Source of the DNA: Candidatus Tenderia sp.
GTDB lineage: Bacteria > Pseudomonadota > Gammaproteobacteria > Tenderiales > Tenderiaceae
Length of the DNA: 64,000 bases
Assembly (NCBI GenBank): GCA_031416075.1
Contig: JANOSY010000031.1
Span: 19,138 to 83,137, forward strand
Direction of reading: 5' to 3'
Part shown: piece by piece, positions 1-64,000 of the stretch
Numbering within the stretch: position 1 is the first letter of the stretch
How the letters are laid out: each line of letters starts with the position of its first letter
Program-made: the position numbers and the translations under genes
Notes under the pieces: generated by a model
Database searches by the model: none
Told to the model about the DNA's origin: nothing
Seen by the model: the letters and a program-made list of their open reading frames with translations, nothing else

Positions 1-840
1 GTTATTAACCTCACGCAACCCCTTCTCCGTCATGGCAAATACACCCAACTCATTCACCGCGCCAAAACGGTTTTTGATGGCCCGCACCACCCGGAACTGG
101 CTGCTGGGGTCCCCCTCAAAATAGAGCACCGTATCCACCATATGCTCCAGCACCCGTGGCCCCGCCAGTGTCCCCTCTTTGGTCACGTGTCCCACCAGAA
201 ACAGCGCTGTGCCGCTCTGCTTGGCGTAACGGACCAGCTGTGCCGCACTCTCACGCACCTGGGCCACAGAGCCAGGGGCCGACTGCAACTGCTCGGTATA
301 GATAGTCTGGATAGAGTCGACTACCATCGCCTGCGGCTGCTCATGTTGGGCATGGGCAATAATCGCCTCAACGTTGGTCTCGGCCAGCAGCCGCACCTCA
401 TCCGCTGCCAGACTCAGGCGATGGGCGTGCATACTGACCTGCTCCAGCGACTCCTCCCCTGTCACATATAGGGTTTTGATCTGCTCGCTGAGTTGAGCCA
501 CCGTCTGTAACAGCAGAGTCGACTTGCCAACCCCCGGATCACCGCCGATCAAAATGACAGAGCCCGGTACTAGGCCTCCACCCAATACCCGGTCAAGCTC
601 ACGCTGCCCCGTAGGAGTACGTGCCACATCCCCCGGCTGAACCGCCGACAGTTTCTGCACCGCCGCCCGCTCCGTGGCACCGGCGTAACCGGCAAAGCGG
701 GGATTTGCCTTAGCCACCGCAGCGACTGCCGCTACTTCAACCAGGGAGTTCCAGGCGTTGCAGTCGGGACACTGCCCGCCCCACTTCGGCTGCTGAGCGC
801 CACATTCGGTACAGCTATAGAGTACTTTTGGTTTGGCCAT
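1..840 (-). CDS. radA: DNA repair protein RadA (N-terminal 280 aa; 3' end beyond window edge)
   Basis: Minus-strand frame open from position 1 to ATG at 838-840. Translation is MAKPKVLYSCTECGAQQPKWGGQCPDCNAWNS (CxxC..CxxC zinc finger) followed by Walker A GDPGVGKST. Not in the ORF track because it runs off the edge. Confidence 0.9.
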   Translation of the reverse strand, partial: MAKPKVLYSCTECGAQQPKWGGQCPDCNAWNSLVEVAAVAAVAKANPRFAGYAGATERAAVQKLSAVQPGDVARTPTGQRELDRVLGGGLVPGSVILIGGDPGVGKSTLLLQTVAQLSEQIKTLYVTGEESLEQVSMHAHRLSLAADEVRLLAETNVEAIIAHAQHEQPQAMVVDSIQTIYTEQLQSAPGSVAQVRESAAQLVRYAKQSGTALFLVGHVTKEGTLAGPRVLEHMVDTVLYFEGDPSSQFRVVRAIKNRFGAVNELGVFAMTEKGLREVNN

Positions 841-910
841 CGATATTTACTTAAATAAAACTGTAAGGGGATCGTTAATAACACGACAATAACCACATAG
901 CCACTCTACC

Positions 911-1573
911 ATGGTAAATAGAATGCGTCGAAAACCTACCTATATCATTTACTTCCTGCTCCTGGTCGGGCTGCCTGCAATACTCCAGGCAGAGGAGATA
1001 AAGATCGGCCAGTTTAGCGCCGGTGAGCTGGTCGGCTGGCAAGAGAAATCCTTTGCCGGCCATACCCAGTACCAGATTATCACCCTGCCCCAAGGCAAGG
1101 CACTGCAGGCCAAGAGCAACGGCACGGCGTCGGGGTTATTCAAAGAGGTCACCATCGATCTCACCAAAACCCCATGGCTCAACTGGTCATGGCGCATCGA
1201 CAATACCCTGAGCGGCAATAACGAACGCAACAAAAAAGGGGATGACTATCCAGCCCGAGTCTACGTGGTTGTCTCTGGCGGCCTCTTTTTCTGGAAAACG
1301 TTAGCACTCAACTACGTCTGGTCCAACCAGCAGGCCATCAACTCCCGCTGGGACAACCCCTACACCAGCAACGCAAAAATGGTCGCCGTACGCTCAGGTA
1401 CAACTGAGACCGGGGAATGGGTCAGCCAAAAGCAGAATGTATTAGAGGATTTGCAGAAGGCCTTTGGCAAAGAGATCACCACAATCCACGCCATCGCTGT
1501 GATGACCGACAGCGACAATACTGGCATACCCACCACCGCACTATACGGTGATATTTTTTTCAGCGACCGCTAA
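911..1573 (+). CDS. Secreted hypothetical protein, DUF3047-like
   Basis: 220-aa ORF with a hydrophobic N-terminal signal-like segment (YIIYFLLLVGLPAILQA). The KKGDDYPARVYVV motif recalls DUF3047; the family name is from memory only. Confidence 0.5.
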   Translation: MVNRMRRKPTYIIYFLLLVGLPAILQAEEIKIGQFSAGELVGWQEKSFAGHTQYQIITLPQGKALQAKSNGTASGLFKEVTIDLTKTPWLNWSWRIDNTLSGNNERNKKGDDYPARVYVVVSGGLFFWKTLALNYVWSNQQAINSRWDNPYTSNAKMVAVRSGTTETGEWVSQKQNVLEDLQKAFGKEITTIHAIAVMTDSDNTGIPTTALYGDIFFSDR

Positions 1574-1659
1574 ACAACCTTAAAACAGCACCGTAAGCTG
1601 AAGTTTTTAAAGATATATGGATAAAAAACAGAGGTGGAGAATAAAAAGAAGATATTGAC

Positions 1660-1736
1660 TGGTCGGAGCGGGGAGATTCGAACTCCCGACCCCCACAACC
1701 CCATTGTGGTGCGCTACCAAGCTGCGCTACGCTCCG
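1660..1736 (-). tRNA. tRNA-Pro (anticodon GGG)
   Basis: Cloverleaf by eye: acceptor CGGAGCG/CGCTCCG, D arm GCGC..GCGC, anticodon stem CCACA/TGTGG with loop AT-GGG-GT, T arm GGGAG-TTCGAAT-CTCCC, encoded CCA. Confidence 0.9.
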
Positions 1737-1846
1737 AAAATTTTACGCTTTAATGCAGATTTAACACAGTCGATGAAAATTGTTTGGGGTTAATCATCGA
1801 AGGTCGGCATGATACTGAATTTAAAACCATTACACCAGCGGGAATA

Positions 1847-2203
1847 CTACTTTTTTAACAATACCAGCAGCGCTTCAAGCTCAAGCAACATCTCTTGCAC
1901 CATGGTCTGATGGTGGCTGACATCGCTCTTTGTCTCTGGCCCCGATAGCTGTTGTCTGGCACCACCAATCGTGAACCCCTGCTCGTACAACAATCCACGT
2001 ATCTGACGAATCATGATGACGTCGTGGCGCTGATAATAACGCCTATTGCCACGCCGTTTTAACGGTTTGAGCTGTGGAAACTCCTGTTCCCAATAACGAA
2101 GAACATGGGGTTTAACCCCACACAGATCCCCTACTTCACCGATGGTAAAGTAACGTTTTGCCGGGATCTGTGGCAGTTCACTATTGTTTGCGGCTTCCAG
2201 CAT
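1847..2203 (-). CDS. MerR-family transcriptional regulator
   Basis: 118 aa. N-terminal [28 protein letters not shown] is typical of MerR. It sits in the conserved position downstream of ihfA. Confidence 0.8.
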
Positions 2204-2483
2204 ACGCCTCCACCCTCGCCTTCAGCTTTTGCCCAGGATGAAACGTCACCACACGCCGTGCGGTAATCGGAATCTCTTCACCCGTTTTAGGATTACGTCC
2301 TGGTCTTTCGTTTTTATCGCGCAGATTAAAGTTACCAAAACCGGATAGCTTTACCTGACGGCCATTTTCCAAGGCCCCGCGAATCTCTTCAAAAAACATC
2401 TCGACGAGCTCCTTGGCTTCACGTTTGTTGAGTCCAAGTTCCTCAAACAGCCTTTCGGCCATCTCTGCTTTTGTTAACGCCAT
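2181..2483 (-). CDS. ihfA: Integration host factor subunit alpha
   Basis: 100 aa, [28 protein letters not shown]...[20 protein letters not shown]. Sits in pheST-ihfA synteny. Confidence 0.95.
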
Positions 2484-2490
2484 GGGTTAA

Positions 2491-4869
2491 TCACTCTCTT
2501 AGCGTTGCATTAAAATCTTGTTTTAGTTGTTTTAGTACATTAGAAATGAGGCCATCCACTTCCTGATCCGTTAGAGTGCGTGAACTATCTTGAAAGGTCA
2601 AGCCCAATGCTAGGCTTTTACTACCAGATTCAATACCTTCGCCACTATAAACATCAAACAGATTCAGTTTCAGCAGATACGGTTTTGACGCCGCAACAAT
2701 ACTCTGCTGCACTTGTCTGGCTGGCACACTGCTCGCTACCACCACGGCCAAATCCCGCCTGACCGTGGGGTATTTGGAGATTTCAACAAATGCTGGCTTG
2801 GCCGCCACATCCAGTACATGAGCATCCACCTCGAACAGATAAACCGGGCCGGTTAATCCCAGCTCTTTTTCAAGGGCAGGGTGTAATTTCCCCAACCACC
2901 CTAACGGCTTGCCGTCACAACTCTTGATAGCGGCGGACTGCCCTGGATGGAGTGCCGGGTGTGCCGCTGCCACAAATTCATGGCTTGTACCACTGCCAAC
3001 CAGCCCTAACAGTGCCTCCACATCGGCCTTGATGTCATAAAAGTCGACTTTACGGGCGGGTATCCCCCACTGTTCCGCAACTAGCTCTCCGGATATCAGG
3101 CCTGAAATAATCTTCTCTTCAACAATGGCACCGCCCTGGCGTGAAAATTTAACACCAAACTCAAACAGCCTGATGCGCGCCTGCTGCCGCTTCTGATTAT
3201 GCGAAAAGACCTGCAACAATCCCGGCCAGAGGGAAGTACGCATCACCGACATGTCCGCTGAGATCGGATTGGCCAAGGAGATAGATTTAATCCCGGGGTT
3301 CACCCGCTCTTGCAGCTGCTCATCAACAAAGCTGTAGGTGATGGCCTCCTGATAACCACGATCAACCAGCAGCGTGCGGCCACGAGATTGGCTCACCTGT
3401 AGCTCTGTCGGCAGTCTAACCTCCATGGATATCGCTGGCATCTCTGTTGGCAGACGGTCATAGCCGTAAATACGACCAATCTCCTCAATCAAATCAGCCT
3501 CAATTGTGAGATCAAAGCGGAAACTGGGCGGGGTTACCAACCACTGCTCAGGCTGTTTCTGAATCTCCATACCTAACGACAGCAATATTTTTTCAATCTG
3601 TACCGGCGATAACTCAAGCCCCAAAATACGCTCAACCCGCGCTAAACGCAGGGCAATCGGTGTCCGTTTTGGTAGGTGCTCATCAATGCTCACCTCGGTC
3701 AACGCACCAGCCTCTCCCCCCACAATCTCCAGCAACAGCTCGGTGGCACGTCGCATCGCCTTAACCGGCAGCTCATAATCAACCCCGCGTTCAAAGCGGT
3801 GTGAGGAGTCCGTATGCAGGCCATATTGGCGGGCACACCCCATCAACCCAGAAGGTGTAAAAAAGGCACTCTCCAAAAATATCTCTGTTGTGTTGTCTGT
3901 TACCGCTGACTCATCGCCGCCCATCACACCGGCCATCGCCAACGGTTTGCGATGGTCAGCAATGATCAATGTCTCCGGGGTCAATTCAACACTCTGGCCA
4001 TCGAGTAGCTTCAGCGACTCTCCTGCCAGCGCATGCCGCACATTGATACCGCCTTCGAGTTTGCTCAGATCAAAGGCGTGCATCGGCTGTCCCAGCTCCA
4101 GCATCACATAGTTGGTCACATCCACAATGGGGCTAATACTACGGACATCACAACGACGAAGGCGCTCCTGCATCCAGTTTGGCGTCTCTGCTGTGGGGTT
4201 TACCCCTCTTATGATACGCCCCACATAACGTGGGCACGCCTCAGGGGCCGATATCACCACCGCAAACTGATCCTGATGACTTGCCACGTCCACTTTAATC
4301 TCAACAGCCTGCAATGGCAGCTGATTAATCACCGCAACCTCACGGGCAATGCCCTGGATACTGAGGCAATCGCCACGGTTGGGGGTCAAACCTATCTCAA
4401 TGGTCACATCATCGAGCTGCAGGTAATCACGAATACTCATACCAGGGGTGGCATCAGCAGGCAGTATCATCAACCCATCGGCGCTCTCTGCCAAGCCAAT
4501 TTCCACTGCGGAGCAGAGCATGCCAAACGACTCCACACCACGCAGTTTTGAACGTTTAATCACCAACCCGCCAGGAAGCACGGCACCGATCATGGCCACC
4601 GGCACCTTCAGCCCATTAGCGACGTTGCTGGCGCCACAGACGATGACCAATAGCTCAGTGCCCACATTGACCTGACAGAGACGTAGGCGATCTGCATCAG
4701 GGTGCGGCTCGACTGACATCACCTCACCAATCACCACGTTGGAAAACGGCACCGCCACCGGCTCAATCGCATCCACTTCCAAGCCACACATGGTCAGCTG
4801 ATGTGACAACTGCTCGGTATTAACGGAAGGGTTTACCCACTCACGTAGCCACTGTTCGCTAAATTTCAT
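2491..4869 (-). CDS. pheT: Phenylalanine--tRNA ligase beta subunit
   Basis: 792 aa starting MKFSEQWLREWVNP. Size and position after pheS fit. Confidence 0.95.
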   Translation of the reverse strand: MKFSEQWLREWVNPSVNTEQLSHQLTMCGLEVDAIEPVAVPFSNVVIGEVMSVEPHPDADRLRLCQVNVGTELLVIVCGASNVANGLKVPVAMIGAVLPGGLVIKRSKLRGVESFGMLCSAVEIGLAESADGLMILPADATPGMSIRDYLQLDDVTIEIGLTPNRGDCLSIQGIAREVAVINQLPLQAVEIKVDVASHQDQFAVVISAPEACPRYVGRIIRGVNPTAETPNWMQERLRRCDVRSISPIVDVTNYVMLELGQPMHAFDLSKLEGGINVRHALAGESLKLLDGQSVELTPETLIIADHRKPLAMAGVMGGDESAVTDNTTEIFLESAFFTPSGLMGCARQYGLHTDSSHRFERGVDYELPVKAMRRATELLLEIVGGEAGALTEVSIDEHLPKRTPIALRLARVERILGLELSPVQIEKILLSLGMEIQKQPEQWLVTPPSFRFDLTIEADLIEEIGRIYGYDRLPTEMPAISMEVRLPTELQVSQSRGRTLLVDRGYQEAITYSFVDEQLQERVNPGIKSISLANPISADMSVMRTSLWPGLLQVFSHNQKRQQARIRLFEFGVKFSRQGGAIVEEKIISGLISGELVAEQWGIPARKVDFYDIKADVEALLGLVGSGTSHEFVAAAHPALHPGQSAAIKSCDGKPLGWLGKLHPALEKELGLTGPVYLFEVDAHVLDVAAKPAFVEISKYPTVRRDLAVVVASSVPARQVQQSIVAASKPYLLKLNLFDVYSGEGIESGSKSLALGLTFQDSSRTLTDQEVDGLISNVLKQLKQDFNATLRE

Positions 4870-4926
4870 CGTCCAAAGCCTTATATTGAATCACACCCCA
4901 CGCGACGGCGGCGGCTGTATAGTTGT

Positions 4927-5961
<1,035 letters not shown>

Positions 5962-5984
5962 TTATTTTTAGCGGCGCTTAATAC

Positions 5985-6013
5985 AAAAAGGGGAAGGCTT
6001 TGCCTTCCCCTTT
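5985..6013 (-). terminator. Rho-independent terminator between rplT and pheS
   Basis: Stem GGGGAAGGC / GCCTTCCCC with a 3-4 nt loop, followed by a T5 run on the minus strand. Confidence 0.75.
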
Positions 6014-6061
6014 CAGATACACTCAACTCACACCACCATATTTACGGTGTGATGAGAGGGA

Positions 6062-6415
6062 TTACAGGCTCGCTTTTGCTTTATCCGCCAAAGCGCCAAA
6101 GGCAACCTTGTCGTACACTGCCAGATCGGCCAATACCTTCCGGTCAATCTCAACCGCTGCCTTCTTCAGACCATTAATCATACGGCTGTATGACAGGCCA
6201 CACTCACGGGCTGCAGCGTTGATACGCGCAATCCAGAGCGCACGGAACTGACGCTTGCGTTGACGACGGTCACGATAGGCATATTGACCTGCTTTGGTCA
6301 CAGCCTGCACAGCAACACGGTAGACATTTCTACGCATGCCACGGTAGCCCTTAGCCAGCTTCATCACCTTTTTGTGACGTGCTCTGGCAGTAACACCACG
6401 TTTAACTCTTGGCAT
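6062..6415 (-). CDS. rplT: 50S ribosomal protein L20
   Basis: 117 aa, [17 protein letters not shown]... Confidence 0.97.
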
Positions 6416-6436
6416 TTTTCTTTACTCCAAATCCAA

Positions 6437-6634
6437 TTAGCAATAAGGCAACAATCTGCGTACTGATGGTTTGTCAGCGGCAGAGACCATGGCAGGGTTG
6501 CGCAGCTGACGCTTACGCTTGGTGCTCTTTTTGGTCAAAATATGTCTACGGAATCCTGAGCCACGTTTAAAATGGCCAGAACCCGTCGCCTTAAAGCGTT
6601 TGGCAGCGCCTCTATGAGTTTTCATCTTCGGCAT
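6437..6634 (-). CDS. rpmI: 50S ribosomal protein L35
   Basis: 65 aa, [20 protein letters not shown]... Confidence 0.97.
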
Positions 6635-6681
6635 CTTCTATTTCTCCGAACTACTTTGTTAATCAGCAGCAGTAGGTAGGT

Positions 6682-7206
6682 CTATATGACCTTTTTCTTT
6701 GGTGATAACACCATAACCATCTGCCGGCCTTCCATCTTGGGGAACTGCTCAACCTGGCCAATCTCAATAAGATCAACCTCAACACGTTTAAGCAACTTCA
6801 TACCAAGTTCTTGATGGGCCATCTCACGTCCGCGAAAACGGAGTGTGATCTTGGCCTTGTCTCCTTCAGTCAGGAAACGCACCAGATTACGTAACTTAAT
6901 CTGATAGTCTCCCTCCTCGGTGCCAGGGCGAAACTTCACCTCTTTCACCTGAATCTGTTTCTGTTTTTTCTTGGCTATCTGGCGCTTTTTGTTCTCTTCG
7001 AACACATATTTGCCATAATCCATAACACGGCAAACTGGCGGCACCGCCGTGGGGGAAACTTCAACCAAGTCATGCTCAGATTCGCTGGAAAATTGCAGCG
7101 CCTGTTCAATCGTCATGACCCCCATCATATTGCCCTCAGCATCAATGACACGTACCTCGCGAGAGGTTATCTCATCATTAATCCGGACCTTTTTTTCAGC
7201 AGCGAT
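6682..7206 (-). CDS. infC: Translation initiation factor IF-3 (non-AUG start, ATC at 7204-7206 or downstream ATT)
   Basis: The ORF-track Met would cut off the conserved N-terminus. The frame stays open up to the thrS stop and reads [25 protein letters not shown], matching the IF-3 N-domain. There is no ATG/GTG/TTG in that stretch. Confidence 0.85.
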
Positions 7207-7209
7207 ACT

Positions 7210-9135
7210 TTATTCCTCCAAAACGGCGCGACCATAGCGCGCGGACTCAGTGGTTAACAGGGTCAAAAGGGTATCCACATCCATAACCCCCAGATCCTCA
7301 CCACTACGCGTGCGAACAGCCACTGTTCGATTTTCCACCTCCCGGTCACCCAGAACCAGGAGATATGGTACCTTCAAAAGCGTATGTTCGCGGATTTTAA
7401 AGCCTATTTTCTCATTTCTCAAGTCCGTCTTGGCCCTGAAACCACGATCTGAGAGTGTTTTTGCTATCTCTTTAGCAAATTCCGTCTGACGATCGGTAAT
7501 ACTCATCACCATTGCTTGGGTAGGAGCCAACCAAAGTGGCATCGCACCTGCACAGTTTTCAATCAGAATCCCGATGAATCGCTCCAGCGAACCCAAGATG
7601 GCGCGATGCAGCATAACAGGCACTTGGCGAGTGCTATCTTCGTCGATAAAACTGGCCCCCAAACGCCCCGGTGTTGAGAAGTCGACCTGAATAGTACCGC
7701 ACTGCCAGACCCGACCGATACAGTCCTTAAGCGAAAACTCTATCTTTGGTCCATAAAAGGCACCTTCGCCCGGCTGCAAATCCCAAGCCAAGCCTTTATT
7801 ATTCAACGCCATCTCGAGGGCTTGTTCAGCTTTATCCCAGACTTCATCTGAACCTACCCGGCTTTCCGGACGGGTGGAGAGTTTGATGATGACCTCGTTA
7901 AACCCAAAATCCGCGTACACATCATAGAGCAGATCAATAAACGTAGAGACCTCAGCCTGTACTTGTTCTTCGGTACAGAAGATGTGGGCATCATCCTGCA
8001 CAAAGTTCCGTACACGCATCAAACCGTGCAATGTACCGGAGGGTTCATTGCGATGGCAGGAGCCAAACTCCGCCATACGTAGCGGCAGATCCCTGTAGCT
8101 CCTCAACCCCTGGTTGAATATCTGCACATGACACGGGCAGTTCATCGGTTTAACGGCGTAGTCCCGATTTTCTGACGATGTAGTGAACATCATATGCTGG
8201 AATTTCTCCCAGTGACCTGAACGCTCCCACAAACTACGATCCACCACCTGTGGTGTTCGCACCTCCTGATAATCGTGCTGGCGCAGCTTTTTACGGATGT
8301 ACTGCTCAACTTCCTGCCAAATTTTCCAGCCGTTGTCATGCCAGAAGACCATGCCGGGAGCCTCTTCCTGGGTATGGAACAGGTCAAGCTGCTTGGCGAT
8401 TTTACGATGATCGCGTTTTTCAGCCTCTTCCAGGCGGTGCAGATACTCCTTCAGGTCTTTTTTATTGTTCCAGGCGGTGCCATACACACGCTGCAGCATC
8501 TCGTTTTTGGAGTCGCCGCGCCAGTAGGCCCCCGCCAGCTTCATCAGCTTGAATGCCTTTAGCTTGCCTGTAGAAGGCACATGCGGGCCACGACAGAGGT
8601 CCGTAAAATCACCCTGTTTGTAGAGTGATAACGCCTCGCCCTGGGGAATATCTTCGATGATCTTGGCCTTGTACTCTTCGCCAATACTGCGGAAGAATGC
8701 AACCGCTTCATCACGAACCATCACCGAGCGCTCGACTGGAATATCCTGTTTCACCAGCTCTTCCATACGTGCTTCAATGGCCGCCATGTCTTCAGGCGTA
8801 AATCCCGCCTTATAGGCAAAATCATAGTAGAAACCATTGTCAATCACCGGGCCAATGGTCACCTGGGCCGAAGGGAATAGCTGCTTAACCGCCTGGGCCA
8901 GCAGATGTGCGCTGGAGTGGCGCACCACTTCCAGCCCCTCTTCATCCCGCTCTGTAACAATGGCAAGGGCAACGTCGGACTCGATAAGATAGGAGGCGTC
9001 TACCAACACACCATCCACTTTGCCTGCCAGCGTCGCTTTGGCCAGTCCCGTACCAATATCAGCCGCCACATCATAAACAGTGAGCGATTGGTCAAAGGTG
9101 CGTTTGCTTCCATCCGGCAGAGTAACAACTGGCAT
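7210..9135 (-). CDS. thrS: Threonine--tRNA ligase
   Basis: 641 aa, [14 protein letters not shown]... (TGS domain) plus a class II core. Sits in thrS-infC-rpmI-rplT synteny. Confidence 0.97.
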
Positions 9136-9215
9136 CTATCTGTATCCCATTGCAAGTATGACTGCGGTCCCAAAACAAAAATACCGCGTATAAACGCGGT
9201 ATCTTCCCAAATTTA

Positions 9216-9292
9216 TGGTAGGCGCGATTGGACTCGAACCAACGACCCCCACCATGTCAAGGTGGTGCTCTAACCAGCTGAGCTACGCGCCT
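9216..9292 (-). tRNA. tRNA-Val (anticodon GAC)
   Basis: Acceptor AGGCGCG/CGCGCCT, D arm TAGCTCAGCTGGTTAGAGCA, anticodon stem CCACC/GGTGG with loop TT-GAC-AT, T arm GTTGG-TTCGAGT-CCAAT, encoded CCA. Confidence 0.9.
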
Positions 9293-9563
9293 ACTAAGAA
9301 GGCGATATTATACGGCGTAAAATATTACTGTCAACACTCCGATAAATTGCGTTATGTCGCTAATGTAATTACAAAAAATGACGTAAACTTAATTCCGTGA
9401 CATCCGATACATGAGCCGTTAAACCAGACCCATACACATCAATTCGAGGGGTTGTTATGATAAACGGAGATGTACCTCAAGCGTTATTCATCACTCAGCC
9501 CATGGTTGTGAGCTGTTTCTCCCCCAAAGGAGTAGCCCCCTTTCATCACATCGACATACGCTA

Positions 9564-11714
<2,151 letters not shown>

Positions 11715-11753
11715 ATGATAGGCCCGTGCCACTTAGACCCATGCCCCACCAAC

Positions 11754-11780
11754 AAAAAGCGGCCATAAAGGCCGCTTTTT
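11754..11780. terminator. Bidirectional rho-independent terminator (glgX / thrC convergent)
   Basis: AAAAAGCGGCC-ATAA-GGCCGCTTTTT: perfect stem flanked by an A run and a T run. Confidence 0.85.
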
Positions 11781-11801
11781 ACAACTTAACTAGTGGCGTG
11801 A

Positions 11802-12884
11802 TTAACCAACCATGTTATCCAGTATCGCTTTTTTCACAGCCAGCATAGTCGCATCCACCGTCATCAGTGGTGAGGTGCTCTGTTTGATTGCGGTGTCAGG
11901 ATCTTTCAGACCATGCCCTGTCAGGGTGCAGACAATCTTGCTCCCTTCTGGGATCTTGCCGTTGTTGACGTCACGCATTGCACCGGCCAGTGCAGCAGCG
12001 GAAGCGGGCTCGCAGAAGATCCCCTCTTTTTCAGCCAACAGTTTCTGGGCGGCGAGGATATCTTCATCGCTACATTCATCAAACCAGCCGTTGGACTCCT
12101 TTTGGAGTTTCCAGGCCAGATCCCAGCTCTGGGGATGGCCGATACGGATGGCGGTGGCAACAGTTTCAGGATCATCCACCATGTGGCCACGGATGAACGG
12201 TGCAGAACCCGCTGCCTGGTAACCCACCATACGTGGCAGGTTGTTGACGATGCCGTGGTCGTGATACTCCTTGTACCCCATCCAGTGGGCGGAGATGTTG
12301 CCCGCATTGCCAACCGGCAGGCAGTGGAAATCTGGTGCTGAGCCCAGCTCCTCCACGATCTCAAATGCGGCGGTTTTCTGCCCCTGCAGGCGGTATGGAT
12401 TGATGGAGTTAACAATGGTCACCGGTGCCTCTTTGGCCACATCTTTCACCAGCTGCATGCCAACATCAAAGTTACCCTTGATCTGAATAACCACCGCGCC
12501 GTGCATCATCGCCTGCGACAGTTTACCTAGGGCGATCTTCCCTTCAGGTATCAATACAAAAGCAGTGATGCCCGCACGTGCAGCGTAGGCGGCAGCGGCG
12601 GCAGAGGTATTACCAGTAGAGGCACAGATAATCGCCTTGCTGCCTTCTTCTACCGCTTTGGTCACGGCCATACACATGCCACGATCTTTAAACGAACCGG
12701 TAGGGTTCAAACCTTCATACTTGACGTAGATCTCAACCTTTTTGCTCATCATCTTAGGGATGTTGTTCAGGCGGATTAACGGGGTATTACCCTCGCCAAG
12801 GCTGATGATGCGGGTATCATCGCTGATCGGCAGACGGTCACGATATTTTTCGATCAGTCCGGTGTAACGGGAACGGAAGGGCAT
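11802..12884 (-). CDS. thrC: Threonine synthase
   Basis: 360 aa. PLP-lysine context NPTGSFKDRG; lies downstream of hom. Confidence 0.9.
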   Translation of the reverse strand: MPFRSRYTGLIEKYRDRLPISDDTRIISLGEGNTPLIRLNNIPKMMSKKVEIYVKYEGLNPTGSFKDRGMCMAVTKAVEEGSKAIICASTGNTSAAAAAYAARAGITAFVLIPEGKIALGKLSQAMMHGAVVIQIKGNFDVGMQLVKDVAKEAPVTIVNSINPYRLQGQKTAAFEIVEELGSAPDFHCLPVGNAGNISAHWMGYKEYHDHGIVNNLPRMVGYQAAGSAPFIRGHMVDDPETVATAIRIGHPQSWDLAWKLQKESNGWFDECSDEDILAAQKLLAEKEGIFCEPASAAALAGAMRDVNNGKIPEGSKIVCTLTGHGLKDPDTAIKQSTSPLMTVDATMLAVKKAILDNMVG

Positions 12885-12966
12885 GTTGGACTCCTTAAGT
12901 ACACTATATATATTTGGATAATTCGGTTTTACACCCCCCCACTCATGGAAGGGGTGAGGGATAGTT

Positions 12967-14283
12967 TTATTTTCCGTCTAATGTCTCAAGACGAATACGC
13001 ACCACCTTGCCGGTGATGCTTGTCAGCGCCTCAATACAGCCGATGGCATCATTCATCTGCTTCTCACAAATGCGGTGAGTCAGGATGATCACGGGCACAG
13101 TGGCAACACCCTCGGCCTGCTCCTTCTGCAGGATCGCTTCGATACTGATACCGGCATCGGAGAGAATACGGGTCACATCGGCAAGCACGCCGGGTTTATC
13201 CTGTGCCTCCAGACGCAGATAGTAGGCGGTTTCAACGTCATCCATCGACAGTATTGGCAGATCAGAGAGCGCATCAGGCTGGAAGGCAAGATGGGGCACA
13301 CGGTTTTCAGGGTCTGCCGTCAAGGTACGCACCACATCTACCAGATCAGCAACTACGGCTGAAGCGGTTGCCTCGGCCCCCGCGCCGGCACCGTAGTAGA
13401 GTGTTGCCCCGACGGCATCACCTTTGACGAGAACAGCGTTCATCACACCATCCACATTGGCAATCAGACGACGTTCGGGGATCAGCGTCGGATGCACACG
13501 CAGCTCCACCCCTTTGTCCGTACGGCGTGAAATCCCCAAACTTTTAATACGATAACCCAGCTCTTCGGCGTAACTGACATCGGCGGCGGTGATATGGCTG
13601 ATGCCTTCGGTATAACACTTCTCAAATTGCAGCGGAATACCAAACGCAATGGAGGAGAGAATAGTGAGTTTATGGCCGGCATCGATCCCCTCAACATCAA
13701 AGGTCGGATCCGCCTCGGCGTACCCCAGCGCCTGTGCCTCGGCCAGCACATCGGCAAAATCACGCCCCTTGTCGCGCATCTCGGTCAGAATGAAGTTGCC
13801 GGTACCGTTGATAATGCCCGCCAGCCACTCAATCTTGTTACCCGCCAACCCTTCACGAATCGCCTTGATGATGGGAATACCACCGGCAACCGCCGCCTCA
13901 AACGCCACCATCACCCCTTTTGCATGGGCCGCCGCAAAAATCTCGTTACCATATTTGGCAATCAACGCCTTATTGGCCGTGATCACATGTTTGCCGTTAT
14001 CAATGGCTCGCATCACCAGTGTATAGGCGTCACTGGTACCACCGATCAGCTCAACCACCACCTCAACATCGGGGTGATCCACCACGGCTTGGGTGTCGCT
14101 GGTCAGGGTAATGTTGCTGGCATCAAAGGCACGGGGCTTTTTAATATCTCTGGCGGTGGCAATCACCACCTCAATGCCACGCCCTGCACGGCGCTGTATC
14201 TCATCTGCATTGCGCTGTAAAACAGTGACCGTGCCACCACCAACAGTGCCAAGCCCTAACAATCCCACTTTTACCGGTTTCAA
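12967..14283 (-). CDS. hom: Homoserine dehydrogenase
   Basis: 438 aa. N-terminal [14 protein letters not shown] fold and a C-terminal ACT-like region. Confidence 0.9.
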
Positions 14284-15530
14284 ACGTTATCTCCTAACCT
14301 TGCTTGCTCTTCTGAACTATTCTGTTTGGCATCTTTTCGGAACATGTCGCGGATGCCGCGCACTGCCTGACGGGTGCGATGTTCATTTTCAATCAACCCA
14401 AAACGGACATGGTCATCACCATACTGACCAAACCCAATGCCCGGTGCAACCGCCACCTTGGCCTCTTTGAGCAGCTTTTTGCAAAAATCCAGCGACCCCA
14501 TATGGCGATACTGTTCCGGAATCTGAATCCAGACAAACATCGTAGCCTTGGGCGGCTCAACATGCCAACCAATGGCGTTTAAGCCGCTGCACAACACATC
14601 ACGACGGGCCTGATACATGTCACAGATCTCTTTAACACACTCTTGTGGCCCCTCCAACGCGGTAATCGCCGCAATCTGAATGGGGGCAAAAGTACCATAA
14701 TCAAAGTACGACTTGAGTCGCGCCAGCGCCGCCACCAGCGTCGGGTTGCCACACATAAAACCTACCCGCCAACCGGGCATGTTGTAGCTTTTAGAGAGTG
14801 TGAAAAACTCCACCGCCACCTCTTTGGCCCCCGGCACCTGCAGAATGGAGGGGGCAACATAACCATCAAAGACGATATCCGCATAGGCCAGGTCATGCAC
14901 AACCCAGATCTGATGCTCTTTGGCGATGGCCACTACCTTTTCAAAAAACGCCAGATCAACACACTGGGTGGTTGGATTGCCGGGAAAGTTTAGGATCAAC
15001 ATCTTGGGTTTGGGCCAGGAGTCCTTGATCGCCTTCTCCAGCTCATCAAAAAAACAGCCACCCGGCACCATCGGCACGTGGCGGATATCGGCACCGGCAA
15101 TCACAAATCCGTACGGATGGATTGGGTAAGAGGGGTTGGGAACCAACACCGCGTCCCCCGGCCCCACAATCGCCAGGGCCAGATGGGCCAGCCCCTCTTT
15201 AGAACCAATGGTGACAATCGCCTCGGTCTCAGGGTCCAGCTCCACCTCAAACCGGCGTTTGTACCAAGTGGCAATAGCACGCCGCAGACGAGGAATCCCC
15301 TTAGAGACCGAGTAACGATGTGTATCTTCCCGCTGCGCCGCCTCCACCAGCTTTTCGACTATATGTTTGGGGGTCGGTTGATCGGGATTGCCCATGCCAA
15401 AGTCGATGATATCCTCACCACGGGCACGGGCCTTGGCCTTCAGATCATTGACGATATTGAATACATAAGGCGGTAAGCGCTTAATTCTAGGAAAGTCGTC
15501 AATCAAAATATGCGTTCCAGATAGTGACAA
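14280..15530 (-). CDS. PLP-dependent aminotransferase, class I (alanine transaminase-like)
   Basis: 416 aa. [14 protein letters not shown] and [12 protein letters not shown] (PLP Lys) motifs; 4-nt overlap with the hom start. Confidence 0.8.
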
Positions 15531-15661
15531 AAGGGGGTAATTCAGAGGGCGTAACCTTACCGGTGCCCCCTGATGCTGTCAATTATCCTACAGATTAGCC
15601 CTTGAACACAGCCCCTCTCTCAGCAACAATGTCGCCATAGCCATCAATAAAGATAAATCAG

Positions 15662-16096
15662 ATGCAAGTTAACCACGAATTCGACATCCACCTTCACCGC
15701 ATCAAAAGTGTTGATGAGGGGGAGATCGTCATCACCCTCCCCTTTGAAGTGGGCACGCTGGAAGAGAATAGCGGAGAGACACTGCCCAAAAGTGTGCAGA
15801 CGGAAAAGCTGAGCAGCAGCGCCATTATCATGCCCCGCCTGCTGGTGAAGGACTGGCCGCCTCAACAGGTAGCGCAACTGAGCCGAAACGATATCCAGCA
15901 ACTAGCCGCCCTTAAACCTGAGCTTGTCCTCATCGGCACAGGCAAACGTCTGCAATGGCCCGACCGCGCCCTGCTGGTACCGCTTATGGAGGCCGGCATC
16001 GGTTACGAAATCATGGATACCGCCGCCGCCTGCCGCACCTACAACATCCTCTCCTACGAAGGACGTGTGGTCGCGGCAGCGTTAATGATGATCTGA
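15662..16096 (+). CDS. Mth938-like / DUF498 domain protein
   Basis: 144 aa. C-terminal LVLIGTGKRLQWP...GIGYEIMDTAAACRTYNIL is typical of this family (from memory). Confidence 0.6.
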   Translation: MQVNHEFDIHLHRIKSVDEGEIVITLPFEVGTLEENSGETLPKSVQTEKLSSSAIIMPRLLVKDWPPQQVAQLSRNDIQQLAALKPELVLIGTGKRLQWPDRALLVPLMEAGIGYEIMDTAAACRTYNILSYEGRVVAAALMMI

Positions 16097-16882
16097 CCTT
16101 ATATAATGAGCGACCGGTTCATCGCTCAAACGCCTGCCTCCACACCACGCAAACAAAACTCCACCCATCGACAGCGTCCAGACCACTACCGCGCCCGAAG
16201 GGAGATCAAACACGGCAGAGAGCACCAGCCCAACGGCATAGCCCAGTACACCTACGCTGTAACCCACCATGAGTTGACGGCGTGCCACATGGAAACGGCT
16301 GGCCAGCGCCGGGATGATAAGGCTAGCAAAGACCAGATAGACCCCCACCAGCTGTACCGACACCGTCACCACCACGGCAAACAGCGCATAAAACCCAATC
16401 ACCCCAAGCCTGTCGCGCAGACCAAACCAGAGCACCAGTACCACTACCGTCAACAAGGCAAAGGGCAGCAGCTGTGTGTAGTTAACCCACAGAATCTGCC
16501 CCACCAGCAGCTCCTTAAGCTGTTCACCACCATGAGGATTATTGGCCAGCAGCAACATGCCAGCACAGGCGGCCAATACAAATAGCACACCGATCAGCGC
16601 CTCCTGGATCTCGGGCCACCGTTTTTCGGTGAAGGTCAGCAGCAACGCCCCCAGCAGTGCTGCCGTGACGGCAGAGAGTTGTACTGCAAACCCTTGCGGC
16701 CCCCACCCCAAGGCATCCGCCACAATCACCCCCAGCCCGGCAATCTGGGCGATGGCAAGATCGATAAAGACAATGCCACGCGCCAACACCTGCTGCCCCA
16801 GCGGTACATGGCTGGCCAGCACCAGCAGCCCCGCGCAAAAGGCGGGGCCGAGGATGGCAACATCTAACCCGTCCAGATTCAT
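16082..16882 (-). CDS. Metal ABC transporter permease (ABC-3 / ZnuB-like), second copy
   Basis: 266-aa polytopic membrane protein. ATGA overlap with the upstream SBP gene. Confidence 0.8.
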   Translation of the reverse strand: MNLDGLDVAILGPAFCAGLLVLASHVPLGQQVLARGIVFIDLAIAQIAGLGVIVADALGWGPQGFAVQLSAVTAALLGALLLTFTEKRWPEIQEALIGVLFVLAACAGMLLLANNPHGGEQLKELLVGQILWVNYTQLLPFALLTVVVLVLWFGLRDRLGVIGFYALFAVVVTVSVQLVGVYLVFASLIIPALASRFHVARRQLMVGYSVGVLGYAVGLVLSAVFDLPSGAVVVWTLSMGGVLFAWCGGRRLSDEPVAHYIRSDHH

Positions 16883-17784
16883 TTCAGCGCTGCCAACAGA
16901 CGTTGCACCGTGTCATCAAACAGACCAAACAGATCCTTGGCCTGACCTGAGCCACCGACAGTGCCCGGCAACATCACCGCTGGAGTCTTGGCCCGCTCAC
17001 TCAACCACTCGGAGGGGCGGGCGCTGTTGTACGGCGTACGCAAAACCATTCGTGCCGGTTGCCGCTGCAACTGCTCCAGCACTCCGGCAAGATGGCTGCT
17101 GCTCGGTTGCACACCCGGTTTGGGTTCGAGCTGCGCCACCTGAACCAGCCCCAGCCAGTTTTCAAGATAGGCGAAGTAGTTGTGGTGGACCACCACCGCT
17201 ACACCACGTAGCGGTGCGGCCTCCCGCTCCCAGCGCTTCATTGCCGCATCCCAACGCGCCGCAAAATCGCGGTAACGTGTCTGATAATGGAGTGCATTGA
17301 CCGGGTCGATCTCAGCCAGTCGTTGCGCCAACGCCGCTGCAATACGGGCAATGTTGCGTGGGTCAGTCTGGATATGTGGATTGCCCGACGCGTGAATATC
17401 ACCGGCGGCACGATCAAGCTCTGTCGCAACACCTACCCGCTGCACATGCCTGGCGGCCTCAAAATAACCGGGCCTGCCGGGCTGGATGACAGCGTTACCC
17501 GCTTGCTGCAATACCAGCGGTAACCATGCCGCTTCAAGTTCCGCACCACTGCAGACCAACAGGTTGGCGCGCCGCGCCTGTGCCAGCAGGCTGGGTCTGG
17601 CCTGGACCTGATGTGGATCCTGCATCGCATTAGTGGCGACGTAGATCGAGAGCCGATCACCGCCCAGCTCCTGCGCCAGCGCACCCCACTCCGGTTCACA
17701 GGCAAAGAGGTTGAGCGCCGCTGCATTGGCAGAGAAGATTAGCGCTGTCACGCACATAGAAAATACAGTTAGAATTTTTTTCAT
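16879..17784 (-). CDS. Metal ABC transporter substrate-binding protein (ZnuA/TroA-like), second copy
   Basis: Start moved to ATG 17784 (MKKILTVFSM signal peptide, GGAG SD). TroA-like SBP sequence; lacks the His-rich loop of the first ZnuA. Confidence 0.75.
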   Translation of the reverse strand: MKKILTVFSMCVTALIFSANAAALNLFACEPEWGALAQELGGDRLSIYVATNAMQDPHQVQARPSLLAQARRANLLVCSGAELEAAWLPLVLQQAGNAVIQPGRPGYFEAARHVQRVGVATELDRAAGDIHASGNPHIQTDPRNIARIAAALAQRLAEIDPVNALHYQTRYRDFAARWDAAMKRWEREAAPLRGVAVVVHHNYFAYLENWLGLVQVAQLEPKPGVQPSSSHLAGVLEQLQRQPARMVLRTPYNSARPSEWLSERAKTPAVMLPGTVGGSGQAKDLFGLFDDTVQRLLAALK

Positions 17785-17802
17785 AATAGTTGCTCCTGAC
17801 AA

Positions 17803-19089
17803 TCAGAATTGATGGCTGCCGTGAGCACCCAGGCTCATGTGGTATTGGAGAAACGCCTGATTATCGGTGAGATCCTGACGCGACTTGTCCTGCGTAAACT
17901 GCAGGCGGATGCGGCCAAACTCACTCGGACGGTAATCCACCATCACACTCTGCTTCGACGGGTTGAAACTTGGTGCTGCCATATTGGCGCTGTTGGCACC
18001 ATATTCCAACGTGCCAACATTAAGACGTTCACCGCGCAGCCCCACACGCCAGTTGGGCATAAACTGATAGATGCTCTGGAGATACCAGCCGGACTGTTTG
18101 GCATCATAGGCTGCGGTATTGTCGCTGCCACCCACATCGTAGGTCAGCTCACCACTCTCATTGCGATGCAGATACTCCCCCTGCAATTTGAAATTGCTGT
18201 AGGCGGCGTTACCGCTGGGGGCGTACTTCCAGACAAAATCAGCAATCCAGAGACGACTGTCACCGCTGAAGCTGTTGGTCACCTCAGCATCGACCAGATC
18301 AACATCAGATACCTCACGCCCCTGCGCCACACTACTCAACATGGAGAGGCCGGCACGCCAGCTATTGCTGATCCCCACGTCACCGCCAAAATGGGCAAAA
18401 AAGGCCGCCGCGCCGCTGCCATTTTTGTCGCGCTCACTGGCAGGAAACCCCGAGCCGCGCATAGCCTCCACACCAATCTCAACAAAAGTTTCAGTAGGGG
18501 CCAGCCACTTCAGCTGCACACCATCATCACCATACTGCCCGCCCAACAGCGTCTGATAGACCAGTGGCGCATCGACAAAATCCCAAGCGTGCGGATGTTG
18601 CACATTGAGGTAACCAATACCGGAGAAGAGCCTCCCCGCCTTGATGCTGAGGCCATGCGAAAGCGCGATAGTCTGGATGTACCCCTCCTCCAGCTCCACC
18701 TCGCCCTCCGACGTTAATACCAGCGCGAGATTACCAAAGAGATAGGGGTCGATATTGGCGGAAATAACCAGCTCACTTTCACCCAGACTGAAACCACGAC
18801 CGCCCGGCCCGGTCTCGCTATCCTCCGGCAAGGCAAAACCGCCGATGCGATAACCCTCCGGTGATTGGGAGAGATTGGTATATAACCCGGAAAGGATTAG
18901 CGCGATGACGGGGTTGAAGGCGTTTGCCGATGATGCGGGCACTTTCACTAACAACTCATTTTCAAAACGTTCAAGCCGCTGTTCAAACGCCTGCAACCGT
19001 TGATCGTCACTCCCCGCAGCGACCTCCGCTGCCACCACCGCACCAGAAAACAGCGCCAAAGCCGCTACACTCAACTTGTAATGAAACAT
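17803..19089 (-). CDS. Outer-membrane beta-barrel protein (porin-like), zinc-cluster associated
   Basis: 428 aa. Signal peptide MFHYKLSVAALALFSGAVVA, an N-terminal coiled segment, alternating beta-strand pattern, and a C-terminal aromatic ...SHQF. Confidence 0.6.
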   Translation of the reverse strand: MFHYKLSVAALALFSGAVVAAEVAAGSDDQRLQAFEQRLERFENELLVKVPASSANAFNPVIALILSGLYTNLSQSPEGYRIGGFALPEDSETGPGGRGFSLGESELVISANIDPYLFGNLALVLTSEGEVELEEGYIQTIALSHGLSIKAGRLFSGIGYLNVQHPHAWDFVDAPLVYQTLLGGQYGDDGVQLKWLAPTETFVEIGVEAMRGSGFPASERDKNGSGAAAFFAHFGGDVGISNSWRAGLSMLSSVAQGREVSDVDLVDAEVTNSFSGDSRLWIADFVWKYAPSGNAAYSNFKLQGEYLHRNESGELTYDVGGSDNTAAYDAKQSGWYLQSIYQFMPNWRVGLRGERLNVGTLEYGANSANMAAPSFNPSKQSVMVDYRPSEFGRIRLQFTQDKSRQDLTDNQAFLQYHMSLGAHGSHQF

Positions 19090-19183
19090 AAATACTCCCT
19101 ACGCAAGAATAGATTTAACCGAGCCATGTCGGCTCATCACCATGGCAACAGCCACGGCGACCTAGATAAAGATGAAATCGGAG

Positions 19184-19465
19184 TTAAAACGAGACGTTAA
19201 CGGGAGGCGCGCGGGCACTATAAAAATCGCTGGCAATGGAAGCCTGTAACCACGTAACAGGCTGGAATAGAGTAACCTCATCAGCACGCAGCAGTGCAAA
19301 TGAGAAGGTTCCGACGACCACACTGGCCAGTGGCGTTCCATGGAGGCAGACAGAGCAGCTGGCCCCCTCTTTATGGGCAGAAAAATCATACTCGTGGACA
19401 AGCAGAGTCGCCTGCCCCAAGAGCAGCGACAGCGCCAATACCAGGCTAGAGAGGCGTTGCATCAT
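19184..19465 (-). CDS. Small secreted or membrane-anchored Cys/His protein (hypothetical)
   Basis: 93 aa. Signal-like MMQRLSSLVLALSLLLGQA followed by HEYDFSAHKEGASCSVCLH. It starts 21 bp after the znuA stop. Confidence 0.45.
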   Translation of the reverse strand: MMQRLSSLVLALSLLLGQATLLVHEYDFSAHKEGASCSVCLHGTPLASVVVGTFSFALLRADEVTLFQPVTWLQASIASDFYSARAPPVNVSF

Positions 19466-19486
19466 TCACACCGTCAACAAAACAGA

Positions 19487-20401
19487 TCACCGTAAACATC
19501 CCGCCAGATTTTGCGCCAAGCCACGCATCAGCTTGAAATAGAGATCCGGCCCCGGTTGTAAGCCGCTGCCAATACCATCCAGTACACCGCTTTTTATCCC
19601 AGTGCCAGCCGTCACCAGCTGTACAGCGGCGGCAGAGTATTGCGGCTCACTAAAGATACAGCGCACCTGCTGCTGTTTGACCATGGTACTGATTTCGCTC
19701 AACCGTTTAGCACCCGGTTTATGCTCCGCATCAACACTAATCGCGCCAGCGGCACGCAGTTTGAAACGATCTTCAAAGTAGTGGTAGCCGTCATGAAATA
19801 CCAGATAAGGAACAGTACGTACCGGCGTTAGGGTGGCATCAATCTCTCGGGTGAGTTCATCGAGCTGCTGTAATAGTACTGTACTGTTACGGCGATACTG
19901 CACCGTGTGGCCGGGATCAATCTCACTCAGCCTTGCTGCCACCGCTGTCACAATGACCTTGGCATTAGTGGTATCCAGCCAGAGATGGCCATCCATCTCC
20001 CCTGCCCCGTGATCATGCAGTGAATGCTCATGCGCCTGCCAGAATCCACCACTGCGACTGGGTAGCAGCGCCATACCCGGCAGTGTCACCAGCTTGATCA
20101 CCCGTTGGTCGCTGTTGATAGAGCGCAAGGTACGAGGCATAAAGCTCTCCACACTCTCGCCATTCCAGACAATCAGGTCAGCACGTTGCAACGCCTTGAT
20201 CTGGGATGGTTTGAGCATGTAACTGTGGGGCGATGCTGCGCCGCTGATCAGCAGCTCCGGCGTTGTGACCCCCGCCATCACAGCGGCGACCAGTGAATGT
20301 ATCGGGGCGATGCTCACCACCACTCGCGGACCTTCGGCAGCCTGCAGTGGCAACACTACCAGCAGCGTTAACACACCTATAATAGAGAGACGACAAAACA
20401 T
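19487..20401 (-). CDS. znuA: Zinc ABC transporter substrate-binding protein ZnuA
   Basis: 304 aa. Signal peptide and the His/acidic loop HEHSLHDHGAGEMDGH characteristic of ZnuA. Divergent from zur-znuCB. Confidence 0.9.
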   Translation of the reverse strand: MFCRLSIIGVLTLLVVLPLQAAEGPRVVVSIAPIHSLVAAVMAGVTTPELLISGAASPHSYMLKPSQIKALQRADLIVWNGESVESFMPRTLRSINSDQRVIKLVTLPGMALLPSRSGGFWQAHEHSLHDHGAGEMDGHLWLDTTNAKVIVTAVAARLSEIDPGHTVQYRRNSTVLLQQLDELTREIDATLTPVRTVPYLVFHDGYHYFEDRFKLRAAGAISVDAEHKPGAKRLSEISTMVKQQQVRCIFSEPQYSAAAVQLVTAGTGIKSGVLDGIGSGLQPGPDLYFKLMRGLAQNLAGCLR

Positions 20402-20426
20402 CGATTATCAGCAGCCTTGAATGATT

Positions 20427-20449
20427 GATATGTTATAGTATAACAACTT
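20427..20449. promoter_or_regulatory. Zur box in the znuA / zur-znuCB divergent promoter
   Basis: GATATGTTATAGTATAACAACTT. The core TGTTATA-G-TATAACA (20431-20445) is a perfect palindrome matching the proteobacterial Zur operator consensus. Confidence 0.85.
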
Positions 20450-20471
20450 CCACCATTAATATAGCTACGTC

Positions 20472-20966
20472 ATGCCTAAAATCACTGACCAACGCTTCAC
20501 CCCGCACGACCACCGCCGCTGCATCAAAGCAGCCATGGAGGAGGCGATACGCATCTGTCATGAACGGAATGGCCGCCTCACCGAGCAGCGCAAACGGGTA
20601 CTGGAGCTAGTATGGAGCAGCCATCAGCCCATCGGCGCATATACCATTCTCGAACAGCTGCGTGGCGAAGGGTTTAATGGTGCCCCCCCCACGGTCTACC
20701 GCGCCCTGGAGTTTCTGCTCGATCATGGTTTGATCCATCGCATCGAAAGCCTTAACGCCTACACCGGTTGCTCCCACCCGGGTGATGAACATACAGGGCA
20801 GTTTCTAATCTGCTCCCGCTGTCATGAGGTGGCTGAACTGGATGATCCCGCCGTCAGTCGTGCCATCACCCACAGCAGCGCCAGCATCGGTTTTGCCGCG
20901 GCCCATCAGGTGATTGAAATTCGTGGCCTCTGCTCCCACTGTCAGGCACTACCCCATGACCAATAA
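20472..20966 (+). CDS. zur: Zinc uptake regulator (Fur family)
   Basis: 164 aa. Fur-family wHTH plus CxxC pairs (CSRCH..., CSHC); lies upstream of znuCB. Confidence 0.9.
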   Translation: MPKITDQRFTPHDHRRCIKAAMEEAIRICHERNGRLTEQRKRVLELVWSSHQPIGAYTILEQLRGEGFNGAPPTVYRALEFLLDHGLIHRIESLNAYTGCSHPGDEHTGQFLICSRCHEVAELDDPAVSRAITHSSASIGFAAAHQVIEIRGLCSHCQALPHDQ

Positions 20967-21741
20967 CCACGAACCGCTGCTGGAGTGTTCCGGTGTCAGC
21001 CTCTCGCTACAAGGCCGGGTAATTCTGGACAATGTGGATCTCACCATCCGTCGTGGCGAAATCACCACCCTAATCGGCCCCAACGGCGCGGGCAAATCCA
21101 CCCTGGTACGGGTGGCACTGGGATTGATGAAACCAGACCGTGGCAGCGTCAACATCGCCGCCGGCACCTGTATCGGTTATATGCCACAACGGCTCACCAT
21201 CGACCCGGTACTGCCACTCACAGTGCAGCGCTTTTTAACCCTGGCCAGCCATCACCCCAAAAGCAGATTGCTTGAAACCTTGAACGAGACCGGTGCCGCG
21301 CACCTGCTCGACTCGCCGATGCAGACACTCTCCGGCGGCGAAACACAACGGGTACTACTGGCGCGGGCCATGCTGCGGAACCCCACACTATTAATATTGG
21401 ATGAACCGGTACAAGGGGTAGATATCACCGGTCAGGAGGAGCTGTACCGCCTGATTGGCAACATTCGCCAACGCCACCACTGTGGTATTTTAATGATCTC
21501 TCACGATCTGCATCTGGTGATGAGCGCCACAGATCAAGTGCTCTGCCTCAACCGCCACGTCTGCTGCTCCGGCCACCCCGACAGCGTTCGCAACGACCCC
21601 AGCTACGTAGCATTGTTTGGTCAATCCGGGGCTAAAACACCCATATTAATGCCGTACAACCACCACCATGACCACAGCCACGACGTACACGGCGATGTTG
21701 TGGCGGACAAAAATCAACACAAAGGGTGCAACCATGGATGA
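20956..21741 (+). CDS. znuC: Zinc ABC transporter ATP-binding protein ZnuC
   Basis: Start moved to ATG 20956 (MTNNHEPLLE). Walker A GPNGAGKST, signature LSGGETQR, Walker B LLILDEP, and a His-rich C-terminal tail NHHHDHSHDVHGD. Confidence 0.9.
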   Translation: MTNNHEPLLECSGVSLSLQGRVILDNVDLTIRRGEITTLIGPNGAGKSTLVRVALGLMKPDRGSVNIAAGTCIGYMPQRLTIDPVLPLTVQRFLTLASHHPKSRLLETLNETGAAHLLDSPMQTLSGGETQRVLLARAMLRNPTLLILDEPVQGVDITGQEELYRLIGNIRQRHHCGILMISHDLHLVMSATDQVLCLNRHVCCSGHPDSVRNDPSYVALFGQSGAKTPILMPYNHHHDHSHDVHGDVVADKNQHKGCNHG

Positions 21742-22540
21742 TTTTCTGCTGCGCGCCCTGCTTGCGGGACTTGGCGTCGCACTGATCGCCGGACCACTCG
21801 GCAGCTTTGTGGTCTGGCGGCGCATGGCCTATTTTGGCGATACCCTCGCCCACGCTGCACTGCTTGGGGTGGCGCTCGGTTTTCTGCTGGAGTTCAACGC
21901 CAACATTGGTGTGATTGTGGTCTGCGTAATTCTCGCGCTGCTGCTAGTGGCGCTACAGCAGCAGCGCCGCCTTGCCAGCGACACCTTGCTGGGTATTCTC
22001 TCCCATACCACCCTCTCCCTCGGACTGATCGCTATTGCCTCCATGGAGACCCTACGTATCGACCTGATGAGCTATCTGTTTGGCGATATTCTGACCGTCA
22101 ATACCACTGATCTCTACTGGATATGGGGCTGTGCCATCATCGCGCTAGCAGTACTCATCAAAATCTGGCGGCCACTGCTCGCCATCACCGTACATGAAGA
22201 GCTGGCACAGGTTGAAGGGGTACCTGTCACCCGAATCAGATTGATGTTGATGTTACTGATGGCGCTGGTGATTGCCGTGGCTATGAAGGTGGTGGGCATA
22301 TTGTTAATCACCTCACTGCTGATCATCCCCGCCGCCACCGCCCGCACCTTCGCCCGCAATCCGGAACAGATGGCCCTATTTGCCGCACTCATCGGCAGCA
22401 TCGCTGTAAGTGGTGGCCTCGGTGCCTCACTTAAGTGGGATCTACCGGCAGGGCCTGCCATCGTTGTCAGTGCCGCCATCCTCTTTTTTATTAGCCACCT
22501 CTGGTGGAGTCGCCGTGCTCAGGCCAGCGGGGCCATTTAA
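21734..22540 (+). CDS. znuB: Zinc ABC transporter permease ZnuB
   Basis: Start moved to ATG 21734 (MDDFLLRALLAG), overlapping the znuC stop (ATGGATGA). Polytopic ABC-3 permease. Confidence 0.9.
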   Translation: MDDFLLRALLAGLGVALIAGPLGSFVVWRRMAYFGDTLAHAALLGVALGFLLEFNANIGVIVVCVILALLLVALQQQRRLASDTLLGILSHTTLSLGLIAIASMETLRIDLMSYLFGDILTVNTTDLYWIWGCAIIALAVLIKIWRPLLAITVHEELAQVEGVPVTRIRLMLMLLMALVIAVAMKVVGILLITSLLIIPAATARTFARNPEQMALFAALIGSIAVSGGLGASLKWDLPAGPAIVVSAAILFFISHLWWSRRAQASGAI

Positions 22541-22587
22541 GGCATGGCCTTCACCATGCCCACTCAATCCCATGCCGTAAGTCAACC

Positions 22588-23259
22588 ATGAATCCTTGGG
22601 AACTGCTCGACAGCTGCAGCGTATCCGGGGAGGGTGGCGAGATGCGCCTCTACCGTCGTGATCAGGAGTACTCCATTCGAACCGGAAATCAAGAGTTGAT
22701 GAATAGCCGCGTCCACGGCTCCGAAGAGGCACTGGCCGAACTGGCTTGCAAACGGGTCAACACCCGCCCACAACCGCGCATCCTGATCGGTGGACTTGGC
22801 ATGGGGTATACACTCGCCGCCGCACTCAACAATCTGGGCGCAACCGCCGAAGTGGGCATCGCAGAGCTGGTACCTGCGGTCATAAAGTGGAACCAGACGC
22901 TATTGGGGCCATTGGCGGGCACACCATTAAACGATAAACGGGTGACGCTGTTTGAAGGTGATGTTGGCAAACTGATCCGCAGTCAAAAGAACAACTACGA
23001 CGCCATCCTGCTCGATGTCGACAACGGCCCCGAAGGGCTAACCCGCAAAGAGAACAACAGCCTCTACAGCCCCACAGGGCTCAGCGCCGCCGCCGCCGCA
23101 CTTCGACCCGGCGGCATTTTTGCCGTCTGGTCCATCACACCCGACTCGGCCTTTACCAAAAAATTGCAACGTGCAAGATTTAACGTGGAAGAGGTACGGG
23201 CACGGGCACGAGGTAACCGTGGTGCACGCCATATGATCTGGCTTGGCAGCAAACGTTAA
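22588..23259 (+). CDS. Spermidine-synthase-like SAM-dependent methyltransferase-fold protein
   Basis: Start moved to ATG 22588 (MNPWELL). Motif RILIGGLGMGYTL and DAILLDVDNGP are typical of spermine/spermidine synthase-like proteins. Confidence 0.6.
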   Translation: MNPWELLDSCSVSGEGGEMRLYRRDQEYSIRTGNQELMNSRVHGSEEALAELACKRVNTRPQPRILIGGLGMGYTLAAALNNLGATAEVGIAELVPAVIKWNQTLLGPLAGTPLNDKRVTLFEGDVGKLIRSQKNNYDAILLDVDNGPEGLTRKENNSLYSPTGLSAAAAALRPGGIFAVWSITPDSAFTKKLQRARFNVEEVRARARGNRGARHMIWLGSKR

Positions 23260-23327
23260 CCGCGTGCAGCTATTACGATAAAAATACCCCGCTTTTTTTA
23301 CACTACCCGCCTCCGCAGATAATAACC

Positions 23328-24011
23328 TCAATAGTCATCACACACCGTTGCTAAAAAGTCCTGCAACGTACGCCCCACGGTTGACTCATAACGCTCCGTT
23401 AACAGCACCACCGCCTCCATACGATCCAGCCTGAAGTGGCGAAACTCATCCCTCAGTTCACACCAGGCAACCAAGGTCCACACCCTCCCCCAATAGAACA
23501 GTCCCAATGGATGCACAATGCGATTGGAGTGCTGCCCATCGGCACGTACATAATCAAAACTGACCTTGCGTTGTAACCGCGCCGCATCACGCAGCAGCGG
23601 CATATGCAGCCCCGCCTGGGTATTCATTGAAAAATCGGGAACTATAATCTGCTGGCGGCCCAACTCTGGCTTCAACCGTTCAGGTACAACCGCTTCGATC
23701 TTTTTCAATACCTGGGTGGCCGCTGCTGCCATCTGTTGATCTGTCCACGCCTGCACCATACGCACACCCAACAACAGCGCCTCCAGCTCCTGCACCGTAA
23801 ACATCAGCGGTGGCAGCTGAAACCCTTTCATCAATTTGTAGCCAACACCCGCCTCACCCACAATAGGTACGCCGTTCAGGCAGAGGTCCTGGATATCACG
23901 ATAGATGGTGCGTTCAGAGACTTGCAACAGCTCTGCAAGTGTACGGGCAGTGGTCACACGCTCATGGTGCAACTGCTGAACAAGTTGAAAAAGGCGGTCA
24001 GCACGGCGCAT
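23328..24011 (-). CDS. YafY-family transcriptional regulator (HTH + WYL domain)
   Basis: 227 aa, MRRADRLFQLVQQL...SERTIYRDIQDL HTH, and a WYL-like C-terminal half. Confidence 0.8.
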   Translation of the reverse strand: MRRADRLFQLVQQLHHERVTTARTLAELLQVSERTIYRDIQDLCLNGVPIVGEAGVGYKLMKGFQLPPLMFTVQELEALLLGVRMVQAWTDQQMAAAATQVLKKIEAVVPERLKPELGRQQIIVPDFSMNTQAGLHMPLLRDAARLQRKVSFDYVRADGQHSNRIVHPLGLFYWGRVWTLVAWCELRDEFRHFRLDRMEAVVLLTERYESTVGRTLQDFLATVCDDY

Positions 24012-24015
24012 TTAA

Positions 24016-24702
24016 TTAATAGTTAAACGCCAGAGACTTACATAAAAAACGCATCAGCGGGTCCGCCGTAACAAAGCTATCCACCACTGTTGCCAGCAGT
24101 TTTTTACCGGTGACGTCACTCTCTTTCAATGGTGCAATGGCGATAAAGTCCTTACGTTTCAGATCATCAATGAGGGCATGATCCTTTGCATAACCTCGTG
24201 GTGCGTTTACAAGTGCATCACCTTCGAGCTTGAATCTTTTTTTAAACGCCGGGTTCTCTTTAGCCTTCACCCACTCTTTGTCATTCTCAACAATCGCATC
24301 ACGAATCTTGCCCAACGTCAACGCATCGGGGTGCCAGATGCCTGCACCAACAAAACAGCCATCTGTCTCAATATGTAGATAAAACCCCGGGGCATGCACA
24401 TCCTTACCCAACTGGTGCCGGAACTGGATGCCAATATTGGTTTTATAGGGACGTTTATCTTTCCCAAAACGCACATCACGATGTACACGCATCAATGAGC
24501 CCCCCACCTTCTTTGACACTGCCAGAAAATGGGGGGATATGGCGGGTAACTCATCCGCCATATCTTCAATCAACCTCAATGCCGGTGTGCGGACCACCTC
24601 TTCATAGCGCGACTTATTCTCCATAAACCAGTCACGATGATTATTCGCCGCCAGTTCACGCAAAAAATCAAATGTCGCCGCTGAAAAGTAGTGCCCCGCC
24701 AT
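24016..24702 (-). CDS. DUF2461 (TIGR02453) family protein
   Basis: 228 aa. FDFLRELAANNHRDWF and RVHRDVRFGKDKRPYK motifs are typical of the family (from memory). Confidence 0.7.
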   Translation of the reverse strand: MAGHYFSAATFDFLRELAANNHRDWFMENKSRYEEVVRTPALRLIEDMADELPAISPHFLAVSKKVGGSLMRVHRDVRFGKDKRPYKTNIGIQFRHQLGKDVHAPGFYLHIETDGCFVGAGIWHPDALTLGKIRDAIVENDKEWVKAKENPAFKKRFKLEGDALVNAPRGYAKDHALIDDLKRKDFIAIAPLKESDVTGKKLLATVVDSFVTADPLMRFLCKSLAFNY

Positions 24703-24707
24703 ACCCG

Positions 24708-25118
24708 TTACTCCGTATCAAAATAGGTAATCAAAGAGACCGCCGCCCCCTGTGGATCAGTAATCACCGAGAAGCGCCCAACATTGGGGATATCCTGCGG
24801 CGGCACACAAATCTTACCACCCAACTTCACCACCCTCAAAACCATGGCATCAACATCGTCCACTGTAATGTAACTGCCCCATGTCGGCGGCATACCATTG
24901 GCCTTCGCCTCTGCGGGAATCTCCATGATACCGGCCCTCTCAACGCCTCCTACCTTGGCCATCGTATAACTCATGCCCTCGGGCATACAATCTGACTCCA
25001 TATCGTTCAGCACCCACCCCAGCAGCTCACCATAAAAAGCCTTCGCCCCCTGCACATCCGAGGTCATTAACTCATTCCAGCTGAATGCACCCTGCGTCTT
25101 CATCACTTCTGTTTTCAT
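24708..25118 (-). CDS. VOC/glyoxalase-family protein
   Basis: Start moved to ATG 25118 behind a strong AAGGAGGAG SD. About 136 aa; FSWNELMTSD...FYGELLGW is typical of the VOC fold. Confidence 0.7.
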   Translation of the reverse strand: MKTEVMKTQGAFSWNELMTSDVQGAKAFYGELLGWVLNDMESDCMPEGMSYTMAKVGGVERAGIMEIPAEAKANGMPPTWGSYITVDDVDAMVLRVVKLGGKICVPPQDIPNVGRFSVITDPQGAAVSLITYFDTE

Positions 25119-25245
25119 ACTCTCCTCCTTGGAGATTTGGTTGTCAGGAGCCATCAGTATAGGCAGCCACTCCTGACAGCGTAGTGTCAGGAGTGGCATA
25201 GTGATAAAAAAATATTTTACGCCAACAGCAACAACGCCTGTTCAC

Positions 25246-25572
25246 TCACTGTTCCAATGAAAAACCCGACTCCTTCCACCCCTGCTTTCCATCGGTATAT
25301 TCGAAAACTTTAACATACCCCATCTGCCGCAACTCGGCGGCGGCCTGCTGTGAGTTCTTACACAACGCACTTGCACAATACACCACAACCCTCCTGCGTT
25401 TATCCGGAATCAACAAAGCCGCTTTATCAGCAACCTCATCCAGCGGAATGTTGATAGCCCCTGGGATATGCTCAGTATTGTAATAGTGCGCTGGTAGCGC
25501 CTCTATCACCACTGGCGCATTATCAGAATTGATCATGCTATATAAATCACTACTCGATATGGACTCATTCAT
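25246..25572 (-). CDS. Rhodanese-like domain protein
   Basis: 108 aa. HIPGAINIP and the active-site loop VVVYCASALCKNS. Confidence 0.8.
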   Translation of the reverse strand: MNESISSSDLYSMINSDNAPVVIEALPAHYYNTEHIPGAINIPLDEVADKAALLIPDKRRRVVVYCASALCKNSQQAAAELRQMGYVKVFEYTDGKQGWKESGFSLEQ

Positions 25573-25598
25573 ACTACCCTCCTCACATCATTAATTTA

Positions 25599-25659
25599 GT
25601 TGCACATGCAACAACACAAATGTAGCAGCATATAATTGCATTTGCAACCAGATGCAATT
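25599..25659. promoter_or_regulatory. Putative MarR operator palindromes (TTGCA-N2-TGCAA type) in the rhodanese/marR divergent region
   Basis: GTTGCA-CA-TGCAAC at 25599-25612; TTGCA-TT-TGCAA at 25636-25647; 8-bp inverted repeat AATTGCAT...ATGCAATT at 25634-25641 and 25652-25659. Confidence 0.6.
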
Positions 25660-25671
25660 AAACTTGCGCTA

Positions 25672-26124
25672 ATGGAAAAAAATAGACAAAAAAAAGCAGA
25701 AACAGCCTGGGTACTACTACTACGCTCCCAACAGGTATTGATCGATATTGTTGAAACCAAATTAAAAAGTGCCGGATTCCCACCACTCTCCTGGTACGAC
25801 CTGCTGCTTGAGTTGGATAGAGAACCGGGCCGTGGTCTCAGGCAATATGAGATTGGTGAACGTGTTCTGCTAAACAAACACAACCTCTCGCGCCTCATAG
25901 ACCGGTTAGAGAATCAGGCTCTTGTACAGCGAGTGGCATGTAATACTGATGGACGAGGCAACGTTATAAAAATAACGGAAAAAGGGGTGCATATGCGAAA
26001 AGCGATGTGGCCCATCTATGAACAGGCGATTCAAGAGGTGATTGCAAATCCCCTGACCGTCAAACAGATCGACTCCCTCACCGATATAATGGGCGCACTC
26101 TTAAACCGGCATATTGATGTTTAA
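25672..26124 (+). CDS. MarR-family transcriptional regulator
   Basis: Start moved to ATG 25672 (MEKNRQKK). wHTH ...LRQYEIGERVLLNKHNLSRLIDRLENQALVQR... is typical of MarR. Confidence 0.85.
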   Translation: MEKNRQKKAETAWVLLLRSQQVLIDIVETKLKSAGFPPLSWYDLLLELDREPGRGLRQYEIGERVLLNKHNLSRLIDRLENQALVQRVACNTDGRGNVIKITEKGVHMRKAMWPIYEQAIQEVIANPLTVKQIDSLTDIMGALLNRHIDV

Positions 26125-26133
26125 GCGCCATTA

Positions 26134-26589
26134 ATGACCCATATATTCAAGCTTCTTTTACCCACACTCTTCCCATCCTGGCGCTTTTTCGACGTTATTG
26201 CCCCCTCACCACGTATTCAATACGCACTTCTAAACGCTGCGGGTGAGATCACCGATGAGTGGCAGGAGTTTCGCCCCCATCCAGCCCACCTCCCCTTCAA
26301 GCAGATTCTGCAACGCATGGTGTGGAATCCTGACTGGAACGAATCCCTGTTCTTAACCAGTTGCGCCGAACGACTGCTGGAAAAATCGACCGCCCATAGT
26401 GAGGATGAGATATTAAACCGAATAATGGCCGATCTACGAAAAACCGCCACCCATACCCGTCTGAATACAGCAACACAGCTACAGTTTCGTCTACAGCTTA
26501 TCCAGCGTAATGGGCAGACCATTGAGCAAGAGATCGTCTTCTACTCCCGTATTCAGCCCATACATAAAGATAAAAAAAGATGGAGTTAG
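26134..26589 (+). CDS. Hypothetical protein
   Basis: 151-aa ORF co-oriented with marR; 10-nt overlap with the next gene. No family recognised. Confidence 0.4.
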   Translation: MTHIFKLLLPTLFPSWRFFDVIAPSPRIQYALLNAAGEITDEWQEFRPHPAHLPFKQILQRMVWNPDWNESLFLTSCAERLLEKSTAHSEDEILNRIMADLRKTATHTRLNTATQLQFRLQLIQRNGQTIEQEIVFYSRIQPIHKDKKRWS

Positions 26590-27269
26590 ACAACGCCATT
26601 CGTCTCACGGAGATAGCCCTAGGGTTTGCATTTATCCAACAAAGCATCGAGCACTTTAAATCAACCACCTACGAAAAAACGCTGTTCATTCCCAAGCTAA
26701 TACTATCGCTAGTATTAATCGCCGGTTTTCAAACACCGTGGATCACACTGTTGCTACTGGTCATCAGTCTGGCCATGTTAATCCGCTTTCAAGGCCCCTA
26801 CAACGGTGGTGCCGATCGCATGAGTCTGCTCATCGTTAGCTGTTTATCTCTGGCTCACTTTGCCCCAACGCATTACTGGAGAGAAGTTGCATTTGGCTAT
26901 CTAGCCCTGCAACTACTGCTCTCGTACTTTATTTCGGGATGGGTGAAAATTGTCAATCCAGAGTGGCGCAGTGGTCGCGCCTTATCGGATGTCTTTCAAT
27001 TTTCCGCCTACCCTGTCAGTGACGCTTTGCGGCAGCTCGCCCATTCACCACAACTTATTTTTATAATGTCCTGGGCAGTTATCCTGTTTGAAATACTGTT
27101 TCCGCTATCACTACTCTCAACCACCACACTGATTATTGCCCTATTCATAGCCGCAGGCTTCCACTTTGCAAATGCCTGCCTATTTGGCCTTAACCGCTTT
27201 TTCTGGATATGGATTGCCGCCTACCCTTCAATACTCTGGTTTCAGCAACGGGTTATAGCTACGTTTTAA
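26580..27269 (+). CDS. Integral membrane protein (possibly HTTM/DoxX-like)
   Basis: 229 aa with about 6 hydrophobic segments. The YNGGADRMSLLI motif is reminiscent of HTTM domains; weak. Confidence 0.4.
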   Translation: MELDNAIRLTEIALGFAFIQQSIEHFKSTTYEKTLFIPKLILSLVLIAGFQTPWITLLLLVISLAMLIRFQGPYNGGADRMSLLIVSCLSLAHFAPTHYWREVAFGYLALQLLLSYFISGWVKIVNPEWRSGRALSDVFQFSAYPVSDALRQLAHSPQLIFIMSWAVILFEILFPLSLLSTTTLIIALFIAAGFHFANACLFGLNRFFWIWIAAYPSILWFQQRVIATF

Positions 27270-27343
27270 AAACATCTCGTCGCCGCTACTGCCTTAACAG
27301 ACGTGGTCACGATAAAACAGTACTCACCTTACACAACTGCAAA

Positions 27344-27403
27344 CTACCCGCCCCAACCAATGTCACCCGTATTGTTGGGGTTCGTTCCTCACCCCCAACC
27401 TAC
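27344..27403. repeat. REP-like triple-arm hairpin element ending in CTAC
   Basis: CTAC-ccg-CCCCAAC-(16 nt)-GTTGGGG-ttcgttcctcac-CCCCAAC-CTAC. The middle arm can pair with either flanking arm. It lies in a 300-bp convergent intergenic gap. Confidence 0.6.
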
Positions 27404-27573
27404 AAACTCAACTTACAGGCCGGATATACGTGTGCAGTCAAACCTTAAAACTAAAAATGTGGCAGGCTTGAAAATCGGAAGGAGTCCACATACACATGCG
27501 GCTGTGCGGAGTGTGGGGGTCAGTAGCATGCTAACAATCCCTGGGACTTTGACCATCAGCAGTAAGTGGTTTA

Positions 27574-28767
27574 TTACTCTCCCAGCAGTGAACCGACTGG
27601 TTTTAAATCATCCACATGGTCACATACAGCCTTGATGGCCATAAGGATGGGAATACCTAACAGTAGACCCCATACACCCCACAACCAGCCCCAAAATAGC
27701 ACCCCTGCAAAAATCACCACGGCGTTCATCTGGCTTGCTCGGCTCGTCAGCCAGGGGGTCAGCAAAAAACCTTCGAGACTGGTAATAACCAGTGCCGTGC
27801 CAGAAACAAATAGCCCCATAGCTATGGTTCCAAACTGGAAAAAAGCGACTAGTGCAACGGTAACGGTAAAAATTACCGCGCCGAGATAAGGGATGGTATT
27901 TAATATCGCGGCGGTGATACCCCAAATGGCGGCATGTTCCAAGCCGATCCAGAGAAATGCCAACCATGTGGCCACGCCTACAAGGGCGCTGGTGAAAAGT
28001 TGCACCAGTAGATAACGTTGAATCTGGCCTGTGATCTCATCTAAAACGTGAAGGGTTATTTTTTTCTTGCTAAAGGTAGGGCCACTAATTTTGACAAGTT
28101 TGCGTCGGAAGCTATCGCCGGAAACAATTAGAAAATAGGCGAGAAATAATACGATGGTAACTTGGCCAGCAAACCCGATTGCCCCCATCGTTCCGGACAA
28201 AAGATAATCTTGGATAATGAATTTGGGTTTTTCGATCTGTACCCGTGTTACCCCCCGCGGGGTGACGGGCGTCGCGGTGGGTGTGTCACTTGCTGCTTTT
28301 TCTAACTCGGCGGTTGCTTTTTGCACCTTTTCCATCGCGCTTTCGGAGGTGCCGCGCTCCTCACGTAGCAGGTGACGGAACTTCTGTGCAGCCTGGGGAA
28401 GACTCTCTATAGTCGCGGCGGCATCATCACTGAGTGAATAAGCCAGTGAGCCTGTACCACCCACTATGCCAATTAACAATACTGCAGCACCGATGGCGCG
28501 GGGAATTTTCCATTTTTGCATCAAGTTGACAGGCGGTGACAGTGCATAACTGATCATCAAGCCAAACATCAGCGGGATGAAAAATGCACGCGCCCAATGC
28601 AGCGCGAAGATGACGGCAATCACTGTGAGCAGGATAAGTGTAATGCTATGTGCCTCTACCGAAATGCGGGGCATAGGTGATTGAGTAGTGCCGGGCACGG
28701 TCGTCCGCTGCTGCAATAGGTGTTTAGAGCTCGTGGGGGTGGGTGATGAGGTGGAGGTGGTTTTCAT
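27574..28767 (-). CDS. AI-2E family transporter (PerM-like permease)
   Basis: 397-aa polytopic protein with a soluble insert. The C-terminal GLLLGIPILMAIK is typical of AI-2E/UPF0118. Confidence 0.75.
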   Translation of the reverse strand: MKTTSTSSPTPTSSKHLLQQRTTVPGTTQSPMPRISVEAHSITLILLTVIAVIFALHWARAFFIPLMFGLMISYALSPPVNLMQKWKIPRAIGAAVLLIGIVGGTGSLAYSLSDDAAATIESLPQAAQKFRHLLREERGTSESAMEKVQKATAELEKAASDTPTATPVTPRGVTRVQIEKPKFIIQDYLLSGTMGAIGFAGQVTIVLFLAYFLIVSGDSFRRKLVKISGPTFSKKKITLHVLDEITGQIQRYLLVQLFTSALVGVATWLAFLWIGLEHAAIWGITAAILNTIPYLGAVIFTVTVALVAFFQFGTIAMGLFVSGTALVITSLEGFLLTPWLTSRASQMNAVVIFAGVLFWGWLWGVWGLLLGIPILMAIKAVCDHVDDLKPVGSLLGE

Positions 28768-29077
28768 TGCGCATTGCCTCTGGCAGGGTAGTGAAATGTA
28801 AACACGCTGATGCTGGAGTTAAGCCTTCACCAAGCCTATCATGTAGCTATGCTGGATAGTATCTCATTGAGAGGTTTCTGGTTCTGAAATTCAGGTTACA
28901 GGTAAGTGACTTATTGTTTTATTACCTGCCTGCCATCGTCGACAAAGTGCGACGGCAGTGTCGTTAGGGTGAATCACTCTATGGGGTAAGCGTTTTATAG
29001 CGTAATTCTAACCGTAATGTGTATACATTATTGTCTCTCCTGGCATCAGGCCAATCTCATCAACTGGAGTTATCTCG

Positions 29078-29836
29078 ATGTGGTCATTTGAGCACTGGCG
29101 TCAGCAGCGCATTTTGAAACGCAGTGCCATCGACGACGCGCTCTGGAATACACTCTGGAGCCAGTTACCGTTGCTACATGGGCTGACAGCAGCAGAGGGT
29201 GAGCGGCTGCGCGCTCTGGCACTGCTGTTTCTGCACGACAAGGTGATCGAACCCGTGCAAGGGTTGGCGCTGGATGAGGCGGCGCGTTTGCGTATTGCGG
29301 TGTTGGCCTGTCTGCCAATCTTGAATCTTGGTTTCGAGTGGTATGACGGCTGGGTCGAGGTGGTGGTCTATGCCGACGACTTCATTAACGGCCGTGATGA
29401 AGTCGATGAGGCGGGGCTGATCCATCGTAATCACAATGTGTTAAGTGGTGAGGCGTGGAGTCATGGGCCGGTGATCTTCTCCTGGGCCAGCGTATTGGCA
29501 GCCGGGCAGGGAGATGGCCACAATGTGGTAATCCATGAGATGGCCCATAAGTTGGATATGCTCAATGGTGTCGCCAATGGTTTTCCGCCGCTGCATGTCG
29601 AGATGAAACAACAGGCATGGAGTAATGCCTTTGCCGCGGCCTATGGCGATCTCAGCCGTCGTATTGCCAATGGTGAGCGCAGTGAGATCAACAGTTACGC
29701 AGCCACTAATCCGGCTGAGTACTTTGCAGTCTGCAGTGAATATTTTTTTGATGCGCCCTGGCAACTACTGCATCACTACCCCGACGTCTATCATCAACTG
29801 AGTCTCTTCTATCGCCAGACGCCAGTAGGACGGTAG
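29078..29836 (+). CDS. mtfA: MtfA-like zinc-dependent peptidase (M90)
   Basis: 252 aa. HEMAHKLD zincin motif and NPAEYFAVCSEYFF are typical of MtfA. Confidence 0.8.
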   Translation: MWSFEHWRQQRILKRSAIDDALWNTLWSQLPLLHGLTAAEGERLRALALLFLHDKVIEPVQGLALDEAARLRIAVLACLPILNLGFEWYDGWVEVVVYADDFINGRDEVDEAGLIHRNHNVLSGEAWSHGPVIFSWASVLAAGQGDGHNVVIHEMAHKLDMLNGVANGFPPLHVEMKQQAWSNAFAAAYGDLSRRIANGERSEINSYAATNPAEYFAVCSEYFFDAPWQLLHHYPDVYHQLSLFYRQTPVGR

Positions 29837-29839
29837 CAA

Positions 29840-29909
29840 GCAGCCTGGAAGCAGCGCTGCGGATCTCGGGAAACAGCTCCCGAATCACACCGCGTTTCAT
29901 CCAAGCCAC
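29840..29909. repeat. Degenerate REPIN (inverted REP doublet), same family as 34435-34505
   Basis: GCAGCCTGGAAGCAGCGCTGCGGATCTCGGG...TCCCGAATCACACCGCGTTTCATCCAAGCCAC aligns by eye, position for position, with the 34435-34505 doublet. Confidence 0.5.
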
Positions 29910-29963
29910 ACACTGCATTAACACTACACAATTACAAACCACCCGCACCGCCCAATCGTTACA

Positions 29964-30863
29964 CTACAGCGCAACGACCTCTTCTAACCGCCGAATATTG
30001 TTCACCTGTAAAGAGTCGCTCAGCGCATCCAGTGCAGCGCCCGGTTCATAATCAAACTGAATAGTCACGTAATCACCTGCACTCACAGCCATCGGCTTGG
30101 CAAGCGGAACAATCAGGTACTGATTATACCAATCAACCGTACGTTGCTCAGCCATCAATATTGCCAGGATGTTTTTTGTCACCATACGAATAGCATTTAA
30201 GTGGCCATCCTTGGCAATTTTTATCGTCCCATCAAAGCTGCATCGCTGCGGTAACTCAGCATCATAAGTAAAACTCTGGAATAGCGCCGGATCACTCAAC
30301 TCACGACTCTTTTCATGAACCGCCGTAGGCTCCTGAAACAAAATTGTCTGGGCGTAATAACCCTCAAAATTAAAATCCTGCTCAATCGGCTGCACCGCCT
30401 GAATACACGCCTCCGGCACAAAGATTGGCAATGGGCCGCCAAATTTTTCCAGGTAACGCTGTTTAAACTGATCTATCATCGCAACCTGTTTCTCACGCAG
30501 CAGCCCCACATGCAACATCTCACAAATCACCACATCAACAGGCTCAGGCGGCAGATAACGGCTTGCATCCGCCTGAACGATCTCCACCCTATCGCCATTG
30601 TTGTTCTGCCGCATAATGCGCCGTGCAGCCGCCACCAGTTCAGGGTTGCGCTCCACACACCAAACATGCCCCGCCTGCTGCGCCGCAAAAAAAGATAACA
30701 CCCCCGTACCACCGCCCAGCTCCAGCACCCGCGCACCCGGCCGCACCACCTCTTGCAACGCACGTTTGAAGCCCTGCATACGCGCAGTATCGTTAAGCAT
30801 GTTGTAGTGATACTGCAACGGGATAAACTGGCCCAACTCCAGATGGTCATATCTACTCTTCAT
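29964..30863 (-). CDS. Class I SAM-dependent methyltransferase, PRMT-like
   Basis: Start moved to ATG 30863 (GGGGAG SD). HYNMLNDTARMQGFKRAL, then VLELGGGTGVLSFFAA (motif I), then CEMLHVGLL. This order resembles protein arginine methyltransferases. Confidence 0.6.
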   Translation of the reverse strand: MKSRYDHLELGQFIPLQYHYNMLNDTARMQGFKRALQEVVRPGARVLELGGGTGVLSFFAAQQAGHVWCVERNPELVAAARRIMRQNNNGDRVEIVQADASRYLPPEPVDVVICEMLHVGLLREKQVAMIDQFKQRYLEKFGGPLPIFVPEACIQAVQPIEQDFNFEGYYAQTILFQEPTAVHEKSRELSDPALFQSFTYDAELPQRCSFDGTIKIAKDGHLNAIRMVTKNILAILMAEQRTVDWYNQYLIVPLAKPMAVSAGDYVTIQFDYEPGAALDALSDSLQVNNIRRLEEVVAL

Positions 30864-31164
30864 ACACACTCCCCGATCAGATTGATTACAAACAGCCATC
30901 AAAAGTGGAGTTATTCGACTCAACACCCTGCACCAGCCATTGTTTTTATAACCCAAACTACTAAAGCCTATAAAGCAAGGTGCGGGCCAATCAAAAAAAC
31001 AGGATAGATCCAGGGTGTAACCGATCTATTGCGGCAGCACGTTGCCGCAACAATTAGAGAACAATGGCAAGTGCGGAGAAAAATTGCCTATTCAAGAATC
31101 GGTTTCAGAGGTAAGTACGTAACAATATAACCAGACAAAACATCCATCAAACCTACTGTACAGA

Positions 31165-32022
31165 CTACTTTAACCAATCACCAAATTCAGGTGGTAAAGG
31201 CGTAATCGTACCCGTGGTTGGCCAGTTCTGTTTGTTTGCCATTGCGGCAATGTTTTCAATCCGGTTAGCCGTTTGCGGGTGACTATTAAAAAATTCCGGA
31301 GGCTGGCCACCAGTCTCCTGCAACTGGTCCAATACATTAAACAGCGTGTCGGCACCCGCCACATGGCCATAGAGCTGTGCCAGGGCCTGCAACGCAGTTT
31401 CATCAGACTGCTGTTCTTGTTCGCGGCTGAATTTAAGCGCCGTCAACAGCCCCGCTCCACCCAGCACATCACTCATTATAGAAGCACCGGCCGCACTACT
31501 AACCACGGCAATAGCGGTTCCCGTAATCACACCACGCCCCAGCGACTTGATTGGATGGCGATACTTAACATGGGCAATTTCATGGGCCATCACCATCGCC
31601 AGCGCATTTTCATTAGAGACGTTCTGCAACAAACCACGAAAGAAAAACAAATGGCCACCCAGTGTGGCAAAGGCATTCACCGTCTCATCATTGATGTAAT
31701 GAACCGTAATAGTCATCCCTTCCGGCAACCCCTCCGCCACCGCCACACGCTCCGCCAACGACTGCAGGTAGCCTGTCATCGCGGTCTCATCTGGCGTCAC
31801 ATGCTCATCTTTGAGCTGGTCGACAAATATATTTGCCATCTTCTGTTCCGCACTAAACGGAATAAAAGGTGCCAGCAGATGGGCAGCCAGGCCAAGTGAG
31901 ACAACAATCACCACAATAAACAACACAACAGCCGCCAGCAGCAAGCCAAACTCTTTGAGTGGATGCTCCTTGCTGGTATTGATGCCTTCCGGCGGTTGGA
32001 CCTGTCGGTATTCCAGGGTCAC
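31165..32022 (-). CDS. M48-family zinc metallopeptidase
   Basis: 285 aa. N-terminal TM segment and the HEIAHVKYRH (HExxH) motif. Confidence 0.8.
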   Translation of the reverse strand: MTLEYRQVQPPEGINTSKEHPLKEFGLLLAAVVLFIVVIVVSLGLAAHLLAPFIPFSAEQKMANIFVDQLKDEHVTPDETAMTGYLQSLAERVAVAEGLPEGMTITVHYINDETVNAFATLGGHLFFFRGLLQNVSNENALAMVMAHEIAHVKYRHPIKSLGRGVITGTAIAVVSSAAGASIMSDVLGGAGLLTALKFSREQEQQSDETALQALAQLYGHVAGADTLFNVLDQLQETGGQPPEFFNSHPQTANRIENIAAMANKQNWPTTGTITPLPPEFGDWLK

Positions 32023-32501
32023 TCTCCTATTGCAGTGGGTAGTGCAGCGGGCGCAACAACGGGAATAATGGCAGTGCCATAAGCCAACACCTCCACCGAA
32101 CCAATATTGTTCTTGCGCCCCTTGTAGATACTGGCAGTCTCTAACTTGATATTAAAAACCATCTTGGCACCCAAGCCATCGGCCTGCTCCTTCATACGCA
32201 ACACCGCCTCGCGGCGGGCACGGTCAAGCAGCGTCTCATAACTCCTTATTCGCCCACCCACCAAACTACGCAAGCCAGCGGCAATACGTTTAAAGTAATC
32301 AATTGAAATCACCACACTGCCCGTCACCAGCTGAGTGCGTTGGGGAACAAGCGATGGCGGCGGCAGACGTAGCGCAATCGCAGGGATACGATTCAGATCA
32401 ATCTCACGTTCAATAATGGATTTGTAGTGGCGCTGCTCAGCAACCCGGCCAAAGCCATAACCCAGCCCCAACAGCACCAGAAAAACAATCAGATCAAACA
32501 T
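32019..32501 (-). CDS. Membrane-anchored YbjQ/UPF0145-family protein
   Basis: 160 aa. N-terminal TM MFDLIVFLVLLGLGYGF followed by a YbjQ-like domain (RREAVLRMKEQADGLGA...VLAYGTA). Confidence 0.7.
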   Translation of the reverse strand: MFDLIVFLVLLGLGYGFGRVAEQRHYKSIIEREIDLNRIPAIALRLPPPSLVPQRTQLVTGSVVISIDYFKRIAAGLRSLVGGRIRSYETLLDRARREAVLRMKEQADGLGAKMVFNIKLETASIYKGRKNNIGSVEVLAYGTAIIPVVAPAALPTAIGE

Positions 32502-32507
32502 AAGGGT

Positions 32508-32822
32508 CTAATCCAGAATCACGGCAGTGCCGTAGGCATACAGCTCTGCTGCACCTTGGGTGACCGACGACGTAGAAAAGCGAATATTCAGCACCGCATT
32601 TGCCCCCGCCGCCTCCGCCTGCTGCACCATGCGCGAAACTGCCTCTTCACGCGACTCCTGCAACAACTCTGTATATCCCTTCAGCTCACCGCCAAAGATA
32701 TTTTTAAGGCTCGCCATAATGTCACGCCCCACATGTTTGGCGCGCACAGAGTTACCTTGCACCAACCCCAGGTGTTCTTTCACCATCCGGCCCGGTACGA
32801 TTTCAAGGTTAGTTAACAGCAT
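32508..32822 (-). CDS. YbjQ/UPF0145-family protein
   Basis: Start moved to ATG 32822 (MLLTNLEIVPG). 104 aa; REEAVSRMVQQAEAAGANAVLNIRF...AYGTAV is typical of YbjQ. Confidence 0.8.
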   Translation of the reverse strand: MLLTNLEIVPGRMVKEHLGLVQGNSVRAKHVGRDIMASLKNIFGGELKGYTELLQESREEAVSRMVQQAEAAGANAVLNIRFSTSSVTQGAAELYAYGTAVILD

Positions 32823-32901
32823 GTTGTTTCCTTTGATATTTTCAAAACCATTGTTTAAAAAGTAGCTTAAAAGCAACGCCGGAGATTAAAGAGAGGCAAC
32901 T

Positions 32902-32933
32902 CCCGGATTGCGCTACGCTTCATCTGGGCTACC
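32902..32933. repeat. REP element (GTAG head on minus strand) abutting the Fic stop codon
   Basis: CCCGGAT-TGCGCTACGCTTC-ATCTGGG-CTAC. The Fic TAG stop (32929-32931) lies inside the GTAG head. Confidence 0.7.
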
Positions 32934-34410
32934 TTGCTTGTAGTGACCGCTTCCACTCTGCGAGTGCAATTGCGGTAGAACTCTCAAGCCATTCCGCGAA
33001 GCGTTTCTCTGTACTTTCGTATGACTCGACATAGTTGAATTGAAAAAGATCAGTCGCTGCGGGGCGCAAACTGACAATTTCCGTACCGCCATCTTCGCGA
33101 GGAACCTTCACATAGGTGAACGCAGAGGCCACAAGAACCCCCGTGTCCCCAGGGCCGTAGCCATGAAAACTTACTACATAGTCAAACTCTTGCTCTGTCG
33201 CGAGAGTTATTCTGACCCAAGAGCGGTACTGCTCAAAATTGGCGAAATAATCGAATTGATTGGCCGCCTCAACAATATGTTTTTGGAAATAGTGACGCTG
33301 CGCCGAGGCGTTGTTCGCGGAGTTTGTGCGAGCTTGATACTTCTGCTTTTGTTGTGGCGGCGTTACTGCTTGAAGCTGCCCATCCAAGCTTGTGACGAGC
33401 AGCCTGAATTTTCCTTCAACCGTCGAGAAGAGCTTCTCAGCATGCTCGTAGACAACAGATACCTTGTGCTTTTCCTTGCTAAATTTTGTTTTTAGCAGTT
33501 CAAGCGCCGAACTAATGATCTGATCAGCGTACTTGCTTTGTTGGACTTGTTGCTCCAGACCAAGCGCTTTAAGAATTGCTTCCTTTTGGCGACGCGCAAA
33601 GAAGGAAATCAACGGCGAAAGATCACCGACATCCGCTGACTCAAGTGCGCCGATGTACTCTTCTCGATCGGACTCTCTAACAACCAACGGGAACAATCCT
33701 TCGCGAAGAAATACTAGCGATGCAAGTGCGCGCGCTACGCGACCGTTGCCGTCTTGGAACGGGTGAATTTGAGTAAATCTATGATGTAACCATGCAGATT
33801 TTACTTCTGGCGTATACGTGTCATCTGCCTCGCGATACAAACGGATCAGGCTCTCCATCTCCTCCTTTGTTAATTCAGGCGGGCAGTATCGGTGTATTTC
33901 GCCGTCTGATCTTCGTGGATTGTTCGGTAGAGTCTTGTATTCTCCCTTTAGCAGCGTGACATGAACCAAATCACCTGATTCAGTTACTGCCTCGGTGTAG
34001 TCTTGATGCGCAGTAAACTGAGCCTGAAGCCCGCGAACGAAGTACTCCGAAAGTGGCTCTTCCCCTTTGATGTAGCTAAACAAACCTTCGACAATGCCAA
34101 GATGATCGTTGATCAGCGCGTGTATGTGCTCCGCGTCACGCTGAGAAACACCCCCACGGTGAGAGATTATCGAGGATTCAATCCCCTGCTCGATTAGTAC
34201 CTCCGTTACGCCACGGTCCCACGCGTACAGCCGCTCGATAATTCCGGTTTCAATTGCCCACTCGCGCTGTAACTTCTTGATGAATTCTTTGTATGCGCCA
34301 TTCTCTTCGAGTGCGGACTTTTTCTCCTGCCATACAGACGTTAGTGCCCGAAGTTCCGGGAACTCATATGCCTGAAGACTAGGGAATGGCTGGATACGCT
34401 GGTATTTCAT
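32929..34410 (-). CDS. Fic-family protein (AMPylase-type Fic domain with long N- and C-terminal extensions)
   Basis: Canonical Fic motif HPFQDGNGRVARALASL. Start moved to ATG 34410 (MKYQRIQPF). About 493 aa. Confidence 0.85.
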   Translation of the reverse strand: MKYQRIQPFPSLQAYEFPELRALTSVWQEKKSALEENGAYKEFIKKLQREWAIETGIIERLYAWDRGVTEVLIEQGIESSIISHRGGVSQRDAEHIHALINDHLGIVEGLFSYIKGEEPLSEYFVRGLQAQFTAHQDYTEAVTESGDLVHVTLLKGEYKTLPNNPRRSDGEIHRYCPPELTKEEMESLIRLYREADDTYTPEVKSAWLHHRFTQIHPFQDGNGRVARALASLVFLREGLFPLVVRESDREEYIGALESADVGDLSPLISFFARRQKEAILKALGLEQQVQQSKYADQIISSALELLKTKFSKEKHKVSVVYEHAEKLFSTVEGKFRLLVTSLDGQLQAVTPPQQKQKYQARTNSANNASAQRHYFQKHIVEAANQFDYFANFEQYRSWVRITLATEQEFDYVVSFHGYGPGDTGVLVASAFTYVKVPREDGGTEIVSLRPAATDLFQFNYVESYESTEKRFAEWLESSTAIALAEWKRSLQAR

Positions 34411-34434
34411 CTTGGCACCTTTGTCGATAAGCAA

Positions 34435-34505
34435 GTAGCCCGGAAGCAGCGCAGCGAATTCCGGGGATCAGATACCGGATTGCACTACGTTGCATCTAGG
34501 CTACC
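34435..34505. repeat. REPIN (two inverted REP units) between lysS and Fic
   Basis: GTAG-CCCGGAA-gcagcgcagcga-TTCCGGG-gatcagata-CCGGATTGCACTACGTTGCATCTAGG-CTAC. The heads GTAG and CTAC face outward. Confidence 0.7.
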
Positions 34506-34562
34506 CCACTGAACTGTTGTTTTGACGTAACTACTCACCGTTTGCATCACAGCTGTAACTAA

Positions 34563-36080
<1,518 letters not shown>

Positions 36081-36106
36081 TTTATTAGATCTTCGTTGTG
36101 ATTGAT

Positions 36107-37205
36107 TTAGAGGCCGCTTTTCAAGCTGGCTTCAATAAATTGGTCCAGGTCGCCATCCAGTACCGCCTGGGTATTGCCGGTCTCAACGCCGGTACGCAGA
36201 TCTTTGATGCGCGACTGGTCAAGTACGTAAGAACGAATCTGGCTGCCCCAGCCAATGTCGGACTTGGTCGCCTCTAGCGCCTGCTGCTCGGTGCGACGTT
36301 TCTGCATCTCCAGCTCATAGAGTTTGGCCTTGAGCTGCTTCATGGCGGTATCTTTATTTTTGTGCTGTGAACGGTCGCTCTGACACTGCACCACGGCATT
36401 GGTAGGCAGATGGGTAATACGCACCGCCGATTCGGTACGGTTGACGTGCTGACCACCGGCGCCACTGGCGCGGTAGACGTCGATGCGCAGATCGGCGGGG
36501 TTGATCTCGATGTTGATATCGTCATCCACTTCAGGCGAAACAAACACCGAAGCAAACGAGGTGTGACGACGATTGCCTGAGTCGAACGGTGATTTGCGTA
36601 CCAGGCGATGTACGCCGGTCTCGGTGCGCAGCCAGCCGTAGGCGTATTCACCTTCAAAACGGATGGTGGCGCTTTTGATGCCTGCTACTTCGCCGTCGGA
36701 GACTTCGATCAGCTCGGTCTTGAAACCACTGCGTTCGCCCCAGCGCAGAAACATGCGCATCAACATGCTGGCCCAATCCTGCGCCTCGGTGCCACCGGAA
36801 CCGGCCTGCACGTCGAGAAAGGCGTTGTTGGGGTCCATTTCGCCGGAGAACATACGACGGAATTCGAGGGTGGCGAGACGTTTCTCCAGCTCGTCCAGAT
36901 CTTTGACCACGGAGGCGACGGTCTCCTCGTCTCCCTCCTCACCCGCCATCTCCAGCAGCTCGGTGGCATCGGTCAAGGTGGCTTCCAGGTCGGTGATGGT
37001 TTTGACTACCTGCTCCAGCTGCACCCGTTCTTTGCCCAGCGCCTGGGCGCGTTCCGGGTTATCCCAAACATTGGGCTGCTCCAGCTCACGCTCGACTTCG
37101 GTCAGACGCTCCTGTTTGATCTCAAAGTCAAAGGTACCCCCTAAGAGCGGCAGTGCGCTCTGCCATCTCTTTGATTCTACGAACGATGAGATTGATTTCT
37201 AACAT
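36107..37205 (-). CDS. prfB: Peptide chain release factor 2 (programmed +1 frameshift at CTT TGA C, 37127-37133)
   Basis: Frame 0 reads [25 protein letters not shown] then TGA, preceded by the SD-like AGGGGG. The +1 frame continues [22 protein letters not shown]... into the 305-aa ORF carrying SPF and GGQ motifs. Total 365 aa. Confidence 0.95.
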
Positions 37206-37317
37206 GTTGGGCCTTCTTGCCTAAAAACCGCGCATTTTACTACAGCCCGAGAATTCAAGGAACCTGTGATAAAGAGATGACTCGACCAAACTGACCCTTG
37301 CCAACCATTCGTGCCTA

Positions 37318-37998
37318 TTATCCACCGAGCTTGGCTGCACCCGTTGCTAACGCCTTTGCCCCCATCACGTCCGCCTCCTGCTCAAGCCCTTTATCATCAT
37401 TGACGGGCACACTCTCTTTCATCTGAGTGGTTGGTTTAACCCGCCCTTGTGCCTGTTGCACCACGTGCCAGGCCTCATGAGGCAGATGTTTCTCTTGTCC
37501 AGAGGCGACGTGGATATCACTGCCCTGGGCATAGGCCAACGCGTTAAGCTGCGCCGGTTTGGCTGAGTTGTAGTGAACTTGAACGTGGTCCATCGACATG
37601 CCGGAGAGTGATTCAATGCCGGACTTAAGTTGATTAGGCAGACCAGTGTTATTGGCTTTCGTCACAGCCCCCTCTTCAAGTTGGGCAGTCTGTTCTGTTG
37701 CAAACTTACCCTGCAACAGTTCGTCCTCTTCCATCCGCTGGACTGTTTCAAACTTCCCTTGCAACAACTCATCCTCTTCCATCCGCTGTACGGTGCCGAA
37801 CAGGGTGCCCATTTTTTTGAGCTGTGCCGCCGCATAGGGGCTGTTCTCTAGCGCTTCTATCTGTTTGCGTTGGGCAATCATCGCTGGGCTGCTGTTTATT
37901 CTGGCAGCCAGCTGGTGTTGCATCTCACCACCTGTAATGGCCTGTTGTACCGTGGAGCGGTTAAGCCCTTGTCGCTGCTGAAGCTCGGCCTTTTTCAT
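37318..37998 (-). CDS. Stand-alone DUF4157 (eCIS-associated zincin-like) domain protein with a tandem 16-aa repeat
   Basis: 226 aa. LPNQLKSGIESLSGMSMDHVQVHYNSAKP...HLPHEAWHVVQQAQGRV...VNDDKGLEQEADVMG matches the DUF4157 signature. TVQRMEEDELLQGKF occurs twice. Confidence 0.75.
   Translation of the reverse strand: MKKAELQQRQGLNRSTVQQAITGGEMQHQLAARINSSPAMIAQRKQIEALENSPYAAAQLKKMGTLFGTVQRMEEDELLQGKFETVQRMEEDELLQGKFATEQTAQLEEGAVTKANNTGLPNQLKSGIESLSGMSMDHVQVHYNSAKPAQLNALAYAQGSDIHVASGQEKHLPHEAWHVVQQAQGRVKPTTQMKESVPVNDDKGLEQEADVMGAKALATGAAKLGG
37702..37797. repeat. 48-bp tandem duplication inside the DUF4157 gene
   Basis: AAACTT(A/C)CC(C/T)TGCAACA(G/A)(T/C)TC(G/A)TCCTCTTCCATCCGCTG... occurs twice head to tail with period 48 nt (16 codons). 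Confidence 0.85.
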
Positions 37999-38129
37999 CC
38001 ATATCCCCTTTAAACATCAAACAAAATGCAGTTTCACTCTAACACGAGGCCCGCAAACCTAATCCTAAATATAGATTCCGAGCATACTGATGGCCAGGGC
38101 TCTGTTCAACCCGCAACAATCAGCCACTG

Positions 38130-38873
38130 TTAAAGCAACGGTACCAGTTTGGCAAACATTGCACGAATCCCGTCCATTCCCTCTTTAAGGCACCGTTCAA
38201 TATCCACCATGGTGATCAGGTTTTCGCTGCGCCCCGCCGCCCAGTTAACACTCACCGCACAGGTGGCATAGGCCATGCCCAGTTCGCGGGCCAACACCGC
38301 TTCCGGCATACCGGTCATGCCCACCATGGTGCAACCATCCCGCTCGTAACGGTTGATTTCAGCGGCACTCTCCAGACGTGGCCCCTGGGTGGCACCGTAA
38401 GTACCGCTATCACAATACTCAACCCCTGCCTGCTGACACGCCTGGATCAAAATCTGGCGCAACGACTCATCATAAGGGAAGGTGAAATCGACATGCACCA
38501 CCTCTTCCAAGCCCTCTTCAAAGAAGGTGTTTTTACGTGACCAGGTGTAGTCGATGATCTGATCAGGAATGGCCAGTTTTTTGGGTGGGAAGTCACTGGC
38601 AATCCCGCCCACCGCCGCAATGGCAATAATGCGCTCCACGCCCACATGTTTAAGTGCCCAAAGGTTGGCGCGATAGTTAATCTTGTGCGGCGGGATGGTG
38701 TGACCGTAGCCATGACGGGCGATGAAGACAACCTCTTTGCCACACAGCACACCGTGGGTCAGCGCGCCTGAGGGTTCACCATAGGGGGTTTGCACCACTT
38801 CACGTCTGATGATCTCCAGATCGGCGAGATTGGTTAAACCTGTACCACCAATGATTGCTACATTGCCCATCAC
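38130..38873 (-). CDS. MTAP-family purine nucleoside phosphorylase (S-methyl-5'-thioadenosine/thioinosine phosphorylase)
   Basis: 247 aa. IIGGTG...FIARHG.GHTIPPHKINYRAN is typical of the MTAP family. Confidence 0.85.
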   Translation of the reverse strand: MMGNVAIIGGTGLTNLADLEIIRREVVQTPYGEPSGALTHGVLCGKEVVFIARHGYGHTIPPHKINYRANLWALKHVGVERIIAIAAVGGIASDFPPKKLAIPDQIIDYTWSRKNTFFEEGLEEVVHVDFTFPYDESLRQILIQACQQAGVEYCDSGTYGATQGPRLESAAEINRYERDGCTMVGMTGMPEAVLARELGMAYATCAVSVNWAAGRSENLITMVDIERCLKEGMDGIRAMFAKLVPLL

Positions 38874-38883
38874 TATTTCCTTT

Positions 38884-40233
38884 TTAAACGACTGTTGTTA
38901 GCAACAACCCGGTGACGGCAGCGACTGCAATCACCTCAATGACATTGCGTTTGAAACGAAACAGGGCCACTGCCGCCGCCACGGCTATGGCCGCAGATCC
39001 CCAATCAAACTCGGCCCCAAAGCCCTGTGGCCACATGACATGGTAGCCAAAAAAGAGTGCCAGATTAAAAATAGCCCCCACCACAGCAGCGGTAATGGCG
39101 GTAAGCGGCGCAGTAAATTTAAGATTGCCATGGGTTGATTCAACCAGCGGTCCGCCCACAAGGATAAAAATAAATGATGGCAAAAAGGTAAACCAGGTCA
39201 CCACCATCGCCGCAACCGCCCCGGCCATAAACAGCGCATCCGGACCAAACAACTCATTTACATAGCCACCGATAAAACCAACAAAAGCGACCACCATAAT
39301 GAGTGGCCCAGGCGTCGTCTCGCCCAGCGCCAGCCCGTCGATCATCTGTGGTGCCGTCAACCAACCGTAGTGATCAACGGCCCCCTGATAAACATAGGGC
39401 AATACCGCGTAGGCACCACCAAACGTAAGCAGTGCCGCTTTGGTGAAGAACCACCCCATCTGGGTCAGGGTATCTTGCCAACCATTCAATATAAACAGCA
39501 GCCCCATGGGCAGTGTCCACAACAGCATACCCACCGCCACAACGGATATCAGCCGTGGGCGGGAGAAACGGGCATGTTCTGGTGTGGGTGTCTTATCATC
39601 AATCAGCGCCGGACCAACAGAGCTGGCTGCCGCGCCATGACCACCCCCCACCCTGAATTTTTCCGGCGCAAAACGGCCACCGATATATCCCACTAGCGCA
39701 GCCACCGCAATAATCAGCGGGAACGGTAGGTGCAACGCAAATATCGCCACAAAAGCGGCCACCGCCACAGCCCATAGCAGACCGCTTTTCAGGACCCGCG
39801 AACCGATACGATGTGCCGCCTGTACAACAATGGCCGTTACGGCGGGTTTGATACCATAAAACAGCCCCGCCACCAGTGGCGAATCCCCAAAGGCAATATA
39901 GATCCACGACAGCGCAATCAATATAAAGAGTGAAGGAAGCACAAACAGCGTACCGGCCACAATGCCACCCCAGGTGCGGTGCATCAACCAGCCGATGTAG
40001 ATGGCAAGCTGCTGCGCCTCTGGCCCTGGCAATACCATGCAGAAATTAAGCGCATGGAGAAACCGTTTTTCGCTGATCCAGCGCCGCCGCTCCACCAACT
40101 CGGCATGCATAATGGCAATCTGCCCTGCCGGACCGCCAAAACTGATAAAGCCAAGTTTGAGCCAAAAACGAAAAGCTTCCCAAAAACTGACCACTGGCGG
40201 AACGACAGGAGCCTCGTGCGGACTCTGCGTCAT
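38884..40233 (-). CDS. chrA: Chromate transporter ChrA
   Basis: 449 aa with two CHR-domain halves (FGGPAGQIAIMH... and FGGAYAVLPYV...). Confidence 0.85.
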   Translation of the reverse strand: MTQSPHEAPVVPPVVSFWEAFRFWLKLGFISFGGPAGQIAIMHAELVERRRWISEKRFLHALNFCMVLPGPEAQQLAIYIGWLMHRTWGGIVAGTLFVLPSLFILIALSWIYIAFGDSPLVAGLFYGIKPAVTAIVVQAAHRIGSRVLKSGLLWAVAVAAFVAIFALHLPFPLIIAVAALVGYIGGRFAPEKFRVGGGHGAAASSVGPALIDDKTPTPEHARFSRPRLISVVAVGMLLWTLPMGLLFILNGWQDTLTQMGWFFTKAALLTFGGAYAVLPYVYQGAVDHYGWLTAPQMIDGLALGETTPGPLIMVVAFVGFIGGYVNELFGPDALFMAGAVAAMVVTWFTFLPSFIFILVGGPLVESTHGNLKFTAPLTAITAAVVGAIFNLALFFGYHVMWPQGFGAEFDWGSAAIAVAAAVALFRFKRNVIEVIAVAAVTGLLLTTVV

Positions 40234-40319
40234 GATTCAATTCCTTATTTGCGCTACTGCGCCTGGATCATCCTGCTACCAAGCAATCTAACCGGGTATT
40301 CAACATCAACGCTGTGGAC

Positions 40320-40871
40320 TCATGCCCCCTTAACCGCATAAATGCCCGCCGCGTTACGCAAGTATCCCTTGTAGTCCATGCCAAAACCAAACAGGTAACG
40401 ATCCTCAACCTCGACACCGACAAAGTCAGCTTTGATGTCGATGGCTCTATCCCTGATCTTCTCGACCAGCACGGCACTGTAGACCGCCTTGGCACCGGCA
40501 CTTTTGCAATCGTGAACAATCGCCTCCAGGGTCAGCCCCTCATCGAGAATGTCGTCTATCAACAGCACAACACGATCTTTGAGCGGTTTTGATGGTTTGA
40601 CGATCCACTCCAGCTCGCCACCCTCGGTCTTATGGCCGTAACGGGTGGCGTGGATGTAGTCAAGATTAAGCGGGAAATCGAGGCGCGGCAGCAGCATGCC
40701 CGCCGGCACCAGGCCGCCGGTCATCACACACAATACCAATGGATTTTGATCGCCCAGCTGCTGTTTGATCTTAACGGCCATCACATCGAGTGCGGCGTCG
40801 ATCTGCTGCTGTGAACAGAGCAAGTCTGCCTCTGCCATTACTTTTGTTGATTCTTGAAGATAGTCAGCCAT
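40320..40871 (-). CDS. hpt: Hypoxanthine-guanine phosphoribosyltransferase
   Basis: 183 aa. PRPP-binding motif VVLLIDDILDEGLTL. Confidence 0.85.
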   Translation of the reverse strand: MADYLQESTKVMAEADLLCSQQQIDAALDVMAVKIKQQLGDQNPLVLCVMTGGLVPAGMLLPRLDFPLNLDYIHATRYGHKTEGGELEWIVKPSKPLKDRVVLLIDDILDEGLTLEAIVHDCKSAGAKAVYSAVLVEKIRDRAIDIKADFVGVEVEDRYLFGFGMDYKGYLRNAAGIYAVKGA

Positions 40872-40892
40872 CTGTATGATTTCTTTGATTAG

Positions 40893-41261
40893 TTAATAGG
40901 TAAATGTCACGGTTGCATCATCCATCGCTTCGCTGATGATATAGGCACCACCCACCGTCTCTTCCACTTCCGGGATAATATCTTCACCCCAATATTCCAG
41001 ACTGGTGGCACAGACCTTTATTCTAACGCCGGCCTGCACCGCCTCTTTGATGAGATCATGCACTGTGCTGGTGCGGTTGGCCGCCAGAGGCAGCTCCGCC
41101 GCCACCCCCTTTTTCAACAATCCGGCACTGCGTCCGGTGAAGACCAGCTCAACCTCAAACTCCATCGCTGCCGCCACAATCGCCTGGGAGATGGGTGGAA
41201 TAATCTCCATCACCATCTGCGGGTCACTATTCATTACAACTATCAGCAGTTTATCTGCCAT
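40893..41261 (-). CDS. DsrE/DsrF-like family protein
   Basis: 122 aa. Small alpha/beta protein starting MADKLLIVVMNSDP; the fold is assigned by resemblance only. Confidence 0.4.
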   Translation of the reverse strand: MADKLLIVVMNSDPQMVMEIIPPISQAIVAAAMEFEVELVFTGRSAGLLKKGVAAELPLAANRTSTVHDLIKEAVQAGVRIKVCATSLEYWGEDIIPEVEETVGGAYIISEAMDDATVTFTY

Positions 41262-41278
41262 CTCTATGCTCCCGGTTG

Positions 41279-42373
41279 TTAGTGGTCATGGCCCGCCACC
41301 GCACTCCTGTTGGCAGTTTCAGGCAGACGTGGCAATGTCTGCTCCGGAAACTCACCGGTGAGTGTATTAAGAAAGGCCACAATATCACTCACCTGCTGCT
41401 CAGTGAGTTCACGAGCCAGCTGGGTTTTAGCCATCACGCGTACCGCTTCATCAAGGGTTTTAACTGTGCCGTTGTGAAAATAGGGGGCGGTAATCGCGAT
41501 ATTCCGCAGCGATGGCATACGCCACATACGGGTATCGGTCTTCTCCTGGGAGAAATAAACACGCCCTAAATCATCGACCAGATTGTATCGACGTTCATAA
41601 TCAGTATCGGGGTAGTTAGGAAAGAGTTCGTAGAACCCTTCACCCTGCTGCAGTGCCAACCCTGGAATCGGCCCCGCCAGGTTGATCCAAAAGTGGCAAG
41701 AGGCGCAACGCACCTCAATAAACTCCTGTATGCCACGTTTGGCAGCCGGAGAGATGGCCTTGTCGTCGCCCTTCAGATAGCGGTCAAACGGGCCATTGGG
41801 CGTGGTGAGTGCACGTTCGTAACTGGAGAGCGCCATCGCCACCGTCTTCAGGCTGATACCTTCCTTGCCAAAGCTCTTTTCAAACTGTTTTTTGTAACCG
41901 GGAATAGTGTTCAGGCGCGCCACCAGGGTCTCGGCATCAGGCATACCCATAATGTTGGGATCCAAAATGTGGCGCTCGGCCTGCTCTTCCAATGTTTTAA
42001 CACTGCCATCCCAGTTATAAACGGTATGAAAAGCGGCGTTCCAGACCGTCTGCGTGCCCCGTATGCCCTTACGGCCATACACACCCACCGGTTGGGCGCG
42101 GCCATCCTCCCCCCCTGCCGCCAGGTTATGGCAGCTATTGCAGGAGTGGGTGCCGGTAATCGAGAGCCGTGCATCAAAAAAGAGCTGTTTGCCCAGCGCT
42201 AGCTTCTCTTTGGTGGCCGGATTATCCTTGGGCGAATCAGCCACCGCTGGCAACGGTTTAAACGGCCACGGCAGATCCGCCGCCACAGCCCCCCCCGTCA
42301 CACTCACCATCAACAGCGCAATACCGCCCATTACAGACTTCAAACCCATCGTCCCTCCTCCATTCATCATCAA
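41279..42373 (-). CDS. Di-haem cytochrome c peroxidase (CCP/MauG family)
   Basis: 364 aa. Signal peptide and two CxxCH motifs (CNSCH, CASCH); FHNGTVKTLDEAV is typical of CCP. Confidence 0.85.
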   Translation of the reverse strand: MMMNGGGTMGLKSVMGGIALLMVSVTGGAVAADLPWPFKPLPAVADSPKDNPATKEKLALGKQLFFDARLSITGTHSCNSCHNLAAGGEDGRAQPVGVYGRKGIRGTQTVWNAAFHTVYNWDGSVKTLEEQAERHILDPNIMGMPDAETLVARLNTIPGYKKQFEKSFGKEGISLKTVAMALSSYERALTTPNGPFDRYLKGDDKAISPAAKRGIQEFIEVRCASCHFWINLAGPIPGLALQQGEGFYELFPNYPDTDYERRYNLVDDLGRVYFSQEKTDTRMWRMPSLRNIAITAPYFHNGTVKTLDEAVRVMAKTQLARELTEQQVSDIVAFLNTLTGEFPEQTLPRLPETANRSAVAGHDH

Positions 42374-42376
42374 ACG

Positions 42377-42728
42377 TTAATCGCCACTGCTCTCAACCTT
42401 AACCCCATCCGGTACATGCAGTGTGGTCGTTGGAAACGCCACCTCAGCGCCATGACTGGCGATAATATCGTGAATCTGCAACAAAATACGGTGTTTAATC
42501 TCGTGGAACTCGGTCCACTCAGTAGTACGGGTAAAGGTGTAGATAAAAAAGTCGAGCGACGACGGCCCAAAGCTGTTGAAGTTCACCATCAGGGTCTGCT
42601 GCTGATCTAAGCACGCGCTTCTGAATAAAGTTCACCAACAGCGTCAGAAACACCACCACAAATACCTGGATAGTCCAACCGCCCCAGCCGAGGTATTGAT
42701 CAAGTCCCGTGGTTATCTGCTCTAACAA
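42377..42728 (-). pseudogene. Mechanosensitive channel (MscS-family) remnant with a large internal deletion and frame change
   Basis: ORF 42519-42728 gives an MscS-like N-terminal TM (WTIQVFVVVFLTLLVNFIQKRVL). ORF 42377-42589, in another frame, gives the MscS C-terminal domain (VNFNSFGPSSLDFFIYTF...EVAFPTTTLHV). About 200 aa of channel core is absent. Confidence 0.7.
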
Positions 42729-42762
42729 AACCCGCTATCTCCTTATTTTCAGAGGAGAGATT

Positions 42763-43842
42763 CTACAACAGATCAACCGGCTTCGCCTCCAGCCATGGCC
42801 CTAACGCATGCAGCGCCTGGTGCCACTGCGGGTCATTGTGCAGCTGATCACGGGTAATTGGATGGCGGCCGTGCATACGTGCGAGACGCAGATGTGAGGC
42901 GGGAGAGCCTGCCCCGCGAGCCGAGCGAGTGCATTGGGCATTATCAAATTTTTTGAGGTGATCCAGCGTCCGGCAGATGGCGTTAAAGTCGCTACAAACC
43001 AACGCCATATCGCACCCTGCTGTCAGCGCGGCGGCGGCTCGCTCGCAAACATCGCCAGCAACGGCGGCCCCCTCCATCAACAGGTCATCGCTGAAAATCA
43101 CCCCCTGAAACTGCAACTGTTGGCGCAGAATCTGCTGCAACCAGAAACGTGAAAATCCAGCCGGTTTGTCATCCACCTGCGGATAGATCACATGGGCCGC
43201 CATCACCCCGGCCAAGCCGTTGTGGATCAGCCGTTCAAACGGGATCAGGTCTTCACTCTCGATATCGACCAGTCGGCGTTCATCGCGGGCGATGCCGAGA
43301 TGGGTGTCGACCTCCACCGCGCCGTGGCCGGGAAAGTGTTTGGCGGTGGCGGCCATGCCGGCCCGCTGCATCCCTTTAATGTAGCTCTGGGTCAGCTCCG
43401 CCACCGCCTGTGGATCACGATGAAAAGAGCGATCGCCAATCACCGTGCTGACGCCATAATCGAGATCAACCACCGGCGCAAAGCTGAAATCGACACCCAC
43501 AGCGCGCAGCTCCACCGCCATCAACCAACCGGCTGTTTCGCAATTACGTTTGGCCCGTTTAGAATCTTGATCATAGAGTTGGCCAAAGTTACGCACCGCT
43601 GGCAAACGGGTAAAATCGCTGCGAAAACGCTGCACCCGACCGCCTTCATGGTCCACCGCCACCAGCAGCTTAGGTTGCCGCAGTGCATGAACTTCATCAA
43701 TCAACGCCTTGACCTGTAGGGCATTTTCAAAGTTACGACTAAAGAGGATCACCGCCCCCACCATCGGGTGTTGCAGCATCTCGCGCTCTTCCGCAGTCAG
43801 GGTCAAACCCGACAGCCCCACCATGACTGGACCTAACGACAT
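42763..43842 (-). CDS. nagZ: Beta-N-acetylhexosaminidase NagZ
   Basis: 359 aa. GH3 motifs AVDHEGGRVQRF and KHFPGHG. Confidence 0.9.
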   Translation of the reverse strand: MSLGPVMVGLSGLTLTAEEREMLQHPMVGAVILFSRNFENALQVKALIDEVHALRQPKLLVAVDHEGGRVQRFRSDFTRLPAVRNFGQLYDQDSKRAKRNCETAGWLMAVELRAVGVDFSFAPVVDLDYGVSTVIGDRSFHRDPQAVAELTQSYIKGMQRAGMAATAKHFPGHGAVEVDTHLGIARDERRLVDIESEDLIPFERLIHNGLAGVMAAHVIYPQVDDKPAGFSRFWLQQILRQQLQFQGVIFSDDLLMEGAAVAGDVCERAAAALTAGCDMALVCSDFNAICRTLDHLKKFDNAQCTRSARGAGSPASHLRLARMHGRHPITRDQLHNDPQWHQALHALGPWLEAKPVDLL

Positions 43843-43844
43843 AT

Positions 43845-44660
43845 CTATTCCCGTGGTCTCGTTCTTACATCGAGGCGATCACGCAGCCGATCACCCAACA
43901 GATTCACCGCCAGCACCACCAGCATCAACGCCGCCCCCGGCACCAGCACCATGTGTGGCGCTACCAGCAGATAGCGGGCGCCGTCGCGGATCATACTGCC
44001 CCATGAGGAGTCGGGCGGCTGCACACCCAGACCCAGGAACGAGAGCCCCGCCTCGGAGATCACCGCACCGGCCACCGCAAAGGTCGCCTCCACAATCAGC
44101 GGCGCCATGATCAACGGGATGATGTGACGCCAGATGATCATCAGCGGTCGTGTGCCCAGCGCCTGGGCCGCCTGCACATGTTCGCGATGTTTGATGGTCA
44201 GCACCTGGGCGCGCGCCAGCCGCGCAAAGCCGACCCACCCCACCACACCCAACGCGATGATGACGTTGTTGATGCCCGGCCCGAGCAGCCCGGCCAGCGC
44301 GATGGCCAGCAGAATGCCGGGGAAGGCGAGGAAGATATCGATAATGCGTACGATAACGTGGTCCCACCAGCCGCCCAGGTAGGCGCTGACAGCACCAATG
44401 GCCGTACCAACAACGGTCGAGATCAACACTACCAACACCGCCACCAGAAACGAGGTCTGCGCCCCGGCCACCAGCCGATCCCACAGCGGCCGCCCCAGAT
44501 CATCGTAACCGAGCCAGGCGTCACTGCCCGGCGCCAGCAGAATCTTCGACAGTTCGATGTGGTTTGGGTCAAGCCCAAACCAACCACCGCCCACGGCAAA
44601 CAGCGCCCAGAGCAGCATGATCGCCGCTGGCCAGCCGTAACGAATCACACTACGGATCAT
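43845..44660 (-). CDS. Peptide/nickel-type ABC transporter permease (DppC/OppC-like)
   Basis: Start moved to ATG 44660 (MIRSVIRYGW), with an ATGA overlap on the upstream permease. Carries an EAA-loop-type sequence. Confidence 0.85.
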   Translation of the reverse strand: MIRSVIRYGWPAAIMLLWALFAVGGGWFGLDPNHIELSKILLAPGSDAWLGYDDLGRPLWDRLVAGAQTSFLVAVLVVLISTVVGTAIGAVSAYLGGWWDHVIVRIIDIFLAFPGILLAIALAGLLGPGINNVIIALGVVGWVGFARLARAQVLTIKHREHVQAAQALGTRPLMIIWRHIIPLIMAPLIVEATFAVAGAVISEAGLSFLGLGVQPPDSSWGSMIRDGARYLLVAPHMVLVPGAALMLVVLAVNLLGDRLRDRLDVRTRPRE

Positions 44661-45586
44661 CGCCCGCCCTCCAGCCGCACGCGCGGATCGAGCCAGCCGT
44701 AGACCAGATCGGTCAATGTATTGACCACCACATAGGCGAGACTGATCAACAAGACACACGCCTGCACCACCGGATAGTCGCGGCGCTGGATTGATTCAAT
44801 CGTCAATGAACCAAGCCCCGGCCAGGAGAACACAACCTCAGTAATCACCGCACCACCCAGCAGCACACCCAGCTGCAAGCCGAGCAGCGTGATCACCGGC
44901 AGCAGCGCATTGCGCAGCGCGTGACGCCAGATTACCAACCGCTCACTCAACCCCTTGGCACGGGCGGTACGGATGTAATCCTCATTCAACGTCTCCAGCA
45001 CGGTGGCGCGCACCATGCGCGACAGGATCGACGACATCGCCGTGCCGAGGGTGATGGCAGGCAGAATCAACGAGATCAGGCCATCGCGACCGCTCACCGG
45101 AAACCACCCCAGCCACAACGAAAAGACCAGGATCAAAATCGGCCCCATCAGAAAATTGGGCACCGATATACCCACCAGCGACAGCCCCATCGCCCCCTGA
45201 TCCCAGGGTGTGTCCTTACGCACCGCCGCCAACACCCCCATCGGGAAGGCGATCAGCACCGCCACCAACAGCGATGCCAGCGCCAACTCCACCGTTGCCG
45301 GCATACGCTCCAGCAACATCTCGCTGATGGGGCGTTGTGAATAGAGTGAGTTGCCCAGATTGAGATGCAGCAGATTGTTGTAATAGTTACCCATCTGCGT
45401 CAGCAGTGGCTGATCCAGCCCAAGTGCACGGCGCAGCGCCTCGCGGTCGGCAGGCTGCGCCGACTCCCCGAGCATCACCTCCACCGGATCGCCGGGCACC
45501 ATATATAAGAATAGGAATACCAATGCCGAAACGCCCATCACAACGATGAGGGCGCTGGCAATACGGGAGAGGAGGAATTTCAACAT
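44657..45586 (-). CDS. Peptide/nickel-type ABC transporter permease (DppB/OppB-like)
   Basis: 309 aa, MLKFLLSRIASALIVVMGVSALVFL..., with DYIRTARAKGL typical of DppB. Confidence 0.85.
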   Translation of the reverse strand: MLKFLLSRIASALIVVMGVSALVFLFLYMVPGDPVEVMLGESAQPADREALRRALGLDQPLLTQMGNYYNNLLHLNLGNSLYSQRPISEMLLERMPATVELALASLLVAVLIAFPMGVLAAVRKDTPWDQGAMGLSLVGISVPNFLMGPILILVFSLWLGWFPVSGRDGLISLILPAITLGTAMSSILSRMVRATVLETLNEDYIRTARAKGLSERLVIWRHALRNALLPVITLLGLQLGVLLGGAVITEVVFSWPGLGSLTIESIQRRDYPVVQACVLLISLAYVVVNTLTDLVYGWLDPRVRLEGGR

Positions 45587-45592
45587 TAATCT

Positions 45593-46156
45593 CTACTGTT
45601 CCGTCAACTTCTGGGCGATCTTATCCAAGTAGATACGAGGGTGATTTTTTAACCGAAAAATGGGGATACTACCAGGATTTAAAGTGGGCTTTGGTAACTC
45701 GGGTCGCGATGTCTCACCTTTTCGCTCCTGCTTACGAGGTTTGAAGCTGATAACACCACAAAATTCTGGCTCGATTGCACAATGGCCATTAAGACTCAGC
45801 AGTTTTACCAGCCATTGCATAAAAGCATGGCTTCTTAAAATTTGTTTTTCAGCACCGTTTTCACCTCCCGATTTCATTTCAATCATGATTATAATAGGTT
45901 TGCTATTGATATCCGCCACAACAATAGCATCACATACACTGTGCATTCCCTTAAGCGGGGTATCGTTACGCATGAACGGAAAAGCATTCGGTCCCAACTG
46001 ATCTAACGAAAATACCAGAGATTTTCCTCCCTGTATCTCAATCAAGGTATGTGTAGCACCTTTACCAGACTCTCTCAGTTGCCAGCGCCCGTCTGACCGA
46101 GGAAGTTTCCAATTATTGGTGATTAGATTATCAAAGCATGCCACAAAGTTGCTCAC
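45593..46156 (-). CDS. Hypothetical 187-aa protein with a PD-(D/E)xK-like motif (candidate nuclease effector)
   Basis: GTG start overlaps the ATPase stop (GTGA). CDAIVVAD...IIMIEMKSG gives D76/D82...E93-x-K95. The C-terminal tail is basic and Pro-rich. Low GC. Confidence 0.5.
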   Translation of the reverse strand: MSNFVACFDNLITNNWKLPRSDGRWQLRESGKGATHTLIEIQGGKSLVFSLDQLGPNAFPFMRNDTPLKGMHSVCDAIVVADINSKPIIIMIEMKSGGENGAEKQILRSHAFMQWLVKLLSLNGHCAIEPEFCGVISFKPRKQERKGETSRPELPKPTLNPGSIPIFRLKNHPRIYLDKIAQKLTEQ

Positions 46157-47574
46157 TGAGAACTCTCCTCAGAATCAGATTCTCCGCGATATGAATAATA
46201 AATTTCATCACTGGTCTCATTAAGGTCATGGATCACCTTGTCGAATGTTTCAGCCTGGATGCCCTCTTCTTTAGTTATTTTCATGGAAGATATTTTCCGA
46301 TCATCAAAAAGATAAGCTGCCACTTTATCTGGCTGGAGCACCTCAGTTTCTTGATAATCGAAGCGTTTCATCAACTTGTCTCTGTTCCTATTTGGTTGTG
46401 ACAACATAATCAATGAATTAATTTCTCTGACCAAATAATCACTGTGCGTACTCACCACTACACGTAAACCACTGTTTACTAACTTGGCGAGTAATCTTGC
46501 CAGCTTGCGCTGATTTCCTGGGTGGAGATTAAGTTCCGGCTCATCAATCATAAGCACATCACCTGACTTAGCCTGATGCTCTAGATAAAACCACAAACCA
46601 AACAAACTTTTAACGGTGGAGGAAGACAGATGCAAGTCCAATCTTTGAGGATCGCCACCTTTCAGTTTTTTTGGGGTAAAATAAATATTTCCGTCAGCAT
46701 CGACCTCGTATTTTCCGCAGACAACTTTTTTGACCTCTTCAGCCAAAGCATGAAATTGACCACCTTTTCTTTTTCTTGTATCAGGGATCTCATTCAGCCA
46801 ATCAATATAGTGAGCAATAGGCTCTGCATATCGAGAACCCCATACATCACGAATAAGTGCACTTATCTCAAACTCTTTGTCTTTTTTGGTGGCATGATGT
46901 AGCAAAGCAGTGCGTCTATTAGCCAATTCTTTATAAAAAAGATGCAACCCATTCCTCTCAGCAGGCATCAAAAATACGCTTCGACGCGAAGTCACACCAA
47001 TCAAATGACTGACAACTGCATCACATAATATAAATTCAATATCAGGGAATCTTTGGGCACGGAGTGTTATTTGAACAGTTCTATCATTTGGCTGCTTTAC
47101 TAATCTCAATACCTCGTTTTTTTCCAAACCAAGAACCAAACTAAAGTCCATTTTCCGTTCGATAGCTGACGAGACAAGATGTTCCTCTTCAATTAGCCAG
47201 TCAAAATGGCTGTGAGAAAAAAGAGTTTTCGGAGCATTAAATATCCTTGGGAGACGATGTTTTGTCGCATTATGTATAGATTCAAGTATTTTCTTCGAAT
47301 ATTGTTTCAGCCAAGCCTCCATGTCCCACGACACTTGCCCCTCCTTCATTAAATCCTCAATGAGTGATTCGGTCTCTGGCAGATGCCCAAGAGGAGTCGA
47401 TGAAAGGAAGCCATACAGAGCATACATAACCCATGTTTTGCCAGTATTATTCGGGCCACAAACAATCGTCAAAGGCTTGAAATCGATATTTTGCCCACTC
47501 TCAAGGCATCCAAGACGTGAAGCGCTAAATTTCCAGCTTTGAAGATTAAATATTGCTTGTTCATCTGTACTCAT
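46153..47574 (-). CDS. AAA_15/AAA_21-type ABC ATPase (defence-system-like)
   Basis: ATG 47574 behind a GGAGAA SD. Walker A CGPNNTGKT, signature-like LSSSTVKS, Walker B VLMIDEPELNLHP, H-loop VVSTHS. About 40% GC against about 60% in the flanks. Confidence 0.75.
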   Translation of the reverse strand: MSTDEQAIFNLQSWKFSASRLGCLESGQNIDFKPLTIVCGPNNTGKTWVMYALYGFLSSTPLGHLPETESLIEDLMKEGQVSWDMEAWLKQYSKKILESIHNATKHRLPRIFNAPKTLFSHSHFDWLIEEEHLVSSAIERKMDFSLVLGLEKNEVLRLVKQPNDRTVQITLRAQRFPDIEFILCDAVVSHLIGVTSRRSVFLMPAERNGLHLFYKELANRRTALLHHATKKDKEFEISALIRDVWGSRYAEPIAHYIDWLNEIPDTRKRKGGQFHALAEEVKKVVCGKYEVDADGNIYFTPKKLKGGDPQRLDLHLSSSTVKSLFGLWFYLEHQAKSGDVLMIDEPELNLHPGNQRKLARLLAKLVNSGLRVVVSTHSDYLVREINSLIMLSQPNRNRDKLMKRFDYQETEVLQPDKVAAYLFDDRKISSMKITKEEGIQAETFDKVIHDLNETSDEIYYSYRGESDSEESSQ

Positions 47575-47641
47575 AACAAGTTCTCCAATCAATAATTTTT
47601 AATTCTATGCCATAACATACAATTCAATTCATATGAATTAA

Positions 47642-48139
47642 TTACTCATGAATCAGTACCCGTGTACCGGCCGGTACACGATCAAACAGCTCGATCAATT
47701 CACTATTGCGCATGCGAATACAGCCGTGCGAACCGGGACGGCCCATCTCCACGCTATCGGGTGTGCCGTGAATATAGATGTAACGGCGCATGGTATCAAC
47801 GTTGCCAAGACGATTACAGCCCGGCTCCAGACCACTGAGCCAGAGGATGCGGGTGAGTATCCAGTCACGCTTGGGATGCTGTTGATGCAGCTCTGGAGTG
47901 TAGGTCTCGCCGGTAGGGCGACGGCCAACAAAGATCGTATTCACCTCACAACCACCACCAATCCTGGCACGGATCTGGTGCCAACCGCGTGGGGTGCACT
48001 GGCTGTTGGCCACTTCGCCAGGACCATTTTTGGCGCTGGAGATCAATACGTCCATCAATAGCCCACCACCACACAACAGCTGCAACCGTTGCGTGGTGAG
48101 GTTGATATCAATCAGATATTGATCAGTGGCGTGTGACAT
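47642..48139 (-). CDS. L,D-transpeptidase (YkuD) family protein without an obvious signal peptide
   Basis: 165 aa. Catalytic motif HGTPDSVEMGRPGSHGCIRMRN. The N-terminus MSHATDQYLIDINL is not signal-like. Confidence 0.8.
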   Translation of the reverse strand: MSHATDQYLIDINLTTQRLQLLCGGGLLMDVLISSAKNGPGEVANSQCTPRGWHQIRARIGGGCEVNTIFVGRRPTGETYTPELHQQHPKRDWILTRILWLSGLEPGCNRLGNVDTMRRYIYIHGTPDSVEMGRPGSHGCIRMRNSELIELFDRVPAGTRVLIHE

Positions 48140-49619
48140 GCATCAATCCATCGTAGTTGCCATCGCGGGCAACCGTATAGCCGCTGATATTTTTGCGGGC
48201 GGCAAAGATGTGATCTTCGTACCACAACGGCACGTAAGGGAGCTGTTCTAACAGACGCGCCTGAACTTTTTTGTACTCTTCAGCCTGCTGTTCCAGCGTT
48301 GGTGCCGCTTCGGCCGCTTCAATTAAAGCATCGGTGATGCTGTCGCTGTAGCGGCCACGATTACTCCCCTCCGGCGGCACAGCACTGCTGTGAAAGGCGT
48401 AACGGAAGATGTCAGGGGTCTTAATGCCAACCCAGCTGAGGCTGAACATCTGGAAGCGCCCTGCTTTGATGTCACCATAAAAGGTACCCCAGTCATAACT
48501 GCGCAGATCAACATCAATTCCTATGTCGGTGAGCTGTTGTTGAATGATGGTGGCGAGGCGAATGCGGAACGGATCGCTGGAGGTTTTGTAGACCAGATGG
48601 GGACGTTTGTCTTGTGTATAGCCTGCCTCTTTTAACAACAGGCGGGCACGCGCTGGATCGTAGCCATAGAGCGGCAGTTTGATGCCCGCCCAGTGGTCGG
48701 GCGGTAACAGTGCGCTGGCAGGCGTGGCGGCGCCGCCCATCACGTAACGGATAATGGCGTCGCGGTCGAGTGCATGGGCTATGGCCTGACGCAGCTTTAA
48801 ATTATCCGTCTCTGCATCTTCAAGATTGAACCCTAGATAGGTGAAGTTGGAACCGCGCCCCTTGATCACCTGAATGACATCCTGTTTTTCCAGATAGGTG
48901 ACCATCTCTGACGGGATGTCATTCTGCAACATGTCGATCTCACCACGCATTAGCTTGAGCACTCGCACGGTGGGGTTCTCCACCGCGATAAAACTGAAGC
49001 GCTGACTATCGGCTAGACGTTTGAGGTGCAGCGTGCCCTCCTCTGGCCAAGCGTCAAAGGCAAATGGACCGCTGCCCAACGGCTGTTGGTTGAAGGGGTG
49101 TTTTGCATTAAGCGCGGCAGCGGGCATGATGCCAATCACCAGGCGGCCGGGGAAGAGCAGGTCCGGTTTGTTAAGCATGAAATCGACCGTGTTGTTATCC
49201 ACCACCTGAATGGTGTCGACCATGTCGAATCCGGCACGGTGAGGTGAGTTGATGGCGGGGTCAAGAATGGAGTCGTAAGTGGCTTTGATGTCCGCCGCTG
49301 TCAGCGGGCTGCCATCGTGAAACGTGGCGCTGTCGCGCAGCTGGAAACGGTAGTGGCGCGGCGAAATCTGCTGCCACTGCGCCAGTGCCGGGATGACACG
49401 ATAGCGCTCATCAAAATCGATCAAACTCTGATAGATCAGCCGGTTGATACGCGACGAAACGGCATCGGTGGCAAAACGTGGATCAAGGGTGATGGGCGCT
49501 TTTGCGAGGCCAAAACGCAACGCGCCATCCGGCGCCTTGCTGCATGCGGTGATACCCAACAGCGCCAGCAGCAGCGCCAGAATTGTGAAGCGCGAAAGTT
49601 TCAGAGCGAATCCTTCCAC
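48123..49619 (-). CDS. ABC transporter substrate-binding lipoprotein, family 5 (peptide/nickel, MppA/DppA-like)
   Basis: 498 aa. Lipobox LLGITAC and family-5 SBP features. Confidence 0.85.
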   Translation of the reverse strand: MEGFALKLSRFTILALLLALLGITACSKAPDGALRFGLAKAPITLDPRFATDAVSSRINRLIYQSLIDFDERYRVIPALAQWQQISPRHYRFQLRDSATFHDGSPLTAADIKATYDSILDPAINSPHRAGFDMVDTIQVVDNNTVDFMLNKPDLLFPGRLVIGIMPAAALNAKHPFNQQPLGSGPFAFDAWPEEGTLHLKRLADSQRFSFIAVENPTVRVLKLMRGEIDMLQNDIPSEMVTYLEKQDVIQVIKGRGSNFTYLGFNLEDAETDNLKLRQAIAHALDRDAIIRYVMGGAATPASALLPPDHWAGIKLPLYGYDPARARLLLKEAGYTQDKRPHLVYKTSSDPFRIRLATIIQQQLTDIGIDVDLRSYDWGTFYGDIKAGRFQMFSLSWVGIKTPDIFRYAFHSSAVPPEGSNRGRYSDSITDALIEAAEAAPTLEQQAEEYKKVQARLLEQLPYVPLWYEDHIFAARKNISGYTVARDGNYDGLMHVTRH

Positions 49620-50083
49620 TCTTTGTAGGGGTGCTGCGCCAGACAGACGTTGTAGTAACGTTCATCATCCGACACCTCTTTTCCTGCCCACTGCGGCAGT
49701 TCAAACGGCTCGTCTTCGGCGAAGAGTTCAATCTCCGCCACAATCAGACCGGCGTTATCCCCCTCAAAGACATCAATCTCCCAGGTATGATTACCGTAAT
49801 CAACCAGATGGCGGCGCTTCTCGATCACTGGCCCAACGCAGAGACTATCAAGCATCTCGCGACCATCCTGGAGTGGAATCTCATACTCATACTCCTGGCG
49901 GGTCACCCCCAGCGTCATGCTCTTGATGTTGAGATTGGCATGGCCATCGGCAATACGCACCCGCACTGAGGCGTTACCCGTCATGGCGGCCAGATAGCCC
50001 TGGCGGTAGTCACCACTCTTTTTCACGGCGGCGCGCCAGCTATCGTTGGTCACCAAAAATTTACGTTCGATCTCTACAGCCAT
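49601..50083 (-). CDS. CYTH-domain protein (triphosphatase/class IV cyclase fold)
   Basis: 160 aa. Signature N-terminus MAVEIERKFLV (ExExK). Confidence 0.8.
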   Translation of the reverse strand: MAVEIERKFLVTNDSWRAAVKKSGDYRQGYLAAMTGNASVRVRIADGHANLNIKSMTLGVTRQEYEYEIPLQDGREMLDSLCVGPVIEKRRHLVDYGNHTWEIDVFEGDNAGLIVAEIELFAEDEPFELPQWAGKEVSDDERYYNVCLAQHPYKEWKDSL

Positions 50084-50169
50084 TGTTATATGTCGCTTAT
50101 CTTTTAGCCGGTAAATTGAATGGGTGTAATATTACCCGATTTAAACACTAATCACTGCAAGGAGTTGCA

Positions 50170-51168
50170 ATGAAAGCGATATTAATGACCGGACCCGGAA
50201 CACCTGACGTATTAAGACTGAGAGAGGTGGCAATTCCAGAGATCACTCATCGCAACGATATTCTGGTCCAGCTTAAGGCTGCGGGTGTCAACCCTGTTGA
50301 TACCAAATTACGCAGCCGTGGCACTTATCACCCCGACCGTCTGCCCACCATTCTTGGCTGTGATGGTGCCGGCATTGTTGAGGCCATTGGCCGGGATGTA
50401 TCCCGGTTCAAGGTGGGTGATGAGGTCTATTTCTGTAATGGCGGTATCGGTGGCCATCCGGGCAACTATGCGGAATATGCCGTCGTTAACGAACACTTTG
50501 CTGCCGCCAAACCACACTCAATCAGCTTTGCCGAAGCGGCCGCCGCGCCGTTGGTGCTTATCACCGCCTGGGAGAGTCTGTTTAACGCCTGTGAACTGGA
50601 AGAGGAAGACAGTGTGCTGATTCACGCCGGGGCGGGCGGCGTCGGCCATGTTGCCATTCAATTGGCCAAAGCCGCCGGTGGTTTTGTCTGTACCACCGTC
50701 AGCAACACGGACAAAGCAGCGTTTGTCTCTGACCTGGGCGCTGACAAGGTCATTCAGTATCGGGATGAGGATTTTGTTAAGGCCATACACTCATGGACCG
50801 GCGGTGAAGGGGTTGATCTTGCACTGGATAGCATTGGTGGTGAGACACTCAACCGCACCTTCGAAGCCGTCCGCTTTTATGGCGACATCGTTACCTTGCT
50901 GCAACCTGATACCAACATCCGTTGGCATATCCCGCGCCTGCGTAACCAGCGCCTGGCCTTTGAGTTGATGTTGACACCGATGCAGCACGGCCTGTTTGAG
51001 ATGCAGAAACACCACGGCAAAATACTCACCGAAAGTGCCAACCTGTTTGACGCAAAAAAATTAAAAATTCATGTTAGCCATACCCTGCCACTGGCTGACG
51101 CTGCAGAGGCCCATCGCCTGATTGAAAAGGGGAAAACAACCGGTAAAGTAGTATTAATAATGGATTAA
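50170..51168 (+). CDS. Zinc-type alcohol dehydrogenase-like / NADPH:quinone oxidoreductase
   Basis: 332 aa. MDR family with the HAGAGGVGHVAIQLAK nucleotide-binding motif. Confidence 0.8.
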   Translation: MKAILMTGPGTPDVLRLREVAIPEITHRNDILVQLKAAGVNPVDTKLRSRGTYHPDRLPTILGCDGAGIVEAIGRDVSRFKVGDEVYFCNGGIGGHPGNYAEYAVVNEHFAAAKPHSISFAEAAAAPLVLITAWESLFNACELEEEDSVLIHAGAGGVGHVAIQLAKAAGGFVCTTVSNTDKAAFVSDLGADKVIQYRDEDFVKAIHSWTGGEGVDLALDSIGGETLNRTFEAVRFYGDIVTLLQPDTNIRWHIPRLRNQRLAFELMLTPMQHGLFEMQKHHGKILTESANLFDAKKLKIHVSHTLPLADAAEAHRLIEKGKTTGKVVLIMD

Positions 51169-51375
51169 AAACTATTCAAAAAGACTAAATACCCCATATA
51201 AATCAATATATTACACTTAATAATTAGATAACAAATAGTCTATTTTCATGTGCTTAGCAGAGTTTCCTAGACATGAAATATCGAGCTATGGTATCTAAAC
51301 AGTCCAGCAGAAAAACAATAGCTGTGAAACACAATAACAACACTGTAATAACCAATAAAAAAGGGGAATAAACAG

Positions 51376-52629
51376 ATGAATAAGTCTGCAATAGGGATGT
51401 TGATATTTGGCTCAGCTTTATCTGTTGGCACATATGCTGACAGTGACATAGGAGAAGGACATGTGCACGCCGGAGCCTCAACAGAATTAGATCACCACAC
51501 CATGCACGATCTGCTCTCTGATAAAACCTGGGAGTTTTACGGAATGCTTTATGCCTCATTGCAAAGCAGCGATGCGGGCAATGCACTCGACCACGGCGGC
51601 AACAGCTCCCAGACCAACCTCTGGCTCTCTACCGGGGAGACAACCCTGGGGTTTAAAGGGTCAGTACCTCTGGATAACGGCCTTCAGGCCATCTGGCAGA
51701 TCGAGTCCACTATTAATCTCGATGAGTTTGGCGAGGCCGCAGGCCATGCCCACGGTGATCAACCCGCAGGCTACAACAGCAGCAAGCTGGCCGGTGGCCA
51801 CAACAGCTTCATCGGTTTAAGCGGTAACTGGGGCATACTGCTGGCGGGTAAACATAACACGCCATTTTTTGACGCCACCATTCAATTCGACCTCTTCCAC
51901 CACATACCCGGTGACGTACGTGCCATGTTAGGCCGACTGCCTAACGTGGAGAGTGGTTCTGGCGACCACCATGGCGGCACATTTAACGTCTCGGCATCAG
52001 ATACCATCATGTACAAATCGCCAAAACTGGCCAGTGGCCTTTCGTTTGAGGGGGCAATTTTTGCCCTGAACGAAACATTGGTGGATGACAATCAAGCTGA
52101 CCCTTCCGCCTTTGGTTTGGGTGCCCGTTGGCAGCAGAAGACATTTGCACTGGTGGCTGCCTACGAACAGCACAAAAACTACGACTCGTATAACCACGAT
52201 GGACGTGGTGCCACGCCATCACTCCCGATTGATAAAACAACGGGGCTTATTGTGGGTGGCATGATGCACTTCAACGATAACAATACGATGGTCGGGGCGT
52301 TTTTTGAGCAGCTGGATACAAGCTCATCATCACCCTCCGTTCCTAACCTGAGTCGTGATGGTTATTACGTCAATCTTCAACAACGTTTCATGGGCAAAAA
52401 CAAGCTCAAACTGGCCTTGTCTGAAGCCGACGCCTTTCAGATAAGGGATGGCGCACAGATGGTGGCTATAGCGCTGGCCAGAGAGCTGGGAGCATCAACT
52501 GAGATATATGCCACTTATGCCAAAACCAATAATAAGCAGTTTGCCAGTTACAACAATGGCACCGCTGGTCCTTTAGGAAAAGGTGGCGATCCACAGACAC
52601 TTGCAATTGGCATTGTGCATAAGTTCTAA
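51376..52629 (+). CDS. Outer-membrane porin (general Gram-negative porin type)
   Basis: 417 aa. Signal peptide MNKSAIGMLIFGSALSVGTYA and C-terminal ...AIGIVHKF. Has His-rich loops. Confidence 0.75.
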   Translation: MNKSAIGMLIFGSALSVGTYADSDIGEGHVHAGASTELDHHTMHDLLSDKTWEFYGMLYASLQSSDAGNALDHGGNSSQTNLWLSTGETTLGFKGSVPLDNGLQAIWQIESTINLDEFGEAAGHAHGDQPAGYNSSKLAGGHNSFIGLSGNWGILLAGKHNTPFFDATIQFDLFHHIPGDVRAMLGRLPNVESGSGDHHGGTFNVSASDTIMYKSPKLASGLSFEGAIFALNETLVDDNQADPSAFGLGARWQQKTFALVAAYEQHKNYDSYNHDGRGATPSLPIDKTTGLIVGGMMHFNDNNTMVGAFFEQLDTSSSSPSVPNLSRDGYYVNLQQRFMGKNKLKLALSEADAFQIRDGAQMVAIALARELGASTEIYATYAKTNNKQFASYNNGTAGPLGKGGDPQTLAIGIVHKF

Positions 52630-52669
52630 GCCGTACAGTCACCATTAACATTTTGTACTAAAAGCGGGC

Positions 52670-52706
52670 ACAAGGCCGACCAGCACCCTATGCTGGTCGG
52701 CCTTGT
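52670..52706. terminator. Bidirectional terminator hairpin (porin / truD convergent)
   Basis: CAAGGCCGACCAGCA-cccta-TGCTGGTCGGCCTTG: a perfect 15-bp stem followed by TCATTTTAT. Confidence 0.8.
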
Positions 52707-52735
52707 CATTTTATACCTTCCCCCTCTTTCACCCA

Positions 52736-53797
52736 CTACCGCTCACTATATATAAGCAGCTCACGCAAGACGGAGGTGGCATAACTGCCCGCGGGCAGAA
52801 AAAAACTCATGTTTAATGATTCATCACTCATATGCCACTGCAGCTCTCGCACGGGCAGACGCAGGGCACGGCGCTCCTGCTTCATATCAACCGCCTCAAG
52901 CCCTTTGCAAAAAAGAGGAAACAGCTCCGCCAGCGGCTGCTCCAATGCCATCACCTCACCACTACTGGATAACGCCCCCTTGCCCCACAGAGGTCCCGTT
53001 GGGTGAATATCCTGCTGCTGCAGGCGATCTCGAACCTCTTGATCAATCTCCTCTGCAAAAAAAACAGAGTGGCTGCCATCAAGCATCATCATCTCACCGG
53101 GTAGACCACTGTTCCAGTTACCTGCAGCCACACGTTGTGACAACAGGTAATTAAAAACAGCAGAACGGGCCGATGAGAGGTACATGCTGCGTTTGTTGCG
53201 GTCACGCACCTTGATGCGCCCTTCGAACATGGCGCTGACACGCTCAAGGTTGTCGTGACCAAAACGCTGTTCACCAAAGTAGTTGGGGACACCTTGAGTG
53301 GCGATCTGCTGCAAGCGTGGTTCGAGGGTAGCGATGTCGCCTTGCAACTCCCGTATCACCAGTGTGAAGCGGTTGCCTTGCAGTGCACCGCGCCGCAGTT
53401 TGCGGTTGTGACGTGTGACTGTAAGCACCTCGATCTCGTCGCTGTTGAGTTTGGTCCAGTCCGGCTCGGGTTTGCTGGAGAGGTAGAGACTGAACCATTG
53501 GGTAGTAACGGCATGGCGATCTTTCAAACCGGCATAACTGACATCCATCAGTTTGATGCCCGCCAGTTTGGCCAGCTGTTCGGCGACAAAGGCAGTATTG
53601 CTGTTGCGTTTGCGGATCAACAGGCAGGCGTGTTCACCTTCGCCACTCGGTTCAAAACCAAGCAGTTCGTCGACTTGAAAATCTTCAGGTGTGGCGCGTA
53701 TTTTGCCGCTGACAGCGGGATGGGAAAAGGCGTAGCTGAGTGTATCGATCGTTGGCATTAATTGGGGCCTGTTGTGTGTGCAAAGGTCTACTGACAC
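52736..53797 (-). CDS. truD: tRNA pseudouridine(13) synthase TruD
   Basis: 353 aa. FxVxE N-terminal motif (PEDFQVDELLGF), GLKDRHA, and ispDF-truD synteny. Confidence 0.9.
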   Translation of the reverse strand: MSVDLCTHNRPQLMPTIDTLSYAFSHPAVSGKIRATPEDFQVDELLGFEPSGEGEHACLLIRKRNSNTAFVAEQLAKLAGIKLMDVSYAGLKDRHAVTTQWFSLYLSSKPEPDWTKLNSDEIEVLTVTRHNRKLRRGALQGNRFTLVIRELQGDIATLEPRLQQIATQGVPNYFGEQRFGHDNLERVSAMFEGRIKVRDRNKRSMYLSSARSAVFNYLLSQRVAAGNWNSGLPGEMMMLDGSHSVFFAEEIDQEVRDRLQQQDIHPTGPLWGKGALSSSGEVMALEQPLAELFPLFCKGLEAVDMKQERRALRLPVRELQWHMSDESLNMSFFLPAGSYATSVLRELLIYSER

Positions 53798-53836
53798 TAT
53801 AAAAATCCATTCTCCCCCGACATTGAAACTACAGTG

Positions 53837-54316
53837 CTAATCATCGGCCTCTTTTAGCAGCACTACTGCATAGGTTGCAATTCCCTCTTTGCGTCCGGCA
53901 AATCCCATACCTTCCGTTGTGGTTGCCTTGATGTTGAGCCGTGTTTCGTTGATCTCCAGATCGGCGGCAAGCACGGCTATCATCTGCGGGATATGGGGTT
54001 TCATCTTGGGTGTTTGGGCAACGATGGTGATGTCGGCATTGCCGATGCTGAAACCACCCGCTTTAAGCTTAACCATCACCTCACGCAGCAGGATACGGCT
54101 ATCGATATCTTTGTAACTGGCACTGGTATCGGGAAAGAGTCCGCCAATATCCCCCATGCCGGCGGCACCCAGCAGTGCGTCGATCAGGGCGTGAATCACC
54201 ACATCACCATCGGAATGGGCCAACATCCCCTGCTCATGGGGGATATTCACCCCGCCCAGTATCAACTTTCTGTTGACGGCAAAGCGGTGGGCATCATAAC
54301 CGTGTCCTATACGCAT
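53837..54316 (-). CDS. ispF: 2-C-methyl-D-erythritol 2,4-cyclodiphosphate synthase
   Basis: 159 aa, MRIGHGYDAHRF...HSDGDVVIHAL. Confidence 0.95.
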   Translation of the reverse strand: MRIGHGYDAHRFAVNRKLILGGVNIPHEQGMLAHSDGDVVIHALIDALLGAAGMGDIGGLFPDTSASYKDIDSRILLREVMVKLKAGGFSIGNADITIVAQTPKMKPHIPQMIAVLAADLEINETRLNIKATTTEGMGFAGRKEGIATYAVVLLKEADD

Positions 54317-55030
54317 CTACTCGTGCTCCTGTCGGGCCATGTACATCTCGGCCAGGGTTAAGTCTTCGGGGCGGGTGATTTTAATGTTATCAGCGCGGCA
54401 CTCAACCATGCGTGGTATATGGCCTGCCCGTTCAATGGCCGCGGCCTCATCAGTCACCAATGTATGGGTATTCAACGCCTCTGCCAGCGCCTGTTTCAGC
54501 AGCCCATAACGGAACATCTGCGGCGTCATGGCGCGCCAGAGATTATCGCGACTGACCGTGGCGATCACTGCGCCCTGTTCATCGGTACGTTTCATGGTAT
54601 CGGCCACCGGCACACCGAGCAGACCACCCACAGCATGATCGGACAATGCGGTAATCAATCGATCGATGTCGTTGTGATGCAGACAAGGGCGCGCGGCATC
54701 ATGTACCAGCACCCAGTCATCATCATGGGCGCGACCTTCAAGTTTAAGCAAACCGTTGTAGACCGAGTGGCAACGCTCAGCCCCACCCACCGTGGTGAGC
54801 AGCTTGTTTTGTTTGGAGAGTTTGGCGACAACCGTTGGCCAGTGCTCGTCATCAGCACCCAGTGCCACCACTACAGCATTGATCTGCATATGACGACACA
54901 AACGACGGAGGGTATGTTCGATAACAGTGCAACCATGCAGGTTAAGATACTGCTTAGGAATAGCAACGCCCATGCGTCTGCCCACGCCAGCGGCAGGCAC
55001 AACGGCCCAATAGTTAGGTGGGTTGTTCAT
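54317..55030 (-). CDS. ispD: 2-C-methyl-D-erythritol 4-phosphate cytidylyltransferase
   Basis: 237 aa, VVPAAGVGRRMG...; lies directly upstream of ispF. Confidence 0.95.
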   Translation of the reverse strand: MNNPPNYWAVVPAAGVGRRMGVAIPKQYLNLHGCTVIEHTLRRLCRHMQINAVVVALGADDEHWPTVVAKLSKQNKLLTTVGGAERCHSVYNGLLKLEGRAHDDDWVLVHDAARPCLHHNDIDRLITALSDHAVGGLLGVPVADTMKRTDEQGAVIATVSRDNLWRAMTPQMFRYGLLKQALAEALNTHTLVTDEAAAIERAGHIPRMVECRADNIKITRPEDLTLAEMYMARQEHE

Positions 55031-55314
55031 TCGACGATCTGGAAGAAGACTTCATCTTTTTTGACCATGCCCAACTCGCTGCGGGCACGCTCTTCAATCG
55101 CCTCTACACCCTGCTTAAGGTCTTGCACCTCAGCATCAAGGGCGGCATTACGTTCATGAATCTTGGCGTTCTCCGCCTTCTGTTTTTCGATGGAGTGATG
55201 TAGCCGCGAAACCTCGGCCAGACTCCCCTCGCCTACCCATAGCCGGTATTGCAGACCGGCCAATAGAATAATCAGTATGACGTTGATCCACTTCATGAGG
55301 TATGCCGTCGGCAA
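55027..55314 (-). CDS. ftsB: Cell division protein FtsB
   Basis: 95 aa with a TM segment and a coiled coil. Sits in eno-ftsB-ispD synteny. Confidence 0.85.
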   Translation of the reverse strand: MPTAYLMKWINVILIILLAGLQYRLWVGEGSLAEVSRLHHSIEKQKAENAKIHERNAALDAEVQDLKQGVEAIEERARSELGMVKKDEVFFQIVE

Positions 55315-55338
55315 TACGCCGACGGCCTCGGTTTCACC

Positions 55339-56661
<1,323 letters not shown>

Positions 56662-56706
56662 CTAAGTACAACACTGGGCGCTGACATGCACCAACACCCC
56701 AATTTT

Positions 56707-57539
56707 TTATTGATTTTGTTCGATAAAGCCGCTCGACTTCACCGTCATATCTAACTGCTTCAACGTCTGCAACAGCGCCTCCATCTGACCCAACGGCCAG
56801 GCATTAGGGCCATCGCTCAGCGCTTTATCGGGATCAGGGTGGGTTTCCATGAACAGGCCGGAAATCCCCGCCGCCACCGCCGCCCTTGCCAATACCGGCA
56901 CAAACTCTCGCTGCCCACCGGAGCTCTGCCCCTGACCACCGGGCTGCTGCACCGAATGGGTGGCATCAAAGACCACCGGGCAACCGGTCTCACGCATGAT
57001 CGCCAGGCCGCGAATATCCGTAATCAGCGTATTGTAACCGAAGGAGGTGCCACGATCGCAGACCATAATCTGATCGTTACCCACTTCACGGGCCTTGGCG
57101 ACGACATTGGCCATATCCCAAGGGGCCAGGAACTGCCCCTTTTTGATATTCACCGGTTTGCCCTGACGGGCAACATTCTGAATAAAGTTAGTCTGACGAC
57201 AGAGGAACGCCGGGGTTTGCAATACATCCACCACACTGGCTACCTCATCCAATGGAGTATCTTCATGGACGTCGGTCAACACCGCCACACCCAGCTCATC
57301 TTTCACCCGTTGCAGGATACGCAGCCCCTCTTCAATACCGGGACCCCGAAAGCTCTTGCTCGACGTGCGGTTGGCCTTATCAAACGAAGACTTATAGATA
57401 AAAGGGATGCCAAGACGTGAAGTCATCTCTTTCAACGCCGCCGCCGTCTCCAGCGCCAGCGCCTCACTCTCAATCACACAGGGACCGGCAATGAGGAAAA
57501 AGGGGTGATCAAGTCCTGCTTCAAACCCACATAGTTTCA

Positions 57540-57540
<1 letters not shown>
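56707..57540 (-). CDS. kdsA: 3-deoxy-8-phosphooctulonate synthase
   Basis: 277 aa. GPCVIES...[12 protein letters not shown]. Confidence 0.95.
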
Positions 57541-59243
<1,703 letters not shown>

Positions 59244-59373
59244 TCAATGCGGGAAGCCGGAATTTTTAACACTCACCCATACAAGATTGGCCAAGATCGG
59301 CCAAACCCCTCACCACCGGCAAAATTCAGGCACATATAGACACCAGCAACAGCAATCGCTAACATACGCCCCG

Positions 59374-59480
59374 TCATTGGGGAGTAGCCGCCTTTCTATA
59401 TTGAAGGGGCTGACGTCAACACACTTGGCCCTCACGGCCATGGCGTCAACAGAACATTTCCTGGCAAGACCTTTGACCAT
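59374..59480 (+). promoter_or_regulatory. yybP-ykoY (manganese) riboswitch
   Basis: Hallmark blocks TTGGGGAGTAGCCGCC ... GTCAACAC ... GGCGTCAACAGAACATTTCCTGGCAAGACCTTTGACC. The P1 halves TTGG/CCTT flank GGGGAGUAG and GCAAGACC. It lies in the 5' leader of a GDT1/UPF0016 gene. Confidence 0.75.
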
Positions 59481-59544
59481 ACCACCCTTGCATTGGCCGG
59501 GGGGGAGTATGGTCATTGGAATTAAACCGGCCAGGAGCTCTAAT

Positions 59545-60111
59545 ATGGACGCATTTTTTATATCAACAGGCATTGTCGCCCTGGCCGAAATTGGCGATAA
59601 AACCCAGCTACTGGCCTTTATGCTGGCCGCCAAATACCGCAAACCCACCCCTATCATCCTCGGCATTTTAGTCGCCACCCTCGCCAATCATGCGGCGGCT
59701 GGGGCATTAGGCGGATGGCTCAGCACGCTGTTCAGTGCCGAAGCATTACGCTGGGCACTGGGGGCATCCTTTATTGCCATGGCAATCTGGATATTAATCC
59801 CCGACAAACTCGATGATAAACAGAGCCAGCTCACTCACTTCGGTATATTTGGCACTACGCTCATCCTCTTTTTTCTGGCTGAAATGGGCGACAAAACCCA
59901 AATTGCCACCATCGCTCTGGCCGCTCAATACCAGCACATAGTAGCCGTGGTGGCAGGAACCACCCTTGGCATGATGATAGCCAACGTGCCTGCGGTCATA
60001 TTTGGTGAAAAAATAACCCGGCACATCCCACTCAACGTAGTACACGGCATCGCTGCGCTTATTTTTGCCGTGTTGGGCATTATCACCCTCATAGGGGCGA
60101 TAACCCTATAA
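59545..60111 (+). CDS. GDT1/TMEM165 (UPF0016) family cation (Mn2+/Ca2+) transporter
   Basis: Start moved to ATG 59545 (MDAFFISTG, AGGAG SD). Two E-x-G-D-K-T motifs (LAEIGDKTQ, LAEMGDKTQ). Confidence 0.85.
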   Translation: MDAFFISTGIVALAEIGDKTQLLAFMLAAKYRKPTPIILGILVATLANHAAAGALGGWLSTLFSAEALRWALGASFIAMAIWILIPDKLDDKQSQLTHFGIFGTTLILFFLAEMGDKTQIATIALAAQYQHIVAVVAGTTLGMMIANVPAVIFGEKITRHIPLNVVHGIAALIFAVLGIITLIGAITL

Positions 60112-60167
60112 AATGAGAGGCCAAACATCCGCCCCCCACTCTTACCAACCATATCCAACACATTAAA

Positions 60168-60197
60168 AGGCCCACTACTGGGGGCAGTAGCGGGCCT
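60168..60197 (-). terminator. Rho-independent terminator downstream of efp
   Basis: AGGCCCACTACTG-GGGG-CAGTAGCGGGCCT, followed by TTTTAAT on the minus strand. Confidence 0.75.
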
Positions 60198-60225
60198 CTT
60201 AACTACAACGCGGTTTTAATGAGTA

Positions 60226-60783
60226 CTATTTGGCGCGGCTGCGGTACTCATCAGTACGGGTATCAATTTCGATTTTATCGCCAATTTCAACAAAGGCGGG
60301 AACCGAAAGTTCATAGCCAGAAGGCAACTTAGCCAGTTTCATCACCTTGCCAGAGGTATCCCCTTTGGCAGCGGGTTCTGTGTAGATAACTTCACGAACC
60401 AGGGTGGTTGGCAGGTTAACGGAGATCGCCTTACCGTTATAGAAGACCACTTCACACGGCATTCCATCTTCGAGGTACTTCAGCGCGTCTTCGACGTTTT
60501 CAGCTTCAATTTCATACTGTTCGTAATCGCCATCCATAAAGACATACATCGGATCGGCAAAATAGGAGTAGGTAACCTCTTTGGCATCCAGGATTACCTG
60601 TTCAAACTTATCATCAGCACGGTAAACAGTCTCCATCGCCGCACCGTTGAGCAGATTTTTCATCTTCATCTTCACAACGGCAGAGTTACGACCGGACTTA
60701 TTAAAATCAGCCTTCAGCACCACCATCGGATCGTTACCGACCATAATTACCTGACCTGCACGCACTTCCTGAGCAACTTTCAT
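60226..60783 (-). CDS. efp: Elongation factor P, Arg32 (EarP/rhamnosylation) type
   Basis: [12 protein letters not shown]...[22 protein letters not shown] closely follows the Pseudomonas-type EF-P. The loop tip is R32 rather than K34. The second ATG is used as the start. Confidence 0.9.
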
Positions 60784-60825
60784 CATGGGAGCATCAACCT
60801 TGGCTAATAAAAAAAGAGAGGGAGA

Positions 60826-61160
60826 TTATAAATATTTTTCACAAAAATGCACTAAATTCGTCATCATGCCCCCCAAATCACCCAGTCCATCGACCTGTTT
60901 CTCACCATAATTCAGCCAACTGCTCGCACCAAACCACAAAGGGCAACCACCACCCAGCCACTCTTCCCTCTGGCGGAAAACCTTCCCTATCAGGGATCTA
61001 CCGGCCCACTGGGCGCAAACAAGGAGTCTTCCCCGCTCACAAAATTGAGGCCACGCACCCACAGCAACCGGTCATAACCATCCTGCTCCAGGAATGGGCA
61101 GATGCACCGTCAAACCACCTTAGGGAAGCGCTGAATACCCACTCCGTTTATAGTGGATTT
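60826..61160 (-). pseudogene. earP: Remnant of the EF-P arginine rhamnosyltransferase gene earP (C-terminal third, multiple frameshifts and stops)
   Basis: Three frames read in turn GGLTVHLP / PFLEQDGYDRLLWVRGLNFVSGEDSLF / LVCAQWAGRS. Together these track the remembered EarP segment G.LT.HVLPF.PQD.YDRLLW..D.N.VRGEDSFVRAQWAG. Only about 0.5 kb of space exists for a gene that is normally about 1.1 kb. Confidence 0.5.
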
Positions 61161-61286
61161 GTCGAGCCATGGCCAGAGAGGATATTCAGAGACTCACTTA
61201 GAGCTATGTACGTTAAGAGTTCAGGTTAAAATCCTCTGCCAGTCCAAAGCAACAACCCATTGGGTTTTTTTGCAATGAGCGCAGAA

Positions 61287-63554
61287 CTATTTTAATAACA
61301 TCTCTACTGCACCACGCCACGCAACAGGTGGTGTCTGCACATAACGCTGACAGAGTTTTAGATAAAAAGCACTGGGGCCATCCTCTGGGTAACGCATGGC
61401 CAGGCGTTGGAACATAATTAGTGACTCATTCCATGCCTGTGAAAAAAACAGCGCTTGTGCCAGTTCAAAGTCAGCGCATAAAACCTGCTCTGCCATTGAG
61501 TGTTGACTGGTATAACCCAGCAGCTCATGAAGGGTGACGGCCTGCTCTTTACCTACCAATATAAAACACCCCAATTTTCGCGTGACTATTCCCATTACGT
61601 TTTGCAGCACCTCTTCCGAGGCGATGACGTTAGTACCGAGCTGTTTATTCAACCCCTGAATACGTGACGCAGTATTAACGATATCACCCACTGCACGATA
61701 TTCGTAGTGGTCCAACGCGCCGATGTTTCCAATCATCATCTCCCCGGCATGAAGACCTATACGTGTATGCAATACCCTGTTTTGCTGCTGACTGAATTTA
61801 ACCGCAGCAGCAGCAATATCAAGCGCGGCTTCACACGCCTGTTGCCGCAACTGTGGCTCTGGCTGTGGTGAGGACCAGAGCGCTAACATTGCATCACCGA
61901 TAACATCGGAGACGATGCCGTGATGAGCGCGCACCGGTGCAAAGAGTACTTCGTAGTAGGCGTTCATCAAATCACTTAATACGTGGGGGGCAAGCCTTTC
62001 TGCCAGATGGGTATAACGCTCTGCATCCGTTGCCAGGCAGATGCCGTACATTAACTGGCCGGTGGCTGTGATGGGGGTGGCGTTGTCTGCAAAATGGTCA
62101 GCTACATTGCGTGGTACATAGTGGCTGAATGCCTGATGTATCTGTTGCTGGCTGCGATGCACATCACCATAACGACAGAGCAGTGAGACGACTAATGCAA
62201 TCGGTGTTTGAATAAACAGCGGGACCACCCAGGGCAGCCATATATTGGCCACATTAAACAGGATCGAGGCTGTCATCAGGTAGAGTCCCGCGATAGTAAC
62301 GCTGCCAATCACTATCAACAGGGATGACGGTAACCGCCCAACCCCTGCAATAAAAAACCCATACGCCGCTATTGATAACATAAAAACGGTTGCTGTCAGG
62401 GGTTGAAGGGTTGTCTCTTCCAGAACATTGGCAAATGTGGTGGCGGCAATCTCCACACCACTTACATCGACACCGTTTGGTTGGGAGTAGACGGTAAAAA
62501 ACCCATCTTTCTGTTCAGGCTGGCGATTTTCTGCGAAGCCTACAAACACTGCTTTGCCTCTGAACCGGGCAAGTGTCTCAGCATCTCCCCTCAATACATC
62601 GGCATACTCTATGGTAGGTATGGTGTGGGGGGGGCCATACAGATTTAAATAAGGTCTATTTTCCCCAGTATATGTAGTCAGTAGCGCTTCGACCTGCTTC
62701 TTATTTGCATCGCCGGATAACGCTGACTGAGAGATGTTCTGTTTTATTTTTCTCAAAAGCACGGGATGTGTAAGCAGCATTTCACGCGCATCGGGGTTAA
62801 AACTGGTGGCGTCTTCATTCACTATCTTTTTTTCCAGTAACTGCTGCATTAATGCAGCATCATCACCCGCCAGCTGCCGTAACCACTGCCTGACGGCTGG
62901 TGCGGTATAACGCTCCAGCGCCACAACGGGCAGTGTTGCAACATCGCCGGCAGAGGTATGAAAACTCCAGAACTGACTAACACGTATGGGGACCTTGGGT
63001 AAAACAAAAGGCGCGACACCACTGGCCGCCTCTGCAAGTGCGGGAAAAGGCAGCACCAGCTGCTCCACATAGATATCACTGCTGCTGTTGTCCGTAATTT
63101 CACGTTTAAGATAGGCAAACAACAGTACGTTTCCGGCCCGCCGGGTGGCGTCCACCAGCAGCTGATCTGTTTTCGGATCCCGTGGTTCTTTAAAAAAAAC
63201 ATCAAATGCCACCACAGTGGCCCCTGCCTCGGCCAGCTGGTCTATAATCTGTGCATGCATCTCCCGTGGCCACTGGGCTGGATCATTGATCAATCCCAAA
63301 CGATCAGCAGAGCCTTTGTCTATAGACACAAGCACAACATCAGCCGGGGGCACACGATGGCCACGCAGTGTATATAGGGTTTCCAGGCCGATGTTTTCTT
63401 CCCAATCCAGTCCAAAAGGTAGAAAATAGCTCAACAGGCCAATGGCCGCTGTGGATAGACCTAACAGCAGTACCTTGTTAAGCGCTACTGTTCTGCTAAA
63501 ACGACGGCGTTGATCAGGCATTAAAGGTATGGCTCTTATGAGTATGCAATCCAA
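61287..63554 (-). CDS. CHASE2 sensor domain - class III adenylate/guanylate cyclase
   Basis: 755 aa (the start may be ATG 63521). Periplasmic CHASE2-like region, TM bundle, then a cyclase domain (ATDAERYT...GDAMLALW...RIGLHAGEMMIGNIG) and a TPR-like tail. Confidence 0.8.
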   Translation of the reverse strand: MDCILIRAIPLMPDQRRRFSRTVALNKVLLLGLSTAAIGLLSYFLPFGLDWEENIGLETLYTLRGHRVPPADVVLVSIDKGSADRLGLINDPAQWPREMHAQIIDQLAEAGATVVAFDVFFKEPRDPKTDQLLVDATRRAGNVLLFAYLKREITDNSSSDIYVEQLVLPFPALAEAASGVAPFVLPKVPIRVSQFWSFHTSAGDVATLPVVALERYTAPAVRQWLRQLAGDDAALMQQLLEKKIVNEDATSFNPDAREMLLTHPVLLRKIKQNISQSALSGDANKKQVEALLTTYTGENRPYLNLYGPPHTIPTIEYADVLRGDAETLARFRGKAVFVGFAENRQPEQKDGFFTVYSQPNGVDVSGVEIAATTFANVLEETTLQPLTATVFMLSIAAYGFFIAGVGRLPSSLLIVIGSVTIAGLYLMTASILFNVANIWLPWVVPLFIQTPIALVVSLLCRYGDVHRSQQQIHQAFSHYVPRNVADHFADNATPITATGQLMYGICLATDAERYTHLAERLAPHVLSDLMNAYYEVLFAPVRAHHGIVSDVIGDAMLALWSSPQPEPQLRQQACEAALDIAAAAVKFSQQQNRVLHTRIGLHAGEMMIGNIGALDHYEYRAVGDIVNTASRIQGLNKQLGTNVIASEEVLQNVMGIVTRKLGCFILVGKEQAVTLHELLGYTSQHSMAEQVLCADFELAQALFFSQAWNESLIMFQRLAMRYPEDGPSAFYLKLCQRYVQTPPVAWRGAVEMLLK

Positions 63555-63709
63555 CGAAAGTGAGCATTTTGCCGAGCGGGGTCTGCTTGTGCAAGCAATG
63601 ATGCCGGTATGTGATGGGATTCTAGGCTACACTGAGGCGCTGTTGAATAGATGGCTGGGGGCGCAACCATTATCCAATTCTCAGGCATGTAACCAAAGGA
63701 TAGATAGTA

Positions 63710-64000
63710 ATGCACCACAATATTTCTGATGATTTATCTGCCACATTAAAACGTGTGCCACTGTTTGCGGCCCTGGATGATGATGAGCTGGAGGCTGTTC
63801 GCCCCCATATTGTGACGCGAAGTTATGCCAAAAACAGTGTCTTGATCACTGAGGGTGATGTCACGGACTCGCTCTATATCATTTTAAAAGGCAAAGTCAA
63901 AGTCTACCTGAGCGATGACCGCGGCAGAGAGGTTATCCTGAGCCAGCAGGTACCAGGGGAATATTTTGGTGAACTGGCTCTGATTGACGACGCCGAACGC
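63710..64000 (+). CDS. Cyclic-nucleotide-binding domain protein (Crp/Fnr-like), 5' part; continues beyond window
   Basis: ATG 63710 behind an AAAGGA SD. LKRVPLFAALDDDELEAVRPHI...GEYFGELALIDD is a typical cNMP-binding domain. Divergent from the cyclase. Confidence 0.8.
   Translation, partial: MHHNISDDLSATLKRVPLFAALDDDELEAVRPHIVTRSYAKNSVLITEGDVTDSLYIILKGKVKVYLSDDRGREVILSQQVPGEYFGELALIDDAER

Follow-up and report, generated by a model that had tools for sequence, protein, structure and literature searches.

A predicted PD-T4-4-family ATPase–nuclease defence cassette, horizontally acquired, in a housekeeping operon of an uncultured gammaproteobacterial lineage

In the 64-kb stretch of DNA analysed here (hereafter, the window), a low-GC block carrying two genes interrupts a housekeeping operon, and we conclude with good confidence that this block is a horizontally acquired cassette predicted to encode a PD-T4-4-family ATPase-plus-nuclease defence system. 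Both proteins matched the PADLOC models of that family: gene A, the ABC ATPase, scored 413 bits on PDLC04033 (PD-T4-4_A; E 3.8e-124, residues 21–467 against profile positions 2–457 of 460), and gene B, encoding the small putative nuclease, a modest 37.9 bits on PDLC04037 (PD-T4-4_B; E 3.7e-10, residues 3–152 against profile positions 4–159 of 190). On the same models, a pair from an E. coli P2 prophage reached 375 bits for the A homologue and 55.5 bits for its B partner. An earlier, sequence-only reading of this DNA had proposed an anti-phage defence system, and the two model matches bear out membership in such a family; its further claim, that the system was uncharacterised and a new pairing of ATPase and nuclease, fails since the models place the pair in a system that already has a name, an outcome set in advance as counting against novelty. 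The cassette is a further copy of PD-T4-4 and not a novel type of defence.

Experiments in E. coli have validated PD-T4-4 (‘ATPase, nuclease’) as a phage defence (Vassallo et al. 2022, PMC9519451), and its effector has been described as PD-(D/E)xK (PMC10952713; PMC12137116; 10.1101/2025.07.10.664194), with one preprint giving it an HNH label. With the present copy, the range of the system takes in an uncultured gammaproteobacterial lineage. Identity is 52% for A (469 aa aligned with E. coli P0094) and 33% for B (184 aa aligned with the E. coli partner, E 5e-29)—percentages that refer to E. coli P2-prophage copies rather than to the ECOR58 reference (RCO57999.1/RCO57988.1). Its value lies mainly in annotation; as a diverged orthologue, it may also serve as comparative material on the target of the PD-T4-4 effector.

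Table 1 Coordinates of the cassette, its parts and its flanks within the window
Feature	Coordinates	Strand	Basis
Low-GC foreign block with two-gene cassette, from YkuD stop to permease-1 start	45587..47641	−	GC content and junctions in relatives
Host YkuD-domain gene, upstream flank of the insertion site	47642..48139	−	ORF
AT-rich spacer upstream of A, 67 nt	47575..47641	−	Sequence
Gene A, PD-T4-4_A-type ABC ATPase, 473 aa	46153..47574	−	PADLOC, Pfam, homology, model
Walker A of A, GPNNTGKT, residues 40–47	47434..47457	−	Read from sequence
ABC signature SSSTVKS (from S318), Walker B/D-loop MIDEPELNLHP (D344, E345) and H-loop STHS (H377) of A	46444..46623	−	Sequence
Gene B, PD-T4-4_B-type small effector, 187 aa, GTG start	45593..46156	−	PADLOC, homology, model
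Putative PD-(D/E)xK core of B	45872..45931	−	Conservation and modelled secondary structure
Host ABC permease 1, downstream flank	44657..45586	−	ORF, 96% aa identity to relative L001
Tract of raised similarity to relative L001 (cassette, permease 1, permease 2, nagZ)	42723..46885	−	Nucleotide identity

The composition of the block sets it apart from its surroundings, as had been noticed from hand counts. Its 2,055 bp have a GC content of 0.405, against a mean of 0.528 (sd 0.028, minimum 0.464) for the other windows of that length in the same 64 kb; at z = −4.5, it is the lowest of all same-size windows. Values for 300-nt windows ranged from 0.37 to 0.44 within the block versus 0.53–0.66 in the flanks, and GC3 was 0.36 in A and 0.41 in B versus 0.56–0.76 in nine host genes. 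The position of the block, with the YkuD stop on one side and the permease start on the other, agreed with the coordinates read originally: the TAG stop of B (45593–45595) is followed by 6 nt (AGATTA) and then by the permease ATG at 45586. On the other side, the spacer upstream of A is devoid of a consensus promoter or terminator and harbors a perfect 14-bp palindrome, AATTCATATGAATT, at 47626–47639. This palindrome is unique in the window (a single match was reached in 0 of 100 shuffles) and was absent upstream of A at the nine other loci compared. A search of the borders for target-site duplications, direct or inverted repeats, terminators and promoters returned nothing above chance. In line with the original reading, which saw no integrase, transposase or tRNA at the borders, integrase or transposase ORFs were lacking between 40 and 53 kb, and the only tRNAs in the window lie at 1.7 and 9.2 kb. 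The cassette itself carries no mobility genes.

The product of gene A falls in the defence-associated OLD/PtuA branch of ABC ATPases, and none of its nucleotide-binding motifs is disrupted. In the list of ORFs the gene spans 46153–47592 from a TTG start; the true start is likely the ATG at 47574, given that a GGAG ribosome-binding site precedes it and that a database entry holds an identical product of 473 aa. The ATPase type assigned from the letters was upheld by Pfam (AAA_15, 1.1e-24; AAA_21, 6.4e-18) and by the AlphaFold model (pLDDT 84.7), whose closest PDB folds—among 162 matches at E ≤ 1e-3—are PtuA, Rad50/SMC heads and OLD, with PtuA chains at the top (9e91, 8eea, 8sux and 9nnh; E 4e-8 to 2e-7). 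All four motifs reported for A (CGPNNTGKT, LSSSTVKS, VLMIDEPELNLHP and VVSTHS) were found, and 61 homologues show no variation at the key residues of these motifs: G40, N42, N43, K46 and T47 in Walker A, and S318, S319, S323, D344, E345, P346, E347, S375, T376, H377 and S378 further along. Only the length given for the insertion needs correcting, from ~290 aa to the ~270 aa that we measured between Walker A and the signature.

The stop codon of A and the start codon of B share 4 nt (GTGA, 46153–46156), so that the overlap of two co-oriented genes described before is indeed present in the sequence. B belongs to a family of 434 representatives (E ≤ 1e-3), and the PD-T4-4_B model was matched by 108 of 108 family members. 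In the predicted structure of B (pLDDT 86.3, pTM 0.86), D76 (45929–45931) opens one strand and E93-M-K95 (45872–45880) closes the next, with D52 (46001–46003) and Q105 (45842–45844) encoded outside the span listed for the core. Across 108 family sequences, E93, K95 and Q105 are invariant and D52 and D76 are kept in at least 90%; in a set of 49 sequences, D76 and Q105 are invariant. Of the motif originally proposed (D76/D82/E93/K95), D76, E93 and K95 therefore stand, whereas position 82 is variable (D/D/L/L/V/V/Y in the alignment). Two further conserved residues, D52 and Q105, were absent from that list. As modelled, D76…E93-x-K95 together with D52 and Q105 would sit on the strand–hairpin–helix core expected of a PD-(D/E)xK nuclease, making this a putative assignment.

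B had no Pfam match at E ≤ 1, in agreement with the statement that it lacks the HNH, TOPRIM/DUF4435 and RloB partner domains, and no nuclease family of Pfam was matched by 108 of its relatives. Foldseek returned no neighbour of the B model at E ≤ 1e-3 (best E 0.053 in PDB and 0.0065 in BFVD), and searching PDB sequences with a profile yielded no match; the weak matches below threshold were mostly nucleases of the REase fold. Thus, of the nuclease character envisaged for the small protein, the conserved acidic and lysine residues were recovered and a significant structural neighbour was not, and the nuclease fold of B rests on the placement of the motif and on weak matches.

The pairing of the two genes is conserved across distant lineages and occurs on prophages, on plasmids and in defence neighbourhoods. 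At each of the 18 other loci compared (L001–L014 and L095–L098), A immediately precedes B. Elsewhere, the pair resides in the P2 hotspot next to a retron, next to HEC-01, between an MTase and ResIII, and, at one locus, near SIR2 and accompanied by a tandem second pair. More distant relatives of A are found on Vibrio phages and plasmids, and distant members of the B family partner ATPases of 379–401 aa that still score best as PD-T4-4_A.

Comparison of the insertion site among relatives points the same way as composition. YkuD orthologues were found in 80 genomes, with permease 1 directly next in 12 of them; in relatives with the same operon, the YkuD–permease junction measures 0–55 bp, which represents the empty site. 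As the best YkuD match in the set of species-representative genomes is 70% identical, this empty site is seen in rather distant relatives. Foreign composition and an empty site in relatives together uphold the proposed horizontal acquisition, and the locus offers a clean case of a defence cassette inside a housekeeping operon without mobility genes.

One close relative (L001) has the cassette at the identical site. Between the window and this relative, nucleotide identity is 90.6% over 4,163 bp and 79.3% beyond; it collapses at ~42.9 kb, and the upper bound of the tract (46885) is the end of the relative's contig, inside gene A. Synonymous divergence (dS) amounts to 0.17 for both cassette genes, 0.34–0.44 in the permeases and nagZ, and 0.76–2.2 beyond. 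This profile, lowest in the cassette and rising outward, suggests that the cassette may have spread between relatives via homologous recombination in the flanking operon genes, as judged against this one comparator contig. With dN/dS values of 0.09 (A) and 0.48 (B), the aligned sequences indicate purifying selection on both genes. We also considered the YkuD–permease junction as a defence hotspot and rejected the idea: seven distant relatives carry inserts of 0.9–4.5 kb at the same junction (an eighth, 245 bp), with GC within 8 points of their own flanks, and the large ORFs in them look non-defence, having MinD/ParA-like P-loop N-termini (L053/L087) or, in the others, signal-peptide-like N-termini, with translations judged by eye.

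How might the cassette act? In the scheme that we propose, B would be translated in coupling with A through the 4-nt overlap; a dimer of A would hold and control B in a complex and sense a phage cue, as extrapolated from the literature on E. coli PD-T4-4 and WonAB; ATP binding or hydrolysis by A would license B; and the nuclease activity of B would then halt infection. For this last step, we tentatively favour abortive infection by cleavage of RNA needed for translation, rather than bulk degradation of DNA, as a possible outcome, extending to this cassette what is described for WonAB and the negative outcome of DNA-cleavage assays on EcPD-T4-4. The latter forms higher-order complexes and, once purified, cut 0 of 11 DNA substrates (10.1101/2025.07.10.664194). 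WonAB, to which PD-T4-4 is related and whose effector is predicted to contact the dimerised C-terminal extensions of its ATPase, is abortive, shutting down translation and leaving genomic DNA intact, and it depends both on the motifs of the ATPase and on the lysine of the nuclease (PMC12137116). These findings, along with reports of tRNases among other effectors coupled to ABC ATPases (OLD; PrrC/RloC), weigh against direct immunity, in which A would recognise the invader in an ATP-dependent manner and B would cut phage DNA or replication intermediates, with the infected cell surviving. We regard that alternative as rather unlikely, albeit with arguments in its favour: the PD-(D/E)xK fold is known classically from DNases, the enzymes that B weakly resembles in fold act on DNA (BamHI, FokI, Nt.BspD6I, McrC and DdmD), several pair loci lie among MTase and ResIII genes, and Vassallo et al. 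reported direct immunity for 7 of the 11 systems that have nuclease motifs (PMC9519451). As for expression, the cassette has neither a terminator of its own nor a recognisable promoter and ends 6 nt before the permease start, from which one could read that it is co-transcribed with the surrounding operon, which resembles one for muropeptide uptake and recycling (SBP–YkuD–permeases–NagZ). If so, expression of the defence system would be tied to signals of cell-wall turnover; we consider this a long shot.

Other explanations do away with defence altogether or with its function at this locus. As a toxin–antitoxin-like addiction module, B would be the toxin and A its neutraliser, and the main effect would be to stabilise the cassette and the host operon. 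An overlapping two-gene operon would suit such a module, as would retention at the same site in two diverged genomes despite the absence of mobility genes, and overproduced WonB is toxic. However, that toxicity needs WonA with an active ATPase, which excludes simple sequestration (PMC12137116); EcPD-T4-4 was obtained by selection for phage defence and validated as such (PMC9519451), and elsewhere the neighbours of the pair are defence genes, leaving an addiction module highly improbable. Decay into a non-functional remnant of a defence cassette, to which the undetected consensus promoter and the fast evolution of B (see its dN/dS) could be taken to point, is fainter still: neither ORF is broken or shortened when compared with the family profiles, the catalytic residues are all kept, and dN/dS is below 1 for either gene. 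Finally, the surrounding operon has genes for a binding protein and two permeases and none for an ATPase, and A has ABC ATPase motifs, which would allow A to be the missing nucleotide-binding subunit of that transporter, in a block native to the operon. Transporter ATPase models, however, matched A over only ~40–55 residues at Walker B, with 13–30 bits against cut-offs of 190–670 (the best, cbiO, had 30 bits against 211.8). The long insert and the fold like PtuA, Rad50 and OLD speak against it as well, the empty-site relatives with the same operon likewise have no ATPase gene there, the composition is foreign, and elsewhere the pair occurs in prophages and RM loci that have no transporter nearby. 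On the sub-cut-off scores, the fold and the ATPase-free operon in relatives, we rejected this explanation, whose probability we deem negligible.

Set against known systems, the predicted PD-T4-4 cassette shares its type of ATPase with several of them. OLD, Gabija (GajA), PARIS (AriAB), AbiL and HEC-01 use the same AAA_15/AAA_21 ABC ATPase branch as A, in combination with TOPRIM, DUF4435, RloB or DUF4276 effectors, fused or separate. No TOPRIM, DUF4435, RloB or DUF4276 domain was found in A or B by Pfam at E ≤ 1, and the adjoining genes encode YkuD and a permease. The ATPase models of these systems match A only at the Walker B/signature region; for HEC-01, a true pair scores 673 and 235 bits, whereas A reaches E 3.3e-11 on the HEC-01A model. 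Septu (PtuAB) and retron-associated PtuAB follow the same ATPase-plus-nuclease logic, and PtuA supplies the best structural matches of A. Unlike B, however, PtuB is an HNH protein (0 of 108 relatives of B match HNH), and the scores of A on the PtuA models of PADLOC and NCBIfam are far below that on PD-T4-4_A.

Closer in design is WonAB (AWB73975.1 and AWB73976.1) from the WASA-1 prophage of V. cholerae, compared here by description, which combines an ABC ATPase sensor with a variant PD-(D/E)xK effector (PMC12137116). Its authors note a resemblance to PD-T4-4, and an ‘OLD-ABC ATPase + novel REase’ operon (Krishnan et al. 2020, as cited in that paper) is placed beside it here; the abortive, translation-blocking phenotype has been described for WonAB only. 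The nearest relative remains PD-T4-4 of ECOR58, with which the cassette shares an architecture of co-oriented, overlapping genes for an ABC ATPase of ~470 aa and then a nuclease-motif protein of ~190 aa, as well as size (~1.98 kb here versus 1,973 bp for the reference ORFs; PMC9519451). The two differ in that B is strongly diverged here and in their setting: the reference is part of an ICE-like element (PMC9519451) and the E. coli copies compared here lie in P2 prophages, whereas the present copy occupies a housekeeping operon, free of mobile-element genes, on an uncultured gammaproteobacterium-like chromosome.

The low-GC cassette between the YkuD gene and the first permease belongs, as a new and diverged member, to the named, validated PD-T4-4 family of two-gene anti-phage systems. 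Its ATPase (gene A) matched the PADLOC profile PD-T4-4_A over the whole profile (E = 3.8e-124), and its small partner (gene B) matched PD-T4-4_B over 156 of 190 positions (E = 3.7e-10). The sequence-only reading had proposed a foreign defence cassette joining an ATPase to a PD-(D/E)xK-like protein, and in these general terms it was right; its claim of an uncharacterised new pairing did not survive the match of both proteins to these models. Against P0094, a homologue of A in an E. coli P2 prophage, gene A showed 52% identity over 469 residues and gene B 33% identity to the P0094 partner over 184 residues (E = 5e-29). The A-then-B order was kept in all 18 other loci examined, including those of distant B members (22-29% identity) with shorter partner ATPases (379-401 aa) that still scored best against PD-T4-4_A. 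P0094 overlaps the 190-aa gene that follows it by 8 nt and lies in the P2 variable locus between a replication gene and a portal gene, adjoining a retron module; such neighbourhoods are typical for defence genes.

Coordinates of features in the window and in loci of other genomes (L handles)
Feature	Position	Strand	Remarks
Cassette	45587-47641	minus	
Gene A	ORF listed from TTG 47592; likely start ATG 47574	minus	473 aa; start behind GGAG
Gene B	45593-46156	minus	187 aa; GTG start; 4-nt overlap with A stop; compared with L001 730-1293
YkuD-domain gene	47642-48139	minus	stop borders cassette
ABC permease 1	ATG at 45586		other border; 6 nt from B stop codon
Palindrome	47626-47639		14 bp, perfect
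SBP-YkuD-permease-permease-NagZ operon	42763-49619		
Second low-GC stretch	50950-51550		
Manganese (yybP-ykoY) riboswitch	59367-59541	plus	98.7 bits
Segment compared with L001	42723-46885		L001 1-4127
Permease 1 start region, L001	1294-1350		ATG reads ATA
Pair, L097	1-5600		two tandem ATPase+B pairs around MTase, near SIR2
Pair, L098	266-8701		nested between 1,101-aa MTase and 1,045-aa ResIII gene, ends overlapping
Pair, L005	4778-8564		PD-T4-4-type; adjoins HEC-01 pair
Pair, L002	5245-9999		P2 hotspot; adjoins retron RT and ATPase matching PADLOC 'ATPase-Toprim_I-B'
YkuD/permease junction inserts	L015 1774-5685; L019 6480-8457; L023 6474-10972; L027 2973-4571; L036 701-1580; L053 6492-7749; L087 633-1901		

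Translated from its likely ATG, the product of gene A is identical to the one in the protein database. It belongs to Pfam AAA_15/AAA_21 and has thousands of relatives, distant ones being carried by Vibrio phages and by small or conjugative plasmids. The ATPase motifs quoted in the sequence-only reading are all present, on residues invariant among 61 homologues; the insertion between Walker A and signature, put there at ~290 aa, corresponds to a distance of ~270 residues. The confident structural model (pLDDT 84.7) had 162 neighbours in PDB (E <= 1e-3); PtuA (from Septu and retron complexes) ranked first, followed by Rad50/SMC heads and an OLD nuclease, which places A in the defence-associated branch of ABC ATPases, with a large first insert.

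For gene B, a word-indexed search returned only seven relatives and a profile search across 1.84 billion representatives 434 (E <= 1e-3); the PD-T4-4_B model matched all 108 collected family members, none of which matched a Pfam nuclease family. B is fast-evolving. Compared with L001, a MAG contig from a closer relative carrying the cassette, dN/dS was 0.48 (0.25-0.87) for B and 0.09 for A, with amino-acid identities of 84% versus 97% and equal dS; at the protein level, the effector changed about five times faster than its partner. In the confident model of B (pLDDT 86.3, pTM 0.86), D76 stands at the head of strand 77-83, E93-x-K95 at the end of its hairpin partner, strand 86-95, and Q105 within the long helix that follows; this predicted placement is the one usual for a PD-(D/E)xK site. 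Among the catalytic residues proposed earlier, D76, E93 and K95 stood and D82 proved not conserved; D52 and Q105, absent from that list, are conserved. A structure search of PDB and BFVD gave nothing significant (best E = 0.053 and 0.0065, respectively). The weak matches were mostly restriction-fold nucleases (the DdmD nuclease domain, McrC, BamHI, Nt.BspD6I, FokI, as well as PaqCI, MUS81, FAN1, VRR-NUC, Mrr and ERCC4), which is suggestive of a nuclease fold, not proof.

The compositional contrast noted in the sequence-only reading was confirmed. With a GC content of 0.405 versus a mean of 0.528 for all other 2,055-bp windows (sd 0.028, minimum 0.464), the cassette is the lowest-GC stretch of the 64 kb (z = -4.5), and GC3 was 0.36 (A) and 0.41 (B) versus 0.56-0.76 across nine neighbouring host genes. 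A second low-GC stretch (0.33-0.41 in 300-nt windows) covers intergenic sequence and the 5' end of an ORF of 417 aa, perhaps coding for an outer-membrane protein, and is probably a promoter or leader region rather than foreign DNA. As the sequence-only reading had held, no integrase, transposase or tRNA was found at the cassette borders, nor any flanking repeat. Two bases past the YkuD stop, the spacer upstream of A contains the palindrome AATTCATATGAATT, which occurs once in the window (one match was reached in 0 of 100 shuffles), was not found upstream of A at nine other loci and may be an operator or a relic of the junction.

Twelve relatives sharing the SBP-YkuD-permease-permease-NagZ order have an empty site, with YkuD directly followed by permease 1 (0-55 bp gap), and these are distant (YkuD 58-70% identical). 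In L001, the cassette occupies this site too, with the 6-nt spacing unchanged. Between the window and L001, divergence forms a gradient centred on the cassette: dS was 0.17 for A and B, 0.34 for permease 1, 0.43-0.44 for permease 2 and nagZ, and 0.76-2.2 (values >1 being saturated) for CCP, DsrE and Hpt beyond nagZ. Nucleotide identity is 90.6% up to a point near 42.9 kb and 79.3% past it. The simplest reading of this one comparator, whose contig stops inside A, suggests that the cassette and some flanking operon DNA were swapped between diverged relatives by homologous recombination, which would explain spread without mobility genes. Permease 1 of L001 must start at the next TTG or further, and the gene caller put it 45 nt downstream, a hint that insertion disturbed the translation start region. 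In distant relatives, the same junction holds other inserts of 0.9-4.5 kb with GC within 8 points of their flanks; judged by eye, their large ORFs have MinD/ParA-like P-loop (L053, L087) or otherwise signal-peptide-like N-termini and are not obviously defence genes. Three SBP-YkuD loci of proteobacterial type lie on contigs (L021, L066, L070) whose labels name Halobacteria archaeon and Streptomycetaceae MAGs; these contigs are probably mis-binned.

The surrounding operon looks like a cell-wall peptide uptake and recycling cluster; many genomes of gamma- and betaproteobacteria share its gene order, and numerous others have NagZ straight after YkuD. Because it contains no ABC ATPase gene of its own, A might be taken for the missing transporter ATPase; this is unlikely, as transporter ATPase models scored at most 30 bits on A against cut-offs of 190 or more, and the operon of the empty-site relatives likewise has no ATPase gene. 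Decay of the cassette is also improbable: A and B are both under purifying selection and form a coupled operon, in which the ABC ATPase is intact and the D...ExK site of the small protein is conserved. In the mechanism that we favour, a dimer of A would bind B and sense a phage cue, the ATP cycle would license B, and the nuclease activity of B would arrest infection.

PD-T4-4 came to light when E. coli DNA was put through a functional selection against T4, where it was listed as 'ATPase, nuclease' and validated, its reference copy lying within an ICE-like element (PMC9519451). A review assigns it PD(D/E)XK and P-loop NTPase domains (PMC10952713), and a PD-(D/E)xK effector is described by three papers in all (PMC10952713, PMC12137116, 10.1101/2025.07.10.664194). 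A passing remark in the introduction of a 2026 preprint groups it with Septu under an HNH nuclease (10.64898/2026.07.10.737580), a label that we find unsupported, B having no Pfam match, HNH included, at E <= 1. Direct targeting of DNA by the system is doubtful; EcPD-T4-4 formed higher-order complexes and cleaved 0 of 11 DNA substrates, for which the authors suggest that a viral cue was lacking or that the target is RNA (10.1101/2025.07.10.664194). We consider an abortive, RNA- or translation-directed mode more likely than DNA targeting, though at somewhat less than even chances. PD-T4-4_A and PD-T4-4_B have been modelled beside V. cholerae WonAB and an 'OLD-ABC ATPase + novel REase' operon; a role solely as a toxin-antitoxin pair is unlikely, and in WonAB the toxicity of WonB appears only with active WonA, WonB being degraded by Lon (PMC12137116). 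WonAB is an abortive-infection system that depends on its ATPase motifs as well as on the nuclease lysine, and halts translation while genomic DNA stays intact (PMC12137116).

Follow-up and report, generated by a model that had tools for sequence, protein, structure and literature searches.

The PD-T4-4 system of Escherichia coli ECOR58 was isolated by selection for phage resistance and protects E. coli (Vassallo et al. 2022, PMC9519451). Its small subunit, PD-T4-4_B, has already been predicted to be of the PD-(D/E)xK type (PMC10952713; PMC12137116, Extended Data Fig. 4), and a variant of this fold was independently predicted for PD-T4-4_B/WonB (PMC10952713, PMC12137116, bioRxiv 10.1101/2025.07.10.664194). 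The proteins of the E. coli system (EcPD-T4-4) assemble into a higher-order complex, and the purified complex cut none of 11 DNA substrates (bioRxiv 10.1101/2025.07.10.664194). In WonAB, with which PD-T4-4 has been grouped as similar in organisation, the K71A substitution in WonB abolishes both defence and toxicity, ATPase mutants of WonA abolish defence, and the toxicity of WonB needs WonA with an active ATPase; translation comes to a halt, with the genomic DNA left intact (PMC12137116). WonAB is grouped here, as one of the closest known systems, with operons of the 'OLD-ABC ATPase + novel REase' type (Krishnan et al. 2020, as cited in PMC12137116).

The window analysed here, a stretch of 64,000 nt from contig JANOSY010000031.1 of Candidatus Tenderia sp., harbours a gene pair, hereafter A and B, that is a divergent member of PD-T4-4 in an uncultured host; both the system and the prediction of the fold are already in the literature. 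We estimate at roughly 0.8 the probability that B is the small subunit of a PD-T4-4-type two-gene anti-phage system, with a predicted PD-(D/E)xK core and acquired horizontally, its mechanism being drawn by analogy. The current understanding of PD-T4-4-type systems is left unchanged by this member, and since a PD-(D/E)xK fold has been published for both PD-T4-4_B and WonB, there is little new in the fold assignment as such. The analysis assigns a functional class to a protein that is labelled 'hypothetical' or left unnamed in the public sources searched and that has no Pfam family. The points of interest are the question of the substrate, the fast-evolving B subunit and a recombinase-free insertion into an operon spacer.

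Organisation of the gene pair

B (positions 45593-46156 of the window, minus strand) is an open reading frame of 187 codons with a GTG start, preceded by GAGGAGAG, and a TAG stop. An initial annotation of this DNA had proposed a 187-aa nuclease-like protein at these positions, leaving the strand unstated; the reading frame is real and lies on the minus strand, the plus-strand reading of the same positions being full of stops. The residue numbering given there (D76, D82, E93, M94, K95 and Q105) is right, and the segment quoted for the motif, HSVCDAIVVADINSKPIIIMIEMKSGGENGAEKQ, corresponds to residues 72-105. The translated product has a computed mass of about 21 kDa and a pI of 9.4, and on the basis of PADLOC and AlphaFold2 results it is a protein of the PD-T4-4_B family and a predicted restriction-endonuclease-fold effector.

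The adjacent and co-oriented gene A (46153-47592, minus strand) encodes an ABC/OLD-type ATPase, identified from Pfam and PADLOC matches, motifs and junction sequences. Read from the TTG at 47592 it is 479 aa long, but the ATG at 47574, with GGAG upstream, is the more probable start. Among Pfam families it matches AAA_15 (E = 1.1e-24) and AAA_21 (E = 6.4e-18), and among PADLOC models PD-T4-4_A (PDLC04033; E = 3.8e-124, residues 21-467) and PDC-M47A (E = 5.9e-93), while its C-terminal half also matches the AriA, PtuA, GajA, Old and HEC models of PADLOC. Walker A (GPNNTGKT, residues 46-53), Walker B (VLMIDEP, 346-352) and the H-loop (STHS, 381-384) are intact. The protein further carries PAER at residues 210-213, which we take, by sequence pattern and not by alignment, to be the putative counterpart of the R182 region of WonA.

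The start of B overlaps the stop of A by 4 nt (GTGA, 46153-46156); the two genes are therefore translationally coupled, and they form one operon in the window. A two-gene, translationally coupled and horizontally acquired cassette could also be a plain toxin-antitoxin addiction module, in which B would act as toxin and A as a sequestering antitoxin, the pair serving to stabilise the cassette. The related WonB is indeed toxic when overproduced (PMC12137116). However, PD-T4-4 came from a selection for phage resistance (PMC9519451), a large ATPase encoded first, together with its ABC type, is typical of sensors of the OLD/Septu/PARIS type, and the toxicity of WonAB requires both WonA and its ATPase activity, so that simple sequestration is ruled out (PMC12137116). 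We regard an addiction module as very unlikely.

Family affiliation and homologous loci

The direct match of B to the PADLOC model of PD-T4-4_B (PDLC04037) is modest (E = 3.7e-10, 37.9 bits; residues 3-152 aligned to positions 4-159 of the 190-position profile), so B represents a divergent branch of PD-T4-4_B; the match to PDC-M47B is weak (E = 1.5e-3). A word-indexed search with B returned nine close homologues, and the same type of search with a profile of these nine returned 42. An exhaustive search with the profile of the nine closest relatives yielded, at E ≤ 1e-3, 566 cluster representatives with lengths of 170-210 aa in almost every case. The family alignment was built from 129 full-length representatives, whose identity to the window protein ranges from 18 to 84%. 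The PD-T4-4_B profile was matched by 126 of the 129 representatives (best E = 4.7e-86), and B therefore belongs to this family by transitive homology despite its modest direct score. PDC-M47B was matched by 30 of the 129.

Searches of Pfam and NCBIfam assigned no family to B, Pfam remaining blank even at E up to 1, and across the 129 members Pfam gave only four sub-threshold matches of the PD-(D/E)xK clan (HSDR_N_2, PDDEXK_15, Herpes_UL24 and PDDEXK_9). A homologue search with the 129-sequence profile returned 31 proteins, none of them from E. coli or Vibrio and none with an informative name, and tblastn of B against plasmid and phage collections gave no match. In their source records the returned homologues of B are called 'hypothetical protein', and most are unnamed.

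The association of B with an ATPase is conserved: an AAA_15/AAA_21 ATPase of 390-480 aa is encoded directly upstream and on the same strand in all 13 homologue loci examined, including those of members with 22-28% identity. Two loci in Diaphorobacter place the B homologue beside the integrase of two P2/P4-like prophages. In L004 and L091 it is flanked on one side by an N6_N4 methylase and on the other by a ResIII helicase-nuclease; ResIII is found also in L089. Further homologues adjoin an AAA_15+DUF4276 pair (L086), lie beside a SIR2 gene (L093) or have TIR and transposase genes nearby (L090). Neighbourhoods of this kind are typically defence-like.

Predicted structure of B

The AlphaFold2 model of B, computed from a 42-sequence alignment, reached a pLDDT of 90.7 and a pTM of 0.89. 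It consists of helix 4-11, strands 24-28, 38-42, 45-49, 77-83 and 86-95, helix 102-122, strands 131-138, 165-170 and 174-176, and helix 177-186. The helix-strand-strand-strand-helix-strand order of these elements is that of the PD-(D/E)xK core. A relative with 28% identity to B (P0189) was predicted with the same topology at a pLDDT of 89.2, and the alpha-beta-beta-beta-alpha-beta order is thus present in both models. D76 stands directly before strand 77-83, the second core strand, and E93 and K95 close strand 86-95, the third; Q105 falls in the long helix 102-122, followed by the fourth core strand, 131-138. The context that had been read from the letters, with two hydrophobic strands each ending near a motif residue and a glutamine-containing helix behind them, is reproduced by strands 77-83 and 86-95 and by helix 102-122. 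Judging from this topology, D76, E93 and K95 may cluster as a metal site.

Foldseek comparison of both models with PDB and BFVD gave no match at E ≤ 1e-3; the best E-values were 0.058 (PDB) and 0.0062 (BFVD), with TM-scores of 0.3 or less. Among the top 50 weak PDB matches of B at least 36 are restriction-fold nucleases, as judged by entry names. The PDB matches of this fold include DdmD, Nt.BspD6I, PaqCI, FokI, BamHI, Mus81, the hantavirus cap-snatching endonuclease and MunI, as well as BsoBI, SwaI, Bse634I, FAN1, Bax1 and a splicing endonuclease. In BFVD, too, restriction-fold nucleases (VRR-NUC, UL24, Mrr and ERCC4) dominated the weak matches; the pattern of the second model was similar. 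The alignments cover cores of about 60-80 residues at roughly 3.3-4.5 Å. When PDB sequences were searched with a profile, only a chance match to RRP44 (E = 0.8) came up.

The effector of PD-T4-4 has also been described differently, in one sentence of a 2026 preprint (bioRxiv 10.64898/2026.07.10.737580) that speaks of an HNH nuclease. For B this is extremely unlikely: neither HNH nor any other Pfam family matches it at E up to 1, an H-N-H or Cys4 pattern is not conserved in the family (only 51 of the 129 members have H125, and C133 is not conserved), and the predicted mixed sheet with a D...ExK hairpin differs from a beta-beta-alpha-Me arrangement. Three other papers say PD-(D/E)xK. For B, the PD-(D/E)xK reading is supported by the topology, the conservation of the motif, the membership in PD-T4-4_B and the published predictions for the family.

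Motif and conserved residues

Of shuffled versions of the B protein, 53% contain the bare pattern D-x(10-30)-[DE]-x-K, so the motif alone, on which the initial annotation had relied, is uninformative. With a three-residue hydrophobic run required beside each acidic residue, the pattern was found in 0.18% of the shuffles and in none of the 69 reading frames of at least 150 aa in the window.

The initial annotation had named two computational checks, the core order of the predicted structure and the conservation of the motif residues, and both came out in its favour. Conservation across the 129 representatives bears out the motif. The 'PD' aspartate D76 (codon at 45929-45931, minus strand), which borders predicted strand 77-83 on its N-terminal side, is an aspartate in 129 of 129. 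The E93-M94-K95 triplet (45872-45880, minus strand), at the C-terminal end of strand 86-95, provides the (D/E)-x-K part: position 93 is acidic in 128 of 129 (110 E and 18 D), and K95 is kept in 127. D82 had been named as an alternative to D76; it varies among the representatives (E, S, Q and others) and is rejected as the motif aspartate for that reason.

Beyond the motif, three more polar residues are near-invariant. Q105 (45842-45844, minus strand), in the helix after the ExK strand, is glutamine in all 129 sequences. D52 (46001-46003, minus strand) belongs to a conserved F-S-L-D motif just past strand 45-49, with 116 D and 11 E among the 129; it is likely an extra acidic residue of the active site. 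E29 (46070-46072, minus strand) is a conserved acidic residue in the N-terminal part, with 107 E and 8 D. A basic loop, R141-T149 (R-K-Q-E-R-K-G-E-T; 45710-45736, minus strand), comes directly after core strand 131-138 in the model and is conserved at R141 (93 of 129), K146 (107 K and 17 R) and T149 (86 T and 22 S). D76, E/D93, K95 and Q105, together with D52, E29, R141 and K146, make up a list of probable active-site residues of PD-T4-4_B that may guide mutagenesis.

The C-terminal part of B had been described as a basic, Pro-rich tail, the quoted stretch KPRKQERKGETSRPELPKPTLNPGSIPIFRLKNHPR being residues 139-174. Its composition agrees with the description (10 K/R and 7 P in the 37 residues 139-175), but a free tail it is not, as it is mostly ordered: model confidence is low only at about 141-150 (mean pLDDT 60), and residues 165-186 form a hairpin (165-170 and 174-176) and the terminal helix (177-186) with pLDDT above 90. 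The conserved portion of the tail is R141, K146 and T149, and the Pro-rich stretch (about 150-163) is variable in both sequence and length. It is plausible that the basic loop binds substrate phosphates or contacts the ATPase.

In each of 10 loci compared, B was the less conserved of the two proteins. Between the window and the nearest relative, a metagenome-assembled genome of Ca. Tenderia sp. (L008), dS is equal for the two genes (0.17), whereas dN/dS reaches 0.48 in B against 0.09 in A. The higher ratio of B could reflect relaxed constraint. Faster evolution of B than of A in 10 of 10 loci, with such a difference in dN/dS, is more usual for recognition surfaces, and no PD-T4-4_B protein has a published enzymatic activity; on this view B would be a catalytically inert adaptor or sensor on a restriction-like scaffold, and any toxic or defensive activity would belong to the ATPase or a host factor. 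Yet the invariance of D76 and Q105 and the near-invariance of K95, E/D93 and D/E52 down to 18% identity are hard to explain without catalysis, and the mutant of the equivalent lysine in WonB, K71A, loses defence and toxicity (PMC12137116). An inert B is very unlikely.

Insertion of the cassette

The pair occupies an inserted cassette of 2,058 bp (45584-47641, minus strand), delimited by composition and by comparison of empty and filled sites, between the stop of a YkuD-like gene and the start of an ABC permease gene. With a GC content of 0.405, against 0.605 and 0.555 in its flanks, it is the lowest-GC stretch of the window. A search of GTDB genomes with the neighbouring permease gene yielded both empty and filled sites. 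The site is empty in L006 and L007, the two closest genomes, whose permease is 98% identical: the YkuD-like gene ends in GAGTAA and is followed by GCTACT and the GTG of the permease. In the window and in L008 this 6-nt spacer is replaced by 2,058 bp with A and B, and the permease gene begins with a rebuilt (ATG)TTG. Dozens of more distant relatives keep the order of substrate-binding protein, YkuD-like gene and permease without the insert. The A-B pair was acquired horizontally as a low-GC cassette inside an ABC-transporter operon, a recent insertion of immune genes whose limits are precisely defined. Elsewhere the A-B cassette is found between clpC and radA.

The cassette ends show no terminal direct or inverted repeats and no target-site duplication, and no integrase is present. 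At the upstream edge, in the AT-rich leader of the ATPase gene, there is a perfect 14-nt palindrome, AATTCATATGAATT (47626-47639), perhaps an operator or the scar of a recombination event. A scan for promoters and terminators gave counts no higher than in shuffles and no match in the leader.

Proposed mechanism

By analogy with WonAB and the PD-T4-4 system of E. coli, A would form a dimer around ATP, with B held on the C-terminal extension of A. Licensing of B would then take both a phage-derived cue, which A senses, and the binding or hydrolysis of ATP. Once licensed, B would hydrolyse phosphodiester bonds by means of a metal ion held by D76 and E93, K95 possibly serving as the general-base or transition-state lysine. 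The expected outcome would be an arrest of infection, probably abortive.

The substrate of B may be RNA or some form of DNA, with roughly even chances. One possible, though doubtful, reading makes B a DNase that cuts phage DNA and confers direct, restriction-like immunity, the ATPase being a DNA-scanning or loading motor and not an abortive switch. DdmD and enzymes that restrict or nick DNA are the nearest of the weak structural neighbours, a setting flanked by an N6_N4 methylase and by ResIII recurs in the family (L004 and L091), and direct immunity was found for 7 of 11 systems with putative DNase domains (Vassallo et al., PMC9519451). On the other side, the EcPD-T4-4 complex was inactive on its 11 DNA substrates (bioRxiv 10.1101/2025.07.10.664194), the related WonB kills without degradation of genomic DNA and blocks translation (PMC12137116), and the cassette in the window is without a methylase or other gene for self-protection. 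The published data on relatives speak against bulk double-stranded DNA as the substrate and in favour of RNA (tRNA or rRNA, with arrest of translation) or a special DNA structure. We tentatively propose, as a conjecture short of even odds, that B is an ATPase-licensed restriction-fold enzyme that cuts tRNA or rRNA and arrests translation, that it may also be the faster-evolving subunit of the pair on which specificity rests, and that the cassette may spread, without a recombinase of its own, into spacers of a few nucleotides in housekeeping operons.

Comparison with known systems

The window pair resembles PD-T4-4 (PADLOC PDLC04032-04037) in that the ATPase is encoded first and a B protein of roughly 190 aa second, in that both proteins match the respective models, and in the PD-(D/E)xK prediction for B. 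It differs from the E. coli system in its location within a transporter operon instead of an ICE and in its uncultured, Candidatus Tenderia-like host; phage resistance has been shown for the E. coli system only (PMC9519451). A and B also match the PADLOC candidate PDC-M47, with scores below those for PD-T4-4, and PDC-M47 is probably a sister branch.

With WonAB of the Vibrio cholerae WASA-1 prophage (Adams et al. 2025, PMC12137116) the pair shares an OLD-type ABC ATPase and a small partner with a PD-(D/E)xK-variant fold. WonB is the smaller of the two partners (about 16 kDa and about 140 aa, with catalytic K71, against 21 kDa for B), and WonAB serves as the mechanistic template in which the ATPase is required to license the nuclease. 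The same logic of an ATPase sensor and a nuclease effector is shared with Septu (PtuA with the HNH protein PtuB), PARIS (AriA with the Toprim protein AriB), Gabija GajA and HEC-01/02; what sets the window pair apart from these is the predicted restriction-like fold of its effector, in place of the HNH, Toprim or NERD folds of the Septu, PARIS, Gabija and HEC systems.

Insertion of the cassette into an ABC-transporter operon

The ABC/OLD-type ATPase gene (A, window 46153-47592, minus strand) and the gene for its 187-aa partner, the predicted nuclease subunit B (window 45593-46156, minus strand), form a cassette of 2,058 bp with a GC content of 0.405 (window 45584-47641). In the two closest genomes, L006 and L007, the stop codon of the YkuD-like gene is separated from the GTG start of the ABC permease gene by a 6-nt spacer, GCTACT, the place of which is taken in the window by the A-B cassette; the matching empty sites lie at about 3663-3673 in L006 and about 5991-6001 in L007. 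The permease start codon was remade: it reads ATG-TTG in the window and TTG in L008, a cassette-bearing ‘Ca. Tenderia’ MAG. The window cassette has neither an integrase nor terminal repeats, and its target site is not duplicated. Its upstream edge carries a perfect 14-nt palindrome, AATTCATATGAATT (window 47626-47639), which is placed two bases past the YkuD-like stop codon and may be an operator or a recombination site.

The start of A was listed among the ORFs as TTG at window 47592. The likelier start is an ATG at 47574, which has GGAG 8 nt before it; translation from this codon gives a protein of 473 aa.

Genomic neighbourhoods of homologous pairs

Genes for an N6_N4 methyltransferase and a ResIII helicase-nuclease repeatedly flank or adjoin A-B pairs (L004, 3266-11701; L091, 4827-12558; L089, 847-5585), which at these three loci are a defence system nested within a restriction-modification-like system. 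In a Sulfuricellaceae MAG (L086), a second ATPase pair, AAA_15/AAA_21 with DUF4276 (3778-5528), is located directly upstream of the A-B pair, which suggests a small defence island with two ABC-ATPase systems.

The genome of Diaphorobacter sp. HDW4A (CP049910.1) contains the same pair twice (L002 and L003), each copy adjoining the integrase of a P2/P4-like element that encodes Phage_GPA, Ogr_Delta and pRha. A distant pair on a Firmicutes-like contig (L092, 4617-6576) has clpC, of ctsR-mcsA-mcsB-clpC, on one side and radA/disA genes on the other, with no recombinase nearby, and is a further insertion into a conserved row of housekeeping genes.

Divergence and class of the effector

B has diverged more than A in all ten loci compared with the window pair at 45593-47592 (L008, L002, L004 and L086-L092), with identities for B and A of, for example, 84% vs 97% and, at another locus, 35% vs 54%. 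Between the window and L008, both genes have a dS of 0.17, but the dN/dS ratio of B is 0.48 and that of A is 0.09. If A acts as the sensor and B simply as an effector, such faster evolution of B is unusual.

The PD-T4-4 effector was described as an HNH nuclease in one 2026 preprint (bioRxiv 10.64898/2026.07.10.737580) and as PD-(D/E)xK in three papers (PMC10952713, PMC12137116 and bioRxiv 10.1101/2025.07.10.664194); our analyses of the present family support the PD-(D/E)xK class over HNH.

Follow-up and report, generated by a model that had tools for sequence, protein, structure and literature searches.

The EF-P system described here is closest to the EarP/Arg32 system known from Pseudomonas putida, P. 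aeruginosa, Shewanella oneidensis and Neisseria meningitidis, with which it shares the KSGRN loop of EF-P, the EarP family, the Asp/Asp/Glu residues of EarP and the rmlBDAC genes. In P. putida EarP, residues D13, D17 and E273 are invariant and their Ala variants are inactive, as stated in sections of Krafczyk et al. (PMC5615199). Passages of Brewer and Wagner (PMC11388002) describe the horizontal spread of the Arg-EarP type into several gammaproteobacterial orders, where efp is flanked by earP. Naturally unmodified EF-Ps, such as the actinobacterial Lys-type protein with a proline-rich loop, are cited in the same article and in a preprint (bioRxiv 10.1101/2023.09.18.558224).

We analyzed a 64,000-nt stretch (the window) of the genome of a Candidatus Tenderia sp. 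(G000), in which efp is preceded by a remnant of earP. An earlier sequence-only reading of the window had asked whether EF-P is left unmodified here, an unusual state that would resemble that of the actinobacterial proteins. In contrast to the latter, G000 has the EarP-type loop, an intact EarP under selection and the rhamnose pathway, and nothing suggests an unmodified design. It also differs from the EarP/Arg32 system in that a working-looking earP is located apart from efp while a decayed second copy occupies the canonical position. Unlike the transferred efp genes flanked by earP in the passages of PMC11388002, earP in G000 appears to have been unlinked later, with loss of the linked copy. 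A term search of the main texts of PMC5615199, PMC11388002 and PMC12931083 returned no statement about an earP pseudogene or an unlinked earP. The remnant is an ordinary, redundant pseudogene that stayed behind when a known gene was relocated, and the EF-P system is of a known type.

The earP remnant upstream of efp

The efp gene (60226..60786, minus strand) was identified from the ORF list and Pfam and encodes an elongation factor P of 186 aa, in which all three Pfam domains, EFP_N, EFP and Elong-fact-P_C, are matched. The loop between beta3 and beta4 reads KSGRN, and its Arg is residue 33 counted from the first Met or residue 32 from the second. The protein thus belongs to the Arg type, as the sequence-only reading had recognized from the loop. 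This gene is the sole efp or EFP_N match in the genome. Its product is 99% and 97% identical to those of two relatives of the same genus, the sister species G003 and the congener G001, respectively, and the KSGRN loop is common to the EF-Ps encoded beside earP in G001, G024, G080, G155 and G215. Within efp, a 41-nt segment (60533-60573) attracts many short, diverged contigs and shows a depth spike in all four metagenome runs. The segment is highly conserved among EF-Ps and common to other organisms, and the spike is not a feature of G000.

The gap between efp and the next gene upstream, estimated at about 500 bp in the sequence-only reading, measures exactly 500 bp (60787-61286). The first 39 nt on the efp side (60787..60825, minus strand) represent the original earP-efp intergenic spacer and are nearly unchanged; in the alignment of this spacer, 43/44 positions are identical to G003 and 39/44 to the spacer between the intact earP and efp of G001. 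The adjoining segment (60826-61119) corresponds to the last 408 nt of earP, that is, the 3′ third of the gene, shrunk to 294 nt. The similarity to EarP, which the sequence-only reading had claimed, is borne out by two kinds of search at levels far above chance. A PF10093 scan of the whole genome matched window positions 61020-61121 to model positions 240-273 with 27.5 bits (E 2.4e-6), where the cut-off was 25 bits and the same search matched 0/14 control genomes. In a blastn comparison with the intact earP of the same genome, window positions 61119-60971 and 60963-60821 were aligned at 79% (E 1e-31) and 78% identity (E 5e-29), respectively.

The remnant consists of two blocks on the minus strand. 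The proximal block (60971..61119), supported by PF10093 and blastn, corresponds to EarP residues ~261-308 and contains a 2-nt and a 1-nt deletion. This block covers the donor-binding region, in which the RGEDS motif reads SGEDS, so that the donor-site Arg is replaced by Ser. The distal block (60826..60963), supported by blastn and tblastn, corresponds to residues ~349-395 of the intact EarP, with the original TAA still in place as the stop, and contains a 1-nt insertion. The two blocks meet at a junction of 7 nt (60964..60970, minus strand), from which ~112 nt equivalent to EarP residues ~309-348 are gone; positions 2381-2501 of the locus carrying the intact gene (L001) are unmatched between the two blastn blocks. 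The three peptide pieces that the sequence-only reading had spliced together are all present on the minus strand. They lie not in three frames but in two (1, 2, 1), because the 2-nt deletion followed by the 1-nt deletion restores the frame.

The same reading had also noted that the N-terminal two-thirds is absent and that in-frame stops lie just upstream. We found that ~257 of the 395 codons are missing from the N-terminal side and that an in-frame TAA is located directly 5′ of the first homologous codon of the remnant. The ~112-nt internal deletion and the 1-nt insertion had escaped that reading, as had the residual open frame, in which the last 78 codons (60826..61062) remain open to the original stop. 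Owing to the truncation, the frameshifts, the internal deletion and the TAA, the remnant lacks the complete two-domain GT-B fold with the catalytic Asp pair of the N-domain. Judged by its sequence, window 60826-61119 is an earP pseudogene and not a functional member of the family.

Upstream of the remnant, a non-earP spacer (61120..61286, minus strand) extends to the stop codon of the cyclase gene. Its cyclase-proximal part (61197-61286) is common to G003, where it lies 3′ of the cyclase gene; the blastn match to G003 ends at 61197. For positions 61120-61196, neither a counterpart nor a further copy in the genome was found, and a zinc-homeostasis islet at the corresponding place in G003 (see below) gave no match as a source of the sequence 5′ of the remnant. 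The present upstream neighbor (61287..63554, minus strand) encodes an adenylate/guanylate cyclase with the Pfam domains CHASE2 and Guanylate_cyc and stands outside the EF-P system. Beside it, a divergent plus-strand ORF starting at 63710 looks by its sequence like a putative cyclic-nucleotide-binding regulator, and the two genes could form a local cNMP signalling pair.

The unlinked earP gene and the donor pathway

The sequence-only reading had considered that a second earP might exist elsewhere, which would make the decayed copy an ordinary redundant remnant, and this is what the genome contains. A full-length match to PF10093 (positions 1-372 of 372, 491 bits, no stops) was found on another contig (C84, 18882-20006), so that efp and the intact earP sit on different contigs of G000. 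The Pfam-confirmed ORF (L001 1450..2637) starts with GTG and encodes 395 aa. The protein aligns with the EarP structures solved for P. aeruginosa (E 9e-110) and P. putida (5nv8, E 5e-104), and its DNYGDIG and RGEDS motifs are the same as those in 5nv8 and 6j7j. In the alignment to 5nv8, D13, D17 and E273 of P. putida EarP correspond to D26, D30 and E291, indicating that the catalytic residues are kept; for this assignment, a 13-residue offset of the 5nv8 chain numbering was deduced from the lists of neighboring residues in sections of PMC5615199.

Compared with its ortholog in G003, the C84 gene shows a dS of 0.12 and a dN of 0.022, with 19 differences in 395 aa. The resulting dN/dS of 0.18 indicates that the unlinked earP has been kept under purifying selection since G000 and G003 split. 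The differences are unevenly spread: in the C-terminal ~47 codons (L001/L005 2500-2637) 14/140 nt differ between G000 and G003, as against 1/158 in the preceding donor-binding segment. The tail of the intact earP evolves much faster than the rest of the gene.

There is no efp next to this earP: none lies in the 240 nt that follow it on C84 in G000 or in the first 1.5 kb past the gene in G003. Contig C84 breaks off after these 240 nt, in an IS3-like repeat shared with the end of contig C66; its last 111 nt (20147-20257) are identical to the reverse complement of the C66 end (36417-36527). On the opposite strand the repeat resembles the C-terminal part of an IS3-family transposase, and it is the cause of the assembly break at this point. 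Upstream of the gene, 947 nt of IS debris (L001 496-1443; C84 17877-18824) is present in G000 only, without a counterpart in G003, and is single-copy. It comprises an IS6-family (DDE_Tnp_IS240) transposase gene that reads in the direction of earP and is interrupted by one in-frame stop, and then a short IS3-like fragment. The debris ends 7 nt before the GTG start codon of earP and displaces the promoter region used in G003 by ~950 nt.

The sequence-only reading had also proposed looking for rmlABCD. All four genes are contiguous and intact: rmlB, rmlD, rmlA and rmlC lie in this order on contig C54 (25478-28840), without stops and with scores all above the curated cut-offs (RmlC 254 bits; RmlD 358 bits; RmlA 530, cut-off 361; RmlB 507, cut-off 365). 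The dTDP-L-rhamnose pathway is complete in G000. As for the other modification system, no EpmA was found in G000 above the cut-off, the best match being a 522-aa ORF of the size of a lysyl-tRNA synthetase, and EpmB was not found.

Related genomes and the origin of the two copies

Among G000 and 40 relatives, earP was found in 5/41 genomes, namely G000, three of the four other genomes of the genus and one genome from another family; it was found in none of the 12 genomes from other genera of the same family. G001 carries an intact earP followed by efp 40 nt on. In G002 (84% complete), the first ~97 codons of earP with G001-type upstream synteny are located at a contig end and efp gives no match, and in G004 (95% complete) there is no match to earP, efp or EFP_N. 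The missing loci of G004 are most simply explained by an assembly gap, which probably also applies to G002.

G003 resembles G000 in that its earP is unlinked. The gene shows 95.7% nucleotide identity to the C84 gene and has the same genes upstream, encoding an amino-acid kinase and a small membrane protein. In G003, efp is on another contig, and just ~115 nt of a recognizable earP 3′ end precedes it. Between the cyclase gene and these last 115 nt of the remnant, G003 carries the 4.8-kb zinc-homeostasis islet (L072 294-5312; contig C1 of G003, 55793-60811) with genes for two COG0523-like GTPases, a HisI-like protein, a ZIP transporter and a Fur-family regulator, of which no part was found in G000 by blastn. 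A further MAG record (L010), whose figures coincide with those of G003, is perhaps not an independent case. G000 and G003 differ very little in the 39-nt spacer and the final ~70 nt of the remnant, compared with 78% identity for the rest of the common remnant. This weakly suggests that the conserved remnant end and spacer may carry the expression signals of efp itself; a consensus scan of window 60100-61400 gave no sigma-70-like site on the minus strand.

In a class-wide sample, earP was found in 8/301 genomes, G000 included. Outside G000, G003 and L010, an Arg-type efp lies directly downstream of earP on the same strand at all nine loci examined (G001, G024, G080, G141, G155, G215, G294 and two MAG records). 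Within this sample, an unlinked earP is an uncommon state that goes back to a single event. Among the relatives G005-G021 (L042-L060), which represent other genera of the family and class, all those with an EF-P match have the Lys type, with the loop PGKGQ and 31-35% identity to the EF-P of G000, and some of them also carry an EfpL-like paralog (loop SPSSRG). Among G000 and these relatives, the Arg-type KSGRN EF-P is confined to this genus. This distribution looks like a genus-level swap of the Lys-type EF-P system of the family for the Arg/EarP type. The Arg/EarP type of the genus, the Lys type of the other genera and the lack of EpmA and EpmB in G000 match the replacement pattern described in passages of PMC11388002.

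Several comparisons bear on how the two earP copies of G000 arose. The dS between the unlinked C84 gene and the linked earP of G001 is 1.37 and that of efp between the same genomes is 1.27; such similar values fit genes inherited vertically in the genus. Of 295 alignable nt, the remnant shares 232 (78.6%) with the C84 copy and 209 (70.8%) with the G001 gene. In the ML tree, the remnant, the C84 gene and the G003 copy are grouped apart from G001 and the outgroups (UFBoot 83); with 294 aligned nt and three distant outgroups, two alternative placements of the remnant were not rejected by the AU test (p 0.18 each). The homology between unlinked and linked copies begins ~26 nt before the start codon and ends ~8 nt past the stop codon, indicating that essentially the gene alone moved.

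We propose that a copy of earP arose at a second site in an ancestor shared by G000 and G003, once the G001 lineage had split off. The new site would have been downstream of the amino-acid-kinase (proB-like) gene and the small membrane-protein gene, and the copied segment would have been little more than the ORF, with ~26 nt upstream and ~8 nt downstream. Once earP existed twice, the efp-linked gene would have become dispensable; it could then have lost its N-terminal two-thirds, acquired the frameshifts and the internal deletion, and drifted to ~79% identity with the survivor. After the split, each species would have trimmed its linked remnant differently.

As a possible integration target at the new site, neither a tRNA nor an Rfam element was found in L001, L005, L038, L004 or L008. 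In G003, an element of ~92 nt lies between the membrane-protein gene and earP (L005 1288-1379) and has matches of 82-85% on three G002 contigs and one G001 contig; neither a tRNA nor an Rfam family matches it. A recombination of the two sites through this repeat finds no support, since the element occurs only once in G000 and is absent beside the remnant.

Alternative explanations and the modification of EF-P

We considered whether the remnant might be an artefact of sequencing, assembly or binning, in which an intact earP was misassembled or C84 came from another organism, given that the genome was assembled into 95 contigs from a metagenome-like source. The defects are too large for homopolymer slips, comprising the loss of ~257 codons, a 112-nt internal deletion and ~21% substitutions. 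In a second sample, one contig (X2, record 5) spans 60420-61560 with 0 differences and 0 gaps, although it is only semi-independent because this sample and the probable source sample belong to one study. Positions 61026-61700 are also covered, again gap-free, by a diverged strain of another study (X3, record 18), which has the same junction between the cyclase side and the remnant. These two records speak against sequencing errors, which the sequence-only reading had entertained as a cause of the frameshifts. The same two-locus layout is present in G003, on 244 kb contigs with housekeeping neighbors. C84 shares synteny with G003 for at least 2.4 kb on the upstream side, and its GC content is genome-like (0.538 vs 0.528); the contamination estimate of the genome is 0.27% and its completeness estimate 99.98%. 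The structure of the remnant is not an assembly error, and an artefact of any of these kinds is extremely improbable. A more serious alternative, which we nevertheless regard as rather unlikely, is that the unlinked earP is a xenolog from a related lineage that displaced the native efp-linked gene. The IS-rich surroundings of the copy in G000 and the 21% difference between the remnant and the unlinked copy could be taken in this sense, and the AU test leaves room for grouping the remnant with the G001-type linked gene. Against it, both identity and the ML tree link the remnant more closely with the unlinked copies than with the G001 gene, the dS of earP relative to G001 is close to that of efp as expected under vertical descent, no IS flanks the unlinked gene in G003, and the nearest earP found outside the genus is only 47-59% identical at the protein level. 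We consider it highly probable that the remnant is what is left of an earP originally located directly upstream of efp and that EF-P would be modified by the EarP encoded on C84, and we favor an intragenomic origin of the second copy.

The remaining alternative concerns the product rather than the genes: with the linked earP dead and the relocated one cut off from its promoter, and hence silent or weak, EF-P might be unmodified, under-modified or differently modified. The IS6/IS3 debris next to the earP start codon, found in G000 only, is in line with such a silencing, and a consensus scan revealed no sigma-70-like site upstream of the gene. Among the listed sequencing runs that contain the earP locus, none is recorded as RNA. 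However, the transposase pseudogene is co-directional with earP, so that read-through or an outward promoter is possible. The C84 ORF is intact with all catalytic residues, rmlBDAC is intact, and there is no other EF-P or modification system to compensate. The dN/dS of 0.18 against G003 also argues for a gene in use, though this value is time-averaged and a very recent silencing would not register in it. Given the intact, selected earP and the complete rmlBDAC operon, the suggestion that EF-P is left unmodified finds no support, and a lack or change of the modification appears very improbable. That the relocated earP would be silent or poorly expressed, leaving the Arg-type EF-P of a free-living bacterium largely unrhamnosylated, we judge to be slightly less probable still.

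According to the reading we favor, the C84 EarP would rhamnosylate the loop Arg of the single EF-P with dTDP-rhamnose supplied by rmlBDAC on C54, in the manner known from Pseudomonas, Shewanella and Neisseria. From gene content, conserved residues and selection, EF-P is very likely modified as usual, and we infer that the intact earP is probably expressed and that EF-P would carry the rhamnose. If earP should turn out to be silent, this bacterium would show, as an experiment of nature, how far an Arg-type EF-P depends on its sugar, bearing on the dispensability of rhamnosylation.

A decayed earP beside efp need not mean that EF-P is unmodified, and a search of the whole genome is needed before such a claim is made. 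The locus represents a rare case of earP-efp unlinking, apparently by copying and decay, in a genus that seems already to have swapped the Lys/EpmAB type for the Arg/EarP type. This unlinking separates the regulation of the modifier from that of its substrate.
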